Source of the DNA: Patescibacteria group bacterium
GTDB taxonomy: Bacteria; Patescibacteriota; Patescibacteriia; PEXW01
Direction of reading: 5' to 3'
Length of the DNA: 64,000 nt
Assembly (NCBI GenBank): GCA_041671325.1
Contig: JBAZBR010000004.1
Coordinates: 4,004 to 68,003 of the forward strand
In this document: piece after piece, positions 1 through 64,000 of the stretch
How the letters are laid out: each line of letters starts with the position of its first letter
Numbering within the stretch: the stretch's first letter is position 1
Translations under genes and position numbers: made by a program
The notes under the pieces: generated by a model
Seen by the model: the letters and a program-made list of their open reading frames with translations, nothing else
What the model was told of the DNA's origin: nothing
Database searches by the model: none

Positions 1-580
1 GGTTAGACAAATAGTTTTTCTTAAAGCAATAAGAGCAAAATTTTTCCCCTGTTATAACTGCGCCAAACTTGTCAGAATAGATTGGATTTTTTAACCCGCA
101 TTTTTTATACCAAGCAATTTTATCATCTTTGATTTTATCATTGTGGACTGTAATAATTATTTTTCCGTTGGGCTTCAACACCCTAAGCATTTCCTTTATG
201 GCGGGTTTGTGTTTTAGTAAATTGCCGAAGGTATGATTGAGACAAAGAATCACACCGAATAAATTATCGGGGAATGGAATATCATATATGTTTGCTATAT
301 AAAACTTTAAATTTTTTATCCCTTTATTATTCCTTTGCGCTTCTTTTATTGCTTGTGAATCATAATCAATTCCAATGCCTATCTTTATGTTGTTAGAGAC
401 TAATTTCAAATGTCTGCCAGACCCACAACCAGCGTCTAATACATAATCTTCTATTTTGCCTAAATTTTTTATGACCTTTTCTTCTGCAAGAAAAAAGCCT
501 TTAATGCTTTTTGGTTTTTTTGAAAAAATAAATCTTTTTTGTAAGTTTAATCTTTCGTATATTTTCACTTCATCTTCCAT
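1..580 (-). CDS. Class I SAM-dependent methyltransferase, C-terminally truncated by the window edge
   Basis: The reverse-strand translation starts at the ATG whose complement lies at 578-580 (MEDEVKIYERLNLQ...). It contains a DAGCGSGRH glycine-rich SAM-binding motif I and the frame stays open to position 1. The gene is absent from the ORF track because it runs off the window. Confidence 0.55.
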   Translation of the reverse strand, partial: MEDEVKIYERLNLQKRFIFSKKPKSIKGFFLAEEKVIKNLGKIEDYVLDAGCGSGRHLKLVSNNIKIGIGIDYDSQAIKEAQRNNKGIKNLKFYIANIYDIPFPDNLFGVILCLNHTFGNLLKHKPAIKEMLRVLKPNGKIIITVHNDKIKDDKIAWYKKCGLKNPIYSDKFGAVITGEKFCSYCFKKNYLSN

Positions 581-695
581 AAATTTATTATCTTACTTTA
601 CCAAAAAATCACCTCAATTAAAAGGTTGGCAAAGGTGTTGTGACTATTGTCAAGAGCAAGATTAAAAGATAGTTTAAAAGCACGATATATATCAA

Positions 696-767
696 GCCCA
701 GGTGGTGAAATTGCCGTGAACCACTAAAGGGTTCACGGCGACCCAGCACCCTTTAGTGGTGCTGGGT
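696..767 (+). repeat. Duplicated 5' fragment of tRNA-Leu (18 nt) fused to a ~54-nt double-hairpin insert, forming a tRNA-like folded segment
   Basis: The 18 nt at 696-713 (GCCCAGGTGGTGAAATTG) are identical to positions 1-18 of the intact tRNA-Leu at 1045. Two hairpins follow, CCGTGAAC...GTTCACGG and CCCAGCACC...GGTGCTGGG, whose loops ACTAAAGGG and CCCTTTAGT are mutual reverse complements. The sequence then resumes as GGTATAC, matching tRNA positions 19 onward. Confidence 0.45.
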
Positions 768-783
768 GGTATACGCGCAAAAT

Positions 784-1038
784 ATGCATTATATTTACAT
801 CTTACAATTATCGAATAAACAACTTTACTGCGGTATTACCTTGGACTTGAAAAGGAGGCTTGCTGAACACAAGAAAGGAAAGAGTCCATTCACGAAAAAT
901 AGATTGCCGTTGAAGCTGATTTTTTACGAAGCCTTTAATAATAAGTTAGACGCCGAAAAAAGAGAAAGATATTTTAAGTCTAGTAAGGGCAAATATACGT
1001 TACGGGCAATGCTGAAGTTCACTTTACAAAATGTTTAA
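784..1038 (+). CDS. GIY-YIG nuclease family protein (small, YhbQ/UPF0213-like)
   Basis: YIYIL...LYCGITLDLKRRLAEH is the canonical GIY-YIG N-terminal motif. The ORF track starts at a GTG at 766; the ATG at 784 (MHYIYIL) is the more likely start. Confidence 0.75.
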   Translation: MHYIYILQLSNKQLYCGITLDLKRRLAEHKKGKSPFTKNRLPLKLIFYEAFNNKLDAEKRERYFKSSKGKYTLRAMLKFTLQNV

Positions 1039-1044
1039 ATTAAT

Positions 1045-1129
1045 GCCCAGGTGGTGAAATTGGTATACACGCGAGGTTTAGGACCTCGTGCCGCAAGGCG
1101 TGGAGGTTCGAGTCCTCTCCTGGGCACCA
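1045..1129 (+). tRNA. tRNA-Leu (anticodon TAG), with encoded CCA
   Basis: Cloverleaf read by hand: acceptor GCCCAGG/CCTGGGC, D-arm GTGA...CAC, anticodon stem CGAGG/CCTCG with loop TTTAGGA (anticodon TAG). A long variable arm TGCCGCAAGGCGT and T-arm GGAGG-TTCGAGT-CCTCT follow, then discriminator A and CCA. Confidence 0.85.
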
Positions 1130-1200
1130 GCTCGTTTCGTGCTTCGACCTTCGTGAGCGCGCTTACGCTTGCTCACTCCGGACTTTGCACGAAGCCTCGC
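1130..1200 (+). ncRNA. Conserved structured element immediately 3' of a tRNA (copy 1 of 2)
   Basis: GCTCGTTTCGTGCTTC...GTGAGCGCGCTTACGCTTGCTCAC...GCACGAAGCCTCGC. The outer stem is TTCGTGC/GCACGAA and the inner stem GTGAGC/GCTCAC. About 85% of it matches the sequence following tRNA-Arg at 45404-45475. Confidence 0.4.
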
Positions 1201-1279
1201 TTTTCCTCACGAATGCGTGCTCCTCACTTCGTTCGTGTGCTCCTCATTCGTGAGGTGGATTTTATAAGCGTCCCGCTCA

Positions 1280-1306
1280 CCCCATTTCATCTTCAACGAA
1301 ATGGGG
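1280..1306 (+). terminator. Hairpin closing the tRNA-Leu locus (CCCCATTTC...GAAATGGGG)
   Basis: A perfect 9-bp stem. A second 11-bp hairpin, CCTCACGAATG...CATTCGTGAGG, lies at 1206-1256. No strong T-tract follows, so termination is uncertain. Confidence 0.3.
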
Positions 1307-1341
1307 ACCCCAAGTCTGTGACATTATCATAAAAATAATTT

Positions 1342-1866
1342 ATGCCCGTAAACCAAGAACCCCATATTCATCAAAACGTCATTTGCGCGAATGTTTTTGT
1401 CCGAAAAGATGGAAAGTTCTTGATGTTAAAGCGTTCGCCCAAGAAAAAATTTCTTCCTAACTACATAAATCCGATTGGCGGTAAGGTAGAGGCTGATGAA
1501 AATCCTTACTTGGCTGCACAACGCGAACTTAAGGAAGAAACGGGATTGGTTGTAAAGAATATGCGTTTAGAAGCGGTGGTGTTAGAAATTCAGCCTTATA
1601 AGGATAAGCCGCACAACTGGCTGGTTTTTCATTTCTCTGCCGACTGGGCGGGCGGTGAACTGCAAGCCACTGAAGAAGGTGAGTTTATTTGGTTTGAGCC
1701 GGAAGAAATTCCAAAGCAGCATTTATTCCCATCCGTGCAACAAATTATCCGCCACGTTATTAATCCCAATGATGGTACAGTCTTTGCGACCATCGCCTAT
1801 AACGAGCAAGGAGAGGTTGAAGAATCCACAAAAAGCCTTAGTATTTGCGCGTTGCCGTCAAAATAG
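1342..1866 (+). CDS. NUDIX hydrolase
   Basis: Nudix box GGKVEADENPYLAAQRELKEETGL (GX5EX7REUXEEXGU). Confidence 0.75.
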   Translation: MPVNQEPHIHQNVICANVFVRKDGKFLMLKRSPKKKFLPNYINPIGGKVEADENPYLAAQRELKEETGLVVKNMRLEAVVLEIQPYKDKPHNWLVFHFSADWAGGELQATEEGEFIWFEPEEIPKQHLFPSVQQIIRHVINPNDGTVFATIAYNEQGEVEESTKSLSICALPSK

Positions 1867-1912
1867 CGAGACGGAAGACCGGCGGCACCAAATTATCTTC
1901 TATTATTAAACC

Positions 1913-2476
1913 ATGGATGACCAACCAAATCTTAATATAATCGACGAAACCGGGAAGATAGTCGGTGAAGATTCACGTACGAATGTTCATGATAAGGGTT
2001 TGTTACACCAAGAAATTCATGTCTGGTTTTTTACATCTGATGGGAAAATAATTTTTCAACATCGAGCAAAGGATAAAGATACATTTCCAAATTTGCTTGA
2101 CGCATCGGTTGGTGGGCATGTCGAAAAAGGTGAAAAATATATTGATACTGCACTTAAAGAAATTAAGGAAGAAACAGGTTTACGTGTAACTTCTGATAAA
2201 TTGCGATATATCAAAACGCAAAGGAGCACATCGTATGATCCGGTGACGAGCAGAACCAACAATGTTTTAAGGGCAGTTTTTGCTTATAGATACGATGGTT
2301 TAATTGAATCACTTATGATTGAACAGGGCAAAGGTATTGGATTTGAAGCCTGGCCGCTAAAAACAATTTTGAACATTTCTTCAGAAGAAAAAAAACGTTT
2401 TATCCCGACCATCTTTAATCCAGACATTATTGATGTGTTTCATAAGATTGTGCTTATTATTCAGCGCGAATCTTAA
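1913..2476 (+). CDS. NUDIX-fold hydrolase, isopentenyl-diphosphate isomerase (type 1)-like
   Basis: GGHVEKGEKYIDTALKEIKEETGL Nudix-like box, with QEIHVWFF...IIFQHRA resembling the IDI N-terminal region. Confidence 0.6.
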   Translation: MDDQPNLNIIDETGKIVGEDSRTNVHDKGLLHQEIHVWFFTSDGKIIFQHRAKDKDTFPNLLDASVGGHVEKGEKYIDTALKEIKEETGLRVTSDKLRYIKTQRSTSYDPVTSRTNNVLRAVFAYRYDGLIESLMIEQGKGIGFEAWPLKTILNISSEEKKRFIPTIFNPDIIDVFHKIVLIIQRES

Positions 2477-2483
2477 TATATTT

Positions 2484-3011
2484 ATGTCCACCTCCGAAAT
2501 CCTTAATGTCATGGATGAACAGGGGAATGTCCTGCGGACGATTTCGCGTGAAGAAGCTGAAAGGGACAACCACCTGACACCCAATGCCTTGATTTTTGTT
2601 TTTACGCTCAAGGGTGAAGTCTGGATACAGAAGCGCGCTCGGACTAAAAAACACTTCCCGGGTTTGTGGGATATTTCCGCTTGTGGCGGCATTTTACACG
2701 GTGAAAAACCTGAAGCGAGCGCGCAACGGGAAATGGCTGAAGAGATGGGTTTTACTTGCGAGCTACATTTCGTTGAAGCGTTTTTGAATGAATTTCCAGG
2801 TGATGACGGTTCGACTCTCCGGCGTTTATCCCATCTTTTTGTGGGCATCAGTGATAAAATTCCGAGTATAAACGAGGAAGTTGAGGAATTCCTAGCAGTA
2901 CCCGCAGGTGAATTGGTCGAAAAAATTAAAAACAATCGCCAAGATTATGTGCCATCTTTTTTAATGGAGTTAGAAAAGGCCAGTGCGGCGTTTACGAAGC
3001 TGGCAATTTAG
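2484..3011 (+). CDS. NUDIX-fold hydrolase, IPP isomerase-like (third tandem paralog)
   Basis: WIQKRARTKKHFPGLWDISACGGILHGE...AQREMAEEMGF follows the IDI-1 pattern (W-x-S-C-x-H-x-x-x-GE). Start chosen at the ATG at 2484 (MSTSEIL), since the longer ORF from 2430 overlaps the upstream gene. Confidence 0.6.
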   Translation: MSTSEILNVMDEQGNVLRTISREEAERDNHLTPNALIFVFTLKGEVWIQKRARTKKHFPGLWDISACGGILHGEKPEASAQREMAEEMGFTCELHFVEAFLNEFPGDDGSTLRRLSHLFVGISDKIPSINEEVEEFLAVPAGELVEKIKNNRQDYVPSFLMELEKASAAFTKLAI

Positions 3012-3058
3012 TATAAAAATTAATTATTAAATTAAAAAAATTATTAACTTAAAAATAT

Positions 3059-3430
3059 ATGGGAAGTATCATTGAACTAAACGACACTCTCCAATTAACT
3101 TCAGACCAGGGTTTTCCCAAAGAACTCAATTTGGAAAAACACCTGGCGCAACCATACCAAGCGGATGATTTTAAGGATAAAATTTTTAGTTTTCATGGCA
3201 AACCAGACATTAGACAATACCATCAGCAGCCAGTGCGTAATTTTTTAGTGGAAAATCGTGATGGCAAGTGGATTTATTGGGGATTGGTACATATAGTAGA
3301 AATACGCCATGACTATTTGAAAAAAACCACCTCCGGGACCTTTAAAATTATTTACATTAATACACCGGAAGAAATGAAAATAGCGCATCATCTTATAGAT
3401 CAAAGAGATGACAAAAAGTTTTTCAAATAA
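3059..3430 (+). CDS. Hypothetical protein (123 aa)
   Basis: Clean ORF. No motif recognised. Confidence 0.4.
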   Translation: MGSIIELNDTLQLTSDQGFPKELNLEKHLAQPYQADDFKDKIFSFHGKPDIRQYHQQPVRNFLVENRDGKWIYWGLVHIVEIRHDYLKKTTSGTFKIIYINTPEEMKIAHHLIDQRDDKKFFK

Positions 3431-3528
3431 TATTGCTTACCAAGGCGTAATAATCGAAGAAAGTTTGGTAACTACGAATTACGAATCTATTACGAAAGTA
3501 CGAAATACGAATTAAGACATGAATTATT

Positions 3529-3909
3529 ATGGATTATAAAGGAGTAATAATAGAAGAGAGCTTAGAAAATGATGGGCTTTTAAAAGAAGTGAAGATTTTG
3601 AGTACAAAAGTCGAGGTGGTTACCGAAAAACATAAAACCCCTTGGATAAAACAATGGACTTTGCATACAATTGAAATTCCAGAAGCTCAGGCTGAATTGA
3701 TTGCGGATAAAATAAGCACGGCTTTAGATAAAGAACATAAGCATAGTTGGTATGTGGACTTTAAGAATGACCAGTTCCATTATATTATTTTTTCGAATAA
3801 GTTTTTCAAAGTTGAAAGGGGAAATAAGGAACAATACGCTCAAGCCACGCAATATGGTATAAGCTTAGGAATACCCGATTATCAACTAACTTTTTCGCCG
3901 GAAATTTAG
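3529..3909 (+). CDS. Hypothetical protein (126 aa)
   Basis: Clean ORF. Its N-terminal coding sequence is partly duplicated just upstream (see findings). Confidence 0.4.
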   Translation: MDYKGVIIEESLENDGLLKEVKILSTKVEVVTEKHKTPWIKQWTLHTIEIPEAQAELIADKISTALDKEHKHSWYVDFKNDQFHYIIFSNKFFKVERGNKEQYAQATQYGISLGIPDYQLTFSPEI

Positions 3910-4023
3910 GAGCGGGGCAGATAGTTGTGGTTTAAAGGTTTTGGGTATAAGCCTCCCCGCCTGCCTCCAGCTGATGCTCGGCAATGGCGGGCAGGTGTAT
4001 CGTTAGGGGGTGTGGTTTTTAAG

Positions 4024-4052
4024 TTGACAAGAACACAGGGGTTTTGTAAGCT
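4024..4052 (+). promoter_or_regulatory. Sigma70-like promoter TTGACA-17-TAAGCT
   Basis: Perfect -35 with exact 17-nt spacing, about 48 nt upstream of the GGAGG-preceded ATG at 4100. Confidence 0.5.
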
Positions 4053-4099
4053 GGTTTATTAAAATTAAAATCGAAAACCCTTTGATAAAGGAGGCAGAA

Positions 4100-4543
4100 A
4101 TGCCGAAGTGCAGCGAATGCAAAGATACCGGCGTAATCGAAACCGGAAATAATAGCCTGCCGTGTAATTGCGAAGCCGGTGAGGTCGCGCTGTTTAATGT
4201 GGCATGGGTTGATGGGCCGGTTACAGGCCAGGAAATGCGCAGGCATTTTTTAAACCCTTGCCCTGAGCCAATTTCTGCCGCCGCAACTAAAATTCCGGCA
4301 TCCGACTTGCCTGGTCGTCGGAGGCTCAAACCCTTTCATGAGTCAATAGTGGATGTGATTCAAAACGCCTTATGGTTTGAATTGCAGGGTTTGAGCAAAT
4401 TGCTTTTGGTTACTAAAATTCCAAAAAACCATGATGCCATTATTGAGGCGTGGACAAGGAGGGCCGGCGTAGAAAGGTATAAGCATGTAGTGGCAAGTCT
4501 ACGTCAGCAGAAGGCAATTGCCGAGCTAACCAACAAATCGTAA
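4100..4543 (+). CDS. Cys-rich hypothetical protein with a CxxCxDTG...CNC zinc-ribbon-like N-terminus
   Basis: Start taken at the ATG at 4100 after an AAGGAGG RBS (MPKCSECKDTG...). Confidence 0.5.
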   Translation: MPKCSECKDTGVIETGNNSLPCNCEAGEVALFNVAWVDGPVTGQEMRRHFLNPCPEPISAAATKIPASDLPGRRRLKPFHESIVDVIQNALWFELQGLSKLLLVTKIPKNHDAIIEAWTRRAGVERYKHVVASLRQQKAIAELTNKS

Positions 4544-4552
4544 ATTCCATAA

Positions 4553-4590
4553 TCAGGCGCCTGACCATTTGGTCTGGCGCCTTTTTTTAT
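4553..4590 (+). terminator. Rho-independent terminator (GGCGCC stem plus T7 tract)
   Basis: CAGGCGCCTGACCATTTGGTCTGGCGCC followed by TTTTTTTATTT. A near-identical module follows the gene ending at 5983. Confidence 0.55.
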
Positions 4591-4718
4591 TTGGTTGATT
4601 TGAACCTATATTTTGTTTGGTTTTTTTGTCAATCGGTTTTAGGCAATCCAATAGTTAAAAAACCCCCCAGACTCTTTTGGAGCTGGGGGAGTCAATATCA
4701 AGCCCGCAAATTTGGGCT

Positions 4719-5105
4719 TTACTTGACGACCGTGTCGATGACAATTTCGACCAGGGCGTTCTCGATGGGGAAACCGACCGCGAAGGTGGCGCGGACCGGT
4801 TTATCACAGCCTTCCAGCCAATTCAGGTAGACGGCATTGACGCTGGCAAAATCCTCTTTGTTGGCAAGCAGGATGGTCACCCTGAAAAGCCGGTCCTTGC
4901 TCGAGCCACAGTATTCGAGAATCGCGTCGGCATACTTGAAGATCTGTTCGGCTTGAGCGGCGGCGTCACCGTCAATGATCTGCTTTTCTCCGGGTTTGAA
5001 CGCTACCAATCCCGAAAGGCCCACTAGCTTATCTCCCGGTTCCAGGATGACTGCTTGGGGATAAGCCGCCGAAGTCGGGGCGTCGTCGGTTGAAAAGTAC
5101 CTCAT
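4719..5105 (-). CDS. RidA/YjgF/L-PSP family reactive-intermediate deaminase
   Basis: A 128-aa product with the YjgF-family pattern. The gene is noticeably GC-richer than its neighbours. Confidence 0.75.
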   Translation of the reverse strand: MRYFSTDDAPTSAAYPQAVILEPGDKLVGLSGLVAFKPGEKQIIDGDAAAQAEQIFKYADAILEYCGSSKDRLFRVTILLANKEDFASVNAVYLNWLEGCDKPVRATFAVGFPIENALVEIVIDTVVK

Positions 5106-5419
5106 TTCAGAATCCTCCTATACAGGATGTTTAAAGGTAAAGGGCTAAACTAGTTAAATCAAGATAGTTGGCTAATGTTAATCAGGTCAATATTTTTTGT
5201 CAAGCAATGTACTTATTAGTATTAACGATTATTTAATTAGTTAGTCTATTAACAATTCCATAAAAACCGTAAATCAGTACAGAGGCGTTTTTGGAATATA
5301 TTGCACAATACCAAGTCACGAAATACGGAGTTAATTTAGGAATACCGCATTTCTAAGTAGATTTTTCACCGGATATCAAGGAGTGGGAAAGGTAGGGTAT
5401 AACAAAATCTGTAAGATTA

Positions 5420-5448
5420 TTGACAATCCAATACAGAACAGATAAGTT
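5420..5448 (+). promoter_or_regulatory. Sigma70-like promoter TTGACA-17-TAAGTT
   Basis: Read directly at 5420-5448, upstream of the RBS and ATG at 5489. Confidence 0.5.
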
Positions 5449-5488
5449 TGGTGAAGTTCTTAATAAAATCAAAAACAAGGAGCCAAGC

Positions 5489-5983
5489 ATGTTTGGAAGA
5501 GGATTGAAAACGCCGAAAGGCATGGGTATTACTGCGCAAGCAGGAGATCTGGCACAACCAGATAAGCTGCCATTATCTCACGGTAATATGCTTGTAAAAG
5601 AAGCTTCGGAGACAACCCGTAAATATGCATGCGGTCACGAAGGACCCGAATGGTATGTTTTGGATGTCTATGGTCAAGAAACGGTCAAGATTGAGAAAAA
5701 AGACCTGTGCCCTGAATGTAAGATGGCAGATTACAAGAAATATGTAATTCGCTGTGCCGCCTGCGGTTTGCCAATTGCACCTGATCAAAGCGTCGCGCTT
5801 TATGCGAATAATACAGAATTCTTTGACCAGTCAATCGTAACTAAAGTAGGGGACAGTGTGATTGGTTGCATGCGATGGAATTGTTGTCCCTCAGGTGGAT
5901 TCTATGCGGGAAATTGGACAGAAGAGGGCTTCAAGTCTGCTTTTGATGGGGACACTGCTGCTGAGCAAGCCGCAACATCATAA
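5489..5983 (+). CDS. Cys-rich hypothetical protein (CPECK...CAACG zinc-ribbon-like)
   Basis: Start taken at the ATG at 5489 after an AAGGAG RBS. It is followed at 5993-6031 by a terminator almost identical to the one at 4553. Confidence 0.5.
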   Translation: MFGRGLKTPKGMGITAQAGDLAQPDKLPLSHGNMLVKEASETTRKYACGHEGPEWYVLDVYGQETVKIEKKDLCPECKMADYKKYVIRCAACGLPIAPDQSVALYANNTEFFDQSIVTKVGDSVIGCMRWNCCPSGGFYAGNWTEEGFKSAFDGDTAAEQAATS

Positions 5984-5992
5984 ATTTCATAA

Positions 5993-6031
5993 TCAGGCGC
6001 TTGACCACTTGGTCCGGCGCCTTTTCTTTTT
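5993..6031 (+). terminator. Rho-independent terminator, paralogous copy of the one at 4553
   Basis: CAGGCGCTTGACCACTTGGTCCGGCGCC followed by TTTTCTTTTT. Confidence 0.5.
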
Positions 6032-6039
6032 AAAACAAT

Positions 6040-6393
6040 TTATCCCGCGGCCTGGACCACGTTTTTGAAAACCGTGGAAAACAAAGTCCAGGAAACAATT
6101 ACCAAAAACATGCCAATGACTGCGCCGATAAGCAGTTTTCGGGAGTGCGTTTCCGAGTCTTCATTACCCCCAGCGGTAATCTTAACTATAATGCCGTAAA
6201 GGAGCATGACCGTTGAAACAACCCCGATTATGCCCAGAACCACGTTGGCAATACTGAAAAGGAAAGGCTTGATATCCAGCGTGTAAAGATTGGCTTGGGG
6301 CCCAATATTTTCCGTGGTAGTAGCCGCGACAATACGGGGCGATAAGTTGATTAATAAAGTAATTAAAAAGGGAAAGTATTTCTTTAGTTTCAT
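6040..6393 (-). CDS. VirB2/TrbC-like (type IV secretion-type) pilin family protein, divergent paralog
   Basis: Signal peptide, then two hydrophobic helices, with the AGGNED core shared with the next three genes. Confidence 0.45.
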   Translation of the reverse strand: MKLKKYFPFLITLLINLSPRIVAATTTENIGPQANLYTLDIKPFLFSIANVVLGIIGVVSTVMLLYGIIVKITAGGNEDSETHSRKLLIGAVIGMFLVIVSWTLFSTVFKNVVQAAG

Positions 6394-6459
6394 TTTTTAG
6401 ATAAAGCTTGGTTTACATAAAAAAGCCGTCAAAGTCGGTTTAGGCTTGAACAGAAAAAC

Positions 6460-6822
6460 TTAGTTAGTGACTTGGGCGGTCGTCTTTAGAACAAAGTTGA
6501 CGATTGCCCAAGAAAGCAGGACGACTATCAGGCCAACGACTGCCGAAGAGATCAGTCTTTTGGCCGTATCAGTTTTGTCCTCATTGCCGCCAGAAGTTGC
6601 CAAGGAAAAAACACCGTAAAGAATTACTACTAAGGCGATTAAACCCAATAAACCCAGAATAAAGCTAACAACATTCAAAATAGTTTGTTTCAGGTCTGTG
6701 GAAGTAAAACCCAGCGAGCCGGCAAAAGTCGTGTCAAAAGACACGGCCAAAGCCATGGCTGGCAGGGCTATAACGGTTAAGCTTATTAAGGTAGCAAAAA
6801 GGTATTTGTTAGGTTTTTTCAT
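6460..6822 (-). CDS. VirB2/TrbC-like pilin family protein (paralog 2)
   Basis: Signal peptide ending ...AMALA, then VSFDTTFAGSLGFTSTDLK, two TM helices and a GGNEDK motif. Confidence 0.5.
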   Translation of the reverse strand: MKKPNKYLFATLISLTVIALPAMALAVSFDTTFAGSLGFTSTDLKQTILNVVSFILGLLGLIALVVILYGVFSLATSGGNEDKTDTAKRLISSAVVGLIVVLLSWAIVNFVLKTTAQVTN

Positions 6823-7200
6823 TTATAATCCGCTTGGGCTCCCGGCTACTTGGTTGGCTGTTTTAAGCACAAAATTCACGATTGCCCAAGCCAGCAAGAC
6901 AATAACCAAACCAACTGAGGCTGAAGAAATTATCTGTTTGGCTTTGTCTACTTTGTCCTCATTGCCGCCTGCAGTCATCCAAATAAATCCAGCATAAAGA
7001 ATAAAGACAACGGCAATCAAGCCCAAGAGGCCTAAGACGAAGGTAATAACATTCAATACGGCCTGTTTTAAGTCTACCGAGGTAAAACCCAGCGAGCCGG
7101 CAAAAGTCGTGTCAAAAGACACGGCCATGGCAGCCATTGGCAAGGCTAGGCTAATTAATGACAAACCGAGAGCGGCAAGGTGTTTGTTAGTAAGTTTCAT
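6823..7200 (-). CDS. VirB2/TrbC-like pilin family protein (paralog 3)
   Basis: Same architecture. More than 70% identical to its neighbours in the VSFDTTFAGSLGFTS...LLAWAIVNFVLKT core. Confidence 0.5.
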   Translation of the reverse strand: MKLTNKHLAALGLSLISLALPMAAMAVSFDTTFAGSLGFTSVDLKQAVLNVITFVLGLLGLIAVVFILYAGFIWMTAGGNEDKVDKAKQIISSASVGLVIVLLAWAIVNFVLKTANQVAGSPSGL

Positions 7201-7305
7201 ATACCCTTATATTAACGCAATTTGCCGGAGAATTACAATAGCTATTACTAAAAACCCCCAGGTTTTAGCCGAAAGGGTTTTTAGTTTAATTAATAATTAT
7301 GTTAA

Positions 7306-7674
7306 TTAGGCGGTCACTTGATTGGTAGTCTTCAACACGAAGTTGACGATCGCCCAAGCCAGCAAAACCACAACTAAACCGATACAAGCTGAAGAAATGA
7401 TTTTCTTAGCTGAATCAACCTTATCTTCATTGCCACCCGCAGTCAGCCAGATAAAGCCACCGTAAAGAATCATGATAACCGCGATCAAGCCCAAGAGGCC
7501 TAATACAAAGGTAATCACGTTCAAAATCGTTGCCTTCAAATCAGTTGAAGTGAAGCCCAATGAACCGGCAAAAGTAGTATCAAAAGACACGGCTAAAGCC
7601 GCTATTGGTAAGGCCATTACACCCAGGGTTGCAGCGGTTGCAATTAAATATTTTTTGTTTAATTTCATAAACAC
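7306..7674 (-). CDS. VirB2/TrbC-like pilin family protein (paralog 4)
   Basis: Same architecture as the previous three genes. Confidence 0.5.
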   Translation of the reverse strand: MFMKLNKKYLIATAATLGVMALPIAALAVSFDTTFAGSLGFTSTDLKATILNVITFVLGLLGLIAVIMILYGGFIWLTAGGNEDKVDSAKKIISSACIGLVVVLLAWAIVNFVLKTTNQVTA

Positions 7675-7865
7675 ACCCCCTTTCCGATTTTTCGGTATAT
7701 TAGTCTAATCTAATTAAATCTTAGCTTATTTTGCTTAAAAGTCAAAGCTTTTAAACAGGTTATTGTACGCTTATTCAGAAAATAAATCAAGCCCCCAGGT
7801 TATTAGGGAAAAGTGGTAAAAAAATGAGTTTTTTGTCTTAACTTAGCTAAAAATTAGGATTTTAG

Positions 7866-8100
7866 GGTCCCCGTAAATCAGGCGCGCAAGCCCGCGAAAG
7901 CGGGATGAGCACGGATTTACGGGGAGAGGGGCACACTAATAGGGTCCCCACGAACGAGTAGCGGACCCCGCGGCCGCGGGGGAGTACGCATCTGCGGGGA
8001 GAGGGGCACTAAAAGGCTTTCTAAGAATAGGGGTCCCCATAAACGTGGCACGGAGCGGAGCGAGTACGCGTTTATGGGGAAAAGCGGCACATTTGTGGAG
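7866..8100. repeat. Three tandem ~77-88-nt hairpin units with conserved GGGTCCCC and GGGGAGAGGGGCAC flanks
   Basis: Unit stems are CCCCGTAAATC/GATTTACGGGG and CCCCATAAACG/CGTTTATGGGG; the middle unit is degenerate. The array lies in a divergent intergenic region, and the overlapping minus-strand ORF 7917-8114 looks spurious. Confidence 0.5.
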
Positions 8101-8324
8101 TCTGGAGTGGCCAAACGTTCAGTTTGGACACGAAAGGCGGAACAAATGTTGACGCGTGCGCCGTCGCGCCGTCGCGGTTTTATCGTGGATAACTCGGCCT
8201 TTTTTTGCCAAAACCTGTGTTAGCCTTAATTTAGTCAGTAAACAAACGCCATTCATTTCAATCCTGGAAAGGAGGTGAGTGGCATAACTAAAACCGTTCT
8301 TTTTAAACTGAAAGGAGAATCCAA

Positions 8325-9017
8325 ATGCAACGGATTCTTATTCTCGCCGGTTTGCTGCTCGCCTTGGTGTTGGCTGGGTGTAGTGAGCAGAGCGTCGCTC
8401 CAACTACGCAGGCCTCTGCTCAAGGTTTCTACTACGATGAAGTAGCTCAGACGTTGTTTCTGGATGGAAAAAGCATCGATCCAAGCGATGCGGCTATATG
8501 GTTGATTTCCAATCAGCCATCTAGCCAAGTTGTTCAAGAATTAGGAAAGATTCCTAATTCAATTCAAGAGCAGATTCTCAAAGCAGGAATGATCGCTATG
8601 GGGGTGAGTTCAGACACAGCAGCAGCTGTCCTAAAAGAACTATCTCTTCTGTTAGGACAAAAAGAGTCTTCCCAAGCAACTTCTGCCGCGGCTTGCCGGC
8701 AATTTATTGAATACCAGCCCTCCGCTGGTGCAACGGGCTGCAGAGGTTATTGGACGGATCCGTACTGTGATGGCGATCCTTCCGATAATGAGTACATTTT
8801 TGCATATTATCCGACCTGGTCGGATACGCCAGATGATGTGAGATGGTATACATACAATGCGTATGTGTACTATGCCTTGTGGGTGGCGTATCGTGCAAAT
8901 TTGCTTGCTCGTGATGCCTGTTCTCCGGGTGTATATCTTTGCATTGGCGATCGCGGCACCTGGCTCGCCGGCGGGCCAGTCGTTGTCAGTCTATATGTTC
9001 TTGTTGCTCATAACTGA
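8325..9017 (+). CDS. Lipoprotein (lipobox LAGC), Tyr/Trp/Cys-rich C-terminus
   Basis: MQRILILAGLLLALVLAGCSEQ signal peptide and lipobox, preceded by a GGAG RBS. Confidence 0.55.
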   Translation: MQRILILAGLLLALVLAGCSEQSVAPTTQASAQGFYYDEVAQTLFLDGKSIDPSDAAIWLISNQPSSQVVQELGKIPNSIQEQILKAGMIAMGVSSDTAAAVLKELSLLLGQKESSQATSAAACRQFIEYQPSAGATGCRGYWTDPYCDGDPSDNEYIFAYYPTWSDTPDDVRWYTYNAYVYYALWVAYRANLLARDACSPGVYLCIGDRGTWLAGGPVVVSLYVLVAHN

Positions 9018-9087
9018 AAAAAGAGGGGGAATGATTAATTGTCATTCTCCCTCATAAGTAAAAAATCTGTAAATCAATTTATTATTT

Positions 9088-9333
9088 ATGCTTAGGAAAT
9101 CTCAATTATCAAAAAGAATAATAATTTTAATCATAGTAGGGTACTATATTCTTGGTCTAGTTTTATTTTTAACCATCGGCAAGGATAGTCAGGCAGATTT
9201 TACAATGCAGCAAAGATTTGAAGAACTTCCCGGAAGTTTTCCAGAGTTGGCAATTTCTGGATTTTTTCAATACCTGATACTCCCCTTATTATGGCCAGCG
9301 CTTCTTATTTCAAAACTAATTATATTGTTATGA
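9088..9333 (+). CDS. Small membrane protein (hypothetical)
   Basis: Hydrophobic 81-aa ORF. Coding status is uncertain. Confidence 0.3.
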   Translation: MLRKSQLSKRIIILIIVGYYILGLVLFLTIGKDSQADFTMQQRFEELPGSFPELAISGFFQYLILPLLWPALLISKLIILL

Positions 9334-9611
9334 TCATCAAATTTCAGAATATCCTCAGACTTCTAAGCTTTGCGATTATCGGCGGTCTATGCTCCTTCGC
9401 TTTGAGTCTTTTTGGTTCACTGCTCTACCCCATGTCGATGTCGTCTTTATCTATTATTTCAATCGGCCTAAACATAACGGTTTGGCTGGGCATTATCCTT
9501 ACGGCAATATTCTTGAAGCAGCCCAAAAAAATCCCAGTACTTGTTTTTTTAATAGGTTTTATTTTTATTAGTCCATTTTTTTCGGGTTTAATTGTCACTT
9601 TAGGCGCTTAG
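9291..9611 (+). CDS. Small multi-TM membrane protein (hypothetical)
   Basis: A 106-aa hydrophobic ORF overlapping the previous one in another frame. Confidence 0.3.
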   Translation: MASASYFKTNYIVMIIKFQNILRLLSFAIIGGLCSFALSLFGSLLYPMSMSSLSIISIGLNITVWLGIILTAIFLKQPKKIPVLVFLIGFIFISPFFSGLIVTLGA

Positions 9612-9878
9612 TATTAAAAAAATAAAAAATGAAAAGGTGAGGTGAAAGTATTCGTGGAAAGAAAGGCCAAGAATGCACCTCACTAAAAGATTGAACCCAG
9701 TAACTGATTGTTCTTTAAAACTAAAGAAAGTGAGGTGATGTATTTGCCACACAAAGGCCTGGCATACCACAATGGGGGCTTTACTTAAGTAAAAAGGAGC
9801 TAAACCAGGAAACTTGTTGTCTTACTGACAAAACCTGAAAACTATTCCTCTATGTAGAGGGATAAAGGAGTAAAAAAC

Positions 9879-10688
9879 GTGAAAACTTCGAAAGTCTTGT
9901 CGATGATCGTTGCGATGTTATTCGTAGCCATAGGCACGCCCATGTACATGCAGGGCTGTTCCCAGAATGAAGGAACGTCAAACCTGCCAGCCAGGATTAC
10001 TGGTCCGGTGGACGCGGATTCTAATCTTGATGATGGGATTGGGACTGATGAAAACCAGACGCCAGATGTTGCTTATCGCTTATCTTCTGACCCAAGACAA
10101 GCGGTAAAACTAGAGTGTTTCTATGCCCTAAGCCAAGCCATTAATGGCTATTCTACGAAATCCATTAATGGCAATGCTGTGAGCAATTGGAATTTTATGG
10201 CCAACGACTTGAACGCTTACAACGTCATGAAGTCGCGCTATGGTTCCAATGCTTCTGTTTGGGGTTTGTATTACTCCAACCCAGCTTCGTATGGCTGTTA
10301 TGGTGGTTATGGCCGCGGCGGGCAGTGCGTACATTTCGTGAATTTGATTTTATATCGCAGTAGCGTTTATCAAGGTACGCTTCCGTCGTATGCTACCTGC
10401 CTGGCCAACTATAACAGCAGCCGTAGCTACACCAAGCCGTTCCGCCAACTCCGGGTGGGCGACATAATTCGCTCGTATAGCGCAAACGGCCATACGGCAA
10501 TTGTCGTAGCTATTTTAGCCGGAGTAGAAGGGTCGTCAGTGACATCCGTTGATGTAATTGATGCCAATTTTGTCGGCGGCATGGGTAACGAGATTATTGC
10601 CAGGCATATAATTTCCACGTCCGGATCGGGATATGGCGACCTGGATAATTATTATGCCGTCGATCTTATTGCTCTGGGTGGCCGTTAA
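9879..10688 (+). CDS. Secreted CHAP-domain peptidoglycan hydrolase (amidase/peptidase)
   Basis: Signal peptide, then GQCVHFVN (catalytic Cys) and NGHTAIVVA (catalytic His), both typical of the CHAP domain. Confidence 0.6.
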   Translation: MKTSKVLSMIVAMLFVAIGTPMYMQGCSQNEGTSNLPARITGPVDADSNLDDGIGTDENQTPDVAYRLSSDPRQAVKLECFYALSQAINGYSTKSINGNAVSNWNFMANDLNAYNVMKSRYGSNASVWGLYYSNPASYGCYGGYGRGGQCVHFVNLILYRSSVYQGTLPSYATCLANYNSSRSYTKPFRQLRVGDIIRSYSANGHTAIVVAILAGVEGSSVTSVDVIDANFVGGMGNEIIARHIISTSGSGYGDLDNYYAVDLIALGGR

Positions 10689-10767
10689 TCACTTTGCTTT
10701 GCCAAAAATGTCTGGGGAAAAGCATTCATGCTTTTCCCCAGATGGCTAATTCATTTTAATATCAATT

Positions 10768-11355
10768 TTGTCTTTCAAATATCGAAAATTTATGAAAAAT
10801 AAGCAACTCTTCTCAATTATTATCCCTGTAGTAGTCATTATATTAGCTATAGGTATTTATAAAGTTGCATCGATTTCAAAAAATTCTGACAATGAATCAA
10901 ACAGAACTAATGTCAGCAATGCGAATACCATTATTTATAAAACCGTAACTCTAGTTAATAGTAAGTATAGCTTTCAAATTCCCCAAGGTTATATTGCTTG
11001 TGAAAATTTTAATAAGCAAAATGTAAACGCAGCCTTAATTGCCTATGTCTGGTCGGATGGGACGTGTGATCATACCCAAGACGCTCCAGAAATTCAAGTG
11101 TTTGCTTATGCCAAGAATAATTTAAACCCCGAAAAATTTTTACGACAACGAGCAAGCGAAGGGTTTATGGATTTAAATCAGGATGCATTTAATCTTGAAA
11201 GCTTGAATGTCGGCACGCGGACAATAACTCAGATTTCAGTATCCAGGACAGAAACCTTTATTGCGGTTTTACCCTTGAATAGTAATTATTTTTTTGTGGC
11301 GACCCAATCACAATTAATAGGAGAAGCTAAAAAAATATTAGAGACCATTACTTAA
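10768..11355 (+). CDS. Membrane-anchored hypothetical protein
   Basis: N-terminal TM helix LFSIIIPVVVIILAIGIY. No recognised domain. Confidence 0.4.
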   Translation: MSFKYRKFMKNKQLFSIIIPVVVIILAIGIYKVASISKNSDNESNRTNVSNANTIIYKTVTLVNSKYSFQIPQGYIACENFNKQNVNAALIAYVWSDGTCDHTQDAPEIQVFAYAKNNLNPEKFLRQRASEGFMDLNQDAFNLESLNVGTRTITQISVSRTETFIAVLPLNSNYFFVATQSQLIGEAKKILETIT

Positions 11356-11660
11356 TTAACCCAAACCCAAACACCCGGGTCTTGGAAAGGAGATACCCGC
11401 GTGCTTGGTGATTTTGTCCGGATACCACTTTTGCTTTTACGCTCTTTTGGCATCCGAAAACCAGTATGAAGCAAACTCAAGAAAAGTCAACCCCGCACCA
11501 CTTTTTAAGTAAATATCAATTGGCTACTTTAGGGTATTATTTTGGCGAATATCCTAACAAATTGTATAAATGTTTGTATAAAAAGTGGTGCGGGGTCAAG
11601 CAAATTTGCCAATTTTCCCTTTAAATTAGCCATTTTTATTAAAGAAAGGGGGTGTATATT

Positions 11661-12071
11661 ATGAATTTGAATAAAGCTGTTTTAATGGGCAACTTAACCC
11701 ATGATCCTAAAGTCAAAAACCTGAATGGTAACCAAAAAGTCGCCACTTTTTCCGTGGCCACAAACTACGCGTGGCGTGATTACAAGACCAAGACCACTAA
11801 AGAGTCTGTGGAATTCCATCCGATCGTGGCCTGGGGCAAGTTAGCAGAAATCATCGAGAAGTACATGAAAAAAGGCGACCGGGTTTATGTGGAAGGCCGT
11901 TTGGCCACCCGTAAGTGGGAAGATAAAGAAAAGTTGAAGCACGAACGTACAGAAGTAGTTGCCCAAAACTTGATTATGTTAGGCTCCGCACGGAAAGGCG
12001 CGAAGCCCCAAGCGGTCGCAAACGCGGTCGCGCCAGAAGAAGGCGCTCTGGAAGAAGTTCCAGTGGCTTAA
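11661..12071 (+). CDS. ssb: Single-stranded DNA-binding protein
   Basis: MNLNKAVLMGNLTHDPKV...FSVATN...W..I.AWGKLAE... OB-fold pattern with an acidic C-terminal tail (EEGALEEVPVA). Start taken at the ATG at 11661 after a GGGGGTG RBS. Confidence 0.85.
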   Translation: MNLNKAVLMGNLTHDPKVKNLNGNQKVATFSVATNYAWRDYKTKTTKESVEFHPIVAWGKLAEIIEKYMKKGDRVYVEGRLATRKWEDKEKLKHERTEVVAQNLIMLGSARKGAKPQAVANAVAPEEGALEEVPVA

Positions 12072-12232
12072 TTTTGGTTTGTTCTTTTTTAATTTGTAAT
12101 TAATTCAATTTCGTCCCCTTGTCCTCTCCCCGTTGATGAAAATTTGGCGGGGAGTGATAAGGAGAAGAAGGGGTGGTTTTAGTTCTAGGCGTAGTAAGAA
12201 GTATCGGTGTGGGTATTAGTTTTAGGAAAATT

Positions 12233-12457
12233 ATGCCAGAAAAAAATATTGAGATCGGTGACCAAGTCGAAGTCATAATCAATGGTCGGTTAATGAAACT
12301 AAAAATTGTTTCTGGTCCTGGGGATTTAAGTAAAGGTCAATTGAATGTAACTACGCCAGTGGGCCAAGCTATTCTTGGTCGGCGAGTCGGGGAGTCCTGT
12401 TCGTTAACAATAACTCCGCCAAAAACTTTAAATATTAAAATTATCAAGATTTTATGA
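12233..12457 (+). CDS. GreA/GreB C-terminal (FKBP-like) domain protein
   Basis: IGDQVEVIINGRLMKLKIVSGPGD...VTTPVGQAILGRRVGESCSLTITPPKT matches the GreA C-terminal domain consensus. Start chosen at the ATG at 12233. Confidence 0.45.
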   Translation: MPEKNIEIGDQVEVIINGRLMKLKIVSGPGDLSKGQLNVTTPVGQAILGRRVGESCSLTITPPKTLNIKIIKIL

Positions 12458-14391
12458 AAAAGTTTTATTTGTTATCAATATTAATATTTATCATGCCATT
12501 TAAGTTTGCTCATGCGACCGTAGCCAATCACATAGTCATCGGCGAAATCCAGATCAGCGGCGCCACTGGCTTTAGCACGGATGAATTCGTCGAGCTTTAT
12601 AATCCTTTGGATAATTCAGTTGACCTTACGGGTTGGCAATTAATCAAAAGGACAGCCAGTGGCGCCGCCTATCCGCTTATTGATTCCTTCGAATTATCAC
12701 AAATTCCAGCGCATGGCTATTTTTTAATTGCTCATCCAACGGGCTACAAAGGCGCTATTAATCCAGACGCGCGCTATTCAACCACCAATTCCATTTCTTC
12801 TGATAACAGCGTGGAATTAGTAAATACCCAAGGCATTGTAGATTTGGTCGGCTGGGGTAAAGCAACGCATCTTGAAAATCAAGTCGCTTTAAATCCTGGA
12901 AATTCCAAAAGCTTGGAAAGAAAAGCTTTAATCAGTTCAACCCAAGATACCATGAAAGATGGTGGCGCTGACATGTTTCGGGGTAATGGCGAGGATACGG
13001 ATAATAATGGCAATGATTTGGTGATTCGTGAAAATCCTGAACCGCAAAACACAGCTTCGGATTTGGAATTCATTAACGCCGCTGCGCCTGTGACGCCAAT
13101 CACCCAGCCCGTAAATACGAATTCCAACGTCAATACCAATACTAATTCAGTTAGCAATCAAAGCCAGAGTATTATAATCGGGCCTAAAACTTTAATAATC
13201 ACTGAATTGTTCCCCAACCCCAAAGGAGATGATTCTAAAGAGGAATTTATTGAAATATTTAATTTTGGCGAAGAAGCTATTGATTTGAAAAATTGGAAAG
13301 TTGAGGATACCTCCAAATCCAGTTTTACTTTTCCAGTCTTGGTTTTATCACCAGGAAAATATTACGCAGTGAAAAGGCCAGAATCTGGTATTGCCTTGAA
13401 TAATACCGGCGGCGATACTGTAAATTTAGTTTCACCAGATGGTGAAACTGTGTCCAGCGTGAAATATAAGGAGGCGGCGGCTGAAGCGCGGGCATATGCC
13501 TATATAAATAAGGAGTGGATTTGGACCAATAAACCAACGCCTGGCGCGGATAACGTTTTTACTGATCCAAACAACCCGCCGGTGGCCATAATTAAGGAAG
13601 TTGAAACTGAAATAAAAGTCAGGCAAGAAATTCAATTTTCAGCCGCAGAGTCTTCTGATCCAGATGGCGATGACCTGGATTTTGTTTGGGATTTTAGTGA
13701 TGGTAAAACAGACCAAGGCTCCAAAGTCAAACACGTCTTTGCAAAGCCCGGAAAATTTATTGTTACCCTGATTGCCAAGGATTCCAAAGGTAAAGTTAGC
13801 CAAAGCAAAATTACTATTAAAGTAAGTGATTACCAGAAAAGTAAAGACTTGAGCATATCTGCCTTAATGCCTAATCCTGTAGAAGGGGAGGAAGAGTGGG
13901 TGGAAATCCAAAATTCTGGATCCAAGCCAGTAAATCTGGAAGCTTGGCAATTAAAATCCAAAACAAAGATTACTAAATTATCTGGCATGATTAATGCCAA
14001 AACCATCCTTCGTTTGACTGAAGAAGATTTGAATTTCACTTTGCGGAATGACGGGGCAACAATTGAGTTTTTGGATCCAGATGGGAAAATAATAAGTTCA
14101 GTAACATATCCTAAGGCTAAAAAAGGTGAAAAGTTTATTAAGGACTCGTCTGGTAGATATATTTCGGATTTGAGCCAGGAGCTTGGCGGCTTAGTCGAAC
14201 CAAAAAATCCAAATTCCACAGGTAAGGTCGAAGGCGAGAATGTTGAAAAAGCCGTTGCCACAACCCAACCCATAAATCTTTCTGATCAGGAAAAAGCCAA
14301 TAATTCTCTGCCCATTTGGTCATGGTTGGTAGTTGGTGGTGGGCTGGGCGGAGGCTGGCTGATTTGGGAAATTATCAGGAAAAAGCATTAA
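12454..14391 (+). CDS. Cell-surface protein with three lamin-tail domains, a PKD domain and a C-terminal TM anchor
   Basis: LTD signatures: IVIGEIQISG...DEFVELYNP...VDLTGWQL, LIITELFPNPKGDD..EEFIEIFNFG and ISALMPNPVEGEEEWVEIQNSG. PKD signature: FVWDFSDGKTDQGSKVKHVFAKPGKF. The C-terminus is GGGLGGGWLIWEIIRKKH. Confidence 0.7.
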   Translation: MKKFYLLSILIFIMPFKFAHATVANHIVIGEIQISGATGFSTDEFVELYNPLDNSVDLTGWQLIKRTASGAAYPLIDSFELSQIPAHGYFLIAHPTGYKGAINPDARYSTTNSISSDNSVELVNTQGIVDLVGWGKATHLENQVALNPGNSKSLERKALISSTQDTMKDGGADMFRGNGEDTDNNGNDLVIRENPEPQNTASDLEFINAAAPVTPITQPVNTNSNVNTNTNSVSNQSQSIIIGPKTLIITELFPNPKGDDSKEEFIEIFNFGEEAIDLKNWKVEDTSKSSFTFPVLVLSPGKYYAVKRPESGIALNNTGGDTVNLVSPDGETVSSVKYKEAAAEARAYAYINKEWIWTNKPTPGADNVFTDPNNPPVAIIKEVETEIKVRQEIQFSAAESSDPDGDDLDFVWDFSDGKTDQGSKVKHVFAKPGKFIVTLIAKDSKGKVSQSKITIKVSDYQKSKDLSISALMPNPVEGEEEWVEIQNSGSKPVNLEAWQLKSKTKITKLSGMINAKTILRLTEEDLNFTLRNDGATIEFLDPDGKIISSVTYPKAKKGEKFIKDSSGRYISDLSQELGGLVEPKNPNSTGKVEGENVEKAVATTQPINLSDQEKANNSLPIWSWLVVGGGLGGGWLIWEIIRKKH

Positions 14392-14434
14392 GCAACGGAG
14401 TACCTTAAAAAAGCAGGGTTTTTAGTGTATAGTA

Positions 14435-14848
14435 ATGGATATGGCACTGAGCCGAAAAATTCCAAAACAGAAAGTCAAACCCTTGATTTTGGTCGTGGAA
14501 GACGAGATTTCCGTGGCCGCGGCCTTGCGGGAAAATTTAGTTGAAAGGGGTTATAACGTTGAAGTGGCAAAAGACGGCATTGAAGCCATTGAAAAAGCCC
14601 GGTCTTTAAAACCCGCGGCAATTATTTTGGATTTGGGTTTGCCAAAACAGAATGGCCTGCAAGTAATTGAAAGGCTTAAGTCGACCAAAGCGGATTTCAG
14701 CATCCCGGTAATCGTGCTTTCGCAGGTGGAAAGTACGGTCGTCCTGCAAAAGTGCGAAGAGTTAGGCATGTCATGCTATTTCGTTAAAACCCACACCTCA
14801 ATTCAAAAAGTGATTGATACAGTCTTAAAGACTGTACCTTTAAGATAA
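14435..14848 (+). CDS. Stand-alone response regulator receiver (CheY-like REC) protein
   Basis: ILVVEDE...D(G)...AIILDLGLP..NGL...LKS.....IPVIVLS pattern. Confidence 0.8.
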   Translation: MDMALSRKIPKQKVKPLILVVEDEISVAAALRENLVERGYNVEVAKDGIEAIEKARSLKPAAIILDLGLPKQNGLQVIERLKSTKADFSIPVIVLSQVESTVVLQKCEELGMSCYFVKTHTSIQKVIDTVLKTVPLR

Positions 14849-14878
14849 TAATTTTTTAATTCCTTAATTTTTAACCAT

Positions 14879-17800
14879 ATGGCGCTAAGACTTTGGTCAT
14901 CCAAACCAATTCGCGCATGGCTTTTTAGCGTTTGCGCAATTGCTCTTATCTTAGTCGGTCTGGGAGCATATTTTAAGTTTTTTTATCAACCTGCCAAGAC
15001 TGGACCACAAGCCTTTGACAAAGTAGTTATTCCGGCTGATGCAAAGCTTGGGCAATTTTTCTTGCAACCCACCAAAGCTGACGCCCTCGGCGTGGAAACC
15101 GACACCGCCTTTACTTTAAAAAGCAGCATCCCAATCCAGAAAAAAGACATAGAAGTTTCTTTAAGCATATTGCCAAAAGTGGATTTGGCAATTGCCTCAG
15201 TAAGCGATAAAGAATTTACCATCACACCCAAAGAAAAATTAGCTGCCGGTTCGGTTTATAAGATCAGCCTGGGTACTACGGTGAAGTCCGATACAGGTTC
15301 AGAAAAGCAGATTTTTTCCTGGGCCTACCAACCCAAAGAAAGTTTGGAAATTGACGGAACCTTGCCCAAGAACAAAGCCACAGGCGTACCCTTGAACACC
15401 GGCATTGAAGTGACATTCAATACTGATAAGGTAAAAGATTTTGAAAAAAATATTACTTTTTCACCTGCTCTGGAGGGACGTTTTGAAAAACACGGCCGAG
15501 TTGTGGCTTTTGTACCTAAAGAGCGTTTGCGGCCAAGTACCCTGTATTCAGTTGTGGTGGCTAAGGGCTTGCCGATTAATGGTTCTTCAGTCAGTTTAGC
15601 TAGTGATTTCATTTTTAAATTTGAAACCGCCGGCACAGATGATAATAATGGTTATAGTTATCCTGATTTTTTTGATCCCTCATTCCACGCGGTCAAGCCT
15701 GGTGAAGCGCCGGTAATTGAATCAAATAATACAATTGGAGACCTTACTTCTTCAAAGGCAGTGGTTTATAAATTCAAGGATAATGCGGAGCTGGTTGAAC
15801 GTTTAAAACCCCTGGATGAAATTCCAGAATGGGCCTATTGGTCCAGGAAGCAAGCACTGATTAAGCTTGAGGGTTTGCACAAGATCGGGGAATACACGCC
15901 GACTGTGGAAATTCATGATTACCAAAGATTCATCCGCATGCCTAATGGTTTTGATGCGCGTTATTATGTTATGGATTTAACTTTAAATAAGCAGCGTTTG
16001 CAGACCGTGGTGGCGGTCAGCGAAATTGGGGCGGCCATGTATGCCAGCAGGCAAGAGGCGGTTTTATGGGTTCAAGATTTAAAAACTAAGGAACCTTTGG
16101 TTGGCGGAAGCGTCAAGAATTTGGAAAGTTCAGAGGAAAAGATCATTGATAAAGATGGTTTAGCAAAATTGAAAACCCCGTCGGCGGTAACTGGCGGGAA
16201 TGATTCTTTGGCCACCCGTTCTTACTTTTCAGTCACAGCCAAGGACGGCCGGAATTTGATCGTGCCAATTGCCCAAAATTTTTACGGCAGTTGGATGAAT
16301 TATGGCATGGGCTGGCGCAGCAGTAATCCGGATTATTGGGCTTATGTTTCCACCGATCGGACACTATACCGACCAGATGACACGGTAAACGTTTGGGGCG
16401 TGGTCAGGGATAGGCAGGCCACAAATTTTACTGACCAGGAAGTTAAAATGGAAATTTGGACTTGGAATTATGTGGATGGCAACAGTGATTACATCCCGCT
16501 GGTTACCGAGACAGTCAAGACTGGTGAATATGGCAATTATATAAAATCCATAAAACTAGACCACCTGACCTCAGGCAGCTACACTTTATCAGTCAAGAAT
16601 TCTAACAATGAAATTATTGCCTCGAAATATTTTGAGGTCAGGACTTTTGCCAAACCGGCTTACCAAATCTTGGTTACCCCGGATAAGTTAGCCGGATTTG
16701 ATGGCGAAGAAATTACCTACAGCATCCAGACCCAATTTTTTGACGGTACGCCAGCACCGAACATTAAATTGGCTTATTCGGATTACGGCCAGGCAGGCGA
16801 AGCAGGGACTAAAATCATTACGGATGCGCAAGGCAAAGCTTCAGTTAAAGTCACTATCAACGCCAAAGACCCGAAGAACATCCAGTACATCCATAAAAGT
16901 TTCTTCCCGCAAGACGCAGCTGAAGGCGATATTGTGGCTGACACGGACGTGATTGGCTATCCTAGCGCAGTGACTTTTGACCCAACTGGCCAATTTGAAG
17001 GCAACAACGCCAAAATTTCTTTGACTTTATCCACGATCGACACCAGCAAAGTGAATACCACTTGGTATTATATGCAAGATATTAAGGGCGTGATTGTGCC
17101 GAATTCAGAAATAACTGGTACGGTTTATGAACAAATTACAAAAAAAACTAAAAGAGGAGAAGAATATAATTTCATTGAAAAAACCGTGGTGGATTTGTAT
17201 GACTATACCACCACTGATGAAAAACGTGAAGATTTTTCCGGCCTGACTAATGATAAAGGAATTTTTGAAAAAGAATTTAACTTAACCGGCACGCAATATC
17301 GGATTGATATTACGGCAAAAGACCAGAATGGGCGCAAGGTTACGCGCTCGGTTTATCTTTATAAAGACGGTTACCACGAATACAGCCAGAACAATGATTA
17401 TATGGTTACTGATGCCCAAGACCTGGCTGATGCCAACGGTGTTTCAAAGAAATATAACATCGGCGAAACCACGGAAATCCGCTTAATAAAAAATGGCCAG
17501 CCAGTCAAAGGCAAGGGGCCTTTCCTGTTCATTAAGATGCAAAACGGTATTAAAGAAGTAAGCGTAAAAGATGTTTCAACTTTTAAATATGTTTTTAAGG
17601 CTGAAGACGCGCCGAATATTAGTTTTTCCGCAGCCTACTTTAATGGCAGTAGTTTTATCCTGACTAATTATTCGGCCAATTTAGTTTTCAATGAACAGAG
17701 CCGGGCTTTAAACCTTAAGCTTGAACCCGGCCAGGCAACTTACGCGCCAGGCGATAAAGCCAAATTAAAAGTTACAGTGACTAATAAGCAAAATCAGCCA

Positions 17801-19831
17801 GTCAAGACTTTGGTGAATTTAAGCGCCATTGATGAGGCTATAACCGCCATTCAAATCGATAATACGCCAACACCCTTGGAAACTTTGTATACTTTTTTAC
17901 CCGATGGGTTGATTGAACAGTACGCCAGCCACTTGCCTACGAAATTGGAAACAATGGCTGAAGGCGGCGGGGGCGGTGATGGCGCCAGGAAAAACTTTAA
18001 AGATGCGGTTTTATTCACGGAAGTGGAAACTAATGCCGCTGGCCAAGCAGAGGTGGAATTTTCACTGCCGGACAACATTACTTCTTGGCGGATAACCGCC
18101 CAAGGCGTGACACAAGATTTATCTGCCGGGCAAAATTCCATCAAACTGCCAGTAACTAAGGCCATATTTGGGGTTTTGACCATGAGCGAAGAGTATGTGG
18201 TTGATGATCAGCCGGTGGTAGTAGCCGGAGCTTATGGTTCAGGTTTGAATGTTGACAGCGACATCAGTTTTAAACTTGAGGTACCAGGTTTAGGCGAGTC
18301 GCAAACCAAGACAGCCAAGGCCTTTACTTTGCAGAAGTTTGTTTTACCGAAATTTCAGGTCGGGGATCAGGAAATAATACTGACGGTTAAATCAGGCGAA
18401 CAAAGCGATGTTTTAAGTCGGAAATTTAAAGTCTTGAGCTCCAGGCTGACTAAAGCCGCCAATGAATTTTTGGAAGCCAAGCCCGGTTTGACCATTACTG
18501 GTTCAGATGTCGACAGGACTACCCTAGTCTTTAGTGATTTGGAGAGGGGACGGTTGATATCATCTTTATATGGTTTGCGTTGGGCTTATGGCAAAAGATT
18601 GGAAACCCATTTGTCAGCCAATATAGCCAAAGACTTACTGACACAACTTGGCATTCAAGGGATTGATTCAAATAAAGACCCTAATTTTTTCCTGAGTTTC
18701 CAGCAAGAAGACGGCGGTATTAGCCAAATAAATTATGGGAGTTCAAGTTTGACTTTAAGTGCTTATGCGGCCGGTGCTTCTGATGTATTTGATAAGGTGA
18801 AGTTACGCCAATATTTTGTGAACAAACTTGAACAGAAGAATGCTTCTACCGAGCAAATTGGCTTGGCGCTCTTGGGCTTGGCCAACCTCAATGAACCGGT
18901 TTTACCGGACATTGATAGTTTTTTAAATCTTAATAATCTTGATGCTGAAGACCAGCTGACTGCCGCTTTAGCGTATTATGCTTTAGGCAGTTATGAAAAA
19001 ACTGCTGGAATTATGGTGGAATTATTCAAGAAGTACGGGGTGGTAGAAAAGCCTTTTGCCAAATTAAACCTTGGCGGAAGCAATGACAGTAAAATCGTCA
19101 ATACAGCCAGGTTCTATATTCTGGCTGAAGGCTTGAAATACGAGCAAAGAGCAGGTTTAAGCAAGTATTTAGCCAATAATTTTCCCAAAGACACCATAAC
19201 TAATCTGGAAAGAGTTTTAGCCATTAAAGCCGCAGTCCCACTCTTGAATGACCAAAGCGTTAGTTTGGATAATTCGGTAAATAGCCAAGTTACTTCCATC
19301 CAGCTAAAAAATTCAGAAACCAAGACTATCTCTCTAACACCGGCAGAATTAAAAACTTTCAAGGTAGTCAGTTACCAGGGCTTGGTGGGCATTGCCGTCA
19401 GCTCCTTAACGCCAATTGATATTAATGCAGAAAAAAAGGACGACCGGTTAAGTTTGGACCGGACATACTTCAATATCACGGATTGGGGCAAGGCAATTAA
19501 GCAGGGTGATATTGTCAGGATTGACCTCAAACCAAAACTGAAAGGCAATATAATTGATACCACCTACTTTGTCATTGACGAATTGCCATCGGGTTTAGTG
19601 CTGTTAACCAATCCTTGGCAAAGGGGGATTGCCTATGATAATAATCAGGGCTATCCCTTGGAAATCGACGGTCAGCGCCTGACTTTTTACAGCAATGCCC
19701 AGCGCGCTTTCCATTATTATGCCCGGGTTTTGACGCCTGGTGGGTATGCGGCAGAACCAGCACTGATCCAAGGCCAGAACAGCCGAGAAATAATTAATTA
19801 TTCCGGTGCGCAAACTTTGGAAATTAAATAG
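14879..19831 (+). CDS. Large (1650 aa) membrane-anchored alpha-2-macroglobulin-family-like protein
   Basis: N-terminal TM helix. FKDAVLFTEVETNAAGQAEVEFSLPDNITSWRITAQGV resembles the bacterial A2M (YfhM-like) signature region. No CxEQ thioester motif was seen. Confidence 0.5.
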   Translation: MALRLWSSKPIRAWLFSVCAIALILVGLGAYFKFFYQPAKTGPQAFDKVVIPADAKLGQFFLQPTKADALGVETDTAFTLKSSIPIQKKDIEVSLSILPKVDLAIASVSDKEFTITPKEKLAAGSVYKISLGTTVKSDTGSEKQIFSWAYQPKESLEIDGTLPKNKATGVPLNTGIEVTFNTDKVKDFEKNITFSPALEGRFEKHGRVVAFVPKERLRPSTLYSVVVAKGLPINGSSVSLASDFIFKFETAGTDDNNGYSYPDFFDPSFHAVKPGEAPVIESNNTIGDLTSSKAVVYKFKDNAELVERLKPLDEIPEWAYWSRKQALIKLEGLHKIGEYTPTVEIHDYQRFIRMPNGFDARYYVMDLTLNKQRLQTVVAVSEIGAAMYASRQEAVLWVQDLKTKEPLVGGSVKNLESSEEKIIDKDGLAKLKTPSAVTGGNDSLATRSYFSVTAKDGRNLIVPIAQNFYGSWMNYGMGWRSSNPDYWAYVSTDRTLYRPDDTVNVWGVVRDRQATNFTDQEVKMEIWTWNYVDGNSDYIPLVTETVKTGEYGNYIKSIKLDHLTSGSYTLSVKNSNNEIIASKYFEVRTFAKPAYQILVTPDKLAGFDGEEITYSIQTQFFDGTPAPNIKLAYSDYGQAGEAGTKIITDAQGKASVKVTINAKDPKNIQYIHKSFFPQDAAEGDIVADTDVIGYPSAVTFDPTGQFEGNNAKISLTLSTIDTSKVNTTWYYMQDIKGVIVPNSEITGTVYEQITKKTKRGEEYNFIEKTVVDLYDYTTTDEKREDFSGLTNDKGIFEKEFNLTGTQYRIDITAKDQNGRKVTRSVYLYKDGYHEYSQNNDYMVTDAQDLADANGVSKKYNIGETTEIRLIKNGQPVKGKGPFLFIKMQNGIKEVSVKDVSTFKYVFKAEDAPNISFSAAYFNGSSFILTNYSANLVFNEQSRALNLKLEPGQATYAPGDKAKLKVTVTNKQNQPVKTLVNLSAIDEAITAIQIDNTPTPLETLYTFLPDGLIEQYASHLPTKLETMAEGGGGGDGARKNFKDAVLFTEVETNAAGQAEVEFSLPDNITSWRITAQGVTQDLSAGQNSIKLPVTKAIFGVLTMSEEYVVDDQPVVVAGAYGSGLNVDSDISFKLEVPGLGESQTKTAKAFTLQKFVLPKFQVGDQEIILTVKSGEQSDVLSRKFKVLSSRLTKAANEFLEAKPGLTITGSDVDRTTLVFSDLERGRLISSLYGLRWAYGKRLETHLSANIAKDLLTQLGIQGIDSNKDPNFFLSFQQEDGGISQINYGSSSLTLSAYAAGASDVFDKVKLRQYFVNKLEQKNASTEQIGLALLGLANLNEPVLPDIDSFLNLNNLDAEDQLTAALAYYALGSYEKTAGIMVELFKKYGVVEKPFAKLNLGGSNDSKIVNTARFYILAEGLKYEQRAGLSKYLANNFPKDTITNLERVLAIKAAVPLLNDQSVSLDNSVNSQVTSIQLKNSETKTISLTPAELKTFKVVSYQGLVGIAVSSLTPIDINAEKKDDRLSLDRTYFNITDWGKAIKQGDIVRIDLKPKLKGNIIDTTYFVIDELPSGLVLLTNPWQRGIAYDNNQGYPLEIDGQRLTFYSNAQRAFHYYARVLTPGGYAAEPALIQGQNSREIINYSGAQTLEIK

Positions 19832-20669
19832 CTTAATACTCCTAATCATCATCGCTGCGCTAGCCATAAGCTGGCGCAGCTTTGGGCACTCGAAAAAATC
19901 TTCTTTAAGTTCAAAGATACTTGAAGAAATTACTTTGGCCCAGGTGGAAAGCGCCTATTCAGCTGGCCAAGAGTCAAAAGTGGTTAATGGCGCCAAAGCT
20001 GCGGTGCTGCCGCACCACCTTTTAGCTGATTATCTGATTGGCAGGCTAATTGGCAGTTTAAGAACCGCACAACCAACAACTATTATAATCATGGGCCCAG
20101 ATCACCAGAATAAAAGTTTAACAGAATTTTCAATCAGTGATGCCAATTGGCACTGGCAAAACCAGATTTTTGAAGTTAATAAGAAAATAGTTGATGATTT
20201 AAAAACCCTTAGCTCGGTAACGATAGATAATGAGCTGATTAAAAATGAGCATTCGGTTTTAACGCCCTTGCCCTTTTTAAAAAAACAATTTCCCAATTCA
20301 AATTTTGTGATACTAGCCGTAAAAAGTGGATTTGGTTTGGCCCAAATCCAAGAAATTGCAAATGTCCTAAACAAAACCTTAACTGAAAACGATTTAGTTA
20401 TTGCCAGCGTGGATTTTTCCCATTACCAGAATTTCCAAATCGCAAACCTTGAAGATGAAAAAAGCCTAAAACTCCTGGAAAAGATGATCCCCGTGGAGTT
20501 AAAAGATGTTTCCGCTGATTCTCCAACTTCGCTAGCCATTGTAATGGAATTTGCCAAACTTCGGAGCGCCAAGGGTTTGGAAATAATTGACCATAAAAAT
20601 TCCGCAGAAATATCAGGTAATCTCGCCTCCCAATCCACTACCAGTTATTTGGATTTTGTATTTTATTAA
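19806..20669 (+). CDS. Memo-like / AmmeMemoRadiSam system protein B family
   Basis: AAVLPHHLLADYLIG, IIIMGPDHQN, EHSVLTPLPFL and ASVDFSHYQ are collinear with MEMO1 motifs (PHAGY, LGPSHH, EHS.E..LP, SSDFCHWG). Confidence 0.65.
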   Translation: MRKLWKLNSLILLIIIAALAISWRSFGHSKKSSLSSKILEEITLAQVESAYSAGQESKVVNGAKAAVLPHHLLADYLIGRLIGSLRTAQPTTIIIMGPDHQNKSLTEFSISDANWHWQNQIFEVNKKIVDDLKTLSSVTIDNELIKNEHSVLTPLPFLKKQFPNSNFVILAVKSGFGLAQIQEIANVLNKTLTENDLVIASVDFSHYQNFQIANLEDEKSLKLLEKMIPVELKDVSADSPTSLAIVMEFAKLRSAKGLEIIDHKNSAEISGNLASQSTTSYLDFVFY

Positions 20670-20731
20670 AGTGATTTGTCACTCAATTTTATTAATATAA
20701 TTACCTCCCCTTGCATCCCCTCCTTCTTATT

Positions 20732-20884
20732 TGTCATCCCGAGCCTTGCCGACCTGCCCGCCGAACTAGCATGGTCCAGCCTTCGCAGCCGCTTCGGCGG
20801 AGTAGGCCAGGCGGGGGGATCCCGATAAGATAACCCGAGATTCCCCCACTCGCCCTCGAAGACTCGGGCTCGATCGGAATGACA
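20732..20884. repeat. MITE/REP-like imperfect palindromic element (TGTCATCCCGAGCC...GGCTCGATCGGAATGACA)
   Basis: The terminal inverted repeats were read directly. The internal GACCTGCCCGCC motif is shared (as a reverse complement) with the elements at 27025 and 35837. Confidence 0.55.
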
Positions 20885-20895
20885 GAAGGATCATA

Positions 20896-21195
20896 ATGAC
20901 ACGTAATAATACGAGAAAGCACAAATATTATGTTTATATGATGGCAAGCAAGAGTGGCGTGTTGTATATTGGCGTAACAAATAGTTTGATACACAGAGTT
21001 CTTGAACATAAAAACGGTTTGGTCGAAGGATTTACTAAAAAGTATAAATGCCAAAAACTGGTTTACTATGAAGAAACCGATGATATTAGTGCGGCAATCG
21101 CCAGAGAGAAACAATTAAAAAAATGGCGAAGAGAAAAGAAAGTTAAATTGATAGATACAATTAATCCGGGTTGGAAAGATTTAAGCGAGGAATAA
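20896..21195 (+). CDS. GIY-YIG nuclease family protein
   Basis: YYVYMMASKSGVLYIGVTNSLIHRVLEHKNG contains the GIY-YIG motif. The gene is flanked on both sides by MITE-like elements. Confidence 0.7.
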   Translation: MTRNNTRKHKYYVYMMASKSGVLYIGVTNSLIHRVLEHKNGLVEGFTKKYKCQKLVYYEETDDISAAIAREKQLKKWRREKKVKLIDTINPGWKDLSEE

Positions 21196-21202
21196 TTTCC
21201 TT

Positions 21203-21303
21203 TGTCATTTCGAGCGAAGCGTAGCGGAGCCGAGAAATCTAATTATCTCTAAAGGAGATTCCTCCGCTACAGTCGCCTTTGGCTCCTTCCGGTCGGAATG
21301 ACA
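21203..21303. repeat. MITE/REP-like palindromic element (TGTCATTTCGAGCGAAG...CTTCCGGTCGGAATGACA)
   Basis: Terminal inverted repeats read directly. It lies immediately 3' of the GIY-YIG gene. Confidence 0.55.
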
Positions 21304-21353
21304 AGATGATCGCCTGAGATGACAATTAGTTTAAGATATGGCAAAGTAAAATT

Positions 21354-22139
21354 ATGTCCATCGTCATCCTCCAATACAACCGAACTAAAAGGATCATCCA
21401 AATATTAGCACTATTGGTGGTTATTGTTATTGTTTATTTGTTTGTGTTTATTAGGTTTTATGCAAACACGGCCAACGAAAACAACTGGTTTAATAATCAT
21501 TTTCGAACCAGCTTGGCCAAGCATGATTTTTGGCGTTCGGTTTTTAATTTGCACCGTGATGGCGATGGGCAGGCTGCATATCTGGCTAAAAACAAATTAG
21601 CCGTGGTTATTTACACTACTGAAGATAATCAGATCTCGGCGGAGGTGAAAAATAATCTGGAGAAGGAGATAAAAAATATTTTGCCTAACTTATTGGAGGT
21701 GAAGTATTATGACGGCCAGCAACTGAATTTGGATAAGGCCAGCTATATGCGAAAAGATGTCAGGGATTTTGTGGCTGAGTTGTCGAAGAAAAAAGCGCAA
21801 ACCGATACCGCGCTTTTGAATGTCTTTATATTAAATCGTTCAGAAGAATATCCCGGCAATATTGGGTTAACCAATACAGACAATGGTGTAGTTATTTTTT
21901 GGGAGACGATTAAAGATTTGACCGCGGAAAATCCCAGCACTTTTGAGACTTATGTCAGCTCAACCATCTTGCACGAATTTGGCCACCAACTTGGTTTAAA
22001 CCACCTGGATGATCCAAGCTGTATCATGTCTTCAAGCGTGGAAAATCCAGGGACAAATACGGTTGGAAATTACTGGCCAGTAACCAGTTATTGCCAGCAG
22101 GAAAAAGCTTTAATTACCGTTAAGTTAAAAGTTGAGTAA
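21354..22139 (+). CDS. Membrane-anchored zinc metallopeptidase, archaemetzincin/metzincin-like
   Basis: HEFGHQLGLNHLDDPSC is an HExxHxxGxxH zinc-binding motif followed by a Cys, as in archaemetzincins. N-terminal TM helix. Confidence 0.6.
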   Translation: MSIVILQYNRTKRIIQILALLVVIVIVYLFVFIRFYANTANENNWFNNHFRTSLAKHDFWRSVFNLHRDGDGQAAYLAKNKLAVVIYTTEDNQISAEVKNNLEKEIKNILPNLLEVKYYDGQQLNLDKASYMRKDVRDFVAELSKKKAQTDTALLNVFILNRSEEYPGNIGLTNTDNGVVIFWETIKDLTAENPSTFETYVSSTILHEFGHQLGLNHLDDPSCIMSSSVENPGTNTVGNYWPVTSYCQQEKALITVKLKVE

Positions 22140-22223
22140 GTCAATTGTATTTGACACCCTTAATAGAGTATGTGAAGATATCTTGAAATAAACAAAGTTC
22201 ACGAAAAATTAAGGAGTTGAGAC

Positions 22224-22949
22224 GTGAATAGTTCAATTAAGCAATTTTATGATACTGGTGCAGCACAGTATAATTTTTTTGAGGCTGCGCTTGATTTGCC
22301 TACTTGCCCATACCCTGGTTTAGCCTTATTACGTCACGGTGAGCGAGCGTTCTTATCCAGTATAGCTAGAGGAAGCCGGGTTCTATATGTGGGCGCTGGT
22401 ACAGGCAGGCATATCCTTGCCCTTGCCAAGGATGGTTGCCGTGTAACTGGCGTGGAATTTTCTGCCGAAATGATCAACATTTGCCAGAAGAATCTCAGAG
22501 AAGGAACTGTTTATAGCGAGATTAAACCGACTACTAGTGGGCGTTTGGAGTATGGATTTAGTCCCGGAGATTCGCAAAGCGTAATTTTGTTGCAAGCAGA
22601 CATTAACGACCTCATTTTTCCGGACAACTTCTTTGATCATGCTTTTTGTTATTGCACCTTGCCGCTGATGGGGAGTGATGTCTGGCCACAAACATTGTCA
22701 AAAGTATTGAATAGTGCCAAAAAAAGTCGCATCTCAATTTATAACGAGCATGGCTTACATATTTTGGCTGAAGCCTATTCGCATTTTCGTCTGGGCGAAA
22801 TTACTAGTGTTATTCCCTTAAGGACCAAGAGTGGCTTTGAATATATTTCAATTTCTGATTCAAGCTTCAAGCTTGCAGTGCAGAAGCTTGGTTTTCAGTG
22901 TAAGGGACTAAGTTTGCCAACCGGTCGGATTTACACCTGCTTCAAATAA
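22224..22949 (+). CDS. Class I SAM-dependent methyltransferase
   Basis: VLYVGAGTGRHILALAKDGCRVTGVEFS carries motif I and post-I. Confidence 0.7.
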   Translation: MNSSIKQFYDTGAAQYNFFEAALDLPTCPYPGLALLRHGERAFLSSIARGSRVLYVGAGTGRHILALAKDGCRVTGVEFSAEMINICQKNLREGTVYSEIKPTTSGRLEYGFSPGDSQSVILLQADINDLIFPDNFFDHAFCYCTLPLMGSDVWPQTLSKVLNSAKKSRISIYNEHGLHILAEAYSHFRLGEITSVIPLRTKSGFEYISISDSSFKLAVQKLGFQCKGLSLPTGRIYTCFK

Positions 22950-23117
22950 CTTTGAACAGTATTGTTCAACAACCTTGAGAGGTTCACTAGCGTGGACCTC
23001 TTTTTATTAATGCAAGCCCAGACTTCAATTTGGAAGACCGGGGTTTTATATTTGCCAAAAAACCAGGAAAGGAGTAAAAAGAGCTCAGTTCGTTGACAAA
23101 AAGAGAAAGGATAGGCA

Positions 23118-24020
23118 ATGGAAAAAATAAGAATGTTGGAACGCGAGAGTATACCGTGCTGGTATGAGGCGGGCTTCCAAACAGAACCCTTGGCAGTCTT
23201 GATTCGCATAGCTGAGGAAATAATCCCGACGCTTCCCATAATTTCCCAAGAAAATCTCATGGTTAAGAGTTTCCTTAGTTGCAAATGGGGATTTAAGAAA
23301 TTCGAGCCAGATTACGCAGGCAACTTTGGGTTCGATAATAGTCTCCAATACAAGGGGTGCGAGAATGGTTTCGTGGTTTTGGAATGCCAAATCCCGCGTA
23401 TCTGGGAATTAACCGACCTATGTTGTGAACATTGCAAAGGTACTGGCAAAGAAGATTATTTTGGCGAAGAACGCAAATGTCTCTATTGTCGAGGACATGG
23501 TAAAGCTTTTAAAATGGATTGGCAGAAAGCCTATGCAATTTCAGCAACTTTATCCACTTTGTTTTCGATGCTTCAATTTCCAGATGCAGAAACGCATCAT
23601 GCTATCCCGCAGTTGATGGTGCATTGTTTTAATGTTTCCCGTGGGTTGCACGGCGGATCTTTGGGTGGTAATTTCAGTATTGAATTCACTGAGTGGCTTT
23701 TGTCATTCGGCCATGGCGGGGACATTCCTATCCCTGAAGTTGAAGAGGCAATGCAACAGGTGTATGCGAGATTGTTTGGCCACCTTGATAAGTATGAAAA
23801 GTACGATTTTCGTTCTTGGATTAGGGATGGCGGCCTGGTAACAAGCTGTCCAGGTAATGCCTGCGGGCTTCATCCGGAGTCATGGGGTTCGATCACGCCC
23901 AAGCATGGATATAATTACGCTTGCCACAATGTTGATACATCCGCTCAGCAACTCACGCTTTTTGCCGGGCTTTGCTATTTGCACGATCGCGCAAGGCGCG
24001 AACTTCAAAGCGCGAAATAA
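23118..24020 (+). CDS. Hypothetical protein with two DnaJ-type CxxCxGxG zinc-finger repeats
   Basis: The repeats are CEHCKGTGK and CLYCRGHGK. No other domain recognised. Confidence 0.45.
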   Translation: MEKIRMLERESIPCWYEAGFQTEPLAVLIRIAEEIIPTLPIISQENLMVKSFLSCKWGFKKFEPDYAGNFGFDNSLQYKGCENGFVVLECQIPRIWELTDLCCEHCKGTGKEDYFGEERKCLYCRGHGKAFKMDWQKAYAISATLSTLFSMLQFPDAETHHAIPQLMVHCFNVSRGLHGGSLGGNFSIEFTEWLLSFGHGGDIPIPEVEEAMQQVYARLFGHLDKYEKYDFRSWIRDGGLVTSCPGNACGLHPESWGSITPKHGYNYACHNVDTSAQQLTLFAGLCYLHDRARRELQSAK

Positions 24021-24044
24021 CGACAACTTGATCATTTTTTGAAA

Positions 24045-24076
24045 ACCCCGATTGAAAACCGGGGTTTTTCTTATTG
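24045..24076 (+). terminator. Rho-independent terminator (AAACCCCGATTGAAAACCGGGGTTTTTCTT)
   Basis: GC stem plus T-tract read directly. Confidence 0.6.
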
Positions 24077-24108
24077 CCACCTCTCAAATCCCAAGGTAAT
24101 CTACAAGC

Positions 24109-26865
24109 ATGAGTTCGCCCAAAGTCTTGCTAGTTGATGGCAATGCCATTATCCACCGCAGTTTTCACGCCCTGCCGCCTTTGACCACCAAAGACGGGAC
24201 CATGGTCAATGCGGTTTATGGTTTTGCCACCGCCTTATTAAAAGCCCTCAAGGAAATCCGGCCCACGCACGTGGCCGTGGCTTTTGACAAGAAAGGCCCG
24301 ACTTTTCGGGATGAATTATATGAACAATACAAAGCCACGCGGGTGGCCGCGGCGCAGGAACTTTATGACCAAATCCCTTTGGCTCATGAATTAGTGGCGG
24401 CTTTTAATTTTCCCGTGGTGGAAGCAGATGGCGTAGAAGCTGATGATGTCATTGGTACTTTGGCGCATAGATTAACTAAAGAAGGGGATCGGGTGGTGAT
24501 TTTAACTGGTGATATGGATACCATGCAATTAGTTTCTGACAAAGTTTCAGTTTTTTCCTTAAGGAAAGGTTTGTCTGACACGGTTTTGTACACGCCCAAG
24601 GAAGTAAAGGACCGTTATAGTTTTGGTCCGGAAAAGATTATTGATTACAAAGCTTTGCGAGGCGATCCATCGGATAATATTCCCGGCGTGAAAGGCGTGG
24701 GCGAAAAGACGGCCACGGATTTAATCTTGCAATTCCAAAGTATTGATAACATGTACCGGATTTTGGAACACCAGCCTAATAAAGCCAAAGGTTTGTCGGA
24801 AAAATTGAAATTAAAATTAATGGAAGAAAAGGAGCAGGCCTATTTAAGCAAAAAATTGTCGACCATCAAGTTGGATGTACCAATTCATTTTGATATTGGA
24901 GTGGCGAAAGTGAAAAACGCTGATGCCCAAAAACTCCATGACTTATTCGTAAAATGGGAATTCAAAAGCCTGGTGGGTAAAATTACCCAATTAGTAAATG
25001 AACCTGAAGAAGCTTTGGCTGAAGTCAGCCAGAAGTCGGCTGACCAAGGAGTTTTGATTGCTAAAGCTAAAGAAAAAGTTGATTACCAGTTAATTGATTC
25101 AGAAAAAGCTTTTCAGAAATTTTTAAGGGAAGCAGAAAAACAGGAATTTTTTGTCCTGGATACGGAAACCACCAGCTTGAATGTTTTTGAGGCTAAATTA
25201 CTAGGTATTAGTTTTGCCTGGGAACCGAAAAAAGCATTTTATGTGCCGGTGGAGAACAAAAAATGGTTGGCCGCACTTAAACCAATTTTGGAAAATGCAG
25301 AAATCCAGAAATGGGGGCATAATTTAAAATATGATGCTAAGGTTTTGGATCTGGCTGGCATTAAATTAGCTAACCAGAATTTTGATTCCATGATTGCTTC
25401 CTATTTATTAAATGCTGGTTCGCGCAGCCATGATTTGGACACCTTGGCTTTTAATGAGTTTGGGCACCAGATGATTCCTATTGAAAACTTGATCGGCAAA
25501 AAGGGTAAAGACCAATTAAATATGGGCCAGGTTCAAGTTGCAAAAATTTCCGAATATTCTTGTGAGGATGCAGATTATACCTTGCGTTTAGCCAAGAAGT
25601 TTTCACCCCAACTGGAACAGCAAAAATTGCTGAAATTATTTAAGGAAATTGAAATGCCTTTAATCCCAGTTTTGGAAAAGTTGGAATTGAACGGGGTTAA
25701 AGTGGACAAAGCCTTTTTAAAGCAATTAAGCATCAAATTGACCAAAACTCTTAATCAATTGGGAGCCAAGATTAAAAAATTTGGTGGGGAGGATTTGAAT
25801 GTGAACTCGCCCAAACAATTAAAAGAAGTTTTGTTCACCAAGTTAAAATTGTCAGTCCAAGGCATCAAAAAAACCAAAACTGGCATTTCCACGGCCGCGG
25901 GTGAATTGGAAAAACTCCAAGGCCTACACCCGATCATTGATTTGATTTTGGAACATCGGGAATTACAAAAGTTATTATCCACTTATATTGATGCTTTGCC
26001 GGTCTTAATCCAGAAACAAACTGGCCGCGTGCACACGGATTTTAACCAGACCATAACAGCCACTGGCCGGTTATCAAGTTCTAATCCGAATTTTCAAAAT
26101 TTGCCCATTCGCACAGAATTAGGTCGTTTCATCCGCCAGGCCATTATTGCGGAAAAAGGTTTTAAACTGATTTCCGCGGATTACTCGCAAATTGAGTTGC
26201 GGATTGTGGCCAGCTTGGCCAATGAAAAGCAGATGATTGAAGCTTTTGAAAATGGCGCAGATATCCATCGGGCTACGGCCGCGGATATTTTTGGTATTCC
26301 TCCGGAAAAAATCACTGATGATCAAAGAGACGCAGCTAAAGAAGTTAATTTTGGGGTTTTATATGGCATGGGTGTTTGGGGCTTGGCTAGTCGCAAGAAG
26401 ATTTCTACAGAAAAAGCCCGGGATTTTATTGATCGGTATTTCGCCTCGCGGCCAAATGTCCAGAAATTCTTGGAAGAGACTAAAGAGCAAGCCAGAAGAA
26501 AAGGCTATGTGGAAACCTTATTTGGCCGGAAAAGATTTATGCCGGAAATGAATTCGTCAATGGGCCAAGTGCGGGCCGCGGCCGAAAGAATGGCCATTAA
26601 TTTTCCCATCCAAGGCACGGCCGCGGACTTGTTAAAACTGGCCATGATTGAAGTGGATAAGGGTTTAGCCGCCATCAGTCCAAAAACCAAAATGATCTTG
26701 ACTGTGCATGACGAATTGGTTTTTGAAACGCCAACTGCAGATGTTGAAAAAGTCGCCAAGTTTGTGCAAGAAATCATGGATGATGTTTACACATTAAAAG
26801 TTCCAATTATGGTTGAAGTTAAAGTCGGGGATAATTGGGAGGAGATGGAGAAAGTAAGTTTTTAG
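24109..26865 (+). CDS. polA: DNA polymerase I
   Basis: N-terminal 5'-3' exonuclease (VLLVDGNAIIHRSFHAL), a 3'-5' exonuclease region, and a family A polymerase domain (RRAAKEVNFGVLYGMG; ...HDELVFE). Confidence 0.9.
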   Translation: MSSPKVLLVDGNAIIHRSFHALPPLTTKDGTMVNAVYGFATALLKALKEIRPTHVAVAFDKKGPTFRDELYEQYKATRVAAAQELYDQIPLAHELVAAFNFPVVEADGVEADDVIGTLAHRLTKEGDRVVILTGDMDTMQLVSDKVSVFSLRKGLSDTVLYTPKEVKDRYSFGPEKIIDYKALRGDPSDNIPGVKGVGEKTATDLILQFQSIDNMYRILEHQPNKAKGLSEKLKLKLMEEKEQAYLSKKLSTIKLDVPIHFDIGVAKVKNADAQKLHDLFVKWEFKSLVGKITQLVNEPEEALAEVSQKSADQGVLIAKAKEKVDYQLIDSEKAFQKFLREAEKQEFFVLDTETTSLNVFEAKLLGISFAWEPKKAFYVPVENKKWLAALKPILENAEIQKWGHNLKYDAKVLDLAGIKLANQNFDSMIASYLLNAGSRSHDLDTLAFNEFGHQMIPIENLIGKKGKDQLNMGQVQVAKISEYSCEDADYTLRLAKKFSPQLEQQKLLKLFKEIEMPLIPVLEKLELNGVKVDKAFLKQLSIKLTKTLNQLGAKIKKFGGEDLNVNSPKQLKEVLFTKLKLSVQGIKKTKTGISTAAGELEKLQGLHPIIDLILEHRELQKLLSTYIDALPVLIQKQTGRVHTDFNQTITATGRLSSSNPNFQNLPIRTELGRFIRQAIIAEKGFKLISADYSQIELRIVASLANEKQMIEAFENGADIHRATAADIFGIPPEKITDDQRDAAKEVNFGVLYGMGVWGLASRKKISTEKARDFIDRYFASRPNVQKFLEETKEQARRKGYVETLFGRKRFMPEMNSSMGQVRAAAERMAINFPIQGTAADLLKLAMIEVDKGLAAISPKTKMILTVHDELVFETPTADVEKVAKFVQEIMDDVYTLKVPIMVEVKVGDNWEEMEKVSF

Positions 26866-26867
26866 TA

Positions 26868-27010
26868 GTCCCTCTCCCTCTGGGAGAGGGTGCCGGAGGC
26901 GGTGGTGCCTGCCCGCCGTACTTCGTCTGGCGAAGGCAGGCGGGAGGGTTACTCGGAAATACAAATTATATCGTGAACCTCACCCCAGCCCTCTCCTATA
27001 TAGGAGAGGG
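26868..27010. repeat. Hairpin-pair repeat element (CCCTCTCCCTCTGGGAGAGGG ... CCCTCTCCTATATAGGAGAGGG)
   Basis: Two matching GGGAGAGGG-type hairpins bracket a GC-rich core. The overlapping ORF 26835-27044 is probably spurious. Confidence 0.45.
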
Positions 27011-27024
27011 GGATTTTAATTACG

Positions 27025-27208
27025 TCATTGCGACCCCGACGTAAGTCAGGGGAAGCAATTTTTTGGATTTGTCATCCTGAATCAACCAAATGGCGGATGA
27101 AGGATCTTTATAAATATTGTATTTATGAGGATTCTCCCGCCTACCTCGCCAAGGCGAGTTCAGTGGGCAGGTCGTCGTCCGACGTACGTCGGAACTCCTC
27201 AGAATGAC
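27025..27208. repeat. MITE/REP-like palindromic element (GTCATTGCGACCCCGACGTA...TACGTCGGAACTCCTCAGAATGACA)
   Basis: The terminal inverted repeats and the internal CTCGCCAAGGCGAG and GGGCAGGTCG motifs are shared with other copies. Confidence 0.5.
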
Positions 27209-27333
27209 AGAAAAAGAAAAAGGCGAACCACCCGGTTCGCCTCAAATGTATATTCGCATCTTGACACTAGGCGTGGCTGGTTTAGGATTGGAGCATAGGT
27301 ATTTTTCTGATTTCGTAATTAACTTTTAAATAT

Positions 27334-28443
27334 ATGGAAGAAAGATTCCCCTCTATAACAAGAGATGCCGAAGAATATGCGGGGAAAACCTCTATACCCG
27401 AAATAGCCGAGGATACCGCAAAAATGATTGAAGGCAACGAGGCCTTAGCTGATCGAACCCGAAAGGATATGGATCGAGGTGAAGGATATCGAAAAATGCA
27501 GAAGGAAGCAGCTGACGCAGTGAATCAGTATGAAGGCGCGGTAAAGGAGAAAAGGCTATATGTAGATGCTTTACGAGAAAAGGTAGAAAAAAGTACTGCC
27601 GGCCATTTATCCGAAAATGATCCAAAATTCCAGCGTTTGCGCGACCAATTATCAAAAGCCCAAAAAGAACTAAATCAAATGGAAGAAGACATTGTTAGTC
27701 TTCGAGTTAAGCAAGACTTTGATAAGAGCCATTATGATTCTTTAAAAAAAGAACAGGAGTTTGCCGCTAATTTGCCAGAGGAGCATGCTATTAATACAGT
27801 CATGGAATCCAAAGGTATATCTAATCCCGATAAAGCGGACCATGTTCGCCGGACAGTGCCAGGCACTTTAAATCGCCGAGAACAGGAGCGCGAGGATGCG
27901 ATTCAAGAGAAAAAAGAGGCGGAAAATTTTACCCAAGACATGGAAATATTGTATGCTATTCAGGCAGAATTTACAGCTCTAAAAGATGAAGATGAGAGGG
28001 TTTTTGCCGAAGCCATAACTAAAGCGCAAAGTCCGGAAGTGCACACCCAAATGAAAGGTCTTAATAGCCAAATTAAAAAACTAGAAAAAGCCTGGTTTGG
28101 CAAGACTGAAAAGCATGCTGAAGCTGAAAAACTCAAGGGGCAACTTAAGGCTATGGTTAATGATATTGTTTTTTTAGCAAGAGACAGGAGAAATGCCATA
28201 CTTGAATTTGACGACCGAAATACCGGAGACAGGTTATATCCGGATAGCATTGATAAACCAAGTCTGAAAAATATTTTACTGAGCTTGAATTATCGCTCCA
28301 ACAGCCCACGCCGCAAACAGTTGGAAGCGCCAATAAATCAATTAACCAAAGAAATAGATGCTTATTGGAAAGCAATACATCCAAGGATTGAACAAGTTGT
28401 TAAGGAAATTTTTGAAAGCCTTAATCTTGAAGAAAACGAATAA
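27334..28443 (+). CDS. Coiled-coil, Glu/Lys-rich hypothetical protein
   Basis: A 369-aa charged, heptad-like sequence with no enzymatic motif. Confidence 0.45.
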   Translation: MEERFPSITRDAEEYAGKTSIPEIAEDTAKMIEGNEALADRTRKDMDRGEGYRKMQKEAADAVNQYEGAVKEKRLYVDALREKVEKSTAGHLSENDPKFQRLRDQLSKAQKELNQMEEDIVSLRVKQDFDKSHYDSLKKEQEFAANLPEEHAINTVMESKGISNPDKADHVRRTVPGTLNRREQEREDAIQEKKEAENFTQDMEILYAIQAEFTALKDEDERVFAEAITKAQSPEVHTQMKGLNSQIKKLEKAWFGKTEKHAEAEKLKGQLKAMVNDIVFLARDRRNAILEFDDRNTGDRLYPDSIDKPSLKNILLSLNYRSNSPRRKQLEAPINQLTKEIDAYWKAIHPRIEQVVKEIFESLNLEENE

Positions 28444-28552
28444 GTATTCATTTAGTAGCTTAGCAAAGAAATAAAAACCGTCAGTTAGAACTGATGGTTT
28501 TTTGCTGGATAAAAAAATCCCCCACCCGAGTAAAACCCGGGTGGGGGAAAGA

Positions 28553-29248
28553 TCAGCATGTAAAGATGAACTGGATATATGCCCAGAACAGGATATAGGG
28601 CAATGTCATCAGGATTGGTATTGAGCCCCTCAAAACCAAACCCCACGTTGATGGCATTTTAGCCGTCAGCCTATTTGCTTTGGCCAGCCAGTTTCCTAAT
28701 TCATCATAGTCGTCCAGTGGGTAGTCTACCGAACGTTCCGGTGTATTCAGAACGAGTTTAGCATCAACGATCTTGCAGCTTGGTTTTGGCGAGTCCCAGG
28801 GAATGTCCGGAAGATATTTGTAGGGACTAATCAATCCAGTCACATCGTACCAGCACTGGTTAATTCTGGCCGCAAAAATTCCTCCGCGCGAATAGAGTTT
28901 TAAGAGGCCGGCGTGCTCCAAGCTTTGTCTTTCCAATCCACTCATTTTGGCATAGGGTATCATCGAAATAATAAGCCCGAGGAATGCCAAGATGAGCAAC
29001 GCATAAAAACTTATACCAAATTCAGAGTCGAAATGAAAGTCCTTACCAAACTGCTGATAGTAAAAAACATGAAGCTTTGTGTCGTAGTCTATATGATTTA
29101 TCCTTCCAAAAATACACTCCAGAAGGACAGTGAGTGCTATTACAAAAACCACGGTAAGCGCTAAGCCTGATTCTGTACAAGAAGTTAGGCTTTTTTCAAG
29201 GAGCTTCTTCGCCTCCAGCGCCTGTCGTTTCATTTCCTGGTTTTTCAT
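28553..29248 (-). CDS. Membrane protein (hypothetical)
   Basis: Two or three TM segments. No motif recognised. Confidence 0.4.
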   Translation of the reverse strand: MKNQEMKRQALEAKKLLEKSLTSCTESGLALTVVFVIALTVLLECIFGRINHIDYDTKLHVFYYQQFGKDFHFDSEFGISFYALLILAFLGLIISMIPYAKMSGLERQSLEHAGLLKLYSRGGIFAARINQCWYDVTGLISPYKYLPDIPWDSPKPSCKIVDAKLVLNTPERSVDYPLDDYDELGNWLAKANRLTAKMPSTWGLVLRGSIPILMTLPYILFWAYIQFIFTC

Positions 29249-29333
29249 CAGGTTTTTCCCTTCCCCCGCGCCGCCTCTGATTTTTCACAGAATTGACCGA
29301 GAGTTGAGTTTGAGGTTTGATGAGTCAACGACC

Positions 29334-29897
29334 CTATTGCGCAACTTCATGGCGAATTTTTGCCGCAAGAGCTCGAAGTGCTCCAGCATTTTTCTTGGTG
29401 CTGTTACCATCCACAACATTGTCGAGCAACTGAGCATCATTATTGGTCAAAGAGGTGTTTTCTGGTTTGTATGACAGTAGTCGCTGAAGCAACAACTGCA
29501 TCAGAAGTTCGTCCTTGAGTATTTCAATAATTTCTCCCAGAGCCGGCACAACCTGAACACGGTCCGCAATGGTACGCAAACCAACCAAAACAATCTTATG
29601 TTCATAGAGATATACTCTGCAGGTAGGATGATTGATTAGGTTGATTTCGACCGTGGCATTTCGAGAGATCTGAAGTCTTGCCCAGCGTTTAATGGTAGGA
29701 AAAGAAAACGACCTTTCGAAATTGTGGATTATAACGTCTTGAGAAACACAGTCTAGGAGCAATCCTGAAGGTATGTTTGCGGTTGGTGGGTTTTCATTCC
29801 AATCGAAACTAAAAGGATATTTTGATTGGAGATCGCCGACAAAACCTAGTCCCGGTACAAATTTTTGCTTCGGGACTTCGATTCTTGCGAAAAACAT
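29334..29897 (-). CDS. Hypothetical protein (187 aa)
   Basis: Clean ORF upstream of the previous gene on the same strand. Confidence 0.4.
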   Translation of the reverse strand: MFFARIEVPKQKFVPGLGFVGDLQSKYPFSFDWNENPPTANIPSGLLLDCVSQDVIIHNFERSFSFPTIKRWARLQISRNATVEINLINHPTCRVYLYEHKIVLVGLRTIADRVQVVPALGEIIEILKDELLMQLLLQRLLSYKPENTSLTNNDAQLLDNVVDGNSTKKNAGALRALAAKIRHEVAQ

Positions 29898-30135
29898 AGG
29901 TTATCCTTTCTTCACACATTCATGCCCTTCTCTTGCACCGCGCTACCACCTTGGTAGGTTGACCAAAAGTCGAGTGAACATGACTGACTATGACTTGCAC
30001 AGGCAGTCCCCTGAAAACAGCTGAAAAAAAGCTATTTTCACAAGGCTGCCAGTGAAGTGTTTTTCAATATGCAATAAACAAATAATACTACATCGTTTTT
30101 AGGGTTTTGTCAATACTAAGTGCGGGTGTTAAACT

Positions 30136-31161
30136 TTGGTCATGGATTTCTTAATTCTCCATGGTGAAGATACTTTCCGCTCCCGCAAAAGATTAATGGC
30201 CTTGCGGGAAGGTTTTAAGAAAAAGTATGATCCCAAAGGCACCAATATCACGGCTTACAGTGCACCTTTTGATTTAGGGCAAATCCGGAACAGCCTGGCA
30301 CAGGTGGGCATGTTTGCCAAAAAACGCTTAGTGGTTTTATATGATTTTTATTCCACCACCACCAGCGCTGACCGGGAAAAATTCAATGAGTGGTTAAGTA
30401 AAGACGCTTTTCCAGATTCAGTTATTATTTGTTGGGAAGGGAAAGATTTAGGTCAGCCCTCAGTAGTTAAAAAGACTAAAACACCTTCTAAATCTAAAAA
30501 ACCCAAAACCGTAACTTCCAAAATCACTTGGCCAGAACATGCCAAAGTCGAAATTTTTGAGCCTTTAGCCCAAGCGCAATTATTAGCTTGGATTAGGCAA
30601 GAAGTAAAAAGATTTGGCGGGGCAATTGCGCCAGCCGCGGTCAACCAGCTGGAAAATAATATTGGTCCAGACTTATGGACTTTAAATAATGTCATAGCCC
30701 AACTTATCGCCGCGGCTAATAATAAGCCAATTGATTTGCCAATGGTTAATGAATGGACCAAGTCCCCTTTGGATGAAAATATTTTTCATTTTACCGACGC
30801 CATTAGTTCAAGGAATTTATCAGAAGCCCTGACTCTTTTCCAATCCCAATTAAATTTAGGCATCCACCCCTTAGTCCTGCATTCCATGCTTATCCGCCAG
30901 GTTCGGGCTTTAGTAATGGTGGAAGAATGTTTGCGTCAAAACATGGCATTTGGGTCAATTGCCCAAGCAACCAATTTGCACCCCTATGTGGCGCAAAAGG
31001 CGGCAGGGGCAGTGAAAAAATTCCAAACCGGGGAATTGCAGAGATTGTTCATCCGCCTGGCAGATTTGGACGTGGAAATGAAAACCGGCAAAATTGAACC
31101 CGAGATTGCCTTAGCGGATTTTATCGCTAATGCGTGTTTGCCCTCCTCCGCGAAAGACTAA
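30136..31161 (+). CDS. holA: DNA polymerase III delta subunit-like
   Basis: A 341-aa protein whose N-terminal ...LHGED.F......L.......F...N..........L......MF..KRLVVL region matches the HolA pattern. Confidence 0.55.
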   Translation: MVMDFLILHGEDTFRSRKRLMALREGFKKKYDPKGTNITAYSAPFDLGQIRNSLAQVGMFAKKRLVVLYDFYSTTTSADREKFNEWLSKDAFPDSVIICWEGKDLGQPSVVKKTKTPSKSKKPKTVTSKITWPEHAKVEIFEPLAQAQLLAWIRQEVKRFGGAIAPAAVNQLENNIGPDLWTLNNVIAQLIAAANNKPIDLPMVNEWTKSPLDENIFHFTDAISSRNLSEALTLFQSQLNLGIHPLVLHSMLIRQVRALVMVEECLRQNMAFGSIAQATNLHPYVAQKAAGAVKKFQTGELQRLFIRLADLDVEMKTGKIEPEIALADFIANACLPSSAKD

Positions 31162-31362
31162 ATAGGGACACCCCATCTTTAAAATAGGGTTTAAGGAGGG
31201 CATCCTCCATAGTCCCGCGACTGCGGGACGAAGGAGGATTCGCTTTGGAGGGTTACGCTCATGAAAAAATTCGATGTGGTGCTATAAGGATAAGACTACC
31301 GGGATAAAAATAATCGTGGTATCCTTAACTTATTATTAATCATTAATAAAACCTGAAAGGAG

Positions 31363-31677
31363 GTGGAATATATGGAAGAACAGAAACCCCCCGTGCAAAA
31401 ATCAGACAGCAACACCAATGCTGCCTTATCTTATATTTGGATAATCAGCGTGATTATGATTGTCACCAAGAAAAATGATGAGTTTGTCATGTTCCACGCC
31501 AAGCAGGGACTAATCCTTTTCATTGCTTCATTCCTTTACTTTATCCCGTATTATATAGGTACGATATTAGATATTTTAATTGTGATTTGTATTATTGTTG
31601 GCTTTATCAAAGCCATGGCAGGTGAACGCTATAAATTGCCGGTTATCGGTGATTTAGCTGAGAAAATCAAGTTCTAA
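31363..31677 (+). CDS. DUF4870-like small membrane protein
   Basis: ALSYIWIISVIMIVTKKNDEFVMFHAKQGLILFI, with two TM helices. Confidence 0.5.
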   Translation: MEYMEEQKPPVQKSDSNTNAALSYIWIISVIMIVTKKNDEFVMFHAKQGLILFIASFLYFIPYYIGTILDILIVICIIVGFIKAMAGERYKLPVIGDLAEKIKF

Positions 31678-31815
31678 ATTGAAAATAAATTCAATGAACA
31701 AAAATTCCGGACATGAAATGTCTGGAATTTTGTTTAAAAAAAGTTTATTACTTGGTTTAAGAGGCATTGACAAACTTTAGCGAATCTGATAAGTTATTTT
31801 AAAATTAAATAAAAT

Positions 31816-32487
31816 ATGGAGGAACAAATGAACCTTAATACTTTTGAGTTTTCTTCTGGTGCCTTGGAATATTTTTTGCGGGAAGCTTTTGCCAGCCTTT
31901 GGCACAGGCTTAAAGCCCAGAGTGATCCGTACCTGGTTTTTGAGGATTTACTGGCACATTATCGGGAAGCCCATCGGCATTATCACACCGAAACCCACCT
32001 GGCTTTTTGCTTGGCAGCTTACAATGAAATCCGCAAGCATTTGAAAAACCCGCTGGAAGTGGAAATGGCAATTTTCCTTCACGACGTAATTTACCAGCCA
32101 GGTGAATTGGACAATGAGGAAAAAAGTACCAAATATGCCGCGGAATTGCTGGGTAAGATGGGTTTGCCAATTGAGGTTTGCGCCAGGATCTGTAATTTAA
32201 TCTTGGCCACCAAACATGATCAGGATCCTGAAAAGATTATGGACAATGATACACGATACATGCTGGACATAGATCTGCGCTGGATGGGCACTGATCCTGA
32301 AAGGTTTGAAAAAAATACTTTAAGGATCAGACGAGAATTTTCTCATCTTTCCGATCAAGATTTTGATTCTGGCCGTCGGGCTTTTTACCGGATGTTTCTG
32401 GATCGAAGCTCAATATTCTGCACTGAATATTTCGGCAAGAAATTCGAACAACAGGCCAGGGAAAACCTGGAACGCCTGGTCAGCTAG
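31816..32487 (+). CDS. HD-superfamily phosphohydrolase-like protein (COG4339-like)
   Basis: YREAHRHYHTETHLAFCL...IFLHDVIY pattern of conserved His/Asp residues. Confidence 0.45.
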   Translation: MEEQMNLNTFEFSSGALEYFLREAFASLWHRLKAQSDPYLVFEDLLAHYREAHRHYHTETHLAFCLAAYNEIRKHLKNPLEVEMAIFLHDVIYQPGELDNEEKSTKYAAELLGKMGLPIEVCARICNLILATKHDQDPEKIMDNDTRYMLDIDLRWMGTDPERFEKNTLRIRREFSHLSDQDFDSGRRAFYRMFLDRSSIFCTEYFGKKFEQQARENLERLVS

Positions 32488-32538
32488 AAAGTCATTTCAA
32501 AACCGCCCTATCATCTGGTAGAGCGGTTTTCTTGTTGA

Positions 32539-32799
32539 TTATTTCTTGTTGAGAGCCAGCATTAGCCTGGATTTCTTGCGGCTGGCGGTGTTTTTGCCAA
32601 TAATGTGTTTTCTGGCGGCTTTGTCCAAGAGTTTGGCAACCCGCAAGACTTTAGCCTTGGCTTCATCTTTTTTGCCAGCCAAAATCAGTTTCCGGGCTTT
32701 TTTCATTTCGTCATGGAGCAGGCCTTTGACAATCCGATTTGCCGCGGTCCGTTTGAGGCTTTGTTTGGCGTGCTTGATAGAGGCTTTCTTGATAGGCAT
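32539..32799 (-). CDS. rpsT: 30S ribosomal protein S20
   Basis: MPIKKASIKHAKQSLKRTAANRIVKG...KAARKHIIGKNTASRKKSRL is the S20 pattern. Confidence 0.8.
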   Translation of the reverse strand: MPIKKASIKHAKQSLKRTAANRIVKGLLHDEMKKARKLILAGKKDEAKAKVLRVAKLLDKAARKHIIGKNTASRKKSRLMLALNKK

Positions 32800-32953
32800 A
32801 AATATTTTCTTAATTTTTGGTGAAATAAAATTAACATGAAATTAATGATCATGCAAGCTATTGACGATTATCGGGCCTTAGGTTTAAGCTTTTGGAAAGC
32901 TTGAGACAAATAACAAAAAGGCTATTTAACAACTAAGATACGAGGAGGAAAAC

Positions 32954-34141
32954 GTGCTGACAGAAAGAATGAATAAAGCTTTTGCCAATAAGACTGGGGA
33001 GGACGCCTTTACCTGGACCACTGCGGCTGACCGGATTGATGCTGGGGGAGAGGGCGTGCCAACACTGCGTTGCCAAATCGGGCAAATTAAGTACCCGGTT
33101 TGTGAATCCCTGATTGATTCGACGGCAATTTCCCTATGCAACCAGGACGTGGGCTATGTCGGCTCCCAGGGCATCCTTAAAACAAGACAAGCCATCGCCG
33201 AAGATTTTAACCAGTTGAGGGGTACAGGAATTACCGCAGACCATGTTGGTATTAGCCCGGGCGCCAAGCCTTGGATTTTTGCCACCTGCCAGGCTTTCCT
33301 GAAGTCCGGAGATTTTGTTTTTTTGCCCAGGCCAGGCTATCCGATTTACGAAGCAGAAGTAAAATACATGGGCGCAATCCCGGTTCCCTTGCCGTTGAAG
33401 TCCAATGGCCACATTGACCTTTTAAAATTTGGGATATTAGTCGAGAGATTGAAGCCCAAACTCGTGATCTTAAATTATCCAGCCAATCCTGCGGGCGTAA
33501 TATTGACCCGCTCAGAGGCTGAGAAGATCAGTAAAATCGCCGTGCAACATGACCTGCTCATCTTGTCTGACGAGGCCTACAGCCGCATCTTGTACGATAA
33601 TAATGAGTTTGTCAGTGTCAGTTCTTTCCCCGGCATGCTGGAAAGAACCATTGTTATTGACGCCATGTCAAAAACCGGAGCCGTACCTGGCTTTCGCATG
33701 GGCTGGGGAGTGGTGCCGCTTGAGATCATGGGCAAATTCACGACTTTTTTGGGGAACATTTACTCCTGCGTCCCGCCCTTTATCCAAATTGGCGTTGCCG
33801 AGGTTTTGGGCAAATGTCGGTTTGGATACTATCAGCATGTCAGCGGAATGGTGGCTGAACTGCAAAGCCGGCGCGACTTGCTCTGTGAAGGGATGCGGAC
33901 TGTTCCGAAAATCAGTTTTCGAAGACCTCAAGGTGCCATGTACCTTTGGGTGAATATTCAAGAAGTCGGAAAATCCAGTTTTGATTTTTGCGAGCTACTG
34001 ATGCATAAATGGCGCCTAGTGACCTTGCCCGGCACTTCCTTTAACCAAGAGGGATACATTCGTATCTGTTTTGGCTCAACGCCCCAGGAAGTCATCCCGC
34101 AGATTTCCCAAAGGATAACCGACTGTATTGCCAGTCTGTAA
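32954..34141 (+). CDS. Pyridoxal-phosphate-dependent aminotransferase, class I/II (aspartate aminotransferase family)
   Basis: SDEAYSRILYD...VIDAMSKTGAVPGFRMGW carries the PLP lysine motif SKT.A..G.R.GW. Confidence 0.8.
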   Translation: MLTERMNKAFANKTGEDAFTWTTAADRIDAGGEGVPTLRCQIGQIKYPVCESLIDSTAISLCNQDVGYVGSQGILKTRQAIAEDFNQLRGTGITADHVGISPGAKPWIFATCQAFLKSGDFVFLPRPGYPIYEAEVKYMGAIPVPLPLKSNGHIDLLKFGILVERLKPKLVILNYPANPAGVILTRSEAEKISKIAVQHDLLILSDEAYSRILYDNNEFVSVSSFPGMLERTIVIDAMSKTGAVPGFRMGWGVVPLEIMGKFTTFLGNIYSCVPPFIQIGVAEVLGKCRFGYYQHVSGMVAELQSRRDLLCEGMRTVPKISFRRPQGAMYLWVNIQEVGKSSFDFCELLMHKWRLVTLPGTSFNQEGYIRICFGSTPQEVIPQISQRITDCIASL

Positions 34142-34172
34142 ACTTGAATACTCTTTCCATGAAAACCCCGAG

Positions 34173-34592
34173 TTAAGACTTGGGGTTTTTGTTTTTTATA
34201 ATTGAACTTTTGTAAATTTTAGGCTTGAAAGCTGGCAACCTGATGACTTTGGTCTTTAGCCCGCGTTTTTTTAATTCCAAACGGATTTTCTGAGTAAAAG
34301 CCATTTGATCATAACCTAAAGCTAAGATGTCTGGCTTTAATTCCTGGATAATTTTTAATTTATTTTTGGACGTTTTGCCCAAAATTACGCGGTCAACCCA
34401 TTTAACTTTTTTAATAGCGTTTAACCTTGTTTTTTCTTTTTGCCAAGGTTTTTCACCTTTAATCTGCTTAACGGTTTTATCGCGGGCAATGACCACAGTC
34501 AAATGGTCGCCTAAAGCCTTGGCTTTTTTAAACAAAAAAAGATGACCTTTATGCAAATGGTCAAAAGTGCCGGTAACCACAACTTTTTTCAT
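34173..34592 (-). CDS. Cytidylyltransferase-like nucleotidyltransferase (HxGH; RibL-type FMN adenylyltransferase candidate)
   Basis: MKKVVVTGTFDHLHKGHLFLFKKA has the TFDxxHxGH signature of the cytidylyltransferase-like fold. Confidence 0.6.
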   Translation of the reverse strand: MKKVVVTGTFDHLHKGHLFLFKKAKALGDHLTVVIARDKTVKQIKGEKPWQKEKTRLNAIKKVKWVDRVILGKTSKNKLKIIQELKPDILALGYDQMAFTQKIRLELKKRGLKTKVIRLPAFKPKIYKSSIIKNKNPKS

Positions 34593-34655
34593 AGGTTTTA
34601 ATTATATCATTCGCACAAAAAATCAGGCCATCCGTTTTAGCGGATGGCCGTAAAT

Positions 34656-35024
34656 TTACTCAACGAGTTGCAAGATAATCAGGCGGTGCATATCGTGTTT
34701 TTGCCCGAGTGATACCTTAACAAGGCGGGCAAATTGTAAATCATGGAAAATGATTTCTCGATTCATGCCCCCGGCCATCATGGCTGGACTTTTGGTGACT
34801 TTGTCCAGCATATAATACTTGCCAAGCCCTGATTTGAAAGAAGCAAGGCCAAGTGCTTCAAGTGCTTTGACACAGTCGTCAAATTCATCTGTTTGAGCTT
34901 GGCCCATCGTATTTTCGGGACCGGTAATTGACCCATACCAAGCTACTCTCAGTTTTTCGGCTAAATCTTGAAGTTCAGCTGAAGACATTTCTTGCGGAAC
35001 GGTCTTTTTCAAAATCACCTCCAT
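34656..35024 (-). CDS. Hypothetical protein (122 aa)
   Basis: Clean ORF. No motif recognised. Confidence 0.4.
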   Translation of the reverse strand: MEVILKKTVPQEMSSAELQDLAEKLRVAWYGSITGPENTMGQAQTDEFDDCVKALEALGLASFKSGLGKYYMLDKVTKSPAMMAGGMNREIIFHDLQFARLVKVSLGQKHDMHRLIILQLVE

Positions 35025-35134
35025 TTTAGATTTTTCTTTATCTGTCGCAAAATTAACACAAGAAATTTAATATGTCAATGATTTTTTTAACATCAAAAAT
35101 CAGGCCATCCGTTTTAGCGGATGGCCTCATGAGG

Positions 35135-35758
35135 TTATTTGCTGTTTATCTGTGGGACTACGTGTTGGATAAAAATTTCAACAAGAGCTGGATCCAGTGA
35201 TTTCCCGGCCAAATCCTTTAATCGCATGACTGCATCATTGATACTGAGCTTTTCTTGGTAGGATCTGGAAGTGGTCATAGCATCGAAGGTGTCAGAAATT
35301 GCCGTTATCCGGCCGGGGAGGGGGATTTTTTCTCCCGCATAGCCCAAGGGATAGCCACGGAGATCACCTTTGTGGTCGCCATCATATCTTTCATGATGGA
35401 AGAAAACACATTCGATGATCGCATCCGGAATGTCCACCGTACTTTTCCGCAAAATCTGTACGCCATCGTGGGGATGATTTTCCAATTCCACGATTTGTGA
35501 GTCAGAGAGATGGCGCGAGGGATTATTCAGGGTGTATTCTTCCACGCAGGTTTTGCCAATATCATGGACCAGGCCACCCAGCCGGAGTAATTCAACTTCG
35601 ATTTGAGTCAGTTTGGGCCTGATGGCTTGAGCTAGCAGCAACACGTAATCACTCACACGTCTTGAATGTCCTTTAGTGTAAGGATTTTTCCTTTCCAAGA
35701 CGCTGATCAGGACTTGAGCGGTGGATTCAATGACTTTTAGATCGAAGTTTTTTGGCAT
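35135..35758 (-). CDS. HD-GYP domain phosphodiesterase
   Basis: GHSRRVS, LVHDIGK, HHERYDG and GYP motifs. Confidence 0.8.
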   Translation of the reverse strand: MPKNFDLKVIESTAQVLISVLERKNPYTKGHSRRVSDYVLLLAQAIRPKLTQIEVELLRLGGLVHDIGKTCVEEYTLNNPSRHLSDSQIVELENHPHDGVQILRKSTVDIPDAIIECVFFHHERYDGDHKGDLRGYPLGYAGEKIPLPGRITAISDTFDAMTTSRSYQEKLSINDAVMRLKDLAGKSLDPALVEIFIQHVVPQINSK

Positions 35759-35836
35759 TTATGCTCCTTTGTTAAAATTTCATTTTTTGTTTCAAAAAAA
35801 CTTAACACAGCATTTTGCTGGTGTCAATGGCTTCTC

Positions 35837-35998
35837 TGTCATTGCGAGCGACTCCGCCGCCGCGGGGAGGAGTGCGGCAGTCTCAAAAGAAATGGGAGAT
35901 TGCTCCCGCCTGGCCTACTCCGCTGAAGCGGCTGCGAAGGCTGGACCTCGCCAAGGCGAGTACGGCGGGCAGGTCGTCTCTGCCTACGGCAGATCCTC
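35837..35998. repeat. MITE/REP-like palindromic element (TGTCATTGCGAGCGAC...GATCCTCGCAATAACA)
   Basis: Terminal inverted repeats plus the CTCGCCAAGGCGAG and GGCGGGCAGGTCG core shared with 27025 and 20732. Confidence 0.55.
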
Positions 35999-36044
35999 GC
36001 AATAACAATGGGAATTTAGCGGTAAAGACTTTTTAATTAAATGA

Positions 36045-38042
36045 TTAGTAGCGCCTTTTCCTTCTCCTGACCCGTGGTTGGCCTTCGCCCTGCAATAATT
36101 TAATTTGGTCCCGGATATTCGCAGCTTTTTCAAAATCCAAATTCTGGGCCGCTAAACTCATTTGGTTTTCCAAGTCTTTCAAGACATAAGGGATTTCTTC
36201 CTTTGGAACTTTTTGCGGATTAAAGATTATTTTTTCCTCCTCAGCCTTTTTACCGGCTAAACGGGATTCCCGGATGGCTTTAATAATGGTTTTTGGCGTA
36301 ATGCCGTGTTTAGTATTGTAGGCGGTTTGGATTTTCCGTCGGCGTTCAGTTTCGGAAATGGCAGATTTCATGGCTTTGGTAATTTTGTCGGCATACATGA
36401 TGACCTGGCCTTCCACGTGCCTGGCGGCCCGGCCCATGGTTTGGATCAAGGCCATGTCAGATCTTAAAAAGCCCTCTTTATCCGCATCCAAAATTGCCAC
36501 CAAGGAAACCTCAGGCAAGTCCAAACCTTCGCGCAATAAATTAATGCCCACCACCACATCAATTTCGCCAGTGCGCAAAGTTCTTAAAATTTCCAAACGA
36601 TCAAAAGTTTCCACATCTGAATGCAGGTATTGCACTTTGATATCCAAGTCTTTCAAATAATCAGTCAGATCTTCGGCAATACGTTTGGTCAGTGTTGTTA
36701 CTAAAACCCTTTGGCCTTTTTCAACCCGAGCGCGGATTTGTTCCAGCAAATCATCAACCTGATGCTTGGTTGGTTTGACTTTGATCGCGGGGTCGAGCAA
36801 ACCCGTGGGCCTAATCAATTGCTCAGCAATTTTTTGACTATGGATTTTTTCATATTCCCGCGGGGTGGCAGAAACAAAAATCACTTGGTTAAGCCTTTTT
36901 TCAAACTCGGCAAATTTTAATGGCCGGTTGTCATAGGCCGCGGGCAAGCGGAAGCCGTAATCAACCAAAGTTTTTTTGCGCGCCTTATCGCCTTCATACA
37001 TGCCGCCAATTTGCGGCACGGTCATGTGGGATTCGTCGATGAATAATAAATAATCCTTGGGAAAAAAGTCCATCAAAGTGTAAGGCGGCGTGCCAGGAGC
37101 GCGGCCGTCAAAATAGCGGGAATAATTTTCAATGCCCGAAGTAAAACCAGTGGTGCGGATCATTTCCAAATCAAAATTGATACGCTGTTGCAACCTTTCG
37201 GCTTCCAATAATTTACCGTTGGCCTTGAACCAAGCCAATCTTTCTTTCAAATCCTTCTCAATTTGCAACAAAGATTTCTCCATACCCTTGGGGTCGGTGA
37301 CATATTGGGTGGCTGGGTAAATATCAACCTGGTCCAGTTTAACCACGTTTTTCCCAGTCAAGGAATCCACTTCTTCAATTTTTTCAATCTCATCACCGAA
37401 AAAATAAATTTTGTAAAGCCGACTTTCGGAAAAGCTGGGAAAAATTTCCACCGTATCACCCAAAGCCCGGAAAGAGCCGCGCCAAATGTCCAAGTTCCTT
37501 CTTTCAAAATGCATGGCTACCAATTTATTAAGCAAGTCTTGGCGTTTTAAAGTCTGGCCTTTTTTCAAAGTGATGCGACCTTTTTGGTATTCAGCCGGCG
37601 AACCCAAACCATAAATGCAAGAAACCGAAGCCACGATTATCACATCGCGGCGGGAAAGGATGGCTTGGGTGGAAGCGTGGCGCAAGCGGTCAATCTCTTC
37701 ATTAATATCCGTTTCTTTTTCAATGTAAGTGTCAGTCTTGGGGATGTAAGCTTCGGGTTGGTAATAGTCGTAATAGGAAACAAAATAATGCACGGCATTT
37801 TTAGGGAAAAAGTCCTCAAACTCGCTGGCCAGTTGCGCAGCCAGGGTTTTATTGTGGGAGATAATCAAAGTCGGCTTTTGGGTTTTTTCAATGACCTTGG
37901 CCATGGTAAAGGTTTTGCCAGAGCCAGTCACGCCCAAAAGCGTCTGGCCTTTGAAACCAGAATTTAGACCTTTGACCAATTTTTCAATGGCCTGCGGTTG
38001 ATCGCCAGTGGGTTTGAACGGTGCCTGGAGTTTAAATTGCAT
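36045..38042 (-). CDS. uvrB: Excinuclease ABC subunit B
   Basis: GVTGSGKTF Walker A, a helicase domain, and a C-terminal UvrB/UvrC interaction helix (...IRDQIKLL). Confidence 0.9.
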
Positions 38043-38207
38043 AAATATAAAGGGGTTGGCCTGCCCCGTACCCGACCCCGAGCTTGGCGAGGGGGAGTGG
38101 TATGGGGTCGCCAGTTGGCTTAAATGGCGCTTGAAGAATAAATTTACCCATAGATTATTGAAGTATTGGTCAAGTGGTATAATAGAGTCAAGTAAAGAAA
38201 ATTCAAA

Positions 38208-38660
38208 TTGCTATTTAAAAAGGAGAGTGAAATGAGTGGTAACAGGCAGTCTTTGTTACGCATGCCCTATTGGTTTTATGCGGCGGTTGAAATCATTTTT
38301 TATTGGCTAGCGATGGTAAACTTATTGATTATATGTGGGTTGGGGTTTATTAATAACCCCTCACAAATGCTGGTGTGCCTCTTGGCTTTTTTGCCAATGT
38401 TTATTGCGATTGTGCTGTTAATAAGAATGGTCAAGACATGGAATATTTGGGCTAAGCACTGGCGCAAACCGGCTTTACTCCTCTTAGTAGTATTTAATGT
38501 TTACTGTATAGTTTCGGGCCAGAGCTGGGTAACCGATTGGCCAATGATGCGAACAATCTTGTTATTGTCAGCGATGTTGCAAGTGATTACTTTTCTTATT
38601 CTGAATCGGTTGGTCAAGTGGTTACCAGAGGGCTGGCGAACTCAGATACAATTAATTTAA
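38208..38660 (+). CDS. Multi-TM membrane protein (hypothetical)
   Basis: Four predicted TM helices. Confidence 0.4.
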
Positions 38661-38799
38661 GGCTTTTTTCAATTTGACCTCATCCGCTGGATGAGGTCAT
38701 TTTTTAGTTTCACGGGTTTGAAAGGGGCTTGGAGTTTAAATTGCATAAGTTCAACTGGGTGGTTATAATATTAATACATTTAAATTTAACATAAAAATA

Positions 38800-39207
38800 A
38801 TGTCTATTCTAAAAATATATCAGGAAAAAGCTAATATCTTGAAAAAAAATAATACTTTGTTAGTTATTTGGCTTGTCATATTAATGTGGAACATCGTGGG
38901 TATTGTTGTTACTGTTGTGGGAATGATAGGATCTTTACCGGATTTTGCTCCAAAGGATGTTGGAACTGCAGAAATTATCACAGGCGTGGCAACCATGCTG
39001 TTTTTAACTTTATTATTAGGTATCGCGGTTATTATCGGAGTGTTTAATTTAAAAAAATGGACAATTAGCTTACTTGGTTTATTAGCAATACTGGGCTTAA
39101 TTAGTCTTAATATTATTACAATTCTTACGGGGGTTATTCAATTTGGCCTTTACTGGTATTTGTATAAGGAATACCAAAAACTGACGGGTGATAGCCGGTT
39201 GGTTTGA
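38800..39207 (+). CDS. Multi-TM membrane protein (hypothetical)
   Basis: Four predicted TM helices. Confidence 0.4.
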   Translation: MSILKIYQEKANILKKNNTLLVIWLVILMWNIVGIVVTVVGMIGSLPDFAPKDVGTAEIITGVATMLFLTLLLGIAVIIGVFNLKKWTISLLGLLAILGLISLNIITILTGVIQFGLYWYLYKEYQKLTGDSRLV

Positions 39208-39397
39208 AAGATATCTTAAGTTTAAACTTCATAAGCAAGATTCACTATACCAATGAAGCTCAATTAATAAAAGATTTTTTGTGTTCGCTTCATACCCGCC
39301 TACGCCAAGGCTTCGGCCGACGAAGGTCGGCGGGTTATCAGCCCTAGGGATTTTTTGTGGAATTAGCAAAGTCGTAGCTGGAGGCTGATAAAAATAA

Positions 39398-39440
39398 AAA
39401 ACACCCCAAGTCCTCAAACTTGGGGTGGGTTTTTGCAAAA
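39398..39440 (-). terminator. Rho-independent terminator of the minus-strand GHKL operon
   Basis: On the minus strand, CCCCAAGTTTGAGGACTTGGGG is followed by TGTTTTTTATTTTT, ten nt after the stop of the 39450 gene. Confidence 0.6.
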
Positions 39441-39449
39441 AGAGCTAAA

Positions 39450-41075
39450 TCAATCAAAAGCGCCAATTAGTCTCATCCAGTAATGCTGGAATAACCGGTC
39501 AAAGGCTTTTCGCTCAGTATCGCTGTCAGTGAATTGCATAGCGATTTCTTTGCACAAATGCCTTTGGACATAAAGGCGCAAATGCTTATCACCCCTTTCT
39601 TCAGCTTTTTGCCAATCACCATGTTCAACGTTGAAGAACACGATGCCGCTTTCAAAACGGGTGCGCCAATTATAGCCTCGGGCATCGTCAGCAGTGGCCG
39701 TTTTGACCGTTATGCCAAATTGGCTTTTAATCTCATGACGCTGATAGCCGTTTGGATGTTCAGCGCTGGAATGGGTCTTTCCGAGCCTTTCATGAGTTGG
39801 AGGTTGTTTGCCAGACCCACGACAATTCGAACGACTTCTTGCTTCTTCAATAGTCGGCGGGGTAATCCTGACTTTACCGCTTTGTATATTTCCCGCAGTG
39901 GCGCTGACATGGCTGCCAGAAACAAAACCCTTAAACCTTCCTTGAAGTTGCAAGTCGTCGTTCGCCTGGAATAAAGCATCCAGGCCTTCAACGGCTGAAC
40001 GGATGATTTCTGCGTGCTTGATCGAACGTCCACGATCCCGCACCATATCAATGTAGCCAGGGCAATATTCAGCCGCATAGGTTTGGACTGCGGTTACAAA
40101 AGCTTCAAACTGCTCATCCGGGTCAAAACCTTTTCGGTTTTGCCTCAAAGTGCAGAAATTTAAATAAATGTAGCCTTGGAAAAAGCCCGAACCTAGCGTG
40201 GGCTTTACATCGCGCCAAAGATCGCGTACCCGATACAAGTCAAATCCATCTTTGTGCTTGTGGTCAACCATAATTTTTGGGGAGCTAACTGGTTGAACAG
40301 TCGTAAACATCTGGAAGTCAACATCGCCAAAAGGGGTTGGGATGGAAACAGCACGTTGCCGTCGGCCAGGGAATTCCTGTGGCTTTGCGTCAACCACCTG
40401 TTCAGGGCCGGTAAGTGGTTTATAGACTAACCGGACAAGGGCGTTTTGACTCTTGATTTTAACGGCATACCTTTCGCCAAGATAGCTGGCAATTTCTTCA
40501 ATGCGAGCCAATTGCTTCATGGCATTGGGCATGACATCTTTCAGAATCACGCAGGTGGTTGGCTGGAAATTCCCAGGCGGGTTTTTGTAGCCAAAGCCCG
40601 GCGGCATGGTTTCAAAAACACCCTTCGGCTTGTCATTGGGGCCCTGAACCTTTTTAATCCCGGCTTTTAAAACGTGTAGCTGTATATACGGGCTGTGCGG
40701 AACGGTTAAAGACCTGGTAATCCAGGTCATTTCCCCTTTTGTTTCCGAAACCAAGAAGAGCGCGGCAATCTTATCAAGTCCTTTTTCGCCGATATCTTCG
40801 GGGTTAAACTTGTTGGTCATGCCGACATTGTTCCAGATTTTCAGCAGCTCAGCTTTGGTAGCGCCCAAGCCGTCATCCCAGCCAAGCATCATTGATCTTT
40901 TTTCATCGATGACAATAATGATATGTTTGGCTTTTTTGTCCAAAGAATTTTGGACAAGGGCGGCGATCACGTCTGAAGGGGTTTCTGCCAAGTGGGCCAA
41001 ATACCATAAGACGTTGCCGACATGGACGCCGATTTCAAACTCCTCGCGCCTGATTCCGTCTTTGGGGTTTGTCAT
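39450..41075 (-). CDS. GHKL (Bergerat-fold) ATPase-domain protein, MutL/MORC/TopoVIB-like N-terminus, 541 aa
   Basis: N-box IAALVQNSLDKKAKHIIIVI and G1-box MLGWDDGLGAT. The remaining ~400 aa are unassigned. A 4-nt ATGA overlap with the upstream gene indicates translational coupling. Confidence 0.6.
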   Translation of the reverse strand: MTNPKDGIRREEFEIGVHVGNVLWYLAHLAETPSDVIAALVQNSLDKKAKHIIIVIDEKRSMMLGWDDGLGATKAELLKIWNNVGMTNKFNPEDIGEKGLDKIAALFLVSETKGEMTWITRSLTVPHSPYIQLHVLKAGIKKVQGPNDKPKGVFETMPPGFGYKNPPGNFQPTTCVILKDVMPNAMKQLARIEEIASYLGERYAVKIKSQNALVRLVYKPLTGPEQVVDAKPQEFPGRRQRAVSIPTPFGDVDFQMFTTVQPVSSPKIMVDHKHKDGFDLYRVRDLWRDVKPTLGSGFFQGYIYLNFCTLRQNRKGFDPDEQFEAFVTAVQTYAAEYCPGYIDMVRDRGRSIKHAEIIRSAVEGLDALFQANDDLQLQGRFKGFVSGSHVSATAGNIQSGKVRITPPTIEEARSRSNCRGSGKQPPTHERLGKTHSSAEHPNGYQRHEIKSQFGITVKTATADDARGYNWRTRFESGIVFFNVEHGDWQKAEERGDKHLRLYVQRHLCKEIAMQFTDSDTERKAFDRLFQHYWMRLIGAFD

Positions 41076-41587
41076 TTATCACCCCCAGAGTTATGTCCGG
41101 AACCAAGATGTAGATGTCCCTCTTCAATCAGTGTCCGGCGGATCGTTTCCGAATTCAGAGCTCGGGCGAGGGTTGAAAACAGCTTCAAGCCATCCCCACC
41201 ACAGAGTTCACGCAACTTGTCTCGCAATGAGGAATCGGGATCTTGGGCAATGAGCTGTAAATCCGGTAACATAAGCTGGATTAACAACTGAAGCCGATTT
41301 ACTACCGTCATGTCTTTAGCAGTTGATTCTGGATAAGCGAGTAGTTTAGCCAAAGCCGTGGAAGTTGCTGGGCCATTAAAAAGCGCGTTACCAGTCAATT
41401 CAAAAAGTTTTCTTCGGTGTTTAGCTGAACGTGGGACACTCTTGCCATTCCACCATTCGGTGAAAGTGGATTTGGGAATGCCCAATCTTTGCGCCATGGC
41501 AGTCGGCCCGTCAAGCTTGAGTTGCCGCGCGCAGTTCTTCAAAATCACTGATATAGTTTTGTCCATTTTTTCGTCCTTTCTACACAT
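41072..41587 (-). CDS. HTH (XRE/Cro-like) DNA-binding protein
   Basis: MAQRLGIPKSTFTEWWNGKSVP has a helix-turn-helix pattern near the N-terminus. Confidence 0.5.
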   Translation of the reverse strand: MCRKDEKMDKTISVILKNCARQLKLDGPTAMAQRLGIPKSTFTEWWNGKSVPRSAKHRRKLFELTGNALFNGPATSTALAKLLAYPESTAKDMTVVNRLQLLIQLMLPDLQLIAQDPDSSLRDKLRELCGGDGLKLFSTLARALNSETIRRTLIEEGHLHLGSGHNSGGDK

Positions 41588-41593
41588 CAGTGG

Positions 41594-42454
41594 TTAAGAT
41601 ATTCGAACGCGTTTGGCAAGCCTGATCATGGAATCGGAGAAAACTCTGACTTGGGTGATCCTGGAAATTTCATTGGCGATTGTTACCCAGGCTTTTTTCT
41701 TAGCCCTGGCTTGGCGCAAAAAAGCCACCAAGCTAATTTTCTTTTTGACCCGTAAAATCCGGTCAGCTTTGAAGTTGTCTTTCTTCAAAATGATTTGCCG
41801 ACGGCCGAGTTGGGGCTTGGGGGTCAAAGACAGAACCTTCATCCAGGAACACAATATCCGTTGATTGACCGTTAGGACGTATTTTTCACTGATTGTTTTG
41901 GCTGCTCGTTTTTGTGATTTTTGATCAGCGTAGATGGCAGCAATAATTCTTCTGGCTTTTTTAACCCCGCCAACCCGACGGCAAAAACCACGCAAAGACT
42001 TACTCCGTGAAGGAAGGTCTTGTATAGAGGTTATTCGTCTGGGTTTTCTTGACCTTTTTCTTTTGTACCTGGATTTCAGTTTATGGAGTCTTTCCGGGCT
42101 GGTTAGCGTTTGGGCGGTTGTGCCAAAATGTATGTCCAGCACGGAAAAGCCAAGTCTTGAACTGGCGCTGGCTAGCCACACTGCAAATGCTTCATAATGA
42201 GCAAGTACAGCCAGGCCCAGATCCAAAGCGTCTTTTTCCTCGCCTTTGAATTTCGGAATATGGGTATAAAGCAGTTGCGGAGAGAGGTTGCCTTCTCGCC
42301 TGGCCGCTGAAATCAAGGTGTGCAAATCTGGATGGTCATCCAAGTAGCGATGAAAATCTTGATCGTTCATCAGGTCTTTGGTTGCGGCGAGGCTTTTACG
42401 AATAATCTCAATTGCTTTTTGCATCTTTCGGTTTTCCTTTCGTGCCCGTGCCAA
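41594..42454 (-). CDS. Highly basic hypothetical protein (286 aa, Arg/Lys-rich; nucleic-acid-binding candidate)
   Basis: Runs of KRKRSRKPRR and ARAKKKAW. No recognised catalytic motif. Confidence 0.45.
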   Translation of the reverse strand: MARARKENRKMQKAIEIIRKSLAATKDLMNDQDFHRYLDDHPDLHTLISAARREGNLSPQLLYTHIPKFKGEEKDALDLGLAVLAHYEAFAVWLASASSRLGFSVLDIHFGTTAQTLTSPERLHKLKSRYKRKRSRKPRRITSIQDLPSRSKSLRGFCRRVGGVKKARRIIAAIYADQKSQKRAAKTISEKYVLTVNQRILCSWMKVLSLTPKPQLGRRQIILKKDNFKADRILRVKKKISLVAFLRQARAKKKAWVTIANEISRITQVRVFSDSMIRLAKRVRIS

Positions 42455-42481
42455 GATTTTCTTGACGTGGACGTGATAGGG

Positions 42482-42727
42482 TTATGGTTTTATTGCTTTC
42501 CAAAAAGCCTTAATTCCATGATCTCTTTTGATCACGGCTAGCCAGCGGGCGGCCTTAGCTAAACCCGGGTCATGGGTAGATGCTAAAGCCAAACGATGAC
42601 ACTTATCCGGACTGTTGCTTTGAGCTAATCCAATTAGACTAGGTTCTTGTAAAGCCGGTTGCGCTAAGATTTTCAGCTCAGTTAAACTGTGTTTCGCGGC
42701 CACACTTTTAACTCCTTTCGTTTTCAA
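42482..42727 (-). CDS. Small hypothetical protein (81 aa), first gene of the operon
   Basis: Clean ORF. A TTGACA-17-TAAGGT promoter candidate sits about 60 nt upstream on the minus strand, at roughly 42790-42818. Confidence 0.35.
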   Translation of the reverse strand: MKTKGVKSVAAKHSLTELKILAQPALQEPSLIGLAQSNSPDKCHRLALASTHDPGLAKAARWLAVIKRDHGIKAFWKAIKP

Positions 42728-42865
42728 GTTGCGGTTTTTTTGGTTTATTTAAGAAAGCCAAAAAGCTTTCAAATTACCTTAAAATTATTACTTGAGTTTG
42801 TCAATAAATGAAAATCTGCTAATTAATAGAAAAAGCCTTAGCCTTATCAGTGCTATACTTTATCT

Positions 42866-43453
42866 ATGATCGCGCAAATCCGCGGGCAAATCACTGCCCT
42901 AACAATAAAATCAGCAATCGTGGATGTTAACGGCATTGGTTACCGGGTTTTTGTGACCCCGCAAACCTTGGCGGGTTTGGAAATCAACCAAACCTATACT
43001 TTATATACCCACCACCACCAGCGGGAAGACGGGCAAGAATTGTACGGCTTTTTAAGTGTGGACGAGCGGGACATGTTTGAAAAACTTTTAAGCGTGAATG
43101 GGGTGGGTCCCAAATCCGCCTTGGGAGTTTTGTCGCGCGCCCGAGTTTCGGATATTGTCAAAGCCGTGCAAGAAAATGAAACCAGCATGCTGACCAAAGT
43201 TTCGGGGATTGGCGCCAAAACCGCGGAAAGAATTGTGCGGGAATTGGCCGGAAAATTGGACGGGCAATTTATAATTACTAAACCTGGCGAAATTGCTGCC
43301 ACCAGCGATGAGGCTGATGTCATTTCCGCTTTGGAGCAATTGGGTTATTCGGCCAATGAAGCCAGGAAAGCCTTAGCTGGTTTACCGAAAGATATAAAGG
43401 ATCCAGCGCAAAAAATTAAGGCAGTGTTAAAAAACCACGGCCAAGCCAAATAA
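42866..43453 (+). CDS. ruvA: Holliday junction DNA helicase RuvA
   Basis: MIAQIRGQI...GIGYRVFV...LYGF...ER..F..L..V.GVGPK.AL.VLS pattern, with domain III at the C-terminus. Confidence 0.9.
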   Translation: MIAQIRGQITALTIKSAIVDVNGIGYRVFVTPQTLAGLEINQTYTLYTHHHQREDGQELYGFLSVDERDMFEKLLSVNGVGPKSALGVLSRARVSDIVKAVQENETSMLTKVSGIGAKTAERIVRELAGKLDGQFIITKPGEIAATSDEADVISALEQLGYSANEARKALAGLPKDIKDPAQKIKAVLKNHGQAK

Positions 43454-43454
43454 T

Positions 43455-44486
43455 ATGGAAATTCAAGCTTGGTCAGATCAGGAAAATTGGGAGAAATTTT
43501 TAAGCACTATCCAGCACGCGCCTTTTCAGCAGTCTTGGGCTTGGGGTGAATTCCAAAAATCCCGAGGTGCGGAAATTATCAGGTTAGCCGTAATTAAAAA
43601 TCAAAAACTTATTGGTCTTGTCCAAGGCTTAATTGAGCCTTGGCGTTTTGGCCAACAAACTGTAACGGTTTTTTCCGGTCCCGTGGCGGATTTAAATTTA
43701 CAACCCAAAGAATACCAGGAAGTTTTAAGTTTGTCAGTGATTAAATTAATTGAAATCGCGAAAACTAGGACTTGTATGTATTTCCATATTGAACCGGCAA
43801 TTGAAAAAAGCCAGGAGTCATTATTTCGTGCATTAATTGAGGAAAATAAATTAACACCTGCCAAAGCCTTTCAACCAGTGGATACGGTCGTTTTAGATGT
43901 CAATAAGGATGAAAATTCTATCCTGCAAAACATGCACGAAAAGACTCGTTACAATATCCGTTTGTCCGAGAAAAAAGGCGTGCAAGCGCAAAGTTATGTG
44001 GGGGAAATGGCCAAAGAAAAAATGGATTTATTTATTCGGCTGAACCAAGAAACCACGGCGCGGGATAAATTCACCAGCCACAGCGCCGGTTATTATAAAA
44101 AAATGGCAGAAAATTTACCCGAAGGCACGCTAAAACTTTTTATTGCCAGTTTTGAAAACCAGCCAATTGCCGCCAATGTAATTATTGATTATGCCGACAC
44201 CTCAACTTATTTGCATGGTGCCTCGTCGGATAAATTCCGCAATGTCATGGCCCCGCATTTGTTGCAGTGGCGCCAGATTTTGGAGGCTAAATTGGCAGGC
44301 AAACATTGGTACGATTTTTACGGCATCCAGACGGAAACTAGGATGAGACAATCAAAATCTGGCGCCAGCTGGGCAGGCATTACTCGTTTCAAGTTGGGCT
44401 TTAGCGGCCAGGTTACTTCTTATTTAGATGCCTTGGAGTTGCCAATTAAAAAAACCTGGTATAGGCTTTTAAAAGTTATCCGTTAA
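43455..44486 (+). CDS. FemAB-family (peptidoglycan interpeptide bridge / aminoacyl-transferase-like) protein
   Basis: QSWAWGEFQ, DKFRNVMAPHLLQWRQILEAKLAGKHWYDFYGI and FKLGFSG are typical of FemAB/GNAT-fold peptidyltransferases. Confidence 0.55.
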   Translation: MEIQAWSDQENWEKFLSTIQHAPFQQSWAWGEFQKSRGAEIIRLAVIKNQKLIGLVQGLIEPWRFGQQTVTVFSGPVADLNLQPKEYQEVLSLSVIKLIEIAKTRTCMYFHIEPAIEKSQESLFRALIEENKLTPAKAFQPVDTVVLDVNKDENSILQNMHEKTRYNIRLSEKKGVQAQSYVGEMAKEKMDLFIRLNQETTARDKFTSHSAGYYKKMAENLPEGTLKLFIASFENQPIAANVIIDYADTSTYLHGASSDKFRNVMAPHLLQWRQILEAKLAGKHWYDFYGIQTETRMRQSKSGASWAGITRFKLGFSGQVTSYLDALELPIKKTWYRLLKVIR

Positions 44487-44496
44487 CTAAAATTTT

Positions 44497-45222
44497 ATGA
44501 TCAAGACTGCTGTCATTTCCGCCGCTGGCAAAGGCACGCGCATGAAAGAGCTGGCCAAAGACAAACCCAAACACATGATTGAAGTGAATGGCAAGCCCTT
44601 CTTGTGGTATTTGATTGAAAATCTGCGCGCCGCCGGCTTTGATGATTTAATTATCGTGGTTGGCCACCTTTGCCAGCATATTGAAAAGTTCGCTGAATCT
44701 TATCCGCACAAACTGACCATTGTTAACCAATACGGCGTCATGGGCGAAGAGGTTTATGGTACGGCCGTGCCGATTATGGCTGCCAAAGAAGCGGTGGATG
44801 GCAAACCTTTCATTGCGGTCTATGGCGATAACCTGTATTCAGTCCGGGATTTGAAAGCCATGAACCATGATGATGGGCTTTGTTATGTCGGCGGTTTGCC
44901 GCATGAGAATTGGCAGAAGTACGGAGTTTTGATCCCCGGCTCAAACCAGGAATTAAAAGAGATCATCGAAAAACCTGATCATGATGTGGGTTCAAAATTA
45001 ATTAACACCGGCTTGTATACTTTTACCCAAGATATTTTGGAAGCCTGCAAACACGTCAAACCCACGCCACCCAAAAATGAATTATATTTGACTGACGCCA
45101 TAACCGAATTGGCTAGCCAGGGCAAAGTCATGATCCAGCCCATCCAGGATTATTGGAAAGATTTTGGCTCACCAGAGGATGTGGGCACAGTCAGCCGGTT
45201 TTTAATAGAAAGAAGTAAGTAA
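44497..45222 (+). CDS. Sugar-phosphate nucleotidylyltransferase
   Basis: AVISAAGKGTRMKEL..DKPKHMIEVNGKPFL carries the G-x-G-T-R motif. Confidence 0.7.
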   Translation: MIKTAVISAAGKGTRMKELAKDKPKHMIEVNGKPFLWYLIENLRAAGFDDLIIVVGHLCQHIEKFAESYPHKLTIVNQYGVMGEEVYGTAVPIMAAKEAVDGKPFIAVYGDNLYSVRDLKAMNHDDGLCYVGGLPHENWQKYGVLIPGSNQELKEIIEKPDHDVGSKLINTGLYTFTQDILEACKHVKPTPPKNELYLTDAITELASQGKVMIQPIQDYWKDFGSPEDVGTVSRFLIERSK

Positions 45223-45233
45223 GGAAGAATCTC

Positions 45234-45316
45234 GCGCCCGTAGCTCAACGGATAGAGTATTGGCCTCCCTCCGGGCCGTTGACCCGTAGGGCCAGAGGCC
45301 GAAGCCTAAAAATCTA
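45234..45316 (+). other. Pseudo-tRNA: partial duplicate of the 5' portion of tRNA-Arg with a ~30-nt insertion and no T-arm or 3' acceptor
   Basis: GCGCCCGTAGCTCAACGGATAGAGTATTGGCCTCC...CCGAAGCCT parallels the first 47 nt of the downstream tRNA-Arg (GTCCCCATAGCTTAACGGATAAAGCGTAGGCCTCCGAAGCCT). No pairing partner for the acceptor 5' strand was found. Confidence 0.3.
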
Positions 45317-45328
45317 ATTAATTATACT

Positions 45329-45403
45329 GTCCCCATAGCTTAACGGATAAAGCGTAGGCCTCCGAAGCCTGAGATTGAGGTTCAATTCCTCATGGGGGCA
45401 CCA
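45329..45403 (+). tRNA. tRNA-Arg (anticodon CCG), with encoded CCA
   Basis: Hand-folded: acceptor GTCCCCA/TGGGGGC, D-arm GCTT-AACGGATA-AAGC, anticodon stem TAGGC/GCCTG with loop CTCCGAA (CCG), T-arm TGAGG-TTCAATT-CCTCA, then A-CCA. Confidence 0.8.
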
Positions 45404-45475
45404 GCTCGTTTCGTGCTTCACCCTGCGTGAGCGCGCTTTTCGCTTGCTCACTTCAGGTTACGCACGAAGCCTCGC
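45404..45475 (+). ncRNA. Conserved structured element immediately 3' of a tRNA (copy 2 of 2)
   Basis: GCTCGTTTCGTGCTTCACCCTGCGTGAGCGCGCTTTTCGCTTGCTCAC...GCACGAAGCCTCGC has the same nested stems as the copy at 1130-1200. A terminator-like hairpin follows at 45549-45585 (CCCCAATTTTTTATTAAAAAATTGGGG). Confidence 0.4.
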
Positions 45476-45690
45476 ATTCCCGACAAACCCGTACTCGCTC
45501 CGCTGCGTTCCTGGTTTGTCGGGTCAGGTTTCACAAACGTGTCGCTTACCCCAATTTTTTATTAAAAAATTGGGGCCCCCCGGGTTTTAGTTTGCTTTTT
45601 TATCCTTAAAGAGAGAAAATAAAAAGGCACACCCTTAAACAAATAAGGGTTTAAAGCATTACAAAATCTCAATAATTAACCAAAATAATT

Positions 45691-46485
45691 ATGAGCAAAA
45701 AAACTATATTAATAAGAAGCGTATTTTTAATCGCTCTGGCCTTTGTCGTTACTGGCTGCAGCAAAAAAACCACCAACACCAACACCACGAATACCAACAC
45801 CAATGTGGTGGTGACTGAAGCGCCCTTTGTCATGAATGGCAGTACCAAGGTCTTCAGCCTTAAATTGGTCAATGGGTTATTCAATTATAAAACCATGACT
45901 TTTTACGCTGGCGACAATGTGGAAGTCCGGTTGACCAGCAATAACCAGCCAGTTGATTTTAAATTCCAAAATGTACCAGCCACTTCAACCAACGGCATCT
46001 TCCGTACCATTATCCAGGATGATGACAAGGGCGGAACCTATTTGCTGGTTTGTTCGAACCAAGAGTGCGGTAGCATCACCTTAACGGTTATTCCAAAAAC
46101 CAACACTAATACCACGAATGGCAACACCAATCAAGCCGCTAATACCAATACCTCGCCTAACCAAATCACCAAAGTTGAATTGCAACGCATCCCGGCTGGC
46201 ACAACCTTTAGTCCCAATAATACCTATGAAACTACGACCAGTTTCAATGTCGGCGATCAATTCGGCTTGAGCGTTACTGGGGAATTTAAACTCGGTACCA
46301 CTTTAGCCCACACCTTCACCAATAGTGCCGGCAAAGAAATTGAAGCACAGTCTAAGCATCAAAACTTACAGCCTGGCACGAACGGCTCTTGCTGTTTCAG
46401 TCTGCCCACTACCGCTGGTTCGTATAACCTCAAACTTTATGTGGATGGTAAGGCTGCCCAGAGCGTGCCGATTACTTTGAAATAA
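45691..46485 (+). CDS. Lipoprotein with TNTN low-complexity linkers (hypothetical)
   Basis: Signal peptide with lipobox VTGC, and repeated TNTNTTNTNTN tracts. Confidence 0.5.
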   Translation: MSKKTILIRSVFLIALAFVVTGCSKKTTNTNTTNTNTNVVVTEAPFVMNGSTKVFSLKLVNGLFNYKTMTFYAGDNVEVRLTSNNQPVDFKFQNVPATSTNGIFRTIIQDDDKGGTYLLVCSNQECGSITLTVIPKTNTNTTNGNTNQAANTNTSPNQITKVELQRIPAGTTFSPNNTYETTTSFNVGDQFGLSVTGEFKLGTTLAHTFTNSAGKEIEAQSKHQNLQPGTNGSCCFSLPTTAGSYNLKLYVDGKAAQSVPITLK

Positions 46486-46609
46486 TAAATTTCAGGACAA
46501 TATTAAAACACCTCAAGGCAAAGTCTTGGTAGTCCCGTAAGAAATATAAGTATAAAAAACAACCCCGCTGGTTTTTGCGGGATTGTTTTTCAAATTGATT
46601 TTTAATTTT

Positions 46610-47737
46610 TTACCAAAGCGGAACCCATAAATCTTCAATGATATCAACAAAGAGACTTCCAGTGTCATTGAAATACGAACCCGGCAGGTCGTAAATTAAC
46701 AAACCTAGAGGGTTGCCTGTTCCTGCATAAGGTATCTGGTAAGTATTTAGGGTATTATAGGCACCCCAATTTACAAACCCATTGTCCACCTTGAGGTCAA
46801 GGAGATCGGTTCCGTATGTGTCATACGGTGCTGCGACCCCATCAACCCAGTTTGTCCCATCTGAAGTGCTGTAATCGGCATCAAAATTAATGACGCAACC
46901 AGGCTGGTTGCATGCATAAGCCGTGCCGTACGCCTTCAGGAAATAATTCTTGCCTAATCCAAGCGTGTTATCGCTAAAAGTCGGCGTTGCTTGGCTTGCC
47001 AGGACTTCGACAGTCTCTACGAATGTCGGGCCGACATGATATGTACCCCGATGCCAATCTTCAAGAATGCTTTTTGAAACGCCAAACTTGTAATGTCCGC
47101 CAAAATCCAAACCGGTTTTTTCTTTCATAATATCCAAAATCTGGATCGCACTGCAGCCATAGGTGTATTCCATAGTCACCCAGGCTGTATTAGTAACCAT
47201 AGTTCTTGGTGTTTTCGTAATCCACCTAGAGCCGTCCCACATGTAGCGGTTAGTGCCTAAACTTTCGGTTAGATGATCCGCATCCGTACCAGGACATTTA
47301 TCAGCGTCCCCATAAATCCCGTCATGGTCATCTGGCGTCGCTGTGCCGGTCATGTACCAAGCCCAAGGAACATTGCCACTGATATGGCCGGTGCCATCGA
47401 TTGTTCCGGAAACGGTAACAGTGTATCCAGGGTTATACGGACCAGCATAAGTTGTGGTTAAAGAAATATTGTTTCCATCAACGTAACCGGTTATGGTTTC
47501 CGTAGTCTGGCCAGGCAAATTATATGGCGCACTGCCAGCCGGATATCCGGCGGTTCCCGTAAAGGTTCCGTCAGAGAGCTGGTTGGTAATGGTTACATCA
47601 TGATGGTAAGAACCCAAAACCACCCATTCGTATGTTCCAGTCACATCCCAATTGGGGCTGTAAGCGCTGGATGGGATAGGCAAACAAAACAAAAACAATA
47701 TTGCCCCCGTAGCAATACCTGAAATTATTTTTTTCAT
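46610..47737 (-). CDS. Secreted hypothetical protein (375 aa)
   Basis: N-terminal signal peptide, Gly/Tyr/Trp-rich. No motif recognised. Confidence 0.5.
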   Translation of the reverse strand: MKKIISGIATGAILFLFCLPIPSSAYSPNWDVTGTYEWVVLGSYHHDVTITNQLSDGTFTGTAGYPAGSAPYNLPGQTTETITGYVDGNNISLTTTYAGPYNPGYTVTVSGTIDGTGHISGNVPWAWYMTGTATPDDHDGIYGDADKCPGTDADHLTESLGTNRYMWDGSRWITKTPRTMVTNTAWVTMEYTYGCSAIQILDIMKEKTGLDFGGHYKFGVSKSILEDWHRGTYHVGPTFVETVEVLASQATPTFSDNTLGLGKNYFLKAYGTAYACNQPGCVINFDADYSTSDGTNWVDGVAAPYDTYGTDLLDLKVDNGFVNWGAYNTLNTYQIPYAGTGNPLGLLIYDLPGSYFNDTGSLFVDIIEDLWVPLW

Positions 47738-47917
47738 TTTTTCACCCCCTTCCTTTATATAAAGGCTATATAAAAGCTGTTAAGCCATTGTAACAGGGGT
47801 TTAAACGTTTAACAATAAGCTTTTCTAAAGGGTAAAGAAAAACGATTTTTATTTGATTTTCTGGGATGAAAGAGGGAGAATGGGATTATCAAGCTTGATT
47901 ATTAATATTGTCAATAT

Positions 47918-48298
47918 ATGGACAAAAAAACCTATTTCAAAATCTTCGGCTATGGCCTGCAATTGTTCGTGGTGGTCATGCTTTTGATCTTTGCAATGTC
48001 TGCCATTACCAACTCTGACCAAATTGATCATTGGTGGGAAGGCGTGGTTATTGCCATCTTAATGGCCGGTTGCTCTTGGTTATATTCCTTGCGCTTAAAG
48101 CCAACCACCACCAAAGAGAAATTAACCTACGGCATTACCTGGGCAATAATGATAGCCGTAATTATTTTGATTATTACTATTCCCAACAAAACCACCGGCA
48201 TAGTCTTTGGAAGTTGGAGCGCGTATTTGATATTTCTGGGCGTGGCAGTGGGGCCGATAGTAGGGAATTATAAATCTGTAACTCCGAAAATTGGGTAA
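47918..48298 (+). CDS. Multi-TM membrane protein (hypothetical)
   Basis: Four hydrophobic helices. A terminator hairpin follows at 48340-48382. Confidence 0.4.
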   Translation: MDKKTYFKIFGYGLQLFVVVMLLIFAMSAITNSDQIDHWWEGVVIAILMAGCSWLYSLRLKPTTTKEKLTYGITWAIMIAVIILIITIPNKTTGIVFGSWSAYLIFLGVAVGPIVGNYKSVTPKIG

Positions 48299-48401
48299 GT
48301 GTGGGGCGTGAACACAACGCTATTTAAGATATAAGAAAGAGCGCCTGCAAGGTTTTTATCCCTGAACAGGCGCTTTTTGGATTTGATACGAATCGGCAGG
48401 G

Positions 48402-48548
48402 TTATGGCCGGGATTTCCCAGTTAGATTATTCCATTGGGGCCAGCTGCCATTGGCCATTCTGCCGCCTACGCAACGACACCAACCGGTGAATTGGCCGTG
48501 CTTGTCATATTCGTATTCATAACCACCTTGCACAAACCAGCCTTTCAT
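48402..48548 (-). CDS. Small Trp/Gly/Tyr/Cys-rich protein (48 aa), absent from the ORF track
   Basis: On the minus strand, a GGAGGT RBS lies 6 nt before the ATG. It encodes MKGWFVQGGYEYEYDKHGQFTGWCRCVGGRMANGSWPQWNNLTGKSRP and is driven by a consensus TTGACA-17-TATATT promoter. Confidence 0.35.
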   Translation of the reverse strand: MKGWFVQGGYEYEYDKHGQFTGWCRCVGGRMANGSWPQWNNLTGKSRP

Positions 48549-48594
48549 TTCGCTACCTCCTTCGATGCGTTTTTTTAGATTTTTATATTCAAGG

Positions 48595-48624
48595 GAATAT
48601 ATGCCAATTTTGTTTATTTGTCAA
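48595..48624 (-). promoter_or_regulatory. Near-consensus sigma70 promoter (TTGACA-17-TATATT), copy A of a duplicated ~50-bp promoter module
   Basis: Read on the minus strand. It is almost identical to copy B at 49354-49384. Confidence 0.55.
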
Positions 48625-48907
48625 GCCTAAGCGGACTTGCCATTTTAGTTCAGCAACGACGGCAACAAGCACCTAAAATTTATTAGCCAACCTAAAAAGG
48701 ACTGTCCTTGCGGAGCAGTCCTTTTTGATATGAATATTTTACTTTAACTGGCGGCATTATTAATAGTACTCATTAGGATCAAATGGTTTTTTCCAGTAGC
48801 AGAGAACCCGGTGTGAGCCAGTTCTTTATGGCATTCGTAAATAAAAAAAGGTCCGGGGGTTAATTCCCAGACCATAGAGATTTTAGTGCATAACGGCGCG
48901 TGTTCTA

Positions 48908-49282
48908 TTAACGGCGTGCCGCTTCTGCGCGCAACTCACGGATGGCTTGCTCTTCGGTAAGGTACACATCTACTATTCCCTTGGGATTAAAATTCTGCCT
49001 ATACTCAAGGTACCGCCTCGTGTTGTCTCCGGCGCTGATCGCCAGCCTATGTTTACGACTGGCTAACCGCTTATGGATCTCGAGGATCGCTTTGAAAATG
49101 TCCGGTCCTATCGTCCGGATCTGACTACAATCCAGGAGGTGCAGGGATTCTTTGCTAGGCACGCCGAAGTGCCTTTTCAGTTTCGCGGCGTACTGTGTTT
49201 CCGGCGTCTTGACGTCATTTGCAAGGGTATAACGCCGGATCCCTCCCTCGAGTACTTTTGTGGTAACCAGCTTTTTACTCAT
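48908..49282 (-). CDS. STAS-domain (anti-sigma-factor antagonist-like) protein
   Basis: LHLLDCSQIRTIGPDIFKAILEI...HRLAISAG...VYLTEEQAI matches the SpoIIAA/STAS pattern. GGAGG RBS. Confidence 0.45.
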   Translation of the reverse strand: MSKKLVTTKVLEGGIRRYTLANDVKTPETQYAAKLKRHFGVPSKESLHLLDCSQIRTIGPDIFKAILEIHKRLASRKHRLAISAGDNTRRYLEYRQNFNPKGIVDVYLTEEQAIRELRAEAARR

Positions 49283-49353
49283 GATACGTCCTCCGTATAA
49301 AGGTTCTATGTCAGTGCCTAATTATCCTAACTATTGCGTTTTTTGCATTCAGG

Positions 49354-49384
49354 GAAATTTATGCCAATTTTGTTTATTTGTCAA
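49354..49384 (-). promoter_or_regulatory. Sigma70 promoter (TTGACA-17-TAAATT), copy B of the duplicated promoter module
   Basis: Read on the minus strand, driving the STAS-like gene. Confidence 0.5.
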
Positions 49385-49422
49385 ATTTAAGCGGTTGAAC
49401 ATTCCCTCAAAAAGGCGTACTT

Positions 49423-49941
49423 TTGGGGTATATGTTTGACCAATTCCTTTATTACGAAATCCAAAAATCCAAACCCTGGTGGATGTATTTGATCATCGCG
49501 CCGTTGTTTGTCTTTTCCGTCTGGAGCTTTGTCCAGCAGATAATTTTTAATAAGCCGTTTGGCAGTGATCCCGCGCCAGACTGGGGCGTCTGGCTGATTT
49601 TAATTATTTGCGGCATTGGCCTGCCTTGGTTATTTTTGCAAAGCAAGCAAATCATCAAGTTTGACGGGAAAACCATTTCCGCCTCCTATGTCCCGTTTTG
49701 GAAAACCACCTTCGCCCTGGACCAGGTTGAAAAATTTTACCCGCGGGATTTTAATCCCATGCGCGATTTCTGGGGCTGGGGCATCCGCTATGGCCTAAAG
49801 AAAGGTTCAAAGTGGGTCATGGCCTATGTGTATTTTAATGAAAATAGGGGAGTCCAATTCGAACTTAAAAACGGCCGCCGCATCCTGATTGGCAGTAGGA
49901 AGACTGAGCAGTTTTTGGAGGTGCTGAACCGAAAAATTTAA
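49423..49941 (+). CDS. Membrane protein with bacterial PH-like (YdbT/DUF304-like) C-terminal region
   Basis: Two N-terminal TM helices, then FDGKTISASYVPFWKTTFALDQVEKF. Confidence 0.4.
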   Translation: MGYMFDQFLYYEIQKSKPWWMYLIIAPLFVFSVWSFVQQIIFNKPFGSDPAPDWGVWLILIICGIGLPWLFLQSKQIIKFDGKTISASYVPFWKTTFALDQVEKFYPRDFNPMRDFWGWGIRYGLKKGSKWVMAYVYFNENRGVQFELKNGRRILIGSRKTEQFLEVLNRKI

Positions 49942-49967
49942 TAAAAAAATTATTTTTTAAAAAACCT

Positions 49968-51719
49968 ATGGACAATAATCAACCGGCGACACTAAAAACC
50001 TCGCCAAAACCAAAAAAATTAATCATTATCGTTGTGATTGCAGTTTTAGTCATCGGGGGAGCGGTGGCCGCCTTTGCCTTCATGGGAAAATCAAAAGATG
50101 CTGGCAAGACAACCAACACAACTTCAACCAATTCCGCCTCCAGCAGTAATGCCGCTGAAAACGTAAATACCACAAACTCGCCAGCCGTCCAAAATTCCAA
50201 CACAACCGTCTCCACCGTCGGCAAGGTGCTCGGCCAAAGTACTGGCAGCCTGCCTTATGCCGCCATTGATGAAGCCCATGTCGCTTCAGCAGTCATTGAC
50301 AGTAACGGCGGCGTCATCACCGCTACCCTGCCCAAAAACATAACCGCGTACCTTATCCTGCCGGAGGGCGAAGTAATCCAGGAGGCTTTTGTCAGCCTGA
50401 TCCCTTATACGGCCATGCCTTCGGGCCAGAAGCACGGCTATCTTTCAGATGAGCTCGGCTACGGCGTGCAGGTACAAATAAAAAGCCTACAGATGGGCGT
50501 CCGGGGCTATTTGGTTTTTGATACCACTGGCGGTATTGCCACTTCAGAGGCGGTTGCCAAGGAAAAATACTTCAACCGTTGCGACCCGAATTTCACTTGG
50601 TTTGACCCCTACCTTTGCGCCAAAAAGAATAAAGTTTCCGCCTCGACTGTCGTGACCAAGGATCTTACGGTCATCACGCCGATCCATGCGGCAAAATTAA
50701 ACAGCCTGGTCTTTCCCCGAAACACCATCCCCACGGGCATTAATGGGTTGGTGGCCTTGCCCATCAAGGGCGGCGACGTGTTCATACCCCAAAAAGTTGA
50801 CCAAGCGCTAGTAGATAAATTAACCCAGGATGGCCTCAGTAAATACAGCAGTATCACCCAAAAGTTGGAAGCCACCGGCTTGGCCCTGGCCTGGGGCGGC
50901 AATAAATTTTCACAGGAACAGCTGAAATTAATCAGATATCTGGCGGAAGAAAATTACTACCAGGAAGCAATCAAGGCGATAGCTATTTCCCAGCAATTTT
51001 CGAATTTGCTTGGGGCCGGCAGCCTGACTATTACGCGTGGAGAGTTTGACGACATGACCAATGAGGAACTAAAGGCTGACATTGACGAGAATCTGGTTGA
51101 CCTGGCAAAAATATTTCTTAAAGACGCCCAGGAAGTCACCCAAAAATTCGGTTTTGGCATTAAATCCATTACAGCGGCCGCCGCGATCAGCGATGCCGCC
51201 CAATTGGGCGTGGCCGGGGCCAGCCAAGCGCTCGGCACGGTCAGGAGCAATATTGAGAGCATTGGCACGTCGGATTCGACTTCCCTGGGCAGGCGCAGTA
51301 GCGCGTTGGAAAGTTCCGACTACACAAATTCCGGCGGCGGCGAACCGCAGATTACCCCCGAGATCCTGCAAGGCATGGCCAGAGACGTGATTAACCGCGT
51401 TTGGGCCGATCCCAAAGCGACGATTAAGGATATATTGAACGCTATGTCTCTGGCTCGTGCCACCGCCCTGGACAATGAGGATCAGATAATCAATGAGGGG
51501 CTGGAAAAAATCACGAAAATTTTGGAGCAAATGCTCAAAGATGCCGTCTGGGCCAAGGACTTTTTCGATATCGCCGCCATTGCCAAGATGCTGGGCCTGG
51601 ATGACCTTGCCGATGACGCCATCGCCAAAGGCAAAAAAGCCCCTATCTCGCAAAAACTCTGCGACCTGGTAAAAAAGAACTTAAGCAACTTCGGCCTCAA
51701 TAAATGCAGTATTGAATAA
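49968..51719 (+). CDS. Membrane-anchored extracytoplasmic hypothetical protein (583 aa)
   Basis: N-terminal TM helix, a Ser/Thr/Asn-rich linker, and an Ala-rich C-terminal region. Confidence 0.5.
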   Translation: MDNNQPATLKTSPKPKKLIIIVVIAVLVIGGAVAAFAFMGKSKDAGKTTNTTSTNSASSSNAAENVNTTNSPAVQNSNTTVSTVGKVLGQSTGSLPYAAIDEAHVASAVIDSNGGVITATLPKNITAYLILPEGEVIQEAFVSLIPYTAMPSGQKHGYLSDELGYGVQVQIKSLQMGVRGYLVFDTTGGIATSEAVAKEKYFNRCDPNFTWFDPYLCAKKNKVSASTVVTKDLTVITPIHAAKLNSLVFPRNTIPTGINGLVALPIKGGDVFIPQKVDQALVDKLTQDGLSKYSSITQKLEATGLALAWGGNKFSQEQLKLIRYLAEENYYQEAIKAIAISQQFSNLLGAGSLTITRGEFDDMTNEELKADIDENLVDLAKIFLKDAQEVTQKFGFGIKSITAAAAISDAAQLGVAGASQALGTVRSNIESIGTSDSTSLGRRSSALESSDYTNSGGGEPQITPEILQGMARDVINRVWADPKATIKDILNAMSLARATALDNEDQIINEGLEKITKILEQMLKDAVWAKDFFDIAAIAKMLGLDDLADDAIAKGKKAPISQKLCDLVKKNLSNFGLNKCSIE

Positions 51720-51853
51720 TTTAAAGATTATAATTGCCTCGTCCCTTTCGACTCCTTGCCATGACAATAATAAATAACCCGTCATTGCGAGCCCCCGCTT
51801 TTTGGCGGGGGGGGTGTGGCAATCTTTAACTATAGTAAACTAACATCCATACT

Positions 51854-52219
51854 ATGAAAAAATTTCTCTATTGGGCGCCGCGAATTTTAAGCATTGTAAT
51901 GGTGTGTTTTATCTCCATCTTCGCTCTGGATGTGTTTGATCAGAGTTATACTTTTTGGGAATTGGTGCTCGCGCTCTTCATGCACCTTTTGCCCTCAATC
52001 GTAGCGGTCATTATAATCATTATCGCCTGGAAAAGGGAGCAAATCGGCGGCTGGCTTTTCATTGCATTGGGTATGGGATTTGTGTTTATCGGCAGGTTTG
52101 AACTGATGGCGATTTTAATTGTCACCCTTCCGATCATCATCATTGGTGCGCTGTTTTTATTGCACTATTATAAATATGTAAAAGGGGCGAAAGATTCTGG
52201 AGGCGTTGGGGAAAGTTAA
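51854..52219 (+). CDS. Multi-TM membrane protein (hypothetical)
   Basis: Four TM helices. Confidence 0.4.
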   Translation: MKKFLYWAPRILSIVMVCFISIFALDVFDQSYTFWELVLALFMHLLPSIVAVIIIIIAWKREQIGGWLFIALGMGFVFIGRFELMAILIVTLPIIIIGALFLLHYYKYVKGAKDSGGVGES

Positions 52220-52498
52220 CTAATAGGAGGTAAGTTTTTAGTTTCTTGATTGTTCCCTTATAAAATATGGGGATTTTGAGTTATCCACAACATTCTTTGC
52301 TTTTTTTATTAATATATTAAATTAAGGTTTTTTATGAATGGTATATAGAAACGAATAATATGCAATAAATACAGGAGATATATGATGATAATTAGAGTAT
52401 TTACTCATATATGAACTGTTAATCATGCCGATTTGACAATAAAAATGACATATGATAGATTAAACCGTGCTATGAATTATAATTAACAACCAACAACT

Positions 52499-52894
52499 AT
52501 GAACGAAAACAACCCACTCAATAGACTATTGGTGAGCGATTCCCAAGATGTTAATAAAGAAGAGTTGGCAAATTTGCTTGAACCGTACGTTTTTATCAAT
52601 AAAGATTCGAAATCTTTTGATTTTTCATCCAAGTTTCACGGACTTCCCACTCATGCCGATAGAATTCTTATTATTTTTGCAGCAGTGAAGGCAAGGCATA
52701 TAATTTTACAAACGGAAGATAGAATTACGCCCTCTGAAATTATCAAAATGGAGGTTGCGGCTGAAGGCAGCATAAAAGGTACATTAAAAAGGCTTTCTGA
52801 CGATGGTGAGATAAAAGCAGATAAAGGTAAGTATTATCTACCAAATTATAAAATTCCAAAGCTTGTTGAGCATTTTAAATCTTTTAATAAGTAG
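52499..52894 (+). CDS. Small wHTH-like protein, paralog 1 of 3 in an AT-rich island
   Basis: The C-terminal KGTLKRLSDDGEIKADKGKYYLPNYK resembles a winged-helix wing. It is a paralog of the next two genes. Confidence 0.4.
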   Translation: MNENNPLNRLLVSDSQDVNKEELANLLEPYVFINKDSKSFDFSSKFHGLPTHADRILIIFAAVKARHIILQTEDRITPSEIIKMEVAAEGSIKGTLKRLSDDGEIKADKGKYYLPNYKIPKLVEHFKSFNK

Positions 52895-52899
52895 ATATT

Positions 52900-53304
52900 A
52901 TGGATAATAATATAGAAAAAAGAATTTCAGATATTGAAATACGTCTAAAGAAACTTGAAGAAAAAAATAAAATAGTGATTAGTCAAGGGGACGTGAAAAG
53001 GGCTCAATTATCATTGGGTGAATTTCTTTCTACAAAACTAATCAGCAATGATGTTGAGCGCACTCTAGCAATTGCATATTATTTGGAATTTTATGAAAAA
53101 ATGCAACAATTTAATATTAGTGATCTTGAAAACGGATTTCGTTCCGCTCGTTATAAATTGCCTAAAAATATAAACGATAAAGTAAATATGAATATTAAGA
53201 AAGGTCACCTTGCTGAAGAAAAAGGAAAAAAAGATTTCAAAAAAGCATGGTATATCACCGACGCGGGTGTAAAATATATTGAGACAGAATTAAATAATAA
53301 GTAA
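52900..53304 (+). CDS. Small wHTH-like protein, paralog 2 of 3
   Basis: LAIAYYLEFYE...KKGHLAEEKGKKDFKKAWYITDAGVKYIE. Confidence 0.4.
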   Translation: MDNNIEKRISDIEIRLKKLEEKNKIVISQGDVKRAQLSLGEFLSTKLISNDVERTLAIAYYLEFYEKMQQFNISDLENGFRSARYKLPKNINDKVNMNIKKGHLAEEKGKKDFKKAWYITDAGVKYIETELNNK

Positions 53305-53305
53305 T

Positions 53306-53710
53306 ATGTCAGAGGAACAAATGCAGAAAATATTAGCTCAACTTTTAGATCACGATAAAAGAATCCGTACACTTGAGGCTTGTGATGTTAATTCTGAAAT
53401 CCCTAAAACGGAGAAGGAAGCTACCCTTGCGGAGATAGTACATGGGAAGATTTTTAAATCCGGGCAAGAAAAAATCGCAGTGATTGTTGGATATTACGAA
53501 CTAATACTCCATCAGTCACCTGTCAATGAAACAAATATTCGAACCGGTTGGTTAAAGGGAAAACTTGATGGAAAATATCGTAGCAATTTACTCGAACGTA
53601 CTGTTAGTGATGCATTAGTTAGAGATTTAGAAAATGGCGCATACGATCTCTCCCAAACGGGTGAAAAATTTTTTAATAATTTTCTAAAATCAAATGTTGG
53701 AAAAGCTTAA
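53306..53710 (+). CDS. Small wHTH-like protein, paralog 3 of 3
   Basis: IAVIVGYYELIL...LENGAYDLSQTGEKFFNNFL. Confidence 0.4.
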   Translation: MSEEQMQKILAQLLDHDKRIRTLEACDVNSEIPKTEKEATLAEIVHGKIFKSGQEKIAVIVGYYELILHQSPVNETNIRTGWLKGKLDGKYRSNLLERTVSDALVRDLENGAYDLSQTGEKFFNNFLKSNVGKA

Positions 53711-54443
53711 GCAAGAGTTAAGTAGGAGACTTAGTGACGAACAACTTATTGAGAATTTATTTTTTAGTTATCAGAGGATCTCAGAAAAGTTTATTGCTCA
53801 AAAACCAGTTGATTTATTGCAAAATACGGGCTTATTTGTCGAATCCGCACTACGCGTGGCGGAACATTTCATTTTAGGCGCTCACACCTCTCTTGGAAAA
53901 GAATTTGATATTGATAATTGTATACAGAAATTAGAAAAATCATCTGGTGCTGATGGTTTGAGAATTCATGTGGCGCGGTTAAGTCGAGCAATCTACGATT
54001 TTCGCTCTCGGAAAAAGGGCGTACACTTGAAAGCTATTGACCCGATGATTATTGATGCTAGTGTAGTTTTTAATATCTGCACTTGGATATTTATTGAGAT
54101 ACTGAAGGAAAGCGGCGTATCAGATGCAGAAAAAACAATACATTTGCTTTTTACAAGAAAAACACCGCTCGTACAAGAAGTCGATGGGATTTTACGTACA
54201 ACAAATCCAAAACTTTCAGGAACTCAGCGTATCCTTATTCTACTTTATTCTGCCCCAAACGGATTATTTGAGGCAGAAATACTTGAAGGAGCAAAAAGAA
54301 AAGTTAAGAACAAAGACCATCTACATAAGGACCTCAAAAGCATGGATACCCGCGATCTTATTCATCAACGTTCAGATAGTAAATGGACATTATTTGGCCA
54401 AGGTTTCGGCGAAGCTGAGAAGCTAATTTCAAAGTACTCTTAA
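53694..54443 (+). CDS. HEPN-like (Rx4H) hypothetical protein, 249 aa
   Basis: ARLSRAIYDFRSRKKGVH contains an R-x4-H motif in a predicted all-alpha context. The gene overlaps the upstream gene by 17 nt. Confidence 0.4.
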   Translation: MLEKLKQELSRRLSDEQLIENLFFSYQRISEKFIAQKPVDLLQNTGLFVESALRVAEHFILGAHTSLGKEFDIDNCIQKLEKSSGADGLRIHVARLSRAIYDFRSRKKGVHLKAIDPMIIDASVVFNICTWIFIEILKESGVSDAEKTIHLLFTRKTPLVQEVDGILRTTNPKLSGTQRILILLYSAPNGLFEAEILEGAKRKVKNKDHLHKDLKSMDTRDLIHQRSDSKWTLFGQGFGEAEKLISKYS

Positions 54444-54584
54444 AACCAGCTTGGTAAAATGAATAATAATCCCAACTCCATAAGGAGTCTATTATTTTTT
54501 GTTTATTTTTAATTTGGATTATACTTCAATTACCCACTTCATCATGCTTATTAATTAATTTTTAACCCTTAACCAAAAACCCAT

Positions 54585-55067
54585 ATGACCGAATACAATC
54601 CCAAAACCGACTGCTGTCAGCCGTTTGATCCAACGCCCTGGCAGGACAAGGAAATCACCTGGAATAACAAGATTTTTGTTAAAGATCATGTGGCGAGTTT
54701 CTTCCATATCCCCATGAACATGGGGAAAGTTATTACCCGCAACCTGGCGCTCATTGATAAAGCCAATGCGCGGGCACCGTATCAATTAATGCTTACTGAT
54801 GAGAAATCCATGTGGGGTTCGGATATTTATATTGATGTTTCCAAAGAAGTTCCTGGTGCGGAAATGGCTACTTTATCCGGCACATACCTCACCAAAGTAT
54901 TTGAAGGTCCATACCAGAACGCGGGCAAATGGGCGCAAGAAATGCTGGCCTATGTGAAAGCCAAAGGCAAAGAATCGAAAAAACTGTATTTTTCCTACAC
55001 CACTTGCCCCAAGTGCGCCAAGAAGTACGGCAAGAATTACGTGGTTTTATTTTCTAAAATTAACTAA
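54585..55067 (+). CDS. Hypothetical protein (160 aa) with a C-terminal CPKC motif
   Basis: Clean ORF. No family recognised. Confidence 0.45.
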   Translation: MTEYNPKTDCCQPFDPTPWQDKEITWNNKIFVKDHVASFFHIPMNMGKVITRNLALIDKANARAPYQLMLTDEKSMWGSDIYIDVSKEVPGAEMATLSGTYLTKVFEGPYQNAGKWAQEMLAYVKAKGKESKKLYFSYTTCPKCAKKYGKNYVVLFSKIN

Positions 55068-55073
55068 AAACAT

Positions 55074-55256
55074 ATGATGGACGTTAATGTTACTAAACGC
55101 GGCGGGGAAGCGGTTTATGGCTTAGGCTTTGTTGGCGCGGCCATTTATTACATTTCCGTGGCCACGGGTTTTTGGGTGGGCGTGCTTGGAGTATTAAAAG
55201 CCTGCGTCTGGCCAGTGTTTTTTGTCTACCACGCGTTGAAGTTTTTAGGGGCTTAA
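55074..55256 (+). CDS. Small membrane protein (60 aa, hypothetical)
   Basis: Two TM helices. Confidence 0.3.
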   Translation: MMDVNVTKRGGEAVYGLGFVGAAIYYISVATGFWVGVLGVLKACVWPVFFVYHALKFLGA

Positions 55257-55298
55257 AGCTTGTCGTTGGTAGAAATTTATATAATTAGCGCTTGATTC

Positions 55299-55931
55299 AT
55301 GACTCAGCGGCGTATATACCAAGATGAATTTCCATATTTCGTAACTTTTCGGACGCTTGATAGCCAACCCTTGTTTGAGGATGAAAAAATGGCGGAGTTG
55401 TTTCGGCGCGAATTATTTGTATCGGCAAAAATCAAACATTTTGATATTTTTGCGTACCAAATAATGCCCGATCATATCCATGTTTTAACGCAAATAAATG
55501 TCGAGCGCACGCTTGAGAGCATGCGCTCGGGTGACTCGGGTGACGGGGATGGTGAAGATATCGTGAGCATGCGCTCGGGGGTTGGTAAAAATATTTTGTC
55601 ATCAAAACCCGAACGCACGTTCTCTAACGTGCGTGAGGGGGAAATCCACCCGATCTCCGCCAAAAGCACCCTTTCGAGGGTGCGGACCAAAACTCCCAAA
55701 TATAATATTTCCGATTTGATGCAATCCATCAAAGGCAATTTTTCCCGGAAAATCCATGAAGGCAATATTTGGCAAAAACGGTTTTATACCAAAATCGTGA
55801 ATACCCATAAATATTTGGAAACCGTGATTAATTATATTGAAAACAATCCAATCAAAGCGGAATTGCCGAAAAGATATCAACAAAAACCCTACCAATATTT
55901 CAATTGGCCGAAAATTCACGCCTTGTTTTGA
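55299..55931 (+). CDS. IS200/IS605-family Y1 (HuH) transposase-like protein, REP-associated tyrosine transposase candidate, with an in-frame low-complexity insertion
   Basis: MPDHIHVL carries the HuH motif. SDLMQSIKGNFSRKI...WQKRFY is the central IS200 block, and NYIENNP holds the catalytic Tyr. An extra ~70-aa Ser/Gly/Asp/Arg-rich segment is encoded by hairpin-forming DNA at 55500-55690. Confidence 0.65.
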   Translation: MTQRRIYQDEFPYFVTFRTLDSQPLFEDEKMAELFRRELFVSAKIKHFDIFAYQIMPDHIHVLTQINVERTLESMRSGDSGDGDGEDIVSMRSGVGKNILSSKPERTFSNVREGEIHPISAKSTLSRVRTKTPKYNISDLMQSIKGNFSRKIHEGNIWQKRFYTKIVNTHKYLETVINYIENNPIKAELPKRYQQKPYQYFNWPKIHALF

Positions 55932-55960
55932 GGCAGGAATGGACTTAGAATTAATTTATT

Positions 55961-56152
55961 ATGAATGGCCAAAATCGAAATAACATTTATCCAGGACTGC
56001 ATGTGGCGATAGTCCAAAAACAAGACCAGCCCACGGGCAGACTGACCGAGGGCATTGTTAAAGATATTTTAACCAATTCTCCCACGCATCCGCATGGCAT
56101 AAAAGTGCGATTGGAAACTGGGGAAGTGGGGAGAGTGCAAGAAATTAGGTAA
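55961..56152 (+). CDS. YwbE/DUF2196-like small protein
   Basis: GLHVAIVQKQDQPTGRLTEGIVKDILT...HPHGIKVRLETGEVGRVQEI. Confidence 0.45.
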   Translation: MNGQNRNNIYPGLHVAIVQKQDQPTGRLTEGIVKDILTNSPTHPHGIKVRLETGEVGRVQEIR

Positions 56153-56395
56153 ATGTATTACCTCTATATTTTGAAATGCAAGGATAAGACGCTTTATACC
56201 GGCATTACCACAGATTTAAAAAGGCGTTTAGCTGAACATAACTCATCAAAACTCGGGGCAAAATATACCAAAGGCCGGAGGCCGGTTAAGTTGGTTTATA
56301 CTAAAAAATTTCGAACTCGGTCTACAGCAACAAAGACAGAAGCACGGATAAAAAATTTATCGCGGACAGAGAAACTGCGTTTAATTAAAAAGTAG
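56153..56395 (+). CDS. GIY-YIG nuclease family protein
   Basis: MYYLYILKCKDKTLYTGITTDLKRRLAEH. The gene starts on the nucleotide after the upstream stop codon (taaATG). Confidence 0.75.
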   Translation: MYYLYILKCKDKTLYTGITTDLKRRLAEHNSSKLGAKYTKGRRPVKLVYTKKFRTRSTATKTEARIKNLSRTEKLRLIKK

Positions 56396-56423
56396 GATTT
56401 TGTAAAAATAGATAAAAACATTC

Positions 56424-57539
56424 ATGATCACTATTAAAGAAATCAAAACCAAACCAGAGGTTAAGGAATTCGTAAAATTTCCCTGGCAGATTTATAAACA
56501 TGACCCAAACTGGGTACCACCCTTGATTCATGACCAGTGTAATTTTTTTAATCCCGAGAAAAATCCTTATTACCACCATTCCAAGGTCATGCTGCTTATG
56601 GCTTTTCGCGATGGGGAGCCGGTTGGCCGTTTAGCCGTGCATGAAAATACCCTGCACGTGAAAAAATATCATGAACAAATTGGTTTCTTTGGTTTTTTTG
56701 AATGCATAGATGACTTTGCCGTGACCAGAGCATTGTTTGATCACGGAAAAAATTGGCTGAAAAAACTTGGGTATTCTGCCATGCGCGGTCCAGCCAATTT
56801 TTCCATCAACGGCGAATATTCCTTGCTAGTGGATGGGTTTGATTCACCGCCCGTGGCCTTAATGACTTATAACCCCTGGTATTACGAAAATTTGCTAAAG
56901 CAATATGGATTTAAACAGTCCCAAGAAATGTACGCTTACCAGCTGTACACTGAATCGGGCTTGCCCCAGAGCGTTATTACACGGGCGAATGAAGCCATTA
57001 AGAACCATCCCGAGTTTAGGGTCAGGAAAATGAAAAAGCGGAATCTTGAACAAGAAGCCAGAATAGTCAACAGAATTTACAATGAAGCCTGGGATAAAAA
57101 TTGGGGAGCCGTACCATTCACGGAAAAAGAAATCATGGCACTGGCTCGGGAGCTTAAAATGATTTTAGATGAAGACATTGCCTTAATCGGGGAAATCAAT
57201 GGCGAACCGATTGGTTTTTCCTTGTCCATTCCCGATGCCAACCAGATCTTGAAAGCGGCCAAGGGTCGGCTCTTGCCGTTTGGGTTCCTGAAAATGCTCT
57301 GGGCAAAAAGGCGCATTAACGGTATTCGCGTGCTGGTCATGGGCATTTTAGAAAAGTACCGGCATAAAGATTTTGATAAGGTTTTTTACAAAAAAACCTG
57401 GGAAGAAGGCAAGAAAAAGGGTTATTTGTTCGCCGAAGGTTCGCTGATTAATGAATCCAATGCGCCCATGCGCCACGTGCTGGAAAAGCTTGGCGCTAAG
57501 ATCTATAAGACTTACCGGATGTACGATTTGAAATTTTAA
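56424..57539 (+). CDS. Hypothetical protein, possibly GNAT-fold acyltransferase-like (371 aa)
   Basis: Conserved-looking N-terminus MITIKEIKTKPEVKEFVKFPWQIYKHDPNWVPP. The assignment is weak. Confidence 0.35.
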   Translation: MITIKEIKTKPEVKEFVKFPWQIYKHDPNWVPPLIHDQCNFFNPEKNPYYHHSKVMLLMAFRDGEPVGRLAVHENTLHVKKYHEQIGFFGFFECIDDFAVTRALFDHGKNWLKKLGYSAMRGPANFSINGEYSLLVDGFDSPPVALMTYNPWYYENLLKQYGFKQSQEMYAYQLYTESGLPQSVITRANEAIKNHPEFRVRKMKKRNLEQEARIVNRIYNEAWDKNWGAVPFTEKEIMALARELKMILDEDIALIGEINGEPIGFSLSIPDANQILKAAKGRLLPFGFLKMLWAKRRINGIRVLVMGILEKYRHKDFDKVFYKKTWEEGKKKGYLFAEGSLINESNAPMRHVLEKLGAKIYKTYRMYDLKF

Positions 57540-57582
57540 TAAAAGAAAAACCCGGCCGGTGAAGGTCGGGTTGATTGTTTTA

Positions 57583-58521
57583 TTATTCTTCGCAAATATT
57601 AAGGATGGTATTCGCGATCATCGGGGCCAGGGAAAGTACCTGGATTTTCGAGTCATCACGCTTTTCCCAGGGCAGGTAAATGGAATCAGTGATGTAGACT
57701 TTCTTAATGAACGGGCGGTCTTCAATGCGATGCACGGCATTTGCGGAGAGTACGCCATGCGTGGCCATTTGGGTCAGGTCAAGCGCGCCTAGGCGTTCAA
57801 GCAAGTCCGCGTTTACCGTTAAAGTGCCTGCGGTTGCAATTTCGTCATCCTTACAAAGCACGTGTTTGCCCTTCACGTCACCTTCAAAATTTTCGATAGT
57901 CGTTTCCTCGTGCTCGGGATGCAGCTTCGCGGTTTTCGCCAAGGTCATTTGAAGTTCTTTGGCCATGCGTTCACAGCTTTCATGTCTCCCGCTATCGGGC
58001 TGGAGAAACACCCAATTCGCCAGCCGTCTGCCCCGTAGTACGTCAATAAAAAGCGGGTCGGGGTCGATGTGGTAGACTTTCATGCCAGCATTTTCAAAGT
58101 GCTTTATGGTATCCGGATGATGGATGTCCACTAGGACAACGTCAGTCGCACCGGCGCAAGCCAAGAAATCCGCCATAAGTTCGGACATCACCGCTTCGCC
58201 GCCGCTTTGGTCTCGCTCTTGCCGGCGAAAGCCCATAAAGGGCATGACCGCAATAAGGCGTCTGGGCTTCCGTTTGCTCAACGGACGGACCAGCCCCCAG
58301 AGGTCGAAGTAGGATTTCGTCGCCGGGCACGCGGTGGAATTAATCACCACCGCGATATCATCAGGCATAACCTGCTCACAGCTTACAATCCGGTACCAGG
58401 GTTCCAAATCGGCGAATTCCTTAATGCGGGTATGTCCGCGTTGGACGCCGAGGTGGCGGCAAATTTCTTGGGTAAGCTTATGGCTCTCCCGGCCGCAGAA
58501 GACTAAAGGTATGTTTTTCAA
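57583..58521 (-). CDS. prs: Ribose-phosphate pyrophosphokinase (PRPP synthetase)
   Basis: AVMPFMGFRRQERD, VVLVDIHH and the PRPP-binding loop HVLCKDDEIATAGTL. Confidence 0.65.
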   Translation of the reverse strand: MKNIPLVFCGRESHKLTQEICRHLGVQRGHTRIKEFADLEPWYRIVSCEQVMPDDIAVVINSTACPATKSYFDLWGLVRPLSKRKPRRLIAVMPFMGFRRQERDQSGGEAVMSELMADFLACAGATDVVLVDIHHPDTIKHFENAGMKVYHIDPDPLFIDVLRGRRLANWVFLQPDSGRHESCERMAKELQMTLAKTAKLHPEHEETTIENFEGDVKGKHVLCKDDEIATAGTLTVNADLLERLGALDLTQMATHGVLSANAVHRIEDRPFIKKVYITDSIYLPWEKRDDSKIQVLSLAPMIANTILNICEE

Positions 58522-58673
58522 CTTGCACTCCTTTGATATGGAAATACCTATTTTTGTTCTTGTGTTTAGTAAATTAGCTTAGTTAAAAAAGAGGGTGTTT
58601 GTCAAATAAAGACTTAAAAATATCCCCCATAGCGGCTGCTACAGGGGATTGGTTCTGTCTAAATAACGATTGA

Positions 58674-59666
58674 CTACTCGTACTTTTTTAGTACGGAATA
58701 GTATTTGTTTTTCTGGGTGTAAGTCGTGGAGAACTCAAGTAAAAGCCTGGCTTGGGATTCTGGGAACTGTTGCAGAAGTTCAATAGCCTCAGCACATAGT
58801 GCAAAAGCTTTAGTTTTGCCATAAGCTATTGCCCCAGACTGGACCATAATCCTTCTGACCGTATCAATTTCGACTGTTGATAGTTTTCTTTTACCAAAAA
58901 GTGGATGTAAGGTTTCCCAGTTTGCTTGCGGCGCTTGTTCGCGGACAAAAATAATCGGCAGGGTAGATTTCCCTTGGCGAAAATCTTCAAGCTTTTTACC
59001 AAAGTCCCAGGTATCATTGGCAATGATATGTGCCATACCGATTTTTTTGCCTATTTCGCCCAACAGAATAATTTCTGAGTCTGTGCCTTTTCCGAGAATA
59101 CCACCGATCCTCAATGCCCACTTCCAGAAATTATAACCCTCAGCTTTAAGCATGTAGTAAGCTTCATCAGTGCCATGCAGAGATAAATCTATGGCAGCAC
59201 CTTGGAGGGTATTTTCATCGAGCTGAGACATCTCCCTTAAGAAGTGTTGGAAACAATCCTGAGAAATACGGTTGCCGATATCGCAGGCCATGGTGTTAGC
59301 AATTGAGTACAGGCCGACGGCTTGGAGCAAGAGCGCGCTGTCCGCCTCTTTATCAATGACGTCGTCAAGGCAATAGTATGCCGTATCTTTTACTTCAATC
59401 GCGCCGCAAACAGGAATAATGTCATGCCAATTTTTGCCGCCGACTAATTCATAAGCCAGTCTGACCGTGGCTGGCCTTAGCTGAGGCATCCCAAGTCTAT
59501 ACCTTTGAAGCAAGCGCTCTCTGATTTCTGGGAATAGCAGGAAATGACTTCCAACAAAATTCTTGACAAAAGGATCAACTTTTTCCGCTGTCTTATGTAA
59601 ATATTCAAAGTACTGCATTCGGAGCCGGTAAGATCTCCGTTTGTTTTCGCGACCGGTTTTACCCAT
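58674..59666 (-). CDS. Trans-isoprenyl diphosphate synthase-fold (polyprenyl synthetase-like) protein
   Basis: YCLDDVIDKEAD is DDxxD-like; a second, degenerate motif is ANDTWDFG. Confidence 0.4.
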   Translation of the reverse strand: MGKTGRENKRRSYRLRMQYFEYLHKTAEKVDPFVKNFVGSHFLLFPEIRERLLQRYRLGMPQLRPATVRLAYELVGGKNWHDIIPVCGAIEVKDTAYYCLDDVIDKEADSALLLQAVGLYSIANTMACDIGNRISQDCFQHFLREMSQLDENTLQGAAIDLSLHGTDEAYYMLKAEGYNFWKWALRIGGILGKGTDSEIILLGEIGKKIGMAHIIANDTWDFGKKLEDFRQGKSTLPIIFVREQAPQANWETLHPLFGKRKLSTVEIDTVRRIMVQSGAIAYGKTKAFALCAEAIELLQQFPESQARLLLEFSTTYTQKNKYYSVLKKYE

Positions 59667-60027
59667 CGCTTTCTCCTTTATTTTTCAAACAACTTTGTGG
59701 TTTCTATTTAATAAATAAACTTACTGCCGGGGACCCGGCTTTGTCAAATAAAAATACCCGTCCTAAACAGTTATTGGAATCATTGAATAATTGATAAATT
59801 TATTCCAATCCATTGACATAACCGCTGCCCCATATTAATATGAGCCATTAATCAGCACCTTGAAAAATCGCATGCAAATACGTAGTCATAGCCAAAAGGC
59901 ACTATTAAGCCACCTCATGCTGAATTAAAAAGGGGAATGGTTTTTTCTGGCTATGACTACCAAGCTGGCAGTCCTCTAGCAGTAAACAAAAAATGGCGAA
60001 AACCTGAAACAGAAAGGAAAAAGCGCC

Positions 60028-60642
60028 ATGATTATTGATCAATTTAGGGATTTTAGCGCCCGAGTAATCCAGAATCTGCCGGACATGGATTCCCGTCAGA
60101 TGCAAGCGTTTATCGATAATCCTAAAAGGCTTAAGAAAGTTCTCCTTGAAGCATTCTGTCCAGTAGTCAGAATTGGTAAGATCACGACCAATAATCGTTC
60201 TGTTAAAAAGTGTATAGCTGATCTTAAACAGAGAGATTTTTATATCAGCGAATTTGTGGGAGACATGCTTCAAAACAAAAAGTTCGTTGTTACGAACGGC
60301 ATAACATACGAACTCGTCCTAATAAAGGGCGATGAATTTACGGATAGAACTAGGACACCCAGAAATATTAGAAAACTGGCTAGTGCTCATGGTCTTCTTG
60401 CTCCACCCGTTGGACTAGGCCCTTACTTGAGAGAGATGTTTTCAGGTGAAGATCTCAAAAAGATGGGTTTCTTGGAGCTCGTTCTCATGCATGAACCCGT
60501 CACTTTTTCATCTGGTATTTTTGGAGGTCTATACCATGTCTTTGATGTCAGTGGCGATCATGAACTGAAGACCTGCGATTGCCGTCTTGACGTCGAGTTG
60601 GATTGTAAGATTGGGTTCGTATTCTGGGATCCTGCAAAGTAG
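60028..60642 (+). CDS. Hypothetical protein (204 aa)
   Basis: AAAGGAAAAAG RBS, and a terminator hairpin GACCCGCG...GTGCGGGTC plus T-tract at 60667-60705. The overlapping minus-strand ORF 59905-60273 is probably spurious. Confidence 0.45.
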   Translation: MIIDQFRDFSARVIQNLPDMDSRQMQAFIDNPKRLKKVLLEAFCPVVRIGKITTNNRSVKKCIADLKQRDFYISEFVGDMLQNKKFVVTNGITYELVLIKGDEFTDRTRTPRNIRKLASAHGLLAPPVGLGPYLREMFSGEDLKKMGFLELVLMHEPVTFSSGIFGGLYHVFDVSGDHELKTCDCRLDVELDCKIGFVFWDPAK

Positions 60643-60744
60643 CTTCAGTCCTTTTTCGAAAAATTAACGACCCGCGTCGTATCAATGGTGCGGGTCGTTT
60701 TATTTTATCTTAAAATTTAACAGCTTTCTACGCCGATGATTTTT

Positions 60745-62601
60745 TTAAGTTCCGCTGTCGTGGGAAATGCTGGTCCGCATGCTGGCTGACAAGGTCAAGA
60801 TAGTCTTAAGTTTTTTCAGAGTCGTACTGCTGAAAACCAATAAGTTCGGCTGGGAGTTGCCAGCCCGACTGACCAGGATTTCCGCCTTGCCGTCATTGTT
60901 AATATCCCCAGTAGAAAGCCGGACACCGGTTTTGTCAGTTTTGGTAAAAGCGTAAAAGGATTGTTTTTGGAGTTGGAGCGTATTTAGACCGAGGAATTTC
61001 AGGATTTTAACTTGGGGTCCAAAACTTGCTCTGGGTCCTATAATGACTTCAGCTTTGCCGTCATTGTTCAAATCACCAACGGCTAAAGCATAGCCAGTCC
61101 TCAAGCCGGAAGCGTAAATTTTGGTTTTCTGGCTGATTTGCTTGAAAACTTTTTTAGTGTTTAATTGGAAAACTTTGACGGTCGGGCTGCCATTATTGAA
61201 TGGCGCGGTCAAGATTTCCGCTTTGCCGTCAGCGTTCACGTCGCCAACAGCCAAGGCAATGCCGTTTTTAAAGCTTGTTGATTCAGCATTAAATTCTTTC
61301 AGGATTTGGGTGTAGCGGCCATTTTTAAAACCATAAATCCTGACATTCGGCGAACCCTTTTGCTTGGCTGTGATAATTTCCGCTTTGCCGTCGGCATTCA
61401 CATCGCCGACCGCGATGTTCACGCCATCTTTATATTTATCGCCATAAGGCAGGAAAGTCGCCAGCCGAGAACCGTCTTTCCGGAAAATCCGAATTTCCGC
61501 TTTTCGCCCAGAGCCAGGGGCGACAATAATTTCGCCCAAACCGTCTTCGCCCAAGTCTTTCAATTTCACCTGGATCCCGCCACGGAAGGTTTTTTCATAC
61601 GCCAGGAAAGATTTAATAAGGCCGCCATTTTTATTGAGCAAAGTTACGCGCGGTTCATTTTTGCCTTCCGGACCGACGACAATAAAAATTGTCAAAGCCA
61701 CCTGGAATTCCGCTTCAGCCGGTGAAGGGTCAATATTGCCCGCCTCATCTTGGCTCCTGACTTTGAAGGTGTGCTTACCATCGGTTAAGTCTTGGTAAGT
61801 CACTCTTTTAATTGCCGTCCAGCTTGACCAAGCTTGGCTGTCCAATTTATAACTGAAAACTAGTTTTTCCGGTTTAGTGGTATCATCCAAGCCTTGCCAA
61901 GTAAAACTGAACCTGGCTGAATTCAAGTCAACCGTCGGGGCGGCCGTAATGTAAGTGTTGGGCGGAATTGAATCGCCTGTATTTTTGGAACAGATTCTGG
62001 TTTCCGCTGGTTTGTTAGTTTCCGTGCCGCAACCAGTTTGGTCCGTGCAAGTCCTGAGTTGCTGGTTGTTCTGACAGGTCAACCATTCCGTGCAATGCCA
62101 ATTTTCCACGCAGTTTGGCAGGGAGATGGAGGCGGTTTTTTTAGTGGCAATATTGGAAAGGCTGGAAACATTGCCGGCGTCATCTGTGGTTTTCAAGGCG
62201 AAGTAATAAGCCTGGTTGGGCTGCAATTGGGCGACCTGCAAACTTTCCGGGCTACCGGCAGTTTTGGGCGAGCCGACATTTGGCGCTTGGGTGGCTAAAG
62301 CCCAATTTGACTCCGTGATGGTCGCGGTGCTGTACCGGATATCGTAACTAGCGGCTTGTCCGGTATTAGCGTCATCACCTGGCGCGGTCCAGGCAAGGTA
62401 TATGGAATTTGTGTCATCAAGGGCCGCGGCTTCAACCGAAGTTATGATGTTTTGCGGAGGGTTAAAACCGTTATTGGAAGCAACAACTAAAGCCGAAAGC
62501 GCCGACCCTGCCCAAAAAGCCACGATGAATAAAGCTAAGACTGGATGAACAGTGGTTTTTTGCTTGGTTTCAGTTTGTTCTAAAAAAGTACTCGGTCGCA
62601 T
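60745..62601 (-). CDS. Secreted FG-GAP repeat (integrin-alpha-like beta-propeller) protein
   Basis: At least six repeats of GD(V/L/I)N(A/N)DGKAE(I/V), plus an N-terminal signal/TM segment. Confidence 0.7.
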   Translation of the reverse strand: MRPSTFLEQTETKQKTTVHPVLALFIVAFWAGSALSALVVASNNGFNPPQNIITSVEAAALDDTNSIYLAWTAPGDDANTGQAASYDIRYSTATITESNWALATQAPNVGSPKTAGSPESLQVAQLQPNQAYYFALKTTDDAGNVSSLSNIATKKTASISLPNCVENWHCTEWLTCQNNQQLRTCTDQTGCGTETNKPAETRICSKNTGDSIPPNTYITAAPTVDLNSARFSFTWQGLDDTTKPEKLVFSYKLDSQAWSSWTAIKRVTYQDLTDGKHTFKVRSQDEAGNIDPSPAEAEFQVALTIFIVVGPEGKNEPRVTLLNKNGGLIKSFLAYEKTFRGGIQVKLKDLGEDGLGEIIVAPGSGRKAEIRIFRKDGSRLATFLPYGDKYKDGVNIAVGDVNADGKAEIITAKQKGSPNVRIYGFKNGRYTQILKEFNAESTSFKNGIALAVGDVNADGKAEILTAPFNNGSPTVKVFQLNTKKVFKQISQKTKIYASGLRTGYALAVGDLNNDGKAEVIIGPRASFGPQVKILKFLGLNTLQLQKQSFYAFTKTDKTGVRLSTGDINNDGKAEILVSRAGNSQPNLLVFSSTTLKKLKTILTLSASMRTSISHDSGT

Positions 62602-62606
62602 ATAAG

Positions 62607-63989
62607 TTAATTAGCGGTTAAATCCGTGACCCTGGCTGGGGGAGTGGCGTCAGATTGGCTTTCGGTTAGCAAATTAATAATTAAGCGCGGGCGCATGCTA
62701 GTATTAGTATTTTCCGAAGAAGCAAAACCCAAGCCCCGCGCATTGGCATTGGCTATTTCCAAAAGCACGCCGCGGTTTGAATAAGCGCCAGTCAGCCATT
62801 TTTGGCAGACATTATCACCGTTAGCCGAAAGGTTAAAAGTAATCCAAGAGCCGGGGGTTTTAAACAAAGGCAGTTCAGGCGAAGTTGGATTTTTTGTGAC
62901 CAAGCTGCTTGAAGTCCGGTCATTGCCATCACTGCTGGCGCCAGCCGAAGTCCAGGCGTTACCCGCAGAAGCGTTGTTCCAGCTGACCGTGCCCTCTGCC
63001 CAATTTTTGATCAGCCGGCGGACTGAAACATCCGTCAGGTTTTTATGGGAATCTTCAGAGGTTGCATAAAGCTGTAAAAGACAATCTTTGACTTTTAGGT
63101 CTGATGAAAGGCTGGCTAGGTTGAACATGATTGCAGTTTTGTAAATCGCGCCAGGCTCGGTCCAAAGTCCCAGTTGTGCCCAGGAATTGGCGCTTTGGCC
63201 GTCAGTTGCCGTCGGCCGGGTACTGCGTAAAGGCGCATCTGCCGTACCAGCATAGCCATTGACGCCTTTTTGCAGGCTGTAATTCGGGCAGGCGTCACTG
63301 CTGTTGTCCACGCATTCCGTGCCTTGGGCATTGCAAGTTCCTGAGCAGTTCTTGTCCGTAGTGCAGGCCTGGTTCGGCCGGCAAGCTTCATAACCGCAAG
63401 CCAAGGCGGGGTTATACAAGTCACCAGTACAGCAATAGCCCGAATACCTTTGGCTGCCTTCGCAAACACAGCCTTTAGCCGAAACTAAGCCGTAAACACT
63501 CGCGCCGGTCGTGCAAGCTTGGCAGGCCGCATCGCTATTGCGGCAATTATCATCTTTATTATTGCCGCAGATTTCTAAAGCCCCGGGATTTACAGCCGCG
63601 TCTGAATTATTGCAATCAACATCCGGGAAACGGCAAGCGGTGGAAGCTGGATTGCCATAGCCATCACCGTCATCATCAACGCAGGTTACTGGACAACCAT
63701 CACCTGTATTATCAACGCAGGCTCCCCAGGCACTGCTACTGCAGGTTTGGGCGCCTGCGCAGCTGGCTGAAGTTGCGCAAGTGCGGGTGGCGCCGTTTGA
63801 GCAAGTTTCCGGAAACCATTCAGTCCAGGGTGATTGGGCCAGATCAATATACGCCCCGGCTTTTAAAGCTAAGGCTTCAGAAGTGGATGTCGGCAAATAG
63901 CTTTTCGGGTCATTTGCCGACAGGCTTGGGTCCTGCATGATCCGGAGCAGGGAAGTTGGCGAAGCCGCAATCGATGAATTTTGGTCCAA
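62607..63989 (-). CDS. Cys-rich secreted/surface hypothetical protein (460 aa)
   Basis: Dense CxxxC-type Cys clusters (CGNNKDDNC, CVDDDGDGYG). It sits immediately upstream of the FG-GAP gene, so the two are probably co-transcribed. Confidence 0.5.
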   Translation of the reverse strand: MDQNSSIAASPTSLLRIMQDPSLSANDPKSYLPTSTSEALALKAGAYIDLAQSPWTEWFPETCSNGATRTCATSASCAGAQTCSSSAWGACVDNTGDGCPVTCVDDDGDGYGNPASTACRFPDVDCNNSDAAVNPGALEICGNNKDDNCRNSDAACQACTTGASVYGLVSAKGCVCEGSQRYSGYCCTGDLYNPALACGYEACRPNQACTTDKNCSGTCNAQGTECVDNSSDACPNYSLQKGVNGYAGTADAPLRSTRPTATDGQSANSWAQLGLWTEPGAIYKTAIMFNLASLSSDLKVKDCLLQLYATSEDSHKNLTDVSVRRLIKNWAEGTVSWNNASAGNAWTSAGASSDGNDRTSSSLVTKNPTSPELPLFKTPGSWITFNLSANGDNVCQKWLTGAYSNRGVLLEIANANARGLGFASSENTNTSMRPRLIINLLTESQSDATPPARVTDLTAN

Positions 63990-64000
63990 GCCAGAATTTG

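Follow-up and report, generated by a model that had tools for sequence, protein, structure and literature searches.

Does a small GIY-YIG nuclease gene that lies tightly between two palindromic elements in a Patescibacteria genome belong to a homing-type cassette, or is it the enzyme that reads those elements? The question arises from a 64,000-nt stretch of contig JBAZBR010000004.1 (assembly GCA_041671325.1), hereafter the window. In it, an initial annotation pointed to a 99-aa GIY-YIG open reading frame (ORF) bracketed by MITE-like elements, and proposed that this was one of three copies of a mobile or once-mobile, homing-type module. The ORF, the termini of both elements and their folds were confirmed, and the features discussed below are collected in Table 1.

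Table 1. Positions in the window of the nuclease gene, its flanking elements and the dispersed repeat units
Feature	Position	Strand	Basis
E1, inverted pair (dimer) of SRM-like units, GTC tags outward; 153 nt, GC ~0.6	20732..20884		termini, fold, E3 similarity
U1, left half of E1: T-GTC-ATCCC-GA-[~71-nt GC-rich nested insert]-GG-GGGAT-C	20732..20821	+	unit scan
U2, right half of E1: T-GTC-ATTCC-GA-[loop]-GG-GGAAT-C	20839..20884	-	unit scan
Putative Shine-Dalgarno-like GAAGGA, 5 nt ahead of the ATG	20885..20890	+	read from the sequence
Probable ssnA homologue, 99-aa single-domain GIY-YIG nuclease, Ssn family	20896..21195	+	PF01541 and SsnA homology
E2, inverted pair of SRM-like units, tags outward; 101 nt	21203..21303		termini, fold
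U3, left half of E2: T-GTC-ATTTC-GA-GCGAAGC-G-TAGCGGAGCC-GA-GAAAT-C	21203..21239	+	unit scan
U4, right half of E2: T-GTC-ATTCC-GA-[loop]-GA-GGAAT-C	21257..21303	-	unit scan
Degenerate extra unit end TGTCATCTCAGGC, 2 mismatches	21312..21324	-	terminus pattern search
U8, single unit: C-GTC-ATTGC-GA-[hairpin]-AA-GCAAT, then T in place of C	27023..27059	+	unit scan
E4, probable SRM dimer, units 27070-27106 (+) and 27130-27209 (-); intergenic	27070..27209		unit scan, modules common with E1
E3, probable decayed SRM dimer, E1 homologue inverted including the inner GC-rich modules; intergenic	35837..36006		alignment
U7, single unit: C-GTC-ATTGC-GA-[8-bp GC hairpin]-GCAAT-C; intergenic	51780..51824	+	unit scan

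The product of the ORF matches the Pfam GIY-YIG domain (PF01541; E 1.3e-14, residues 10-82) and contains no second domain. The Ssn family of nucleases, which cut single-stranded DNA (ssDNA) at specific sites, was founded on SsnA of Neisseria meningitidis, a GIY-YIG protein of 94 aa that has no other domain and falls in CDD family cd10448 (Chenal et al., Nat Commun 2025, PMC11893778). For comparison, we used the 94-aa orthologue of SsnA on an N. gonorrhoeae chromosome (L092:1489-1773), one of two such chromosomes filed in a plasmid collection; this orthologue retains Y6, Y17 and E64, and a canonical NTS, the repeat bound by SsnA, lies directly upstream and downstream of its gene. Over 85 residues, this orthologue and the window protein have 48% identity (87 bits, E 4e-29). 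The three residues of SsnA whose mutation abolishes cleavage, Y6, Y17 and E64 (PMC11893778), correspond in the alignment to Y14, Y24 and E71 of the window protein, and the signature of the Ssn-like clade, REKQLKKWRREKK...NPxWxDL, is present. A PDB search with the 99-aa protein returned no Ssn structure, and the nearest match, to the UPF0213 structures solved by NMR, was weak (E 5e-4). NCBIfam profiles gave nothing above their cut-offs for the GIY-YIG proteins of the window, and no homing-endonuclease match for the 99-aa protein. Its homologues number 3472 at E <= 0.001 (55-76% identical) and occur in Patescibacteria, Chloroflexota, Acidobacteriota, Pseudomonadota, Planctomycetota, Bacteroidota, Cyanobacteria and others.

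The gene stands between two complete dimers (+- gene +-), whose termini follow the form TGTCATYYCGAGC...GGAATGACA. E1 starts with TGTCATCCCGAGC at 20732 and is closed by GATCGGAATGACA at 20884; E2 starts with TGTCATTTCGAGC at 21203 and is closed by GGTCGGAATGACA at 21303. The spacers measure 11 nt between E1 and the ORF (containing GAAGGA) and 7 nt between the ORF and E2. The tight flanking described initially therefore holds, whereas the gap lengths of 12 and 8 nt were each off by one. Allowing up to two mismatches, TGTCATYYCGAGC occurs 11 times in the whole window against 3.5 expected, a count reached in 0 of 100 shuffles. E1 also forms a GC spike (0.57-0.66) in surroundings of ~0.3-0.4, the window mean being 0.43. 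Compared with shuffled sequence, the whole elements fold strongly as RNA (z = -4.4 for E1 and -3.8 for E2); folded as DNA, the whole dimers gave z = -1.9 and -4.2, respectively. Folded singly as ssDNA, units U1-U4 were no more stable than shuffles (z between -0.34 and +1.4), under energy parameters that give neither tandem G.A pairs nor the GCGAAGC mini-hairpin any bonus; the corresponding values were -2.15 for U7 and -4.45 for the Neisseria NTS.

The published pattern for Ssn-related motifs (SRMs), HGTCWYN(0-2)YYVSBRHN(0-5)WNVSBRGN(0-2)RNCYNB, had no match in the window and matched 8 of 80 homologous loci. It misses the window units because their loops are expanded, the pattern allowing only 0-5 nt. 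In its place we used a generic scan for a tag, a stem and the complement of that stem, and the conserved C was then checked without being imposed. With the C included, a 5-nt stem yielded 12 sites in the window against 1.85 expected (maximum of 7 in 100 shuffles). The 64 kb hold ten units in total, eight found by the scan and two recognized by eye in E3 with one mismatch each; they occupy four intergenic sites, and six of them lie away from the gene in other intergenic regions. All scanned units (8/8) have GA after the 5' stem, and 7/8 have C after the palindrome when C is not imposed. The general form is (T/C)GTC-AYYYY-GA-[variable loop]-GR-RRRRT-C, with GTC tags pointing outward in dimers, Watson-Crick stems of 5 bp and loops of 19-75 nt, those of E1, E3 and E4 holding nested GC-rich hairpins. 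Every copy of the elements is intergenic, and both orientations relative to the neighbouring genes are represented. E1 and E3, compared on opposite strands, are ~73% identical over ~140 nt; since this identity extends to the non-SRM interior, whole dimers have been copied. When the flanks of E1-E4 were read by eye, no target-site duplication was seen. The initial label of MITE-like is thus apt for the terminal inverted repeats and the multiple copies, but a classical MITE was rejected, as neither target-site duplication nor a transposase of known class nor a parental IS was seen.

The link between nuclease gene and flanking palindromes, drawn in the initial annotation from one locus, extends well beyond it. 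Among 80 genome loci from many phyla that carry homologues of the 99-aa protein, at least one unit lies within 350 nt of the gene in 59 and on both sides in 45. In this sample, units are ~8-fold denser close to the gene (3.65 per kb) than at a greater distance (0.46 per kb). Motifs of both orientations cluster in the 300 nt next to the ORF, where most 100-nt bins contain 9-34 of them, compared with ~1 per bin beyond. The commonest layout, unit(+) - gene - unit(-), was found at 14 of the 80 loci. Without C being required by the scan, 201 of the 225 near-gene units have a C after the palindrome; T precedes GTC in 176 of them, GA follows the 5' stem in 160 and GA precedes the 3' stem in 171. The GCGAAGC mini-hairpin occurs in 38/80 loci. 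In the units of this clade, GTC tag, G.A flanks and the C behind the palindrome are conserved, and in many cases GCGAAGC as well; stems are short and loops can expand. Furthermore, an exact Neisseria-type NTS adjoins homologues ~56-62% identical to the window protein, namely at L029 (on both sides), L052, L058 and L062. By the published pattern, 71% of ssnA homologues have an SRM nearby and 42% have SRMs on both sides (PMC11893778).

Homology to SsnA, the exact NTS beside homologues of 56-62% identity and the weakness of the UPF0213 match led us to assign the gene to the Ssn family and to class E1-E4 as dimers of SRMs. On these sequence comparisons, we consider it likely that the 99-aa protein is an Ssn-family ssDNA nuclease and that the four elements belong with it to an Ssn/SRM system. 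A family published in 2025 accounts for the gene-repeat locus; Patescibacteria (CPR) are a new host phylum for it, and the loop-expanded units are also new. The suggestion that the element termini might resemble the likely recognition sequence of the nuclease fits as well: they carry the motif that, judged by homology to the Neisseria NTS, the window protein would recognize.

What the protein may do can be outlined from its characterized relatives. SsnA binds the NTS (CGTCATTCCCGCGMAVGCGGGAATCYRG) solely as ssDNA and on one strand only, and its cut falls a few nucleotides ahead of this repeat; dsDNA is not cut and RNA is not bound. The three bases before the palindrome weigh most for cutting, and the C after it for binding (all PMC11893778). 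By analogy with the Neisseria and Wolbachia enzymes, a window unit would fold once its DNA turns single-stranded, as in replication, uptake of transforming DNA or conjugation. The protein would bind the folded palindrome together with the following C and cut the unit-bearing strand on the 5' side of the GTC tag, at a distance of a few nucleotides; dsDNA, RNA and the opposite strand would not be attacked. Given tags that point outward, each dimer is predicted to be cut just beyond its two ends, once per strand. We infer both the ssDNA cleavage activity and the cut position of the window protein from these enzymes. In meningococci, SsnA lowers transformation by NTS-bearing DNA (PMC11893778), and a plausible role here would likewise be to trim incoming or exposed ssDNA and modulate recombination. 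Spreading of the repeats is a possible second role.

This second role leads to an extension of the Ssn/SRM explanation, in which the cassette is or was mobile. SsnA would mobilize it in the manner of IS200/IS605 or REPIN/RAYT elements, with SRM dimers as the non-autonomous and SRM(+)-ssnA-SRM(-) as the autonomous form; we judge this possible, though on balance somewhat unlikely. The gene lies between a Memo-family gene upstream (19806-20669) and a matrixin-like (M10) metalloprotease gene downstream (21354-22139). The initial annotation took the gene to be insertion-like rather than housekeeping, and a site without it was indeed found in the distant relative L090, where A2M (52% identity), Memo (44%) and M10 protease (35%) are syntenic and just 19 nt, with no cassette, separate the Memo gene from the protease gene, compared with 684 nt in the window. 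No ssnA was found at the corresponding positions in relatives L083-L089 and L091 either. The comparison, made by protein searches and contig look-ups, covers distant relatives only, with proteins 35-71% identical; metagenome scans with the downstream protease and the upstream Memo protein gave no match. As it is missing from the A2M-Memo-protease synteny of these relatives, the cassette is not part of the conserved neighbourhood, and the L090 site indicates that it was gained or lost as a block; with so distant a relative, insertion and loss are not separable. The initial annotation is supported as regards the dispersed element copies and the absence in L090, but transposition itself is not demonstrated by the L090 site.

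Several further observations favour mobility. The arrangement with one outward-facing unit on each side of the gene is the commonest architecture in the 80 loci, and the dimers have the same end orientation as this gene-bearing form, minus the gene. E1 and E3 were copied with the interior that they have in common, and the lack of target-site duplication in the flanks is as in IS200/IS605. Homologues often lie on very short contigs, and L001, a public short-read Logan contig of the same genome, ends inside E1 at a module common with E3, the effect expected from a repeat. In addition, the 38-mer at 21203-21240 is matched at 37/38 positions by units in a Dehalococcoidia chromosome (L012) and at 36/38 by one unit in a Phycisphaerae MAG (L054), while the proteins of the three phyla are only ~57% identical. 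This sequence similarity would fit either a strong recognition constraint or horizontal spread, and is thus equally explained by what the protein must recognize. Also against mobility, the 64-kb window holds a single ssnA copy, and E3 is decayed. Moreover, GIY-YIG enzymes are not known to transfer or rejoin strands, and transposition takes more than a nuclease. The idea itself is not new: Chenal et al. likened NTS-ssnA-NTS to an insertion sequence or a REP/RAYT system and offered mobility solely as a hypothesis (PMC11893778).

A bolder form of this idea concerns the CGTC-tagged REPs, the name under which SRMs had been catalogued earlier. They have a CGTC or TGTC tag, A-T-initiated stems and inverted dimers, and Di Nocera et al. 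(2013, PMC3733652) emphasized that they had no known dedicated transposase. Ssn nucleases could be the missing enzymes that spread these repeats, and SRM(+)-ssnA-SRM(-) could represent a hitherto undescribed class of mobile elements that move as single strands by means of a GIY-YIG nuclease. Host repair would do the joining, and E1-E4, their loops enlarged by nested insertions, would be non-autonomous derivatives of such an element in a CPR genome. We offer this as speculation and hold it to be unlikely.

The strong RNA folds of E1 and E2 and the intergenic position of all copies would also suit terminators, mRNA stabilizers or regulatory RNAs that sit beside the nuclease gene by chance and are not its substrates, and REP-type repeats do affect mRNA stability and termination (PMC3733652). 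Such a chance neighbourhood is nevertheless very improbable in view of the association of gene and repeats across many phyla and its ~8-fold local enrichment. Copies of the elements face either way with respect to adjacent genes, a scan for terminator-like sites detected none, and promoter-like sites were at chance level. A known structured RNA was rejected for E1 and E2, as no Rfam family matched them: Rfam returned only two tRNAs, both at gathering thresholds over the whole window and at E-value thresholds over 20600-21450 and 600-1400. RNA is, in addition, not bound by SsnA (PMC11893778). The elements may still have a secondary effect on transcripts.

The nuclease-and-substrate reading, which we prefer to a structural one, applies to the middle of the three GIY-YIG genes in the window. 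The ORFs at 784-1038 and 56153-56395 are genuine PF01541 matches, but the three proteins are only 30-34% identical to one another. The outer two score 36 and 27 bits against SsnA, compared with 87 bits for the middle protein. They match the UPF0213 structures 1ywl and 1zg2 instead (E ~3e-19 for the product of 56153-56395; E 5e-8 and 1.5e-6 for that of 784-1038), and the unit scan found no SRM units beside either gene. By sequence, they belong to, or close to, the UPF0213/YhbQ-type family and not to Ssn, and the low mutual identity, the UPF0213 matches and the lack of SRMs do not support three copies of one mobile module. Both had been described as tied to structured DNA. The 5' end of tRNA-Leu is indeed repeated exactly over 18 nt at 696-713, with 784-1038 lying between this copy plus two small hairpins and the intact tRNA; 56153-56395 does start on the base after the stop codon of ORF 55961-56152 (63 aa), but this is operon-like packing with no repeats. 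The tRNA-Leu setting of 784-1038 looks like an insertion scar, separate from the Ssn system.

The view that all three genes are related homing-endonuclease-type cassettes, each in or beside its target, could appeal to the common PF01541 domain, to the duplicated tRNA-Leu 5' piece beside 784-1038 and to a sub-threshold match of "protein 2" to the group I intron endonuclease model TIGR01453 (E 0.0046, 17 bits, cut-off 56), but it is hardly tenable and is largely refuted as regards a common origin, given the divergence of the proteins, the tight packing of 56153-56395, the absence from all three of a DNA-binding domain and of any intron or intein context, and characterized relatives of the middle gene that cut only ssDNA beside a hairpin repeat and not dsDNA (PMC11893778). 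The 99-aa protein in particular was rejected as a GIY-YIG homing endonuclease, being a single domain with no DNA-binding extension and no intron RNA.

If the Ssn assignment is right, the annotation of this gene can be refined from "GIY-YIG nuclease family protein" to Ssn-type ssDNA nuclease, and the nearby GC-rich palindromes can be annotated as its cognate repeats. Censuses based on the published SRM pattern probably undercount the system, as the 8/80 matched loci suggest. Units accommodate large nested loop inserts and yet preserve their GTC tag, their G.A flanks and the C after the palindrome, which narrows what the enzyme must read. The near-identical 38-nt unit in three phyla bears on whether the nuclease spreads its repeats, for which the window locus provides circumstantial support. 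Ssn enzymes are under development as ssDNA tools, and a divergent enzyme-site pair would have some practical value.

Set against known systems, the 99-aa protein resembles UPF0213/YhbQ-YazA-type proteins (PDB 1ywl, 1zg2) in size and fold. With GIY-YIG homing endonucleases (I-TevI, T4 Seg) it has in common the catalytic fold and a gene that tends to appear as an insertion, whereas those enzymes have an additional domain for DNA binding, act on dsDNA of the intron-less or gene-less allele and lack genome-wide hairpin repeats. The likeness to REPIN/RAYT and IS200/IS605 (TnpA) systems is one of layout: a small nuclease gene in single copy stands between hairpin repeats in inverted orientation, inverted doublets of the repeat are scattered elsewhere, hairpins are recognized in single strands and target sites are not duplicated. 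Their Y1 HUH transposase, however, cleaves and rejoins, whereas the window gene encodes a hydrolytic GIY-YIG nuclease only; REPIN/RAYT membership was rejected because the associated protein is GIY-YIG only, with no Y1 (HUH) transposase. Closer are the CGTC-tagged REPs, including dRS3 of Neisseria and RPE-4/RPE-6 of Rickettsia, which, like the window elements, have an unpaired CGTC/TGTC tag (PMC3733652), an A-T-initiated stem and a short tail, are extragenic, frequently form inverted dimers and have no associated tyrosine transposase; their stems of 8-9 bp and loops of 4-5 nt differ from the 5 bp and 19-75 nt of the window units. The closest system is Ssn/SRM itself, with a protein of ~94-99 aa consisting of one GIY-YIG domain, 48% identity to SsnA, conservation of the tested catalytic residues, GTC-tagged palindromes followed by C on both flanks, dispersed intergenic repeats and a distribution over many phyla. 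From its published form, with an 8-bp stem and a 3-4 nt loop, the window units differ in having a stem of only 5 bp flanked by G.A/G.A and a long, in places nested, loop (19-75 nt), and the locus differs in having its gene between two complete dimers rather than two single units, and in its patescibacterial (CPR) host.

The gene call at JGI for the ssnA homologue is an 85-aa version (P0002, 20938-21195) that begins at an internal methionine and would lose the strand bearing the first GIY tyrosine. The family alignment agrees better with the 99-aa version, whose start codon has GAAGGA 5 nt upstream. Upstream of this gene, L001, a public short-read contig from the same organism, begins within the inverted Ssn-related motif (SRM) pair E1 at position 20778, at a module common to E1 and another inverted pair, E3. 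A second contig, L002, starts at approximately the same distance upstream of the ssnA homologue. This is a repeat-induced assembly break. Free-standing GC-rich palindromic modules (ccctctccctctgggagaggg; cctgcccgcc...ggcggg) were also observed at 26870-26950. These modules share approximately 80% identity with the insert in the E3 loop, and such nested inserts of SRM loops may therefore represent a separate mini-element.

In relatives carrying an orthologue of the downstream protease (L083-L088; 71% identical to the window protease), the A2M-Memo gene pair is absent from the protease locus. Directly upstream of the protease lies a gene for a 104-aa DUF559 (Vsr-like) endonuclease (e.g., L083:5680-5994), and the same neighbourhood is thus held by a different small nuclease gene.

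Another GIY-YIG gene is located at the tRNA-Leu locus, where the arrangement across 696-1129 looks like an insertion into or beside the tRNA-Leu gene, with partial duplication (see table). In both tRNA-Leu and tRNA-Arg, the encoded CCA is directly followed by 150-180 nt that share 79-83% identity between the two loci, and an Rfam search with this tRNA-trailing repeat returned no match.

Features of the tRNA-Leu locus and copies of the tRNA-trailing repeat
Feature	Window position	Detail
tRNA-Leu 5′-end copy	696-713	exact, 18 nt
Two small hairpins	714-767	directly after the 5′-end copy
Further tRNA-like piece		tggtatacgcgca; between the hairpins and the GIY-YIG gene
UPF0213-like GIY-YIG gene	784-1038	
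Intact tRNA-Leu	1045-1129	after the GIY-YIG gene
tRNA-trailing repeat, copy 1	1126-1290	after tRNA-Leu
tRNA-trailing repeat, copy 2	45400-45560	after tRNA-Arg

The 38-mer covering the SRM unit 3′ of the ssnA homologue (21203-21240) is identical at 34-37 of 38 positions to units in a Dehalococcoidia chromosome (L012; 2408, 3176 and 3544) and a Phycisphaerae MAG (L054; 2403), although the proteins adjoining those units share only approximately 57% identity with the window protein. In L022, L023, L043 and L047, SRM-like ends form long arrays around or near the ssnA homologue, with up to 15 in 800 nt, and in L023 their spacings cluster at about 22-24 nt and 87 nt. Among the 80 loci of this clade encoding homologues of the window protein (L003-L082), the published degenerate SRM pattern matched in only 8, whereas a generic scan for a tag, stem, complement and C detected units in 59. 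The system has probably been undercounted in censuses built on the published pattern.

Follow-up and report, generated by a model that had tools for sequence, protein, structure and literature searches.

The oriented repeat of Neisseria, termed NTS, has the consensus CGTCATTCCCGCGMAVGCGGGAATCYRG, and its degenerate relatives, the SRMs, flank ssnA, a gene coding for a single-domain GIY-YIG protein of 94 aa (CDD cd10448; Chenal 2025, PMC11893778). At least one nearby SRM accompanies 71% of the ssnA homologues, and 42% feature SRMs on both sides (PMC11893778). SsnA binds the hairpin as ssDNA only, its cut falling a few nucleotides upstream, while dsDNA, RNA and the opposite strand are left untouched; binding depends critically on the C that follows the palindrome, and cutting on the three bases that precede it (PMC11893778). 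The loop of the NTS can be removed or extended with SsnA cutting being kept, and SRMs of 20-50 nt are allowed in the text of the same study (PMC11893778). Y6, Y17 and E64 are the catalytic residues, with Y17A and E64A mutants described in N. meningitidis, a species in which the Ssn system lowers transformation by NTS-bearing DNA (PMC11893778). The arrangement NTS-ssnA-NTS was likened to an insertion sequence, in analogy with RAYT/REP, and mobility was raised as an idea only (PMC11893778). A second description concerns the CGTC-tagged REPs, which end in CGTC, often in TGTC, feature stems that nearly always start with complementary A-T residues as well as a short unpaired tail and occur mostly as inverted dimers (Di Nocera 2013, PMC3733652). 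Their families CGTC-1 to -4 include dRS3 of Neisseria and RPE-4/RPE-6 of Rickettsia, and a dedicated transposase is reported to be absent for them (PMC3733652).

The repeats considered here belong to the genome of an uncultured member of the Patescibacteria (CPR) and were analysed in a 64-kb stretch of its DNA, hereafter the window, which is part of a 158-kb contig. According to the best-supported classification, they are a variant of the SRM/NTS hairpins, i.e., of the CGTC/TGTC-tagged REPs, and thereby belong to a type of system known since 2025. The family of palindromic repeats with TGTCAT ends is real. The initial annotation had described imperfect-palindromic REP/MITE-like elements in intergenic spacers, which was borne out by both the motif excess over shuffled sequences and alignment. 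The motif GTCATTGCGAGC with at most two mismatches occurs 16 times in the window, compared with 3.6 +/- 1.8 times in shuffles, none of 100 shuffles reaching 16. An end-to-end alignment unites the elements named A (reverse strand), C and D in one family, and their termini and central hairpin are found in B as well. The layout shared by A, C and D reads TGTCATyssGA ... GGAATCTC [loop] GGGATTCC ... CCCGCCT [nested hairpins] GGCGGGCAGGTCG ... CTCGsAATGACA. A and D, which are located 15 kb apart, match over 43 nt at 98% identity and over a further 30 nt at 80%; the match between C and D covers 34 nt at 91%, and CTCGCCAAGGCGAG is found in these two only. Altogether, the family comprises four inverted doublets of 100-170 bp (A, B, C and D) and two single units (C1 and E). 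A full-text literature search with the terminal sequence matched only unrelated primers.

The repeating unit measures 25-90 nt and consists of the head T/CGTC, a 5-bp stem starting with AT, usually a GA, an insert of 15-75 nt, usually a second GA, the complementary stem and a C. Only the 5 bp of the outer stem are perfect; the insert is variable and often structured by nested G+C-rich hairpins. Each long element is made up of two such hairpin units in inverted orientation with their heads pointing outward. The head is TGTC or CGTC in C1, E, the left unit of D and all units of A, B and C, and TGTT in the right unit of D. The stems in the window are ATCCC, ATTCC, ATTTC, ATCCT, ATTCT and ATTGC, with exact 5-bp partners in all units except for one mismatch in the left unit of D. 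A C directly 3' of the palindrome is present in nine of the ten units, C1 having a T. A structural unit finder was applied, which searches for GTCA[TC] and a 5-bp stem with the complementary stem and a C following within 100 nt. It returned 13 units in the window, compared with 2.9 +/- 1.7 in 200 dinucleotide shuffles. Of these 13, seven belong to A, B, C and E; the two D units and C1 each fall one base short of a match. A stricter search for a perfect 6-bp stem gave 7 hits in the window with 4.9 expected, none of them in the elements. Folded as ssDNA, the termini of the elements are paired, and the folds are modestly better than those of shuffles (z of -1.7 to -4.2), with modest z values for A, C and E.

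Doublet A (20732-20884) contains two expanded SRM-like units whose heads point outward, the left one at 20733-20821 on the plus strand (stem ATCCC/GGGAT) and the right one at 20839-20883 on the minus strand (ATTCC/GGAAT). Doublet B (21203-21303; folding z = -3.4) is composed of a left unit at 21204-21239 on the plus strand (ATTTC/GAAAT) and a right unit at 21257-21302 on the minus strand (ATTCC/GGAAT). The copy that had been annotated at 27025-27208 exists, but it resolves into two elements, the single unit C1 and doublet C. C1 (27023-27060, plus strand; z = -4.2) reads CGTC-ATTGC-GA[CCCCGAC GTAA GTCAGGGG]AA-GCAAT. Doublet C (27070-27209) lies downstream of polA, with the left unit at 27071-27106 on the plus strand (ATCCT/AGGAT) and the right unit at 27130-27208 on the minus strand (ATTCT/AGAAT), and ends about 15 nt before a conserved terminator-like hairpin, GGCGAACC..GGTTCGCC. 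Doublet D is located between the 3' end of uvrB and the start of the HD gene, and both of its stems are ATTGC, the left one with the mismatched partner GCAGT. Its left border had been placed correctly at 35837, whereas its right end is at 36007 and not at 35998, with the right head mutated to TGTT. The single unit E (51780-51824, plus strand) reads CGTC-ATTGC-GAG[CCCCCGC..GCGGGGG]..GCAAT-C. Three parts of the earlier list of copies are not upheld. The segment 26868-27010, from which the finding had been taken to start, is a separate hairpin cluster that features no TGTC head and is conserved in the closest relative. The fragment at 31202-31248 (plus strand) has an SRM-like stem, CATCCTCC..[hairpin]..GAAGGAGGATTC, but its GTC head is absent, and it is classed as a degenerate or uncertain unit. 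The fragment at 39295-39334 has only the inner CCCGCC..GGCGGG module in common with the elements. The neighbours of the elements, i.e., polA, uvrB, the HD domain gene and a GIY-YIG gene, are as previously listed. Most copies are situated at the 3' ends of genes, namely polA, uvrB and the gene at 49968-51719.

The GIY-YIG gene at 20896-21195 (plus strand) is enclosed by doublets A and B, with A ending 12 nt upstream of its start codon and B starting 8 nt past its stop codon. The encoded protein of 99 aa matches PF01541 (E = 1.3e-14, residues 10-82) and no other domain. Its homologues, 3472 at E <= 0.001, are mostly 92-103 aa in length; among the matches listed, identity to the window protein is 57-76%, and those with a named source come from several phyla. 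Many homologues are encoded on short contigs or at the end of a contig. Among 30 homologues, Y24, R34, H38 and E71 do not vary, and Y14 hardly does. P0055, a homologue of 92 aa, has the YIG tyrosine as residue 17 and the glutamate as residue 64, which corresponds to the positions of the SsnA mutants Y17A and E64A by numbering and not by an alignment with SsnA. The window contains two further small GIY-YIG genes (766-1038 and 56153-56395), which are UPF0213-like, have no TGTCAT units and are about 35% identical to the 99-aa protein. A search of PDB sequences with the 99-aa protein found no Ssn structure, the best match being the UPF0213 protein 1ywl (E = 5e-4); NCBIfam gave nothing useful for it. 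Membership of the 99-aa protein in the Ssn nuclease family is strongly, if indirectly, indicated by homologues flanked by near-canonical NTS, by the residue numbering and by the distance to the UPF0213-like genes. The heads closest to the gene are directed inward (right unit of A on the minus strand, left unit of B on the plus strand), and only the outer units are in the canonical layout.

The repeat units are tightly linked to this GIY-YIG gene family across phyla. Eighty homologous loci, with proteins 54-66% identical to that of the window, were fetched from contigs of a set with one genome per species, with Proteobacteria, Chloroflexota, Acidobacteriota, Omnitrophota, Planctomycetota, Spirochaetota, Firmicutes, Cyanobacteria and CPR among the sources, and proteins in this identity range are found in more than 15 phyla. 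In these loci, the head motif is eight times as dense at distances of up to 400 bp from the gene as beyond (3.3 vs 0.41 per kb), and GTCA[TC] heads have a stem partner in 48% of the proximal cases compared with 11% of the distal ones. A structural unit is present within 400 bp of the gene in 66 of the 80 loci, on both sides in 52 and in the order plus strand upstream, minus strand downstream in 44. In the sequences, the gene is flanked by complementary arms, TGTCATyyyGAgcg..cGAArrrATC - ORF - GATyyyTTCg..cgcTCrrrATGACA. The stems consist of AT and a pyrimidine-rich run, and the six stem types of the window dominate here as well. The base before GTC, a position which was unconstrained by the search, is T in 84% of the 253 units, and this as well as the stem composition agrees with the published mutagenesis (PMC11893778). 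The tail C, by contrast, was imposed by the unit finder, and the survey therefore does not support it independently. One of the homologous loci carries TGTCATTCCCGCGAAGGCGGGAATCCAT on both sides of the gene, a sequence that agrees with the Neisseria NTS consensus at 26 of 28 positions, and the homologues with such near-canonical flanking NTS are 58-64% identical to the window protein. The expanded GA..GA unit is the majority form among the closest homologues (141/253 units). The 37-nt left unit of B is identical at 36 of 37 positions to units of a Dehalococcoidia MAG (L013), and a gammaproteobacterial copy (L077) differs from it mainly by a compensatory stem change from TTT/AAA to CCC/GGG. In 13 of 56 loci, the unit flanking the gene and another unit in the locus have identical first 22 nt.

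The resemblance to the described Ssn/SRM system concerns the T/CGTC head, the AT-initial pyrimidine-rich stem, the C after the palindrome, the inverted repeats flanking a single-domain GIY-YIG gene of about 94-99 aa and the wide phylogenetic spread. In contrast to the SRMs of that study, the window units are expanded, with GA..GA and nested hairpins, form heads-outward doublets of 100-170 bp and occur in a CPR host. Likewise, the CGTC-tagged REPs share terminal CGTC/TGTC, the A-T stem start, the short tail, the inverted dimers and the intergenic position near gene 3' ends with the window repeats, but their families come mainly from Alphaproteobacteria. Moreover, the compact form of both descriptions features a stem of 8-9 bp and a loop of 4-5 nt, whereas long structured inserts of 15-75 nt take the place of the loop in the window units. 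The published pattern, HGTCWYN(0-2)YYVSBRHN(0-5)WNVSBRGN(0-2)RNCYNB, has no match in the window, with 0.1 expected from shuffles; it misses the window units because their long inserts occupy the loop position. Since SRMs of 20-50 nt are allowed and loop extensions are tolerated, the units are filed as an expanded SRM variant. In the 80 homologous loci, compact motifs that fit the published pattern, near-canonical NTS of the Neisseria type, were found at the same positions in 12 loci, compared with 66 for the structural search. Because the published pattern misses this large expanded class, the Ssn system is probably more widespread than estimated so far. The expanded units missed by the published pattern and the presence/absence differences in related Patescibacteria described below go beyond Chenal 2025.

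Taken together, the elements are very probably expanded, mostly dimeric SRM/NTS repeats with the Ssn-family GIY-YIG nuclease at 20896-21195 as their partner. By analogy with the biochemistry of Chenal 2025, a unit would fold whenever its DNA becomes single-stranded, e.g., during replication, repair or the uptake of transforming DNA, and the monomeric nuclease of about 100 aa would bind the hairpin in a strand- and sequence-specific manner. The strand would be hydrolysed a few nucleotides 5' of the head, with dsDNA, RNA and the complementary strand being spared. In heads-outward doublets and in the cassette SRM-ssn-SRM, each strand would be cut just outside the element. Expanded units are plausible substrates because the NTS is still cut after its loop has been exchanged or lengthened (PMC11893778). 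The expected consequence would be the cutting of repeat-bearing ssDNA, which in Neisseria lowers recombination of incoming DNA, and possibly a spread of the repeats. The ATTGC stem of C1, E and the two D units differs from the stems beside the gene, and these four units may need a different Ssn paralogue or be decaying.

Related Patescibacteria contigs with polA genes 69-89% identical to that of the window were compared, and the check for polymorphic sites in related genomes that the initial annotation had proposed revealed presence/absence after polA and holA. The site downstream of polA lies directly 5' of the conserved terminator-like hairpin (aaaggcgaacc..). It is occupied by doublet C in the window, by a different doublet of 94 nt with ATTGC stems in L101 and by a compact doublet with ATGCTGAA / ATCCCGAAC stems in L085 and L086, while L087 and L084 have nothing there. 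Hence, three different doublets are found in four genomes, the window included, and none in two. In L087 and L101, the flanks are alignable on both sides of this site. Downstream of holA, L085 carries an intact single unit, the window the head-less remnant at 31202-31248 and three relatives nothing. In addition, L084 and L087 lack both ssn and doublets A and B at the equivalent place. None of these contigs offered a clean empty site for the ssn cassette; the region is rearranged in the closest relatives, and L084 has a different small gene. The site polymorphisms would fit mobility with a site preference, short of proof, and the polA and holA sites provide concrete loci for the question of how the repeats multiply.

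As a supplement to the Ssn/SRM explanation and not as its replacement, the SRM-ssn-SRM cassette might itself be selfish and mobile, with the gene-less doublets being MITE-like derivatives that are moved in trans by the GIY-YIG nuclease via break-induced copying or homing. This is conceivable, although rather unlikely. It would agree with the same heads-outward architecture of gene-less doublets and gene-bearing cassette, the 13 of 56 loci with a second unit identical over its first 22 nt to the gene-flanking one, the near-identical segment of A and D and the position of many homologues on short contigs or contig ends. The differing doublets after polA, the similar situation after holA and the lack of ssn and its doublets at the orthologous place in L084 and L087 point in the same direction, as do near-identical units (36/37) in Patescibacteria and Chloroflexota next to proteins of 54-66% identity in more than 15 phyla. 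Against it, target-site duplications or direct repeats flanking A-D were not found. GIY-YIG enzymes hydrolyse DNA and are not known to catalyse strand transfer. With the heads pointing outward, each strand is cut once, and an excision in the manner of IS200/IS605 is therefore impossible. Besides, the polymorphisms separate distant genomes (about 70% identical in polA), and deletion or rapid divergence could also account for the differences. Experimental mobility is unreported, Chenal 2025 (PMC11893778) offering the idea only. IS-derived MITEs such as Correia, RUP and ERIC-like elements resemble the repeats in their size of 100-190 bp, their terminal inverted repeats, their intergenic position and their spurious ORFs, but differ in that the window elements feature no target-site duplication and have self-folding hairpin units as termini; an IS with TGTCAT ends is absent from the 64-kb window. 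It is doubtful that a mobile pair of autonomous and non-autonomous elements exists which has a GIY-YIG ssDNA nuclease of about 100 aa as its only enzyme, prefers sites 5' of terminator hairpins and is frequently transferred across phyla, including the reduced genomes of Patescibacteria. If true, such a pair would represent a mechanism of transposition or homing unlike that of any known IS family.

Compared with the nuclease partnership preferred here, a purely structural or regulatory role, in which the hairpins would serve as terminators, mRNA stabilisers or small RNAs and have no protein partner of their own, is very improbable. A transcript-stabilising effect is described for REP-type elements (background in PMC3733652), and the intergenic location mostly at the 3' ends of genes described above would suit such a function. 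However, the Rfam search of the window returned two tRNAs only and no family for the elements, and doublet C is followed by a separate conserved terminator hairpin. Nor would a generic hairpin role explain why the head is asymmetric and conserved, why a C forms the tail and why the units are linked to one gene family across phyla. RNA is not acted on by SsnA (PMC11893778).

The initial annotation had furthermore proposed an IS200-like transposase of the RAYT type as mobilising enzyme, and its interpretation is partly supported: the REP/MITE-like family is, the RAYT partner is not. The gene itself was recognised correctly, as the protein encoded at 55299-55931 reaches 85.2 bits with NF047646 (cutoff 80) and matches Pfam Y1_Tnp, the match being split by an insert of about 60 aa. 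That the elements are REPs or REPINs mobilised by this HUH transposase is extremely unlikely, even though the inverted doublets of REP-like hairpins are reminiscent of REPINs. RAYTs linked to REPs normally have their own REPs on the flanks, whereas neither TGTCAT units nor meaningful inverted repeats were found around 55299-55931, and the repeats track the GIY-YIG gene instead, with units near it in 66 of the 80 loci surveyed. The insert interrupting the RAYT ORF is made of hairpin repeats, and no RAYT homologue was present in about 160 other fetched loci, hence co-occurrence lends no support. The 5' tetranucleotide expected for RAYT substrates, GTAG, was not seen, the heads being TGTC/CGTC, and REPs with CGTC are reported to have no RAYT partner (PMC3733652). 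Similar to the REP/REPIN-RAYT systems of E. coli and Pseudomonas, the window combines inverted hairpin doublets with a small enzyme gene that lies amid its own repeats and would act on ssDNA hairpins, but the enzyme is a hydrolytic GIY-YIG nuclease and not a HUH tyrosine transposase, and the head is T/CGTC and not GTAG. PADLOC gave no defence-system match for either the GIY-YIG or the RAYT protein. With this, the annotation of the elements is redirected from RAYT to the Ssn nuclease.

An origin of the elements as fragments of a duplicated gene is ruled out, the similarity being confined to short palindromic modules in intergenic position and in both orientations. In viral contigs, the GIY-YIG gene was met in only 18 loci among 2.9 million contigs, nine of them with units, which rules out viruses as its main carriers. 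With the Ssn-family nuclease as partner, widespread repeats of CPR genomes that generate spurious ORFs would be assigned to a characterised protein-DNA system. Predicted peptides with the motifs '...ARND...' or '...AMT...' originate from these repeats.

The segment downstream of polA (26868-27010), with which the stretch named for the TGTCAT repeat family in the initial annotation begins, consists of a cluster of hairpins (CCCTCTCCC..GGGAGAGGG, GCCTGCCCGCC..GGCGGGAGG and CCTCTCC..GGAGAGG). Since TGTC heads are absent from this cluster, it represents another kind of element than the TGTCAT repeats. In the closest relative, a Patescibacteria contig (L084) whose polA is 89% identical to that of the window, the cluster is retained at the same position (9650-9830) with changed arm sequences. 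At the place of the window's ssn cassette, i.e., the Ssn-like GIY-YIG gene and its flanking hairpin doublets, this contig features a different short ORF upstream of the peptidase gene (5130-5440), which presumably resembles a DUF559/Vsr-like endonuclease, and this region lacks A2M and Memo as well. In some other genomes (Dehalococcoidia, Ruminococcaceae, Anaerolineales), "+" and "-" units of the TGTCAT family alternate in long tandem arrays of regular period (~84-170 bp), which adjoin or surround the ssn gene (L013, 2297-3580; L055, 2068-3008; L041, 976-1379).

The RAYT-like ORF (55299-55931), which is of the IS200-like HUH tyrosine transposase type, matches the profile NF047646 at residues 3-69 and again at about 132-190, with an in-frame insert of ~60 aa (about 55500-55700) in between. 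This insert is composed of short palindromes (CGAGCGCACGCT/AGCATGCGCTCG, CCCGAACGCACGTT/AACGTGCGTGAGGG and GCACCCTTTCGAGGGTGC) and looks like hairpin repeats inserted within a coding gene. A small GIY-YIG gene (56153-56395, 80 aa) neighbours both a DUF2196 gene and the RAYT-like one, and another small GIY-YIG gene is located directly upstream of tRNA-Leu (766-1038, 90 aa). Both resemble UPF0213 and share 47% identity, and each is ~35% identical to the Ssn-like protein; TGTCAT units were found at neither of these two genes in the window.

A second repeat family, unrelated to the TGTCAT units, occurs at 1130-1320, 45404-45600 and 8035-8081. Its start immediately follows the CCA end of both tRNA-Leu and tRNA-Arg (GCTCGTTTCGTGCTTCG..CGTGAGCGCGCTT..), and these post-tRNA copies are 80-85% identical across ~100 nt, with an additional arm that is common to 8035-8081 in inverted orientation. 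For this family in the window, no match to Rfam was obtained. Further duplications in the window comprise the segments 3841-3924/5312-5395 and 4519-4591/5959-6031 as well as three tandem paralogous ORFs of ~120 aa each on the minus strand (6460-7674), which feature a DNA identity of 70-74% over 300 nt. A terminator-like hairpin (ATCAGGCCATCCGTTTTAGCGGATGGCC) occurs, together with its flanks, once on each side of a minus-strand ORF (34656-35024), and these two copies (34600-34649 and 35077-35126) are 84% identical across 50 nt.

Follow-up and report, generated by a model that had tools for sequence, protein, structure and literature searches.

In the 64,000-nt stretch of Patescibacteria DNA analysed here, referred to as the window, the interval between the DNA-repair genes uvrB and ruvA houses a four-gene operon that encodes a MORC-like ATPase and three basic partners that probably bind DNA. 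Its core pairs a GHKL+S5 ATPase with an HTH protein of the Cro/C1 type, and this clade adds a very basic protein of DNA-binding type and a small basic protein to that core. The preferred reading, which is held tentatively and put somewhat below an even chance, is that of a Patescibacteria-specific accessory operon producing a MORC-like DNA clamp guided by HTH proteins. In the very small genomes of Patescibacteria (CPR), most accessory genes carry no annotation; the analysis turns a sizeable family of such genes into a defined operon with a confident fold.

ORF calling in the window placed four same-direction genes on the minus strand at 39450–42727, and both the packed ORFs and the ATGA overlap described in an earlier note on this DNA were found. 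The ATPase gene (39450–41075, minus strand) encodes 541 aa. The Cro/C1 (XRE)-type HTH protein p171 is read from ATG 41566 as 164 aa (41072–41566, minus strand), the longest ORF being 171 aa (41072–41587); the highly basic p286 is read from ATG 42424 as 276 aa (41594–42424, minus strand; longest ORF 286 aa, 41594–42454); and the small basic p81 is read from GTG 42703 as 73 aa (42482–42703, minus strand; longest ORF 81 aa from TTG 42727, 42482–42727). The shorter starts, giving 164, 276 and 73 aa, are those of the public gene calls for the identical contig, and they fit because RBS-like sequences are present there, with AGGAG upstream of GTG 42703. All four proteins share a basic character. The stop of the HTH gene overlaps the start of the GHKL gene by ATGA, and the two genes are translationally coupled in the window.

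On its promoter side, the cassette shares a 139-nt divergent intergenic region with ruvA. A candidate sigma-70-type promoter lies at 42776–42804 on the minus strand, with TTGACA (42804–42799), a 17-nt spacer and TAAGGT (42781–42776), and it may serve as the operon promoter. Both elements proposed earlier are therefore present, but only the −35 is perfect; the −10 shares 3 of its 6 bases with TATAAT and does not reach the threshold of the scan. At the other end, the operon is closed by an intrinsic terminator hairpin at 39402–39427 (minus strand), whose 11-bp stem contains 6 G-C pairs and runs into TTTTTTATTT on that strand. The stem and T-run of the rho-independent terminator described at 39398–39440 were thus recovered; the terminator is bidirectional and also reads for the plus-strand membrane-protein gene opposite. 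The two membrane-protein genes beside the cassette are lineage-specific insertions with visible scars at the locus. Beyond the terminator, a GC-rich palindromic element forms a single-copy hairpin at 39296–39334, with a fold z-score of only −1.2. No near-identical copy was found within 3 mismatches, but its ends, CCCGCCT...CGGCGGG, are common to short GC-rich repeat copies at 26908–26933 and 27143–27176. The MITE/REP-like fragment that had been noted at 39295–39334 is accordingly plausible as a divergent member rather than a close copy; the element probably represents a diverged copy of the REP-like repeat found in the window, with no part in the function of the operon.

In the case of the ATPase, Pfam HATPase_c_3 matches residues 34–124 at 36.8 bits against a cut-off of 25, which upholds the Bergerat-fold N-terminus recognised earlier. 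The features that define the GHKL superfamily, namely the Mg-binding Asn of motif I, the DxGxG of motif II and the overall Bergerat fold, are all present. The AF2 model of the monomer is confident and divides the protein into a GHKL domain (residues ~1–210), an S5-fold transducer domain (~211–320), a long helix (321–371), a basic low-confidence linker (~380–445) and a small alpha/beta C-terminal domain (446–541). The S5 fold is backed by domain-level matches to uS9 and GHMP kinases, so that about 110 of the approximately 400 C-terminal residues that had been left unassigned now have a domain. On the evidence of the model, the ATPase is classed as a MORC/paraMORC-like GHKL+S5 protein.

The best Foldseek matches of the ATPase are full-length Hsp90/TRAP1/GRP94 (E ~1e-13, TM 0.41–0.46), which rank above MORC, and they raise the alternative of an Hsp90-like chaperone or protein-remodelling ATPase with the small partners as co-chaperones or clients. 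Motif I has a non-acidic residue at its second acidic position, Gln42 here and Ser in Hsp90 (PMC13614785), and the middle-domain Arg, R314, could parallel the catalytic-loop Arg of Hsp90. Hsp90/HtpG membership was nevertheless rejected, as the protein does not combine sequence-detectable N, middle and C domains with a full-length structural superposition, and a chaperone role is considered highly improbable.

The family-wide conserved residues of the active site are the Mg-binding Asn43, the DxGxG box (D67, G69, G71), G96 and G99. A basic residue in the S5 domain, R314, is also conserved (93 Arg and 6 Lys among 102 family members); as a conserved basic S5 residue is a likely Arg/Lys finger (Iyer et al. 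2008, PMC2292703), R314 may by analogy be such a finger. The window ATPase departs from this pattern at two positions. Ala39 stands in place of the catalytic Glu, four positions before the Mg-binding Asn, and Asp101 replaces the G2-box Gly, so that the G2 box reads G96-x-x-G99-x-Asp101 and not an intact GxxGxG. Position 39 is Glu in 99 of the 102 family members and position 101 is Gly in 91; Ala39 and Asp101 occur together also in P0002 and P0003 (L001) and in L015. The motif quoted earlier, LVQNSLD, thus lacks the catalytic Glu. In aqMutL, ATPase activity was undetectable in E29A and E29Q/E32Q, and a carboxylate was required at position 29, position 32 or both (PMC13614785); the window protein carries Ala and Gln there. 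By this analogy, the window subclade is a derived, probably hydrolysis-deficient variant. Moreover, as MutL E29A also weakens ATP binding (PMC13614785), the window variant may bind no nucleotide at all. The dN/dS ratio is 0.068 for the overall ATPase and 0.038 in its GHKL domain, indicating strong purifying selection, and the sequence data suggest that the ATPase is functional despite Ala39.

The assignment of an XRE-like HTH partner was supported by the p171 profile (8 homologues), which matches HTH proteins of the PDB (8tac, E 8.5e-4; 2ppx, E 1.1e-3); HTH matches in Pfam, PHROG and NCBIfam are all sub-threshold. The protein has a conserved helical C-terminal domain beyond the Cro/C1 HTH. A p171 homologue is encoded directly ahead of the GHKL gene at eight independent loci, those of L002, L005, L008, L010, L015, L017 and L020 and, weakly, that of L013; the Cro/C1-type HTH protein is the family-wide partner of the GHKL ATPase. 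The highly basic nature of p286 was likewise borne out (pI 11.0, net charge +39), with a net +42 carried by residues 106–276. Its layout is an acidic-to-neutral helical N-terminal domain, a K/R-rich linker and a basic C-terminal half with HTH-like segments. Homologues are present in L002, L005, L008 and L015, and neither a significant family match (Pfam, PADLOC, PHROG, NCBIfam) nor a PDB sequence match was obtained. From its charge and from sub-threshold HTH matches in its homologues, p286 is a putative DNA-binding partner. The small basic p81 (pI 10.0) has homologues at the equivalent operon position only in L002 (45% identity) and L005 (47%), with no match in Pfam, PHROG, PADLOC or NCBIfam. 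The third operon slot is usually of DNA-binding type across the family, but its kinds differ: basic p286, a MarR/TrmB-like wHTH with a coiled coil, or HTH_psq.

An Xre-type HTH gene coupled in translation to a larger downstream gene also recalls a toxin-antitoxin or abortive-infection-like system, in which the HTH protein would be the antitoxin or repressor and growth arrest would come from the GHKL protein, or from one of the basic proteins, as the effector. A weak Pfam match to the Xre-MbcA-ParS antitoxin middle domain (E 0.016) and the patchy distribution with exchanged alleles described below are in keeping with this. However, it is improbable: the HTH matches are sub-threshold, there is no known toxin domain, GHKL+S5 is not a known toxin fold, and the four genes include two that encode further conserved basic proteins.

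At 50% identity, the ATPase family falls into approximately 286 clusters. Every named member comes from a Patescibacteria MAG, and annotation goes no further than 'hypothetical' or 'ATP-binding protein'. The cassette is missing from the nearest relatives, L022, L023 and L026, with uvrB–ruvA start-to-start distances of 751–816 nt, and the full-length UvrB of the cassette-less L023 and L026 is 78–79% identical to that of the window. Between L001/L015 and L002, GHKL identity is 34% and UvrB identity 87%. The window GHKL protein is closer to L001/L015 (51%) than to L005 (38%), whereas the window UvrB is closer to L005. At synonymous sites, L001 and L015 have diverged less in the cassette (pS 0.54) than in the adjacent uvrB (0.77). 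Since the cassette is absent from the nearest relatives at the locus and its phylogeny contradicts that of the flanking uvrB, it is accessory, and its alleles have been exchanged between lineages. Variable presence between uvrB and ruvA, as the earlier note had envisaged, was thus observed, together with discordance from the flanks.

The cassette was also described as compositionally foreign, which did not hold. Its GC content is 47.0%, compared with a window mean of 43.0% and 33–40% in the adjacent membrane-protein genes; it is richer than its immediate neighbours, as had been stated, but slightly under the 48–50% given. Among the 65 ORFs of the window, the cassette genes have GC z-scores of 0.55–0.92 and GC3 z-scores of 0.09–0.55, so that the composition is within the normal gene-to-gene spread of the window. 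No integrase, transposase or recombinase Pfam family was found within ±10 kb of the cassette, and the only flanking repeats were weak, chance-level ones. The lack of mobility genes and convincing repeats and the ordinary composition speak against a mobile genetic element or genomic island. In addition, the cassette was not found in the viral contigs scanned, no nuclease, methylase, helicase or TIR effector is recognisable in it, and housekeeping neighbours, not a defence island, were seen at every locus examined. For the suggested, still hypothetical defence or mobile-element module, variable presence and discordant phylogeny were borne out, while mobility genes, foreign composition and defence context were not.

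The same observations bear on an endogenous nucleoid-organisation or transcription-control module, in which the HTH proteins and the MORC-like ATPase, as a lineage-specific regulatory accessory, would control or compact a portion of the host chromosome with no phage or mobile-DNA conflict. The housekeeping flanks, the lack of an effector or defence HMM, the strong purifying selection and the genome-typical composition fit such a module, and eukaryotic MORCs are silencing and compaction factors (PMC12216690). However, the closest relatives lack the cassette, and very divergent alleles at one locus, where UvrB is 87% identical, would be unusual for a regulator of a core function and are more typical of diversifying or frequency-dependent selection. 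This explanation is judged unlikely, though not negligible. Less probable still, and by a clear step, is a lineage-specific DNA-repair factor, that is, a MutL-like matchmaker acting with RuvA and/or UvrB from the flanking genes. Between the window uvrB and the cassette lie a terminator and two opposite-strand genes, the nearest relatives retain uvrB–ruvA while lacking the cassette, and the more distant family members adjoin unrelated genes (greA/aspS, PPDK, peptidase S8, LCP/glycosyltransferase) and no repair genes. NCBIfam MutL models score 10–15 bits against cut-offs of 180–840 and cover residues 30–95 only (motifs I–II), and the Pfam families MutL_C and DNA_mis_repair have no match in 14 family members.

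In the preferred clamp reading, the ATPase would be a constitutive dimer joined through the long helix and/or the C-terminal domain, and the HTH partners would carry it to particular DNA. Nucleotide binding would then dimerise the GHKL heads and close the protein into a clamp that encircles DNA, its ring lined by the basic linker, in the way described for MORC proteins and MutL; MORC2 is a DNA clamp that compacts DNA (PMC12216690), and topological entrapment of DNA is reported for C. elegans MORC-1, according to a citation in PMC8277788. The bound DNA would thereby be locally compacted, silenced or excluded, and ATP hydrolysis would reopen the clamp in most family members. In the window subclade, where the catalytic Glu and the G2-box Gly are lost, the protein might instead be a nucleotide-binding switch with no or very slow hydrolysis, or a nucleotide-independent scaffold. 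The fold, the family, the constant HTH pairing, the patchy presence, the discordant phylogeny and the purifying selection come directly from the data; DNA binding, clamp action and the biological target are what we infer, and the patchy distribution and allele replacement incline us towards a part in conflict, for example the silencing of invading DNA. In its strongest form, this would be a Patescibacteria-specific, nuclease-free immunity or silencing system in which interchangeable HTH adaptors would place the GHKL clamp on invading or selfish DNA, so that this DNA is inactivated through entrapment or compaction, a prokaryotic counterpart of eukaryotic MORC silencing that includes a hydrolysis-dead Ala39/Gln42/Asp101 one-way-latch subclade; this form is doubtful. 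If the DNA clamp is true, bacteria would have MORC-type silencing machinery that works without a nuclease, and hydrolysis-competent Glu39 and hydrolysis-deficient Ala39 proteins would offer a natural pair for mechanistic comparison. If the operon is only a lineage-specific regulator, its value is modest and mainly annotational.

As the earlier note had held, the large protein is neither MutL nor Top6B, and the gene combination drew nothing specific from PADLOC, Pfam, NCBIfam or PHROGs. Unlike MutL, the window protein has no C-terminal dimerisation/endonuclease domain, its cassette is accessory and not core, and no MutS partner was seen at any locus. The transducer domain with a Top6A/Spo11 partner gene that marks topoisomerase VI subunit B was not found. 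Defence HMMs gave no match beyond the shared GHKL core. Tiamat (TmtA) PADLOC models match up to 10 of 14 family members (best E 2.4e-9), and Pfam SACS matches 6 of 14; the window protein itself has no TmtA match. The motif I form ELxQNAxD is typical of sacsin-like GHKL domains. Tiamat was rejected, as the TmtA matches in relatives cover only ~65–110 residues of the GHKL core against profiles of 1300–1780 positions, with no match along the 1300–1800-residue TmtA, and the Tiamat architecture and operon are entirely unlike the window cassette. The GHKL-Shedu protein VcSduA/paraMORC3 is a validated phage defence whose N-terminal GHKL and clamp-like middle domain are proposed to control a C-terminal effector (PMC12137116). 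The window protein shares the N-terminal GHKL ATPase, but VcSduA is a single-gene system with a C-terminal PD-(D/E)xK DUF4263 nuclease; Shedu was rejected, with no DUF4263 match in Pfam or PADLOC and no E-D-ExK among the conserved C-terminal columns.

The closest comparison is with MORC and paraMORC proteins. A GHKL domain followed by an S5-fold domain, which defines the MORC family sensu Iyer et al. (2008), is present. Sequence identity to the MORC/SMCHD1 modules (MORC2, MORC3, SMCHD1 and prokaryotic MORCs) is 13–15%, and Pfam MORC S5 has no match in 14 family members. The MORC motif GhXhhpXXRhl is not recognisable in the conserved S5 columns, compared as sequence columns only and not by structure-based alignment; there is no conserved Gly with a conserved Arg eight residues downstream, and G297-x-F-x-G301-x-I...R314-x-x-F317 is conserved instead. 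Unlike MORC/SMCHD1, the window protein lacks CW, SMC-hinge and chromatin-reader domains, and its motif I carries Gln where MORCs carry an acidic residue. In being a prokaryotic GHKL+S5 protein with no MORC motif and its own conserved C-terminal extension, it resembles paraMORC families 1–5 (PMC2292703), and its sporadic distribution, which suggests lateral mobility, is also paraMORC-like. The paraMORCs were delimited chiefly by operons that also encode SF-II helicases, DNA methylases and effectors of the restriction-fold, HNH or TIR kind (Iyer, Abhiman & Aravind 2008, PMC2292703). No such effector gene was found in the cassettes of the window, L002, L005, L008, L009, L010, L012, L013, L015 and L017, and the UvrB beside the cassette is a housekeeping orthologue that also occurs in cassette-less relatives. 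Unlike in paraMORCs, the partners here are HTH and basic proteins, and the C-terminal domain has no nuclease motif. Here, HTH proteins accompany a MORC-like GHKL+S5 ATPase in place of the helicases, methylases and nucleases of the known prokaryotic MORC/paraMORC systems.

The cassette consists of four minus-strand ORFs, positioned as in the earlier note: the GHKL ATPase gene (541 aa, 39450-41075) and the genes of its partners p171 (41072-41587), p286 (41594-42454) and p81 (42482-42727), whose longest ORFs encode 171, 286 and 81 aa. Gene callers picked internal starts giving 164, 276 and 73 aa, with which RBS-like sequences agreed. The previously noticed ATGA overlap between the p171 stop and the start of the 541-aa gene was seen again, and the operon terminator was located as a G+C-rich 11-bp hairpin with a T-run at 39402-39427. 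The proposed promoter (42804-42776) retained its perfect TTGACA and 17-nt spacing, but its -10 element, TAAGGT, was weak. An Rfam scan of window 35-46 kb returned nothing except the tRNA. A 158-kb metagenomic contig (ENA ERZ27249449 k141_1535300) contains the exact window sequence, and the NCBI copy of the 541-aa protein was titled 'MAG: ATP-binding protein [Patescibacteria group bacterium]'. The suggestion of a compositionally foreign cassette had to be abandoned. The G+C content of the cassette was 47.0% against 43.0% for the window, and its genes were unremarkable compared with 65 window ORFs (GC z = 0.55-0.92, GC3 z = 0.09-0.55). The cassette appears GC-rich only because the two adjoining membrane-protein genes are unusually AT-rich (33-40% G+C).

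The assignment of the 541-aa protein to the GHKL ATPases, outside MutL and Top6B, was confirmed. Pfam HATPase_c_3 matched residues 34-124 with 36.8 bits against a threshold of 25, and NCBIfam MutL models reached only 10-15 bits, far below their cut-offs of 180-840. By sequence criteria, the protein is placed outside MORC proper, MutL, Hsp90 and Top6B. A word-indexed homologue search returned four clusters for the GHKL protein, suggesting a near-orphan, and only the query itself for p286; when the search was repeated with a profile of 102 sequences, the only additions were unrelated GHKL proteins. The size of the family was revealed by an exhaustive HMMER search: at E<=1e-3 there were 286 representatives (clustered at 50% identity), 124 of which also reached <=1e-10. 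Almost all were full length (510-580 aa), and source names for family members were all 'hypothetical' or 'ATP-binding protein'. A tighter family profile matched only six metagenome loci, with no match in the GTDB representative genomes or in the viral contigs scanned.

AlphaFold2 gave an unusable model from a 4-sequence alignment (pLDDT 44). From the 102-sequence alignment, a confident model was obtained (pLDDT 88.9, pTM 0.83), comprising a GHKL domain (residues ~1-210), a beta-rich middle domain (~211-320), a helix of 50 residues (321-371), a basic linker modelled with low confidence (~380-445, pI 10.5) and a small alpha/beta C-terminal domain (446-541). The protein is therefore a MORC/paraMORC-type GHKL+S5 ATPase, laid out overall like MutL. 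About 400 C-terminal residues had been described as unassigned; part of them is the beta-rich S5 middle domain. A BFVD fold search produced generic GHKL matches only (Hsp90, rIIA and topoisomerases). The C-terminal domain carries a beta-beta-alpha element with invariant N482/H485, and a His-Me/HNH reading of this element was dropped because its first strand has neither a conserved His nor a conserved acidic residue.

Motif I of the family reads E-L-x-Q-N-A-x-D, with Glu39 in 99, Gln42 in 101 and Asn43 in all of the 102 sequences (numbering of the window protein). Ala39 is found instead in the window protein and the proteins nearest to it (P0002, P0003 of locus L001, and the L015 homologue), and in the same proteins the G2 box has Asp101 where 91 of the 102 sequences have its third glycine. 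In Aquifex MutL, E29A made ATPase activity undetectable and weakened ATP binding, and the E29Q/E32Q double mutant was dead, at least one carboxylate being needed at position 29 or 32 (PMC13614785). The equivalent positions in the window protein are Ala and Gln. By analogy with these mutants, ATP hydrolysis by the window protein is inferred to be very unlikely. The Ala39/Asp101 subclade is nevertheless not decaying; purifying selection acts on it, as dN/dS between the L001 and L015 GHKL genes was 0.068 overall and 0.038 in the GHKL domain, the most constrained part.

The HTH partner proposed earlier was recovered in p171, which has a Cro/C1-type HTH at its N-terminus and a helical, conserved C-terminal domain. 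An eight-homologue profile matched PDB HTH proteins (E ~1e-3), and consistent matches below threshold were found in Pfam, PHROGs and NCBIfam. Wherever a locus extended far enough (L002, L005, L008, L010, L015, L017 and L020, and weakly in L013), the GHKL gene was immediately preceded by a p171 homologue; therefore, the GHKL protein and p171 form the conserved core of the cassette. In L001, the p171 homologue is frameshifted by the loss, relative to L015, of 1 nt in an A-run (~120-127), either through an assembly error or because it is a pseudogene; the GHKL gene downstream is intact. The highly basic p286 (pI 11.0, net charge +39) has homologues in L002, L005, L008 and L015; it matched no known family in Pfam, PADLOC, PHROGs or NCBIfam, and PDB profile searches gave no meaningful match. 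In its slot, the distant cassettes L010 and L017 have a winged-helix protein that is MarR/TrmB-like and contains a coiled coil, and L013 has an HTH_psq protein. The recurring theme is a GHKL protein, an XRE-HTH protein and a second putative DNA-binding protein, variable in kind. The smallest partner, p81, was conserved in L002 and L005 only. The L013 cassette begins with a 268-aa protein with an HTH_psq match, ParB-like by eye. In L002, the gene at 7275-8216, ~200 nt upstream of the cassette and co-directional with it, encodes a 313-aa AAA+ protein of the sigma-54-activator type that carries an HTH_8 at its C-terminus and lacks a receiver domain. This gene is unusual for Patescibacteria, lacks a counterpart in the window and may belong to the cassette as an additional component.

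The cassette is found in the ruvA-uvrB interval of the window, L001, L002, L005-L007, L015 and the contig of P0002, and its proteins have diverged about as much as RuvA or FemAB. The first impression was therefore of vertical, syntenic inheritance. This view was overturned because the cassette is absent from the nearest relatives, its phylogeny is discordant and its divergence is later than that of uvrB. Scanning the GTDB representative genomes with a RuvA profile brought up the closest named relatives (Candidatus Kerfeldbacteria and further Patescibacteria MAGs, with RuvA 60-65% identical), and none of these loci encoded the GHKL protein or any partner. In the cassette-less L022, L023 and L026, only 751-816 nt separate the start of uvrB from that of ruvA, the L026 gap holding one ~220-aa membrane-protein gene; the L024 gap is filled by other genes. 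Full-length UvrB of the cassette-less L023, L026 and L024 was 78-79% identical to that of the window, whereas all cassette-bearing genomes were more distant (L005 about 75-76%, others 67-69%). Moreover, UvrB identity among L001, L002 and L015 was about 87%, whereas their GHKL proteins were 88% identical between L001 and L015 and 34% between L002 and either. The window GHKL protein was 51% identical to those of L001/L015 and 38% to that of L005, although its UvrB is nearer that of L005. The cassette phylogeny suggested by these identities contradicts that of the flanking uvrB. Between L001 and L015, synonymous divergence (pS) was 0.54 in the cassette (80.9% DNA identity) and 0.77 in the adjacent uvrB (76.2%); the cassette diverged later than its flank. 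Together, absence in relatives, discordant phylogeny and lower pS show a variable interval with gain, loss and allele replacement of the cassette, which is thus not core.

Depending on the genome, the interval also holds GH77, a sigma-54-activator-like AAA+ gene, or membrane-protein or other genes, and distant family members have unrelated housekeeping genes as neighbours (greA/aspS/mraZ, PPDK, peptidase S8/rplS and LCP/glycosyltransferase). No integrase was found at the cassette, and the search for insertion scars around it yielded chance-level repeats only, with no convincing flanking repeat. The simplest guess is transfer by homologous recombination through the conserved flanks. As a separate observation, the L024 gap (4623-9158) encodes RNase III, a sigma-70-like protein (508 aa) whose N-terminal extension is long, a ParB-like protein (351 aa) and a protein of 374 aa built from repeated ~35-aa units.

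Beside the cassette, the uvrB 5' end occurs in three direct copies of ~47 nt (38010-39246), comprising the RBS and first 11-18 codons: the true start (38010-38056), an 83% copy (38714-38760) and a 62% copy (39200-39246, MKFKLKISFKPTGYHP). These copies bracket two plus-strand membrane-protein genes (38208-38660 and 38800-39207), and in L001, L002 and L005 uvrB starts 87-114 nt past the GHKL gene. Therefore, both genes seem to have been inserted into the uvrB 5' end one after the other, with the gene start regenerated each time, which resembles integration at an att-like site but without an integrase. L015 encodes a homologue of the 150-aa protein at the equivalent position (E 2e-8). Other repeats were observed in the window. 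REP-like GC-rich palindromes are scattered between genes (20750-20815, 26908-26933, 27143-27176, 35905-35978 and 39296-39334) of a genome whose GC content is otherwise 43%; its long copies at 20773-20815 and 35905-35947 are 98% complementary, and the short ones share CCCGCCT...CGGCGGG ends. Segments of ~100 nt at 1103-1206 and 45377-45481, 80-85% identical, start in the 3' ends of tRNA-Leu (1045-1129) and tRNA-Arg (45329-45403) and run downstream; thus, two different tRNA genes have a common conserved downstream sequence. Four tandem minus-strand genes of 117-125 aa (6040-7674), containing ~300-nt copies at 6465-6764, 6843-7142 and 7311-7610 (70-74% identity), are a small paralogous array. A minus-strand 618-aa ORF (60745-62601) has at least four 66-nt segments recurring every 162-168 nt (60869-61432), which indicates a repeat-domain protein.

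A clamp mechanism can be proposed by analogy with MORC2, C. elegans MORC-1 and MutL. MORC2 is a DNA clamp and compaction machine (PMC12216690), and topological entrapment by C. elegans MORC-1 is cited in PMC8277788. The GHKL protein would dimerise via its helix and/or C-terminal domain and be recruited to DNA by the HTH partners, and nucleotide binding would then dimerise the heads and close them around DNA. In most members, which have Glu39, hydrolysis could reopen the clamp, and the window Ala39/Asp101 variant may act as a latch or scaffold. Established features are the MORC-type GHKL+S5 module, the basic flexible linker, the separate C-terminal domain, the basic partners, the genetically obligatory pairing with the HTH protein, accessory status and purifying selection. 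Since the distribution is patchy, exchanged and allelically diverse, we lean towards a role in conflict, for example by silencing or excluding foreign DNA. However, endogenous regulation is kept as a serious rival, because the cassette has no effector, defence-island context or defence-HMM match. Repair, chaperone and toxin-antitoxin roles are less likely. Of the defence or mobile module first envisaged, an accessory, uncharacterised cassette stands, but it is neither demonstrably mobile nor demonstrably defensive.

Among known systems, PADLOC TmtA (Tiamat) and Pfam SACS matched relatives over the GHKL core only, and identity with Tiamat was rejected on this ground. GHKL-Shedu (VcSduA, PMC12137116) has a DUF4263 nuclease, which the 541-aa protein lacks. 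The literature search found no paper connecting GHKL proteins with Patescibacteria, nor any on the NCBIfam 'carph-isopro' domain. Of the groups already described, the paraMORC radiation (Iyer et al. 2008, PMC2292703) comes nearest to the cassette: both have a GHKL+S5 module that lacks the MORC motif, a C-terminal extension peculiar to the family, and a distribution that is sporadic. However, paraMORC families are marked by R-M-type partners, namely, SF-II helicases, methylases, nucleases and TIR (PMC2292703), and the cassette has no such partner. Therefore, it was classed as a paraMORC-like family that is new, as is its set of partners, and that includes a natural, probably hydrolysis-deficient subclade.

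Follow-up and report, generated by a model that had tools for sequence, protein, structure and literature searches.

A horizontally mobile four-gene operon of Patescibacteria encoding a predicted HEPN RNase and small partner proteins: a candidate toxin or anti-phage module

We analyze a four-gene, AT-rich cassette located in a 64,000-nt stretch of Patescibacteria DNA (hereafter, we refer to this whole stretch as the window). The last of the four genes encodes a two-domain protein, p4, in which structural modeling and alignments reveal a HEPN domain with an intact predicted active site (Ex3R and R-x6-H) followed by a winged-helix (wHTH) domain; the three genes before it encode small partner proteins (p1, p2, and p3). 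Many Patescibacteria share this arrangement of effector and partners, which is also found in a superfamily of several hundred clusters (20–33% identity), and the cassette has moved among unrelated places in genomes. Judging from sequence comparison and models, we consider it probable that the four genes form an autonomous and horizontally mobile operon whose product is an uncharacterised effector module, built on a HEPN RNase, of the toxin or abortive-infection (Abi) type. As the families often sit inside restriction-modification (R-M) operons elsewhere, the cassette is a strong candidate for a toxin or anti-phage module of an undescribed, RNase-based kind.

All four genes lie on the forward strand: p1 at 52,499–52,894 (131 aa), p2 at 52,900–53,304 (134 aa), p3 at 53,306–53,710 (134 aa), and p4 at 53,694–54,443 (249 aa, stop codon included). 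A gap of 5 nt separates p1 from p2 and 1 nt separates p2 from p3, while p3 overlaps the start of p4 by 17 nt. An earlier reading of the window, made from its letters alone (hereafter, the sequence-only reading), had given these four tightly spaced frames exactly, and the NCBI annotation carries the same genes (locus tags WCT08_04220 to 04205). It had also described the block and the spacer preceding it as poorer in GC than the window average, which the values bear out: GC content is 0.254 in the intergenic leader upstream of the operon (52,220–52,498, forward strand) and 0.347 in the cassette (0.289 in p2 alone), versus 0.453 in 6 kb of flanks and 0.430 in the window.

The block is a tightly packed, overlapping operon with a consensus promoter of its own. 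On the forward strand, a promoter-like site of the sigma-70 type (TTGACA-17 nt-TAGATT, extended TG) occupies 52,433–52,461 and begins 66 nt 5′ of the p1 start, and 21 of 29 related cassettes have a perfect TTGACA 34–138 nt 5′ of their first gene. No conserved operator was found ahead of the first genes in the related cassettes, the –35 hexamer alone being common; palindromes such as TCATATATGA, a perfect 10-bp palindrome in the window's leader (52,405–52,414), are not kept upstream of other cassettes. On the same strand, 32 nt past the p4 stop, a terminator-like hairpin is followed by a T-rich tail (54,475–54,488); this feature is suggestive only, because such sites are no more numerous in the region than in shuffles.

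The N-terminal domain of p4 (residues 1–155; 53,694–54,158, forward strand), a predicted metal-independent RNase, adopts the all-alpha helical-bundle fold of HEPN proteins in an AF2 model with a pLDDT of 85.4, falling to 58–65 around the R104/H111 motif. The HEPN assignment made in the sequence-only reading is therefore upheld by the fold and by a conserved active-site motif, and the register of that motif needs correction. The reading had pointed to an R-x4-H motif in the string ARLSRAIYDFRSRKKGVH, which does occur in p4 and is the best-conserved block of the family; R106-x4-H111 is literally present, yet R106 is not invariant across the superfamily. We assign the functional motif to R104-x6-H111 because, of these residues, only R104 and H111 are invariant across the superfamily. 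The segment R104-S-R-K-K-G-V-H111 (54,003–54,026, forward strand) thus represents the HEPN Rx4-6H motif in its Rx6H register, in both the alignments and the model. The invariance extends over 35 superfamily members at 20–33% identity, with the consensus I-R-N-K-R-G-x-x-H. In the model, residues 87–108 form a helix and 109–121 a loop, so that the motif spans the helix end and the loop start; a survey of HEPN proteins specifies this position for the Rx4-6H motif, where a long helix ends and a loop begins (PMC3710099). The residue after the conserved arginine is usually N, D, or H in HEPN domains; the superfamily consensus here is N, and the window's subfamily has S or T, which are polar but atypical. 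In the alignments, E50-x3-R54 (53,841–53,855, forward strand) matches Ex3[KR], the accessory motif of the HEPN active site. E50 (of E50-SAL-R54) is invariant in the superfamily alignment as well as in the close family, within which E50, R54, R104, and H111 are all invariant.

The C-terminal domain of p4 (residues 158–249; 54,165–54,443 on the forward strand, stop codon included), which the sequence-only reading had overlooked, has a wHTH core of three helices and a beta-hairpin wing. Homologues of p4 fall into 115 close and 669 distant clusters (50% identity), all full length at about 250 aa, and the 669-cluster superfamily has the HEPN-plus-wHTH architecture. None of the cassette genes encodes an ATPase domain. 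Searches of Pfam, NCBIfam, PHROGs, and PADLOC with all four proteins and with alignments of distant members returned nothing significant; matches in PADLOC-DB v2.0.0 were marginal (E of at least 0.0035 for the window proteins), and searches of the PDB by single sequence and by profile gave marginal wHTH or coiled-coil matches only. A viral origin was rejected, as IMG/VR holds no viral relatives and BFVD gives no structural match at E ≤ 0.001.

The three small proteins had been taken for mutual paralogs arising by triplication, a claim that survives for one pair only. Pairwise BLASTP comparisons among them are non-significant (E 0.4–1.0). Profile comparison with hhalign aligns p2 and p3 over 123 columns at 18% identity (probability 99.75%, E 2.2e-27), by which measure they are one true remote paralogous pair, and finds no detectable relation of p1 to either (probability < 1%), placing p1 in a separate small family. 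A connection between p1 and p3 by BLAST single-linkage was rejected, since its path runs through a two-domain fusion protein.

A winged helix had likewise been proposed for all three. In p3, the predicted fold consists of a long N-terminal helix (residues 3–25), a linker, and a winged-helix core (residues 41–128) comprising three helices and a beta-hairpin wing, so that p3 is a helix-plus-wHTH protein; homology to p3 assigns the same architecture to p2, with a predicted coiled-coil-like N-terminal helix. For p1, a wHTH fold is probable from weak sequence matches. Its N-terminal region has a DPL..L motif and its C-terminal half a wHTH-like pattern (KIL..L.A.KA...ITPSEI...GSIKGTLK.L...GKYYLPNYKI); it weakly matches the N-terminal wHTH of AbiEi over about 45 residues (PADLOC model, E 0.0035), and marginal matches include PDB 2lvs (E 0.39) and an hhalign alignment in register with the p4 wHTH (30% probability). 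Close homologues number 25 in the case of p3 and 13 in that of p1. As iterated p1-like HMMs drifted into a second small wHTH-like family (of EGFF..PK.. type), the p1-like partner set (class A) is treated as heterogeneous.

A search for the cassette in other genomes recovered about 60 related loci, and all named hosts are Patescibacteria. Wherever enough 5′ DNA is available, the p4 homologue directly follows one to three (nearly always two or three) small partner genes read in the same direction, which come from at least three families and are spaced at –44 to +46 nt. The layout is the same at 33% identity in locus L068, whose first gene is matched by the p1-type HMM (E 4e-40), as is that of L070 (E 5e-32). 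Partner sets vary, with some cassettes lacking a p1-type gene and one lacking a p2/p3-type gene, which means that none of the partners is obligatory. Conservation is higher in the effector than in its partners, at 61–70% for p4, 50–55% for p3, 36–55% for p2, and 24–54% for p1. Several natural fusions were found, including a p1-type and a p3-group domain in one protein (L047), a HEPN domain joined to a p1-type domain (Natronomonas PL131), and a p1-profile N-terminus joined to a Ymh HEPN in a protein directly 3′ of the cassette (L050). The p1-type/p3-type and HEPN/p1-type fusions argue for a physical association of the partners with p4.

R-M-type genes adjoin or enclose the cassette in 11 of 23 well-flanked distinct loci, with embedded arrangements such as hsdR-hsdM-cassette-hsdS and variants; other copies sit by housekeeping genes. 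At 17 of 25 loci, the cassette exceeds its flanks in AT content. In the window, its neighbors encode a DUF7670 membrane protein and a hydrolase, and no R-M or other recognisable defence genes adjoin it. The flanks contain no integrase, recombinase, or att site, and the nearest tRNA is 7 kb off. The only flanking direct repeat, the 12-nt TGGGGAAAGTTA at 52,207 and 54,721, was rejected as an island boundary: about 0.3 such repeats are expected by chance, and the second copy lies inside the hydrolase gene. Of the sequence-only reading's proposal of a horizontally acquired defence, toxin-antitoxin (TA), or regulatory cassette, what stands is that the foreign composition and the unrelated neighborhoods, often in R-M operons, fit a horizontally acquired defence or TA cassette; the flanking signs of integration that it had suggested looking for did not appear. 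That reading had named two observations that would count against it, a lack of HEPN and wHTH folds and a conserved core synteny with normal composition, and we found neither.

These features suggest how the module may operate. p4 would dimerise as HEPN RNases do and cleave RNA, leading to arrest of the cell or of the invading phage. The small winged-helix partners would bind p4 and either hold it inactive, serve as trigger-sensing, DNA-binding, and autoregulatory parts, or both, with p2 and p3 probably pairing via their N-terminal helices. By analogy with PrrC, copies embedded in R-M operons could form a second line of defence that is released when restriction fails, and stand-alone copies such as the window's could behave like a type II-style TA/Abi module.

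The last possibility borders on a rival explanation, which we regard as rather unlikely overall: a selfish type II-like TA addiction module that plays no part in defence against phages, in which p4 is the RNase toxin, one or more of the upstream wHTH proteins serve both as labile antitoxins and as repressors of the operon promoter, and the R-M association arises because selfish or mobile genes hitchhike together in variable regions, with no functional coupling. Small genes for DNA-binding proteins that lie 5′ of and overlap a nuclease gene would be expected of such a module, as would the cassette's own promoter, its foreign composition, and its stand-alone position in housekeeping neighborhoods at about half of the loci, including the window; the partners also change more quickly than the effector, a frequent trait of antitoxins. 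However, a set of two to three partner genes, drawn from three or more families, is atypical for a TA pair, and the exact embedding between hsdM and hsdS in several independent lineages is a pattern that has predicted functional defence genes (10.1101/2024.01.29.577857). The overlap with our preferred explanation, an RNase effector module of toxin or Abi type, follows from the fact that a module can have TA and Abi functions at once.

The abundance of predicted winged helices, at least three per operon (p2, p3, and the p4 C-terminus) and probably a fourth in p1, would also suit a purely regulatory cassette, that is, four DNA-binding transcription factors or nucleoid-associated proteins controlling neighbors such as R-M operons in the manner of C-proteins or RptR, with the p4 HEPN domain serving, as in HEPN proteins of the MtlR type, to dimerise or to bind a ligand without catalysis. 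Small repressors of Type I R-M islands are indeed known (RptR; PMC12255303), and some HEPN families are non-catalytic (PMC3710099). Such families, however, lose the Rx4-6H motif (PMC3710099), which the p4 family keeps, and the invariance of R104, H111, and E50 down to 20% identity argues for retained catalysis. There is also no consistent neighboring target operon, and no conserved operator was found in the upstream regions beyond the promoter hexamers. We consider this explanation improbable. The idea that the frames arose by chance in AT-rich DNA, or are decaying remnants that form no functional unit, has in its favor only that no protein matches a curated family, and it gains little from base composition, as long chance frames arise less readily in AT-rich than in GC-rich DNA. 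Conservation refutes it: full-length p4 homologues and close relatives of p3 and p1 abound in the numbers given above, synteny is conserved, and the structure predictions for p4 and p3 are confident.

Patescibacteria (CPR) have tiny genomes with few recognised defence systems, and their repertoires are poorly charted. A compact, promoter-equipped cassette for a predicted RNase, hopping between genomes and into hsdM–hsdS junctions, would be a concrete and testable candidate in this group. HEPN RNases in R-M loci are a recognised theme; the p4 family, however, has no Pfam, NCBIfam, PADLOC, or PHROG model and no solved relative, and the same applies to the three partner families. Having one conserved enzyme accompanied by two to three fast-evolving, shuffled, and sometimes fused winged-helix partners would be an unusual way to control a HEPN toxin, and may show how HEPN RNases stay silent and are triggered without an MNT or ATPase regulator. 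More tentatively, and with somewhat less than even confidence, we raise the possibility of an undescribed multi-component immune system in which a conserved HEPN-wHTH RNase acts under exchangeable small winged-helix adaptors (p1-type, p2/p3-type, and others). If so, the adaptors would be sensors (of R-M failure, unmodified or foreign DNA, or phage proteins) that license RNA cleavage. A system of this kind would occur widely in Patescibacteria; its distant relatives in other uncultured bacteria would number several hundred, and haloarchaea would have a fused version.

Several known systems share parts of this design. HEPN RNases inside R-M systems, PrrC among them, act as latent second-line effectors (PMC3710099). 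Like several copies of the cassette, which lie between hsdM and hsdS, the PrrC/RloC anticodon nucleases of Type I R-M loci (EcoprrI) place a HEPN RNase gene within an hsdM/hsdS/hsdR operon, and their proposed role is that of a latent RNase acting once restriction is neutralised (PMC3710099). In contrast to p4, which has 249 aa, an N-terminal HEPN domain, a C-terminal wHTH, no ATPase, and two to three small partner genes, PrrC and RloC are single genes with a large N-terminal ABC-ATPase regulatory domain and a C-terminal HEPN; there is no sequence similarity between the two, and about half of the cassette copies, including the window's, have no R-M association. HEC-08/EC042_2821 (DUF3644), found by "guilt-by-embedding" in Hma and R-M operons, is a compact HEPN effector like p4, and its phage defence depends on the Rx4-6H histidine (10.1101/2024.01.29.577857). 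Some EC042_2821 family members are, moreover, fused to a wHTH and located in R-M operons (PMC3710099). However, HEC-08 is a single-gene system with C-terminal zinc-ribbon-like domains, EC042_2821 has REase and ZnR domains, both are without the multi-wHTH partner genes of the cassette, and neither p4 nor any of the 35 superfamily members matches DUF3644 in Pfam. Ymh (PF09509, Hypoth_Ymh) is another HEPN family of R-M operons, with variable N-terminal domains fused to it (PMC3710099); identifying p4 as Ymh by way of the L050 neighbor was rejected, as the superfamily profile reaches an hhalign probability of 0.1% against the L050 Ymh protein and PF09509 matches neither p4 nor the superfamily members.

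Further parallels in operon design come from TA and Abi systems. HEPN-MNT (type VII) and RnlA-RnlB/LsoA-LsoB pair a HEPN RNase toxin with one or more small inhibitory partners in a tight operon, as we propose here, and are mobile and linked to phage defence. The cassette differs in having neither an MNT nucleotidyltransferase, the canonical antitoxin for HEPN toxins (no match in p1–p3 or the flanking genes), nor an RnlB-like partner; its partners are of winged-helix type from at least three families, and its effector carries a wHTH of its own. In AbiE, a small wHTH protein (AbiEi, the one weakly matched by p1) lies upstream of, and autoregulates, an Abi/TA effector; that effector, AbiEii, is a nucleotidyltransferase rather than a HEPN protein, and p1 is without the AbiEi C-terminal domain. 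The cassette shows the generic type II-like TA/Abi layout, in which small genes for DNA-binding partners lie directly 5′ of and overlap the effector gene within an autonomous operon.

Our analysis shows that the four-gene cassette is a conserved, promoter-equipped, mobile operon, in which a HEPN-wHTH protein (p4) with an intact active-site signature is accompanied by two to three small partners; two partners in the window, p2 and p3, are paralogous winged-helix proteins. An ORF check matched exactly the + strand genes first read from the sequence: p1 (52499-52894, 131 aa), p2 (52900-53304, 134 aa), p3 (53306-53710, 134 aa) and p4 (53694-54443, 249 aa), with gaps of 5 nt (p1/p2) and 1 nt (p2/p3) and an overlap of 17 nt (p3/p4). 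NCBI annotates the same genes in the source Patescibacteria MAG as hypothetical proteins (WCT08_04220 to 04205). The block is, as had also been claimed, AT-rich and compositionally distinct, with a GC content of 0.347 for the cassette, 0.289 for p2 alone and 0.254 for the preceding spacer, versus 0.453 for 6 kb of flanks and 0.430 for the window. Upstream of p1, at 52433-52461, there is a promoter-like site (TTGACA, 17 nt, TG-TAGATT); a terminator-like hairpin (54475-54488) lies downstream of p4.

No family in curated libraries recognises p4. Its close homologues form 115 clusters, at 50-77% identity and with lengths of 249-251 aa in almost every case, and an exhaustive profile search extends the superfamily to 669 clusters at E ≤ 1e-3 (342 at E ≤ 1e-10), nearly all of 250-260 aa and matching over their full length. 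Across Pfam, PADLOC and PDB sequences, no family covers this superfamily; assignments to DUF3644 and to Ymh were rejected, as neither model matched it. Catalytic HEPN domains are defined by sequence signatures that include a polar residue after the arginine and an upstream Ex3[KR] motif (PMC3710099), and all of these signatures are found in p4: the residue after the conserved arginine is polar, and E50-SAL-R54 precedes R104. In the predicted model, the R104-x6-H111 region consists of a helix (87-108) followed by a loop (109-121). Across 35 members of the superfamily with 20-33% identity, only G46, E50, R104, H111, D121, L184 and G237 are invariant (motif consensus IRNKRGxxH), and R106 is invariant in the close family only. 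The conserved arginine is therefore R104, in an Rx6H register, and not R106 in the R-x4-H register of the sequence-only reading. Because non-catalytic HEPN families have lost the Rx4-6H motif (PMC3710099), its strict retention in the p4 superfamily argues for a predicted active RNase.

The same reading had taken the three small proteins for mutual paralogues, which holds for p2 and p3 and fails for p1. Pairwise BLASTP among the three gave nothing significant. With family profiles built from related loci, hhalign aligned p2 and p3 over 123 columns at 18% identity (probability 99.75%, E 2.2e-27), indicating true remote paralogy, and p1 was unrelated to either at that sensitivity (probability < 1%). 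BLAST single-linkage appeared to connect p1 and p3, but the chain runs through a 225-aa protein (L047:352-1029) that fuses a p1-type domain (residues 2-118) to a p3-group wHTH domain (residues 144-223), and so does not reflect homology. First genes of 222-264 aa similar to this fusion occur in L005, L018, L024, L029 and L036. The p1 family, with 13 close clusters, combines a conserved DPL..L region at the N-terminus with a wHTH-like pattern in its C-terminal half; from this pattern and weak matches to the AbiEi wHTH (E 0.0035), PDB 2lvs (E 0.39) and, in register, the p4 wHTH (hhalign, 30% probability), we infer a wHTH fold. Curated models gave no match to the cassette's protein families, the p1 family among them.

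We fetched 63 loci encoding close p4 relatives, including 7 from species-representative genomes, all Patescibacteria (Paceibacterota, Minisyncoccia, Saccharibacteria), and 52 from metagenomes; no close relative lay on a viral contig. Wherever the sequence extends far enough upstream, p4 follows small genes on the same strand that match the p1 or p2/p3 profiles; their number is nearly always two or three, with just one in L052, and intergenic gaps are -44 to +46 nt in most loci. The partner set is modular. The p1-p2-p3 order of the window recurs in L008, L039 and L043; other sets draw on a p1-type gene or one of another small family (EGFF..PK.. type), a 71-aa protein, fused 222-264-aa versions, and one or two p2/p3-type genes, the p2/p3-type gene being missing in one locus and the p1-class gene in two. 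The effector is the most conserved component, with identities within the same cassettes of 61-70% for p4, 50-55% for p3, 36-55% for p2 and 24-54% for p1. Of 29 cassettes, 21 have a perfect TTGACA 34-138 nt ahead of the first gene, in most cases with a -10-like element after it, so the cassette brings its own promoter wherever it is inserted.

The outer flanks are completely different from locus to locus. Type I R-M subunits lie on either side of the cassette in many of them, as hsdR-hsdM-cassette-hsdS (L006) or hsdM-cassette-hsdS (L007, L013, L019/L020, L026, L037), with hsdM upstream in L016; elsewhere the neighbour is a Type ISP enzyme (L043), a methyltransferase fusion (L036) or a ResIII helicase (L005, L029, L050). 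When only distinct loci with an upstream flank of 3 kb or more are counted, 11 of 23 have R-M-type genes adjacent on the same strand, and the other half, the window included, are stand-alone insertions beside housekeeping genes (dnaE in L018, mur genes in L003). In 17 of 25 loci the cassette has a lower GC content than the flanking DNA, and the gap is widest (-11 to -20 GC points) outside R-M contexts. Directly downstream of the L050 cassette, a 226-aa protein (L050:6816-7496) has a C-terminal Hypoth_Ymh (PF09509) HEPN domain and an N-terminus matching the iterated p1 profile (E 4e-38), so this locus carries a second HEPN effector sharing a partner-type domain.

The window cassette lies between a DUF7670 membrane protein gene and a 'Bact_hydrolase' gene. 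A search of these flanks for integrase genes or att sites, as the sequence-only reading had proposed, found no integrase or tRNA gene next to the cassette and no repeat that makes a convincing target-site duplication. An exact 12-nt direct repeat, TGGGGAAAGTTA, occurs at the end of the DUF7670 gene (52207-52218) and, 2514 nt apart, within the hydrolase gene (54721-54732); chance alone would give ~0.3 such pairs in the region, so the repeat is probably a coincidence. About 0.9 kb downstream lies a 210-aa IS200-like Y1 transposase-related gene (55299-55931), which has a low-complexity insert and a Pfam match in two separate stretches. A small GIY-YIG nuclease-domain gene (56153-56395, 80 aa) follows it, and the two may be remnants of mobile elements in the variable region that also holds the cassette. 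Just upstream, a 583-aa ORF (49968-51719) with a transmembrane segment at its N-terminus and a region rich in Ser/Thr/Asn had no match in a Pfam search; at ~0.50 its GC is notably above the window mean and stands in sharp contrast to that of the AT-rich cassette, 0.8 kb away. The window also holds a very large ORF of 1650 aa (14879-19831).

Distant superfamily members keep the layout. L068 (33% identity) encodes proteins of 130, 131 and 135 aa and then a 256-aa HEPN-wHTH protein; with NYN-domain and DUF3800 genes upstream and an adjoining 889-aa N6/N4 methyltransferase downstream (L068:1413-2747 and L068:6003-8672), its surroundings look like a small defence island. Partners are 127 and 189 aa in L070, with a single one of 189 aa in L069, and in L067 and L064 a partner lies downstream of the HEPN gene instead. 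The p1 HMM matches the first genes of L068 (E 4e-40) and L070 (E 5e-32). On Natronomonas pharaonis plasmid PL131, the archaeal 290-aa hypothetical protein NP_RS13255 (L066:5992-6864) has the same HEPN domain (IPRVIRAAYDIRNNRDSVH) with a p1-type domain fused C-terminally (p1 HMM E 1e-9), which extends the superfamily to haloarchaeal plasmids; it adjoins an ISH6-like transposase. For P0167, also distant, a ResIII + RE_endonuc gene lies upstream.

These natural fusions, between partner types and of HEPN with a p1-type domain, point to physical association of the partners with the HEPN protein. We favour, with moderate confidence, a HEPN RNase effector or toxin cassette held by its partners. Here p4 would act as a dimeric RNase, and the partners would keep it inactive and/or detect a trigger and regulate their own promoter; p2 would probably pair with p3 via the N-terminal helices. 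Copies embedded in R-M operons would serve as a latent second-line Abi effector, by analogy with PrrC and HEC-08; such a role was shown for PrrC and has been suggested for HEPN families that lie within R-M loci (PMC3710099), and the embedded HEPN protein HEC-08 has been experimentally validated (10.1101/2024.01.29.577857). The main rival, a purely selfish type II-like TA module, seems unlikely to us; its mechanism overlaps with that of the effector reading, and the two would differ chiefly in what they do for the cell. A purely regulatory cassette, analogous to the RptR-type repressors of R-M islands (PMC12255303), is disfavoured, as catalytic residues are strictly kept in the superfamily and the cassette has no constant target operon.

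The underlying principle of the effector cassette is already known, and its function is predicted. The superfamily is of considerable size and lacks any annotation, its 'guilt-by-embedding' support is strong, and it occurs in a phylum about whose defence systems little is known. The cassette resembles HEPN toxin-antitoxin pairs and the HEPN RNase modules embedded in or travelling with R-M (PrrC/RloC, Ymh, DUF3644/HEC-08, ApeA), but belongs to none of them: it lacks the ABC ATPase of PrrC/RloC and the MNT of HEPN-MNT, matches neither the DUF3644 nor the Ymh model, and had no match in a PADLOC search. Its distinctive feature is that the HEPN + wHTH architecture of the effector stays fixed while the accompanying small winged-helix proteins are shuffled.
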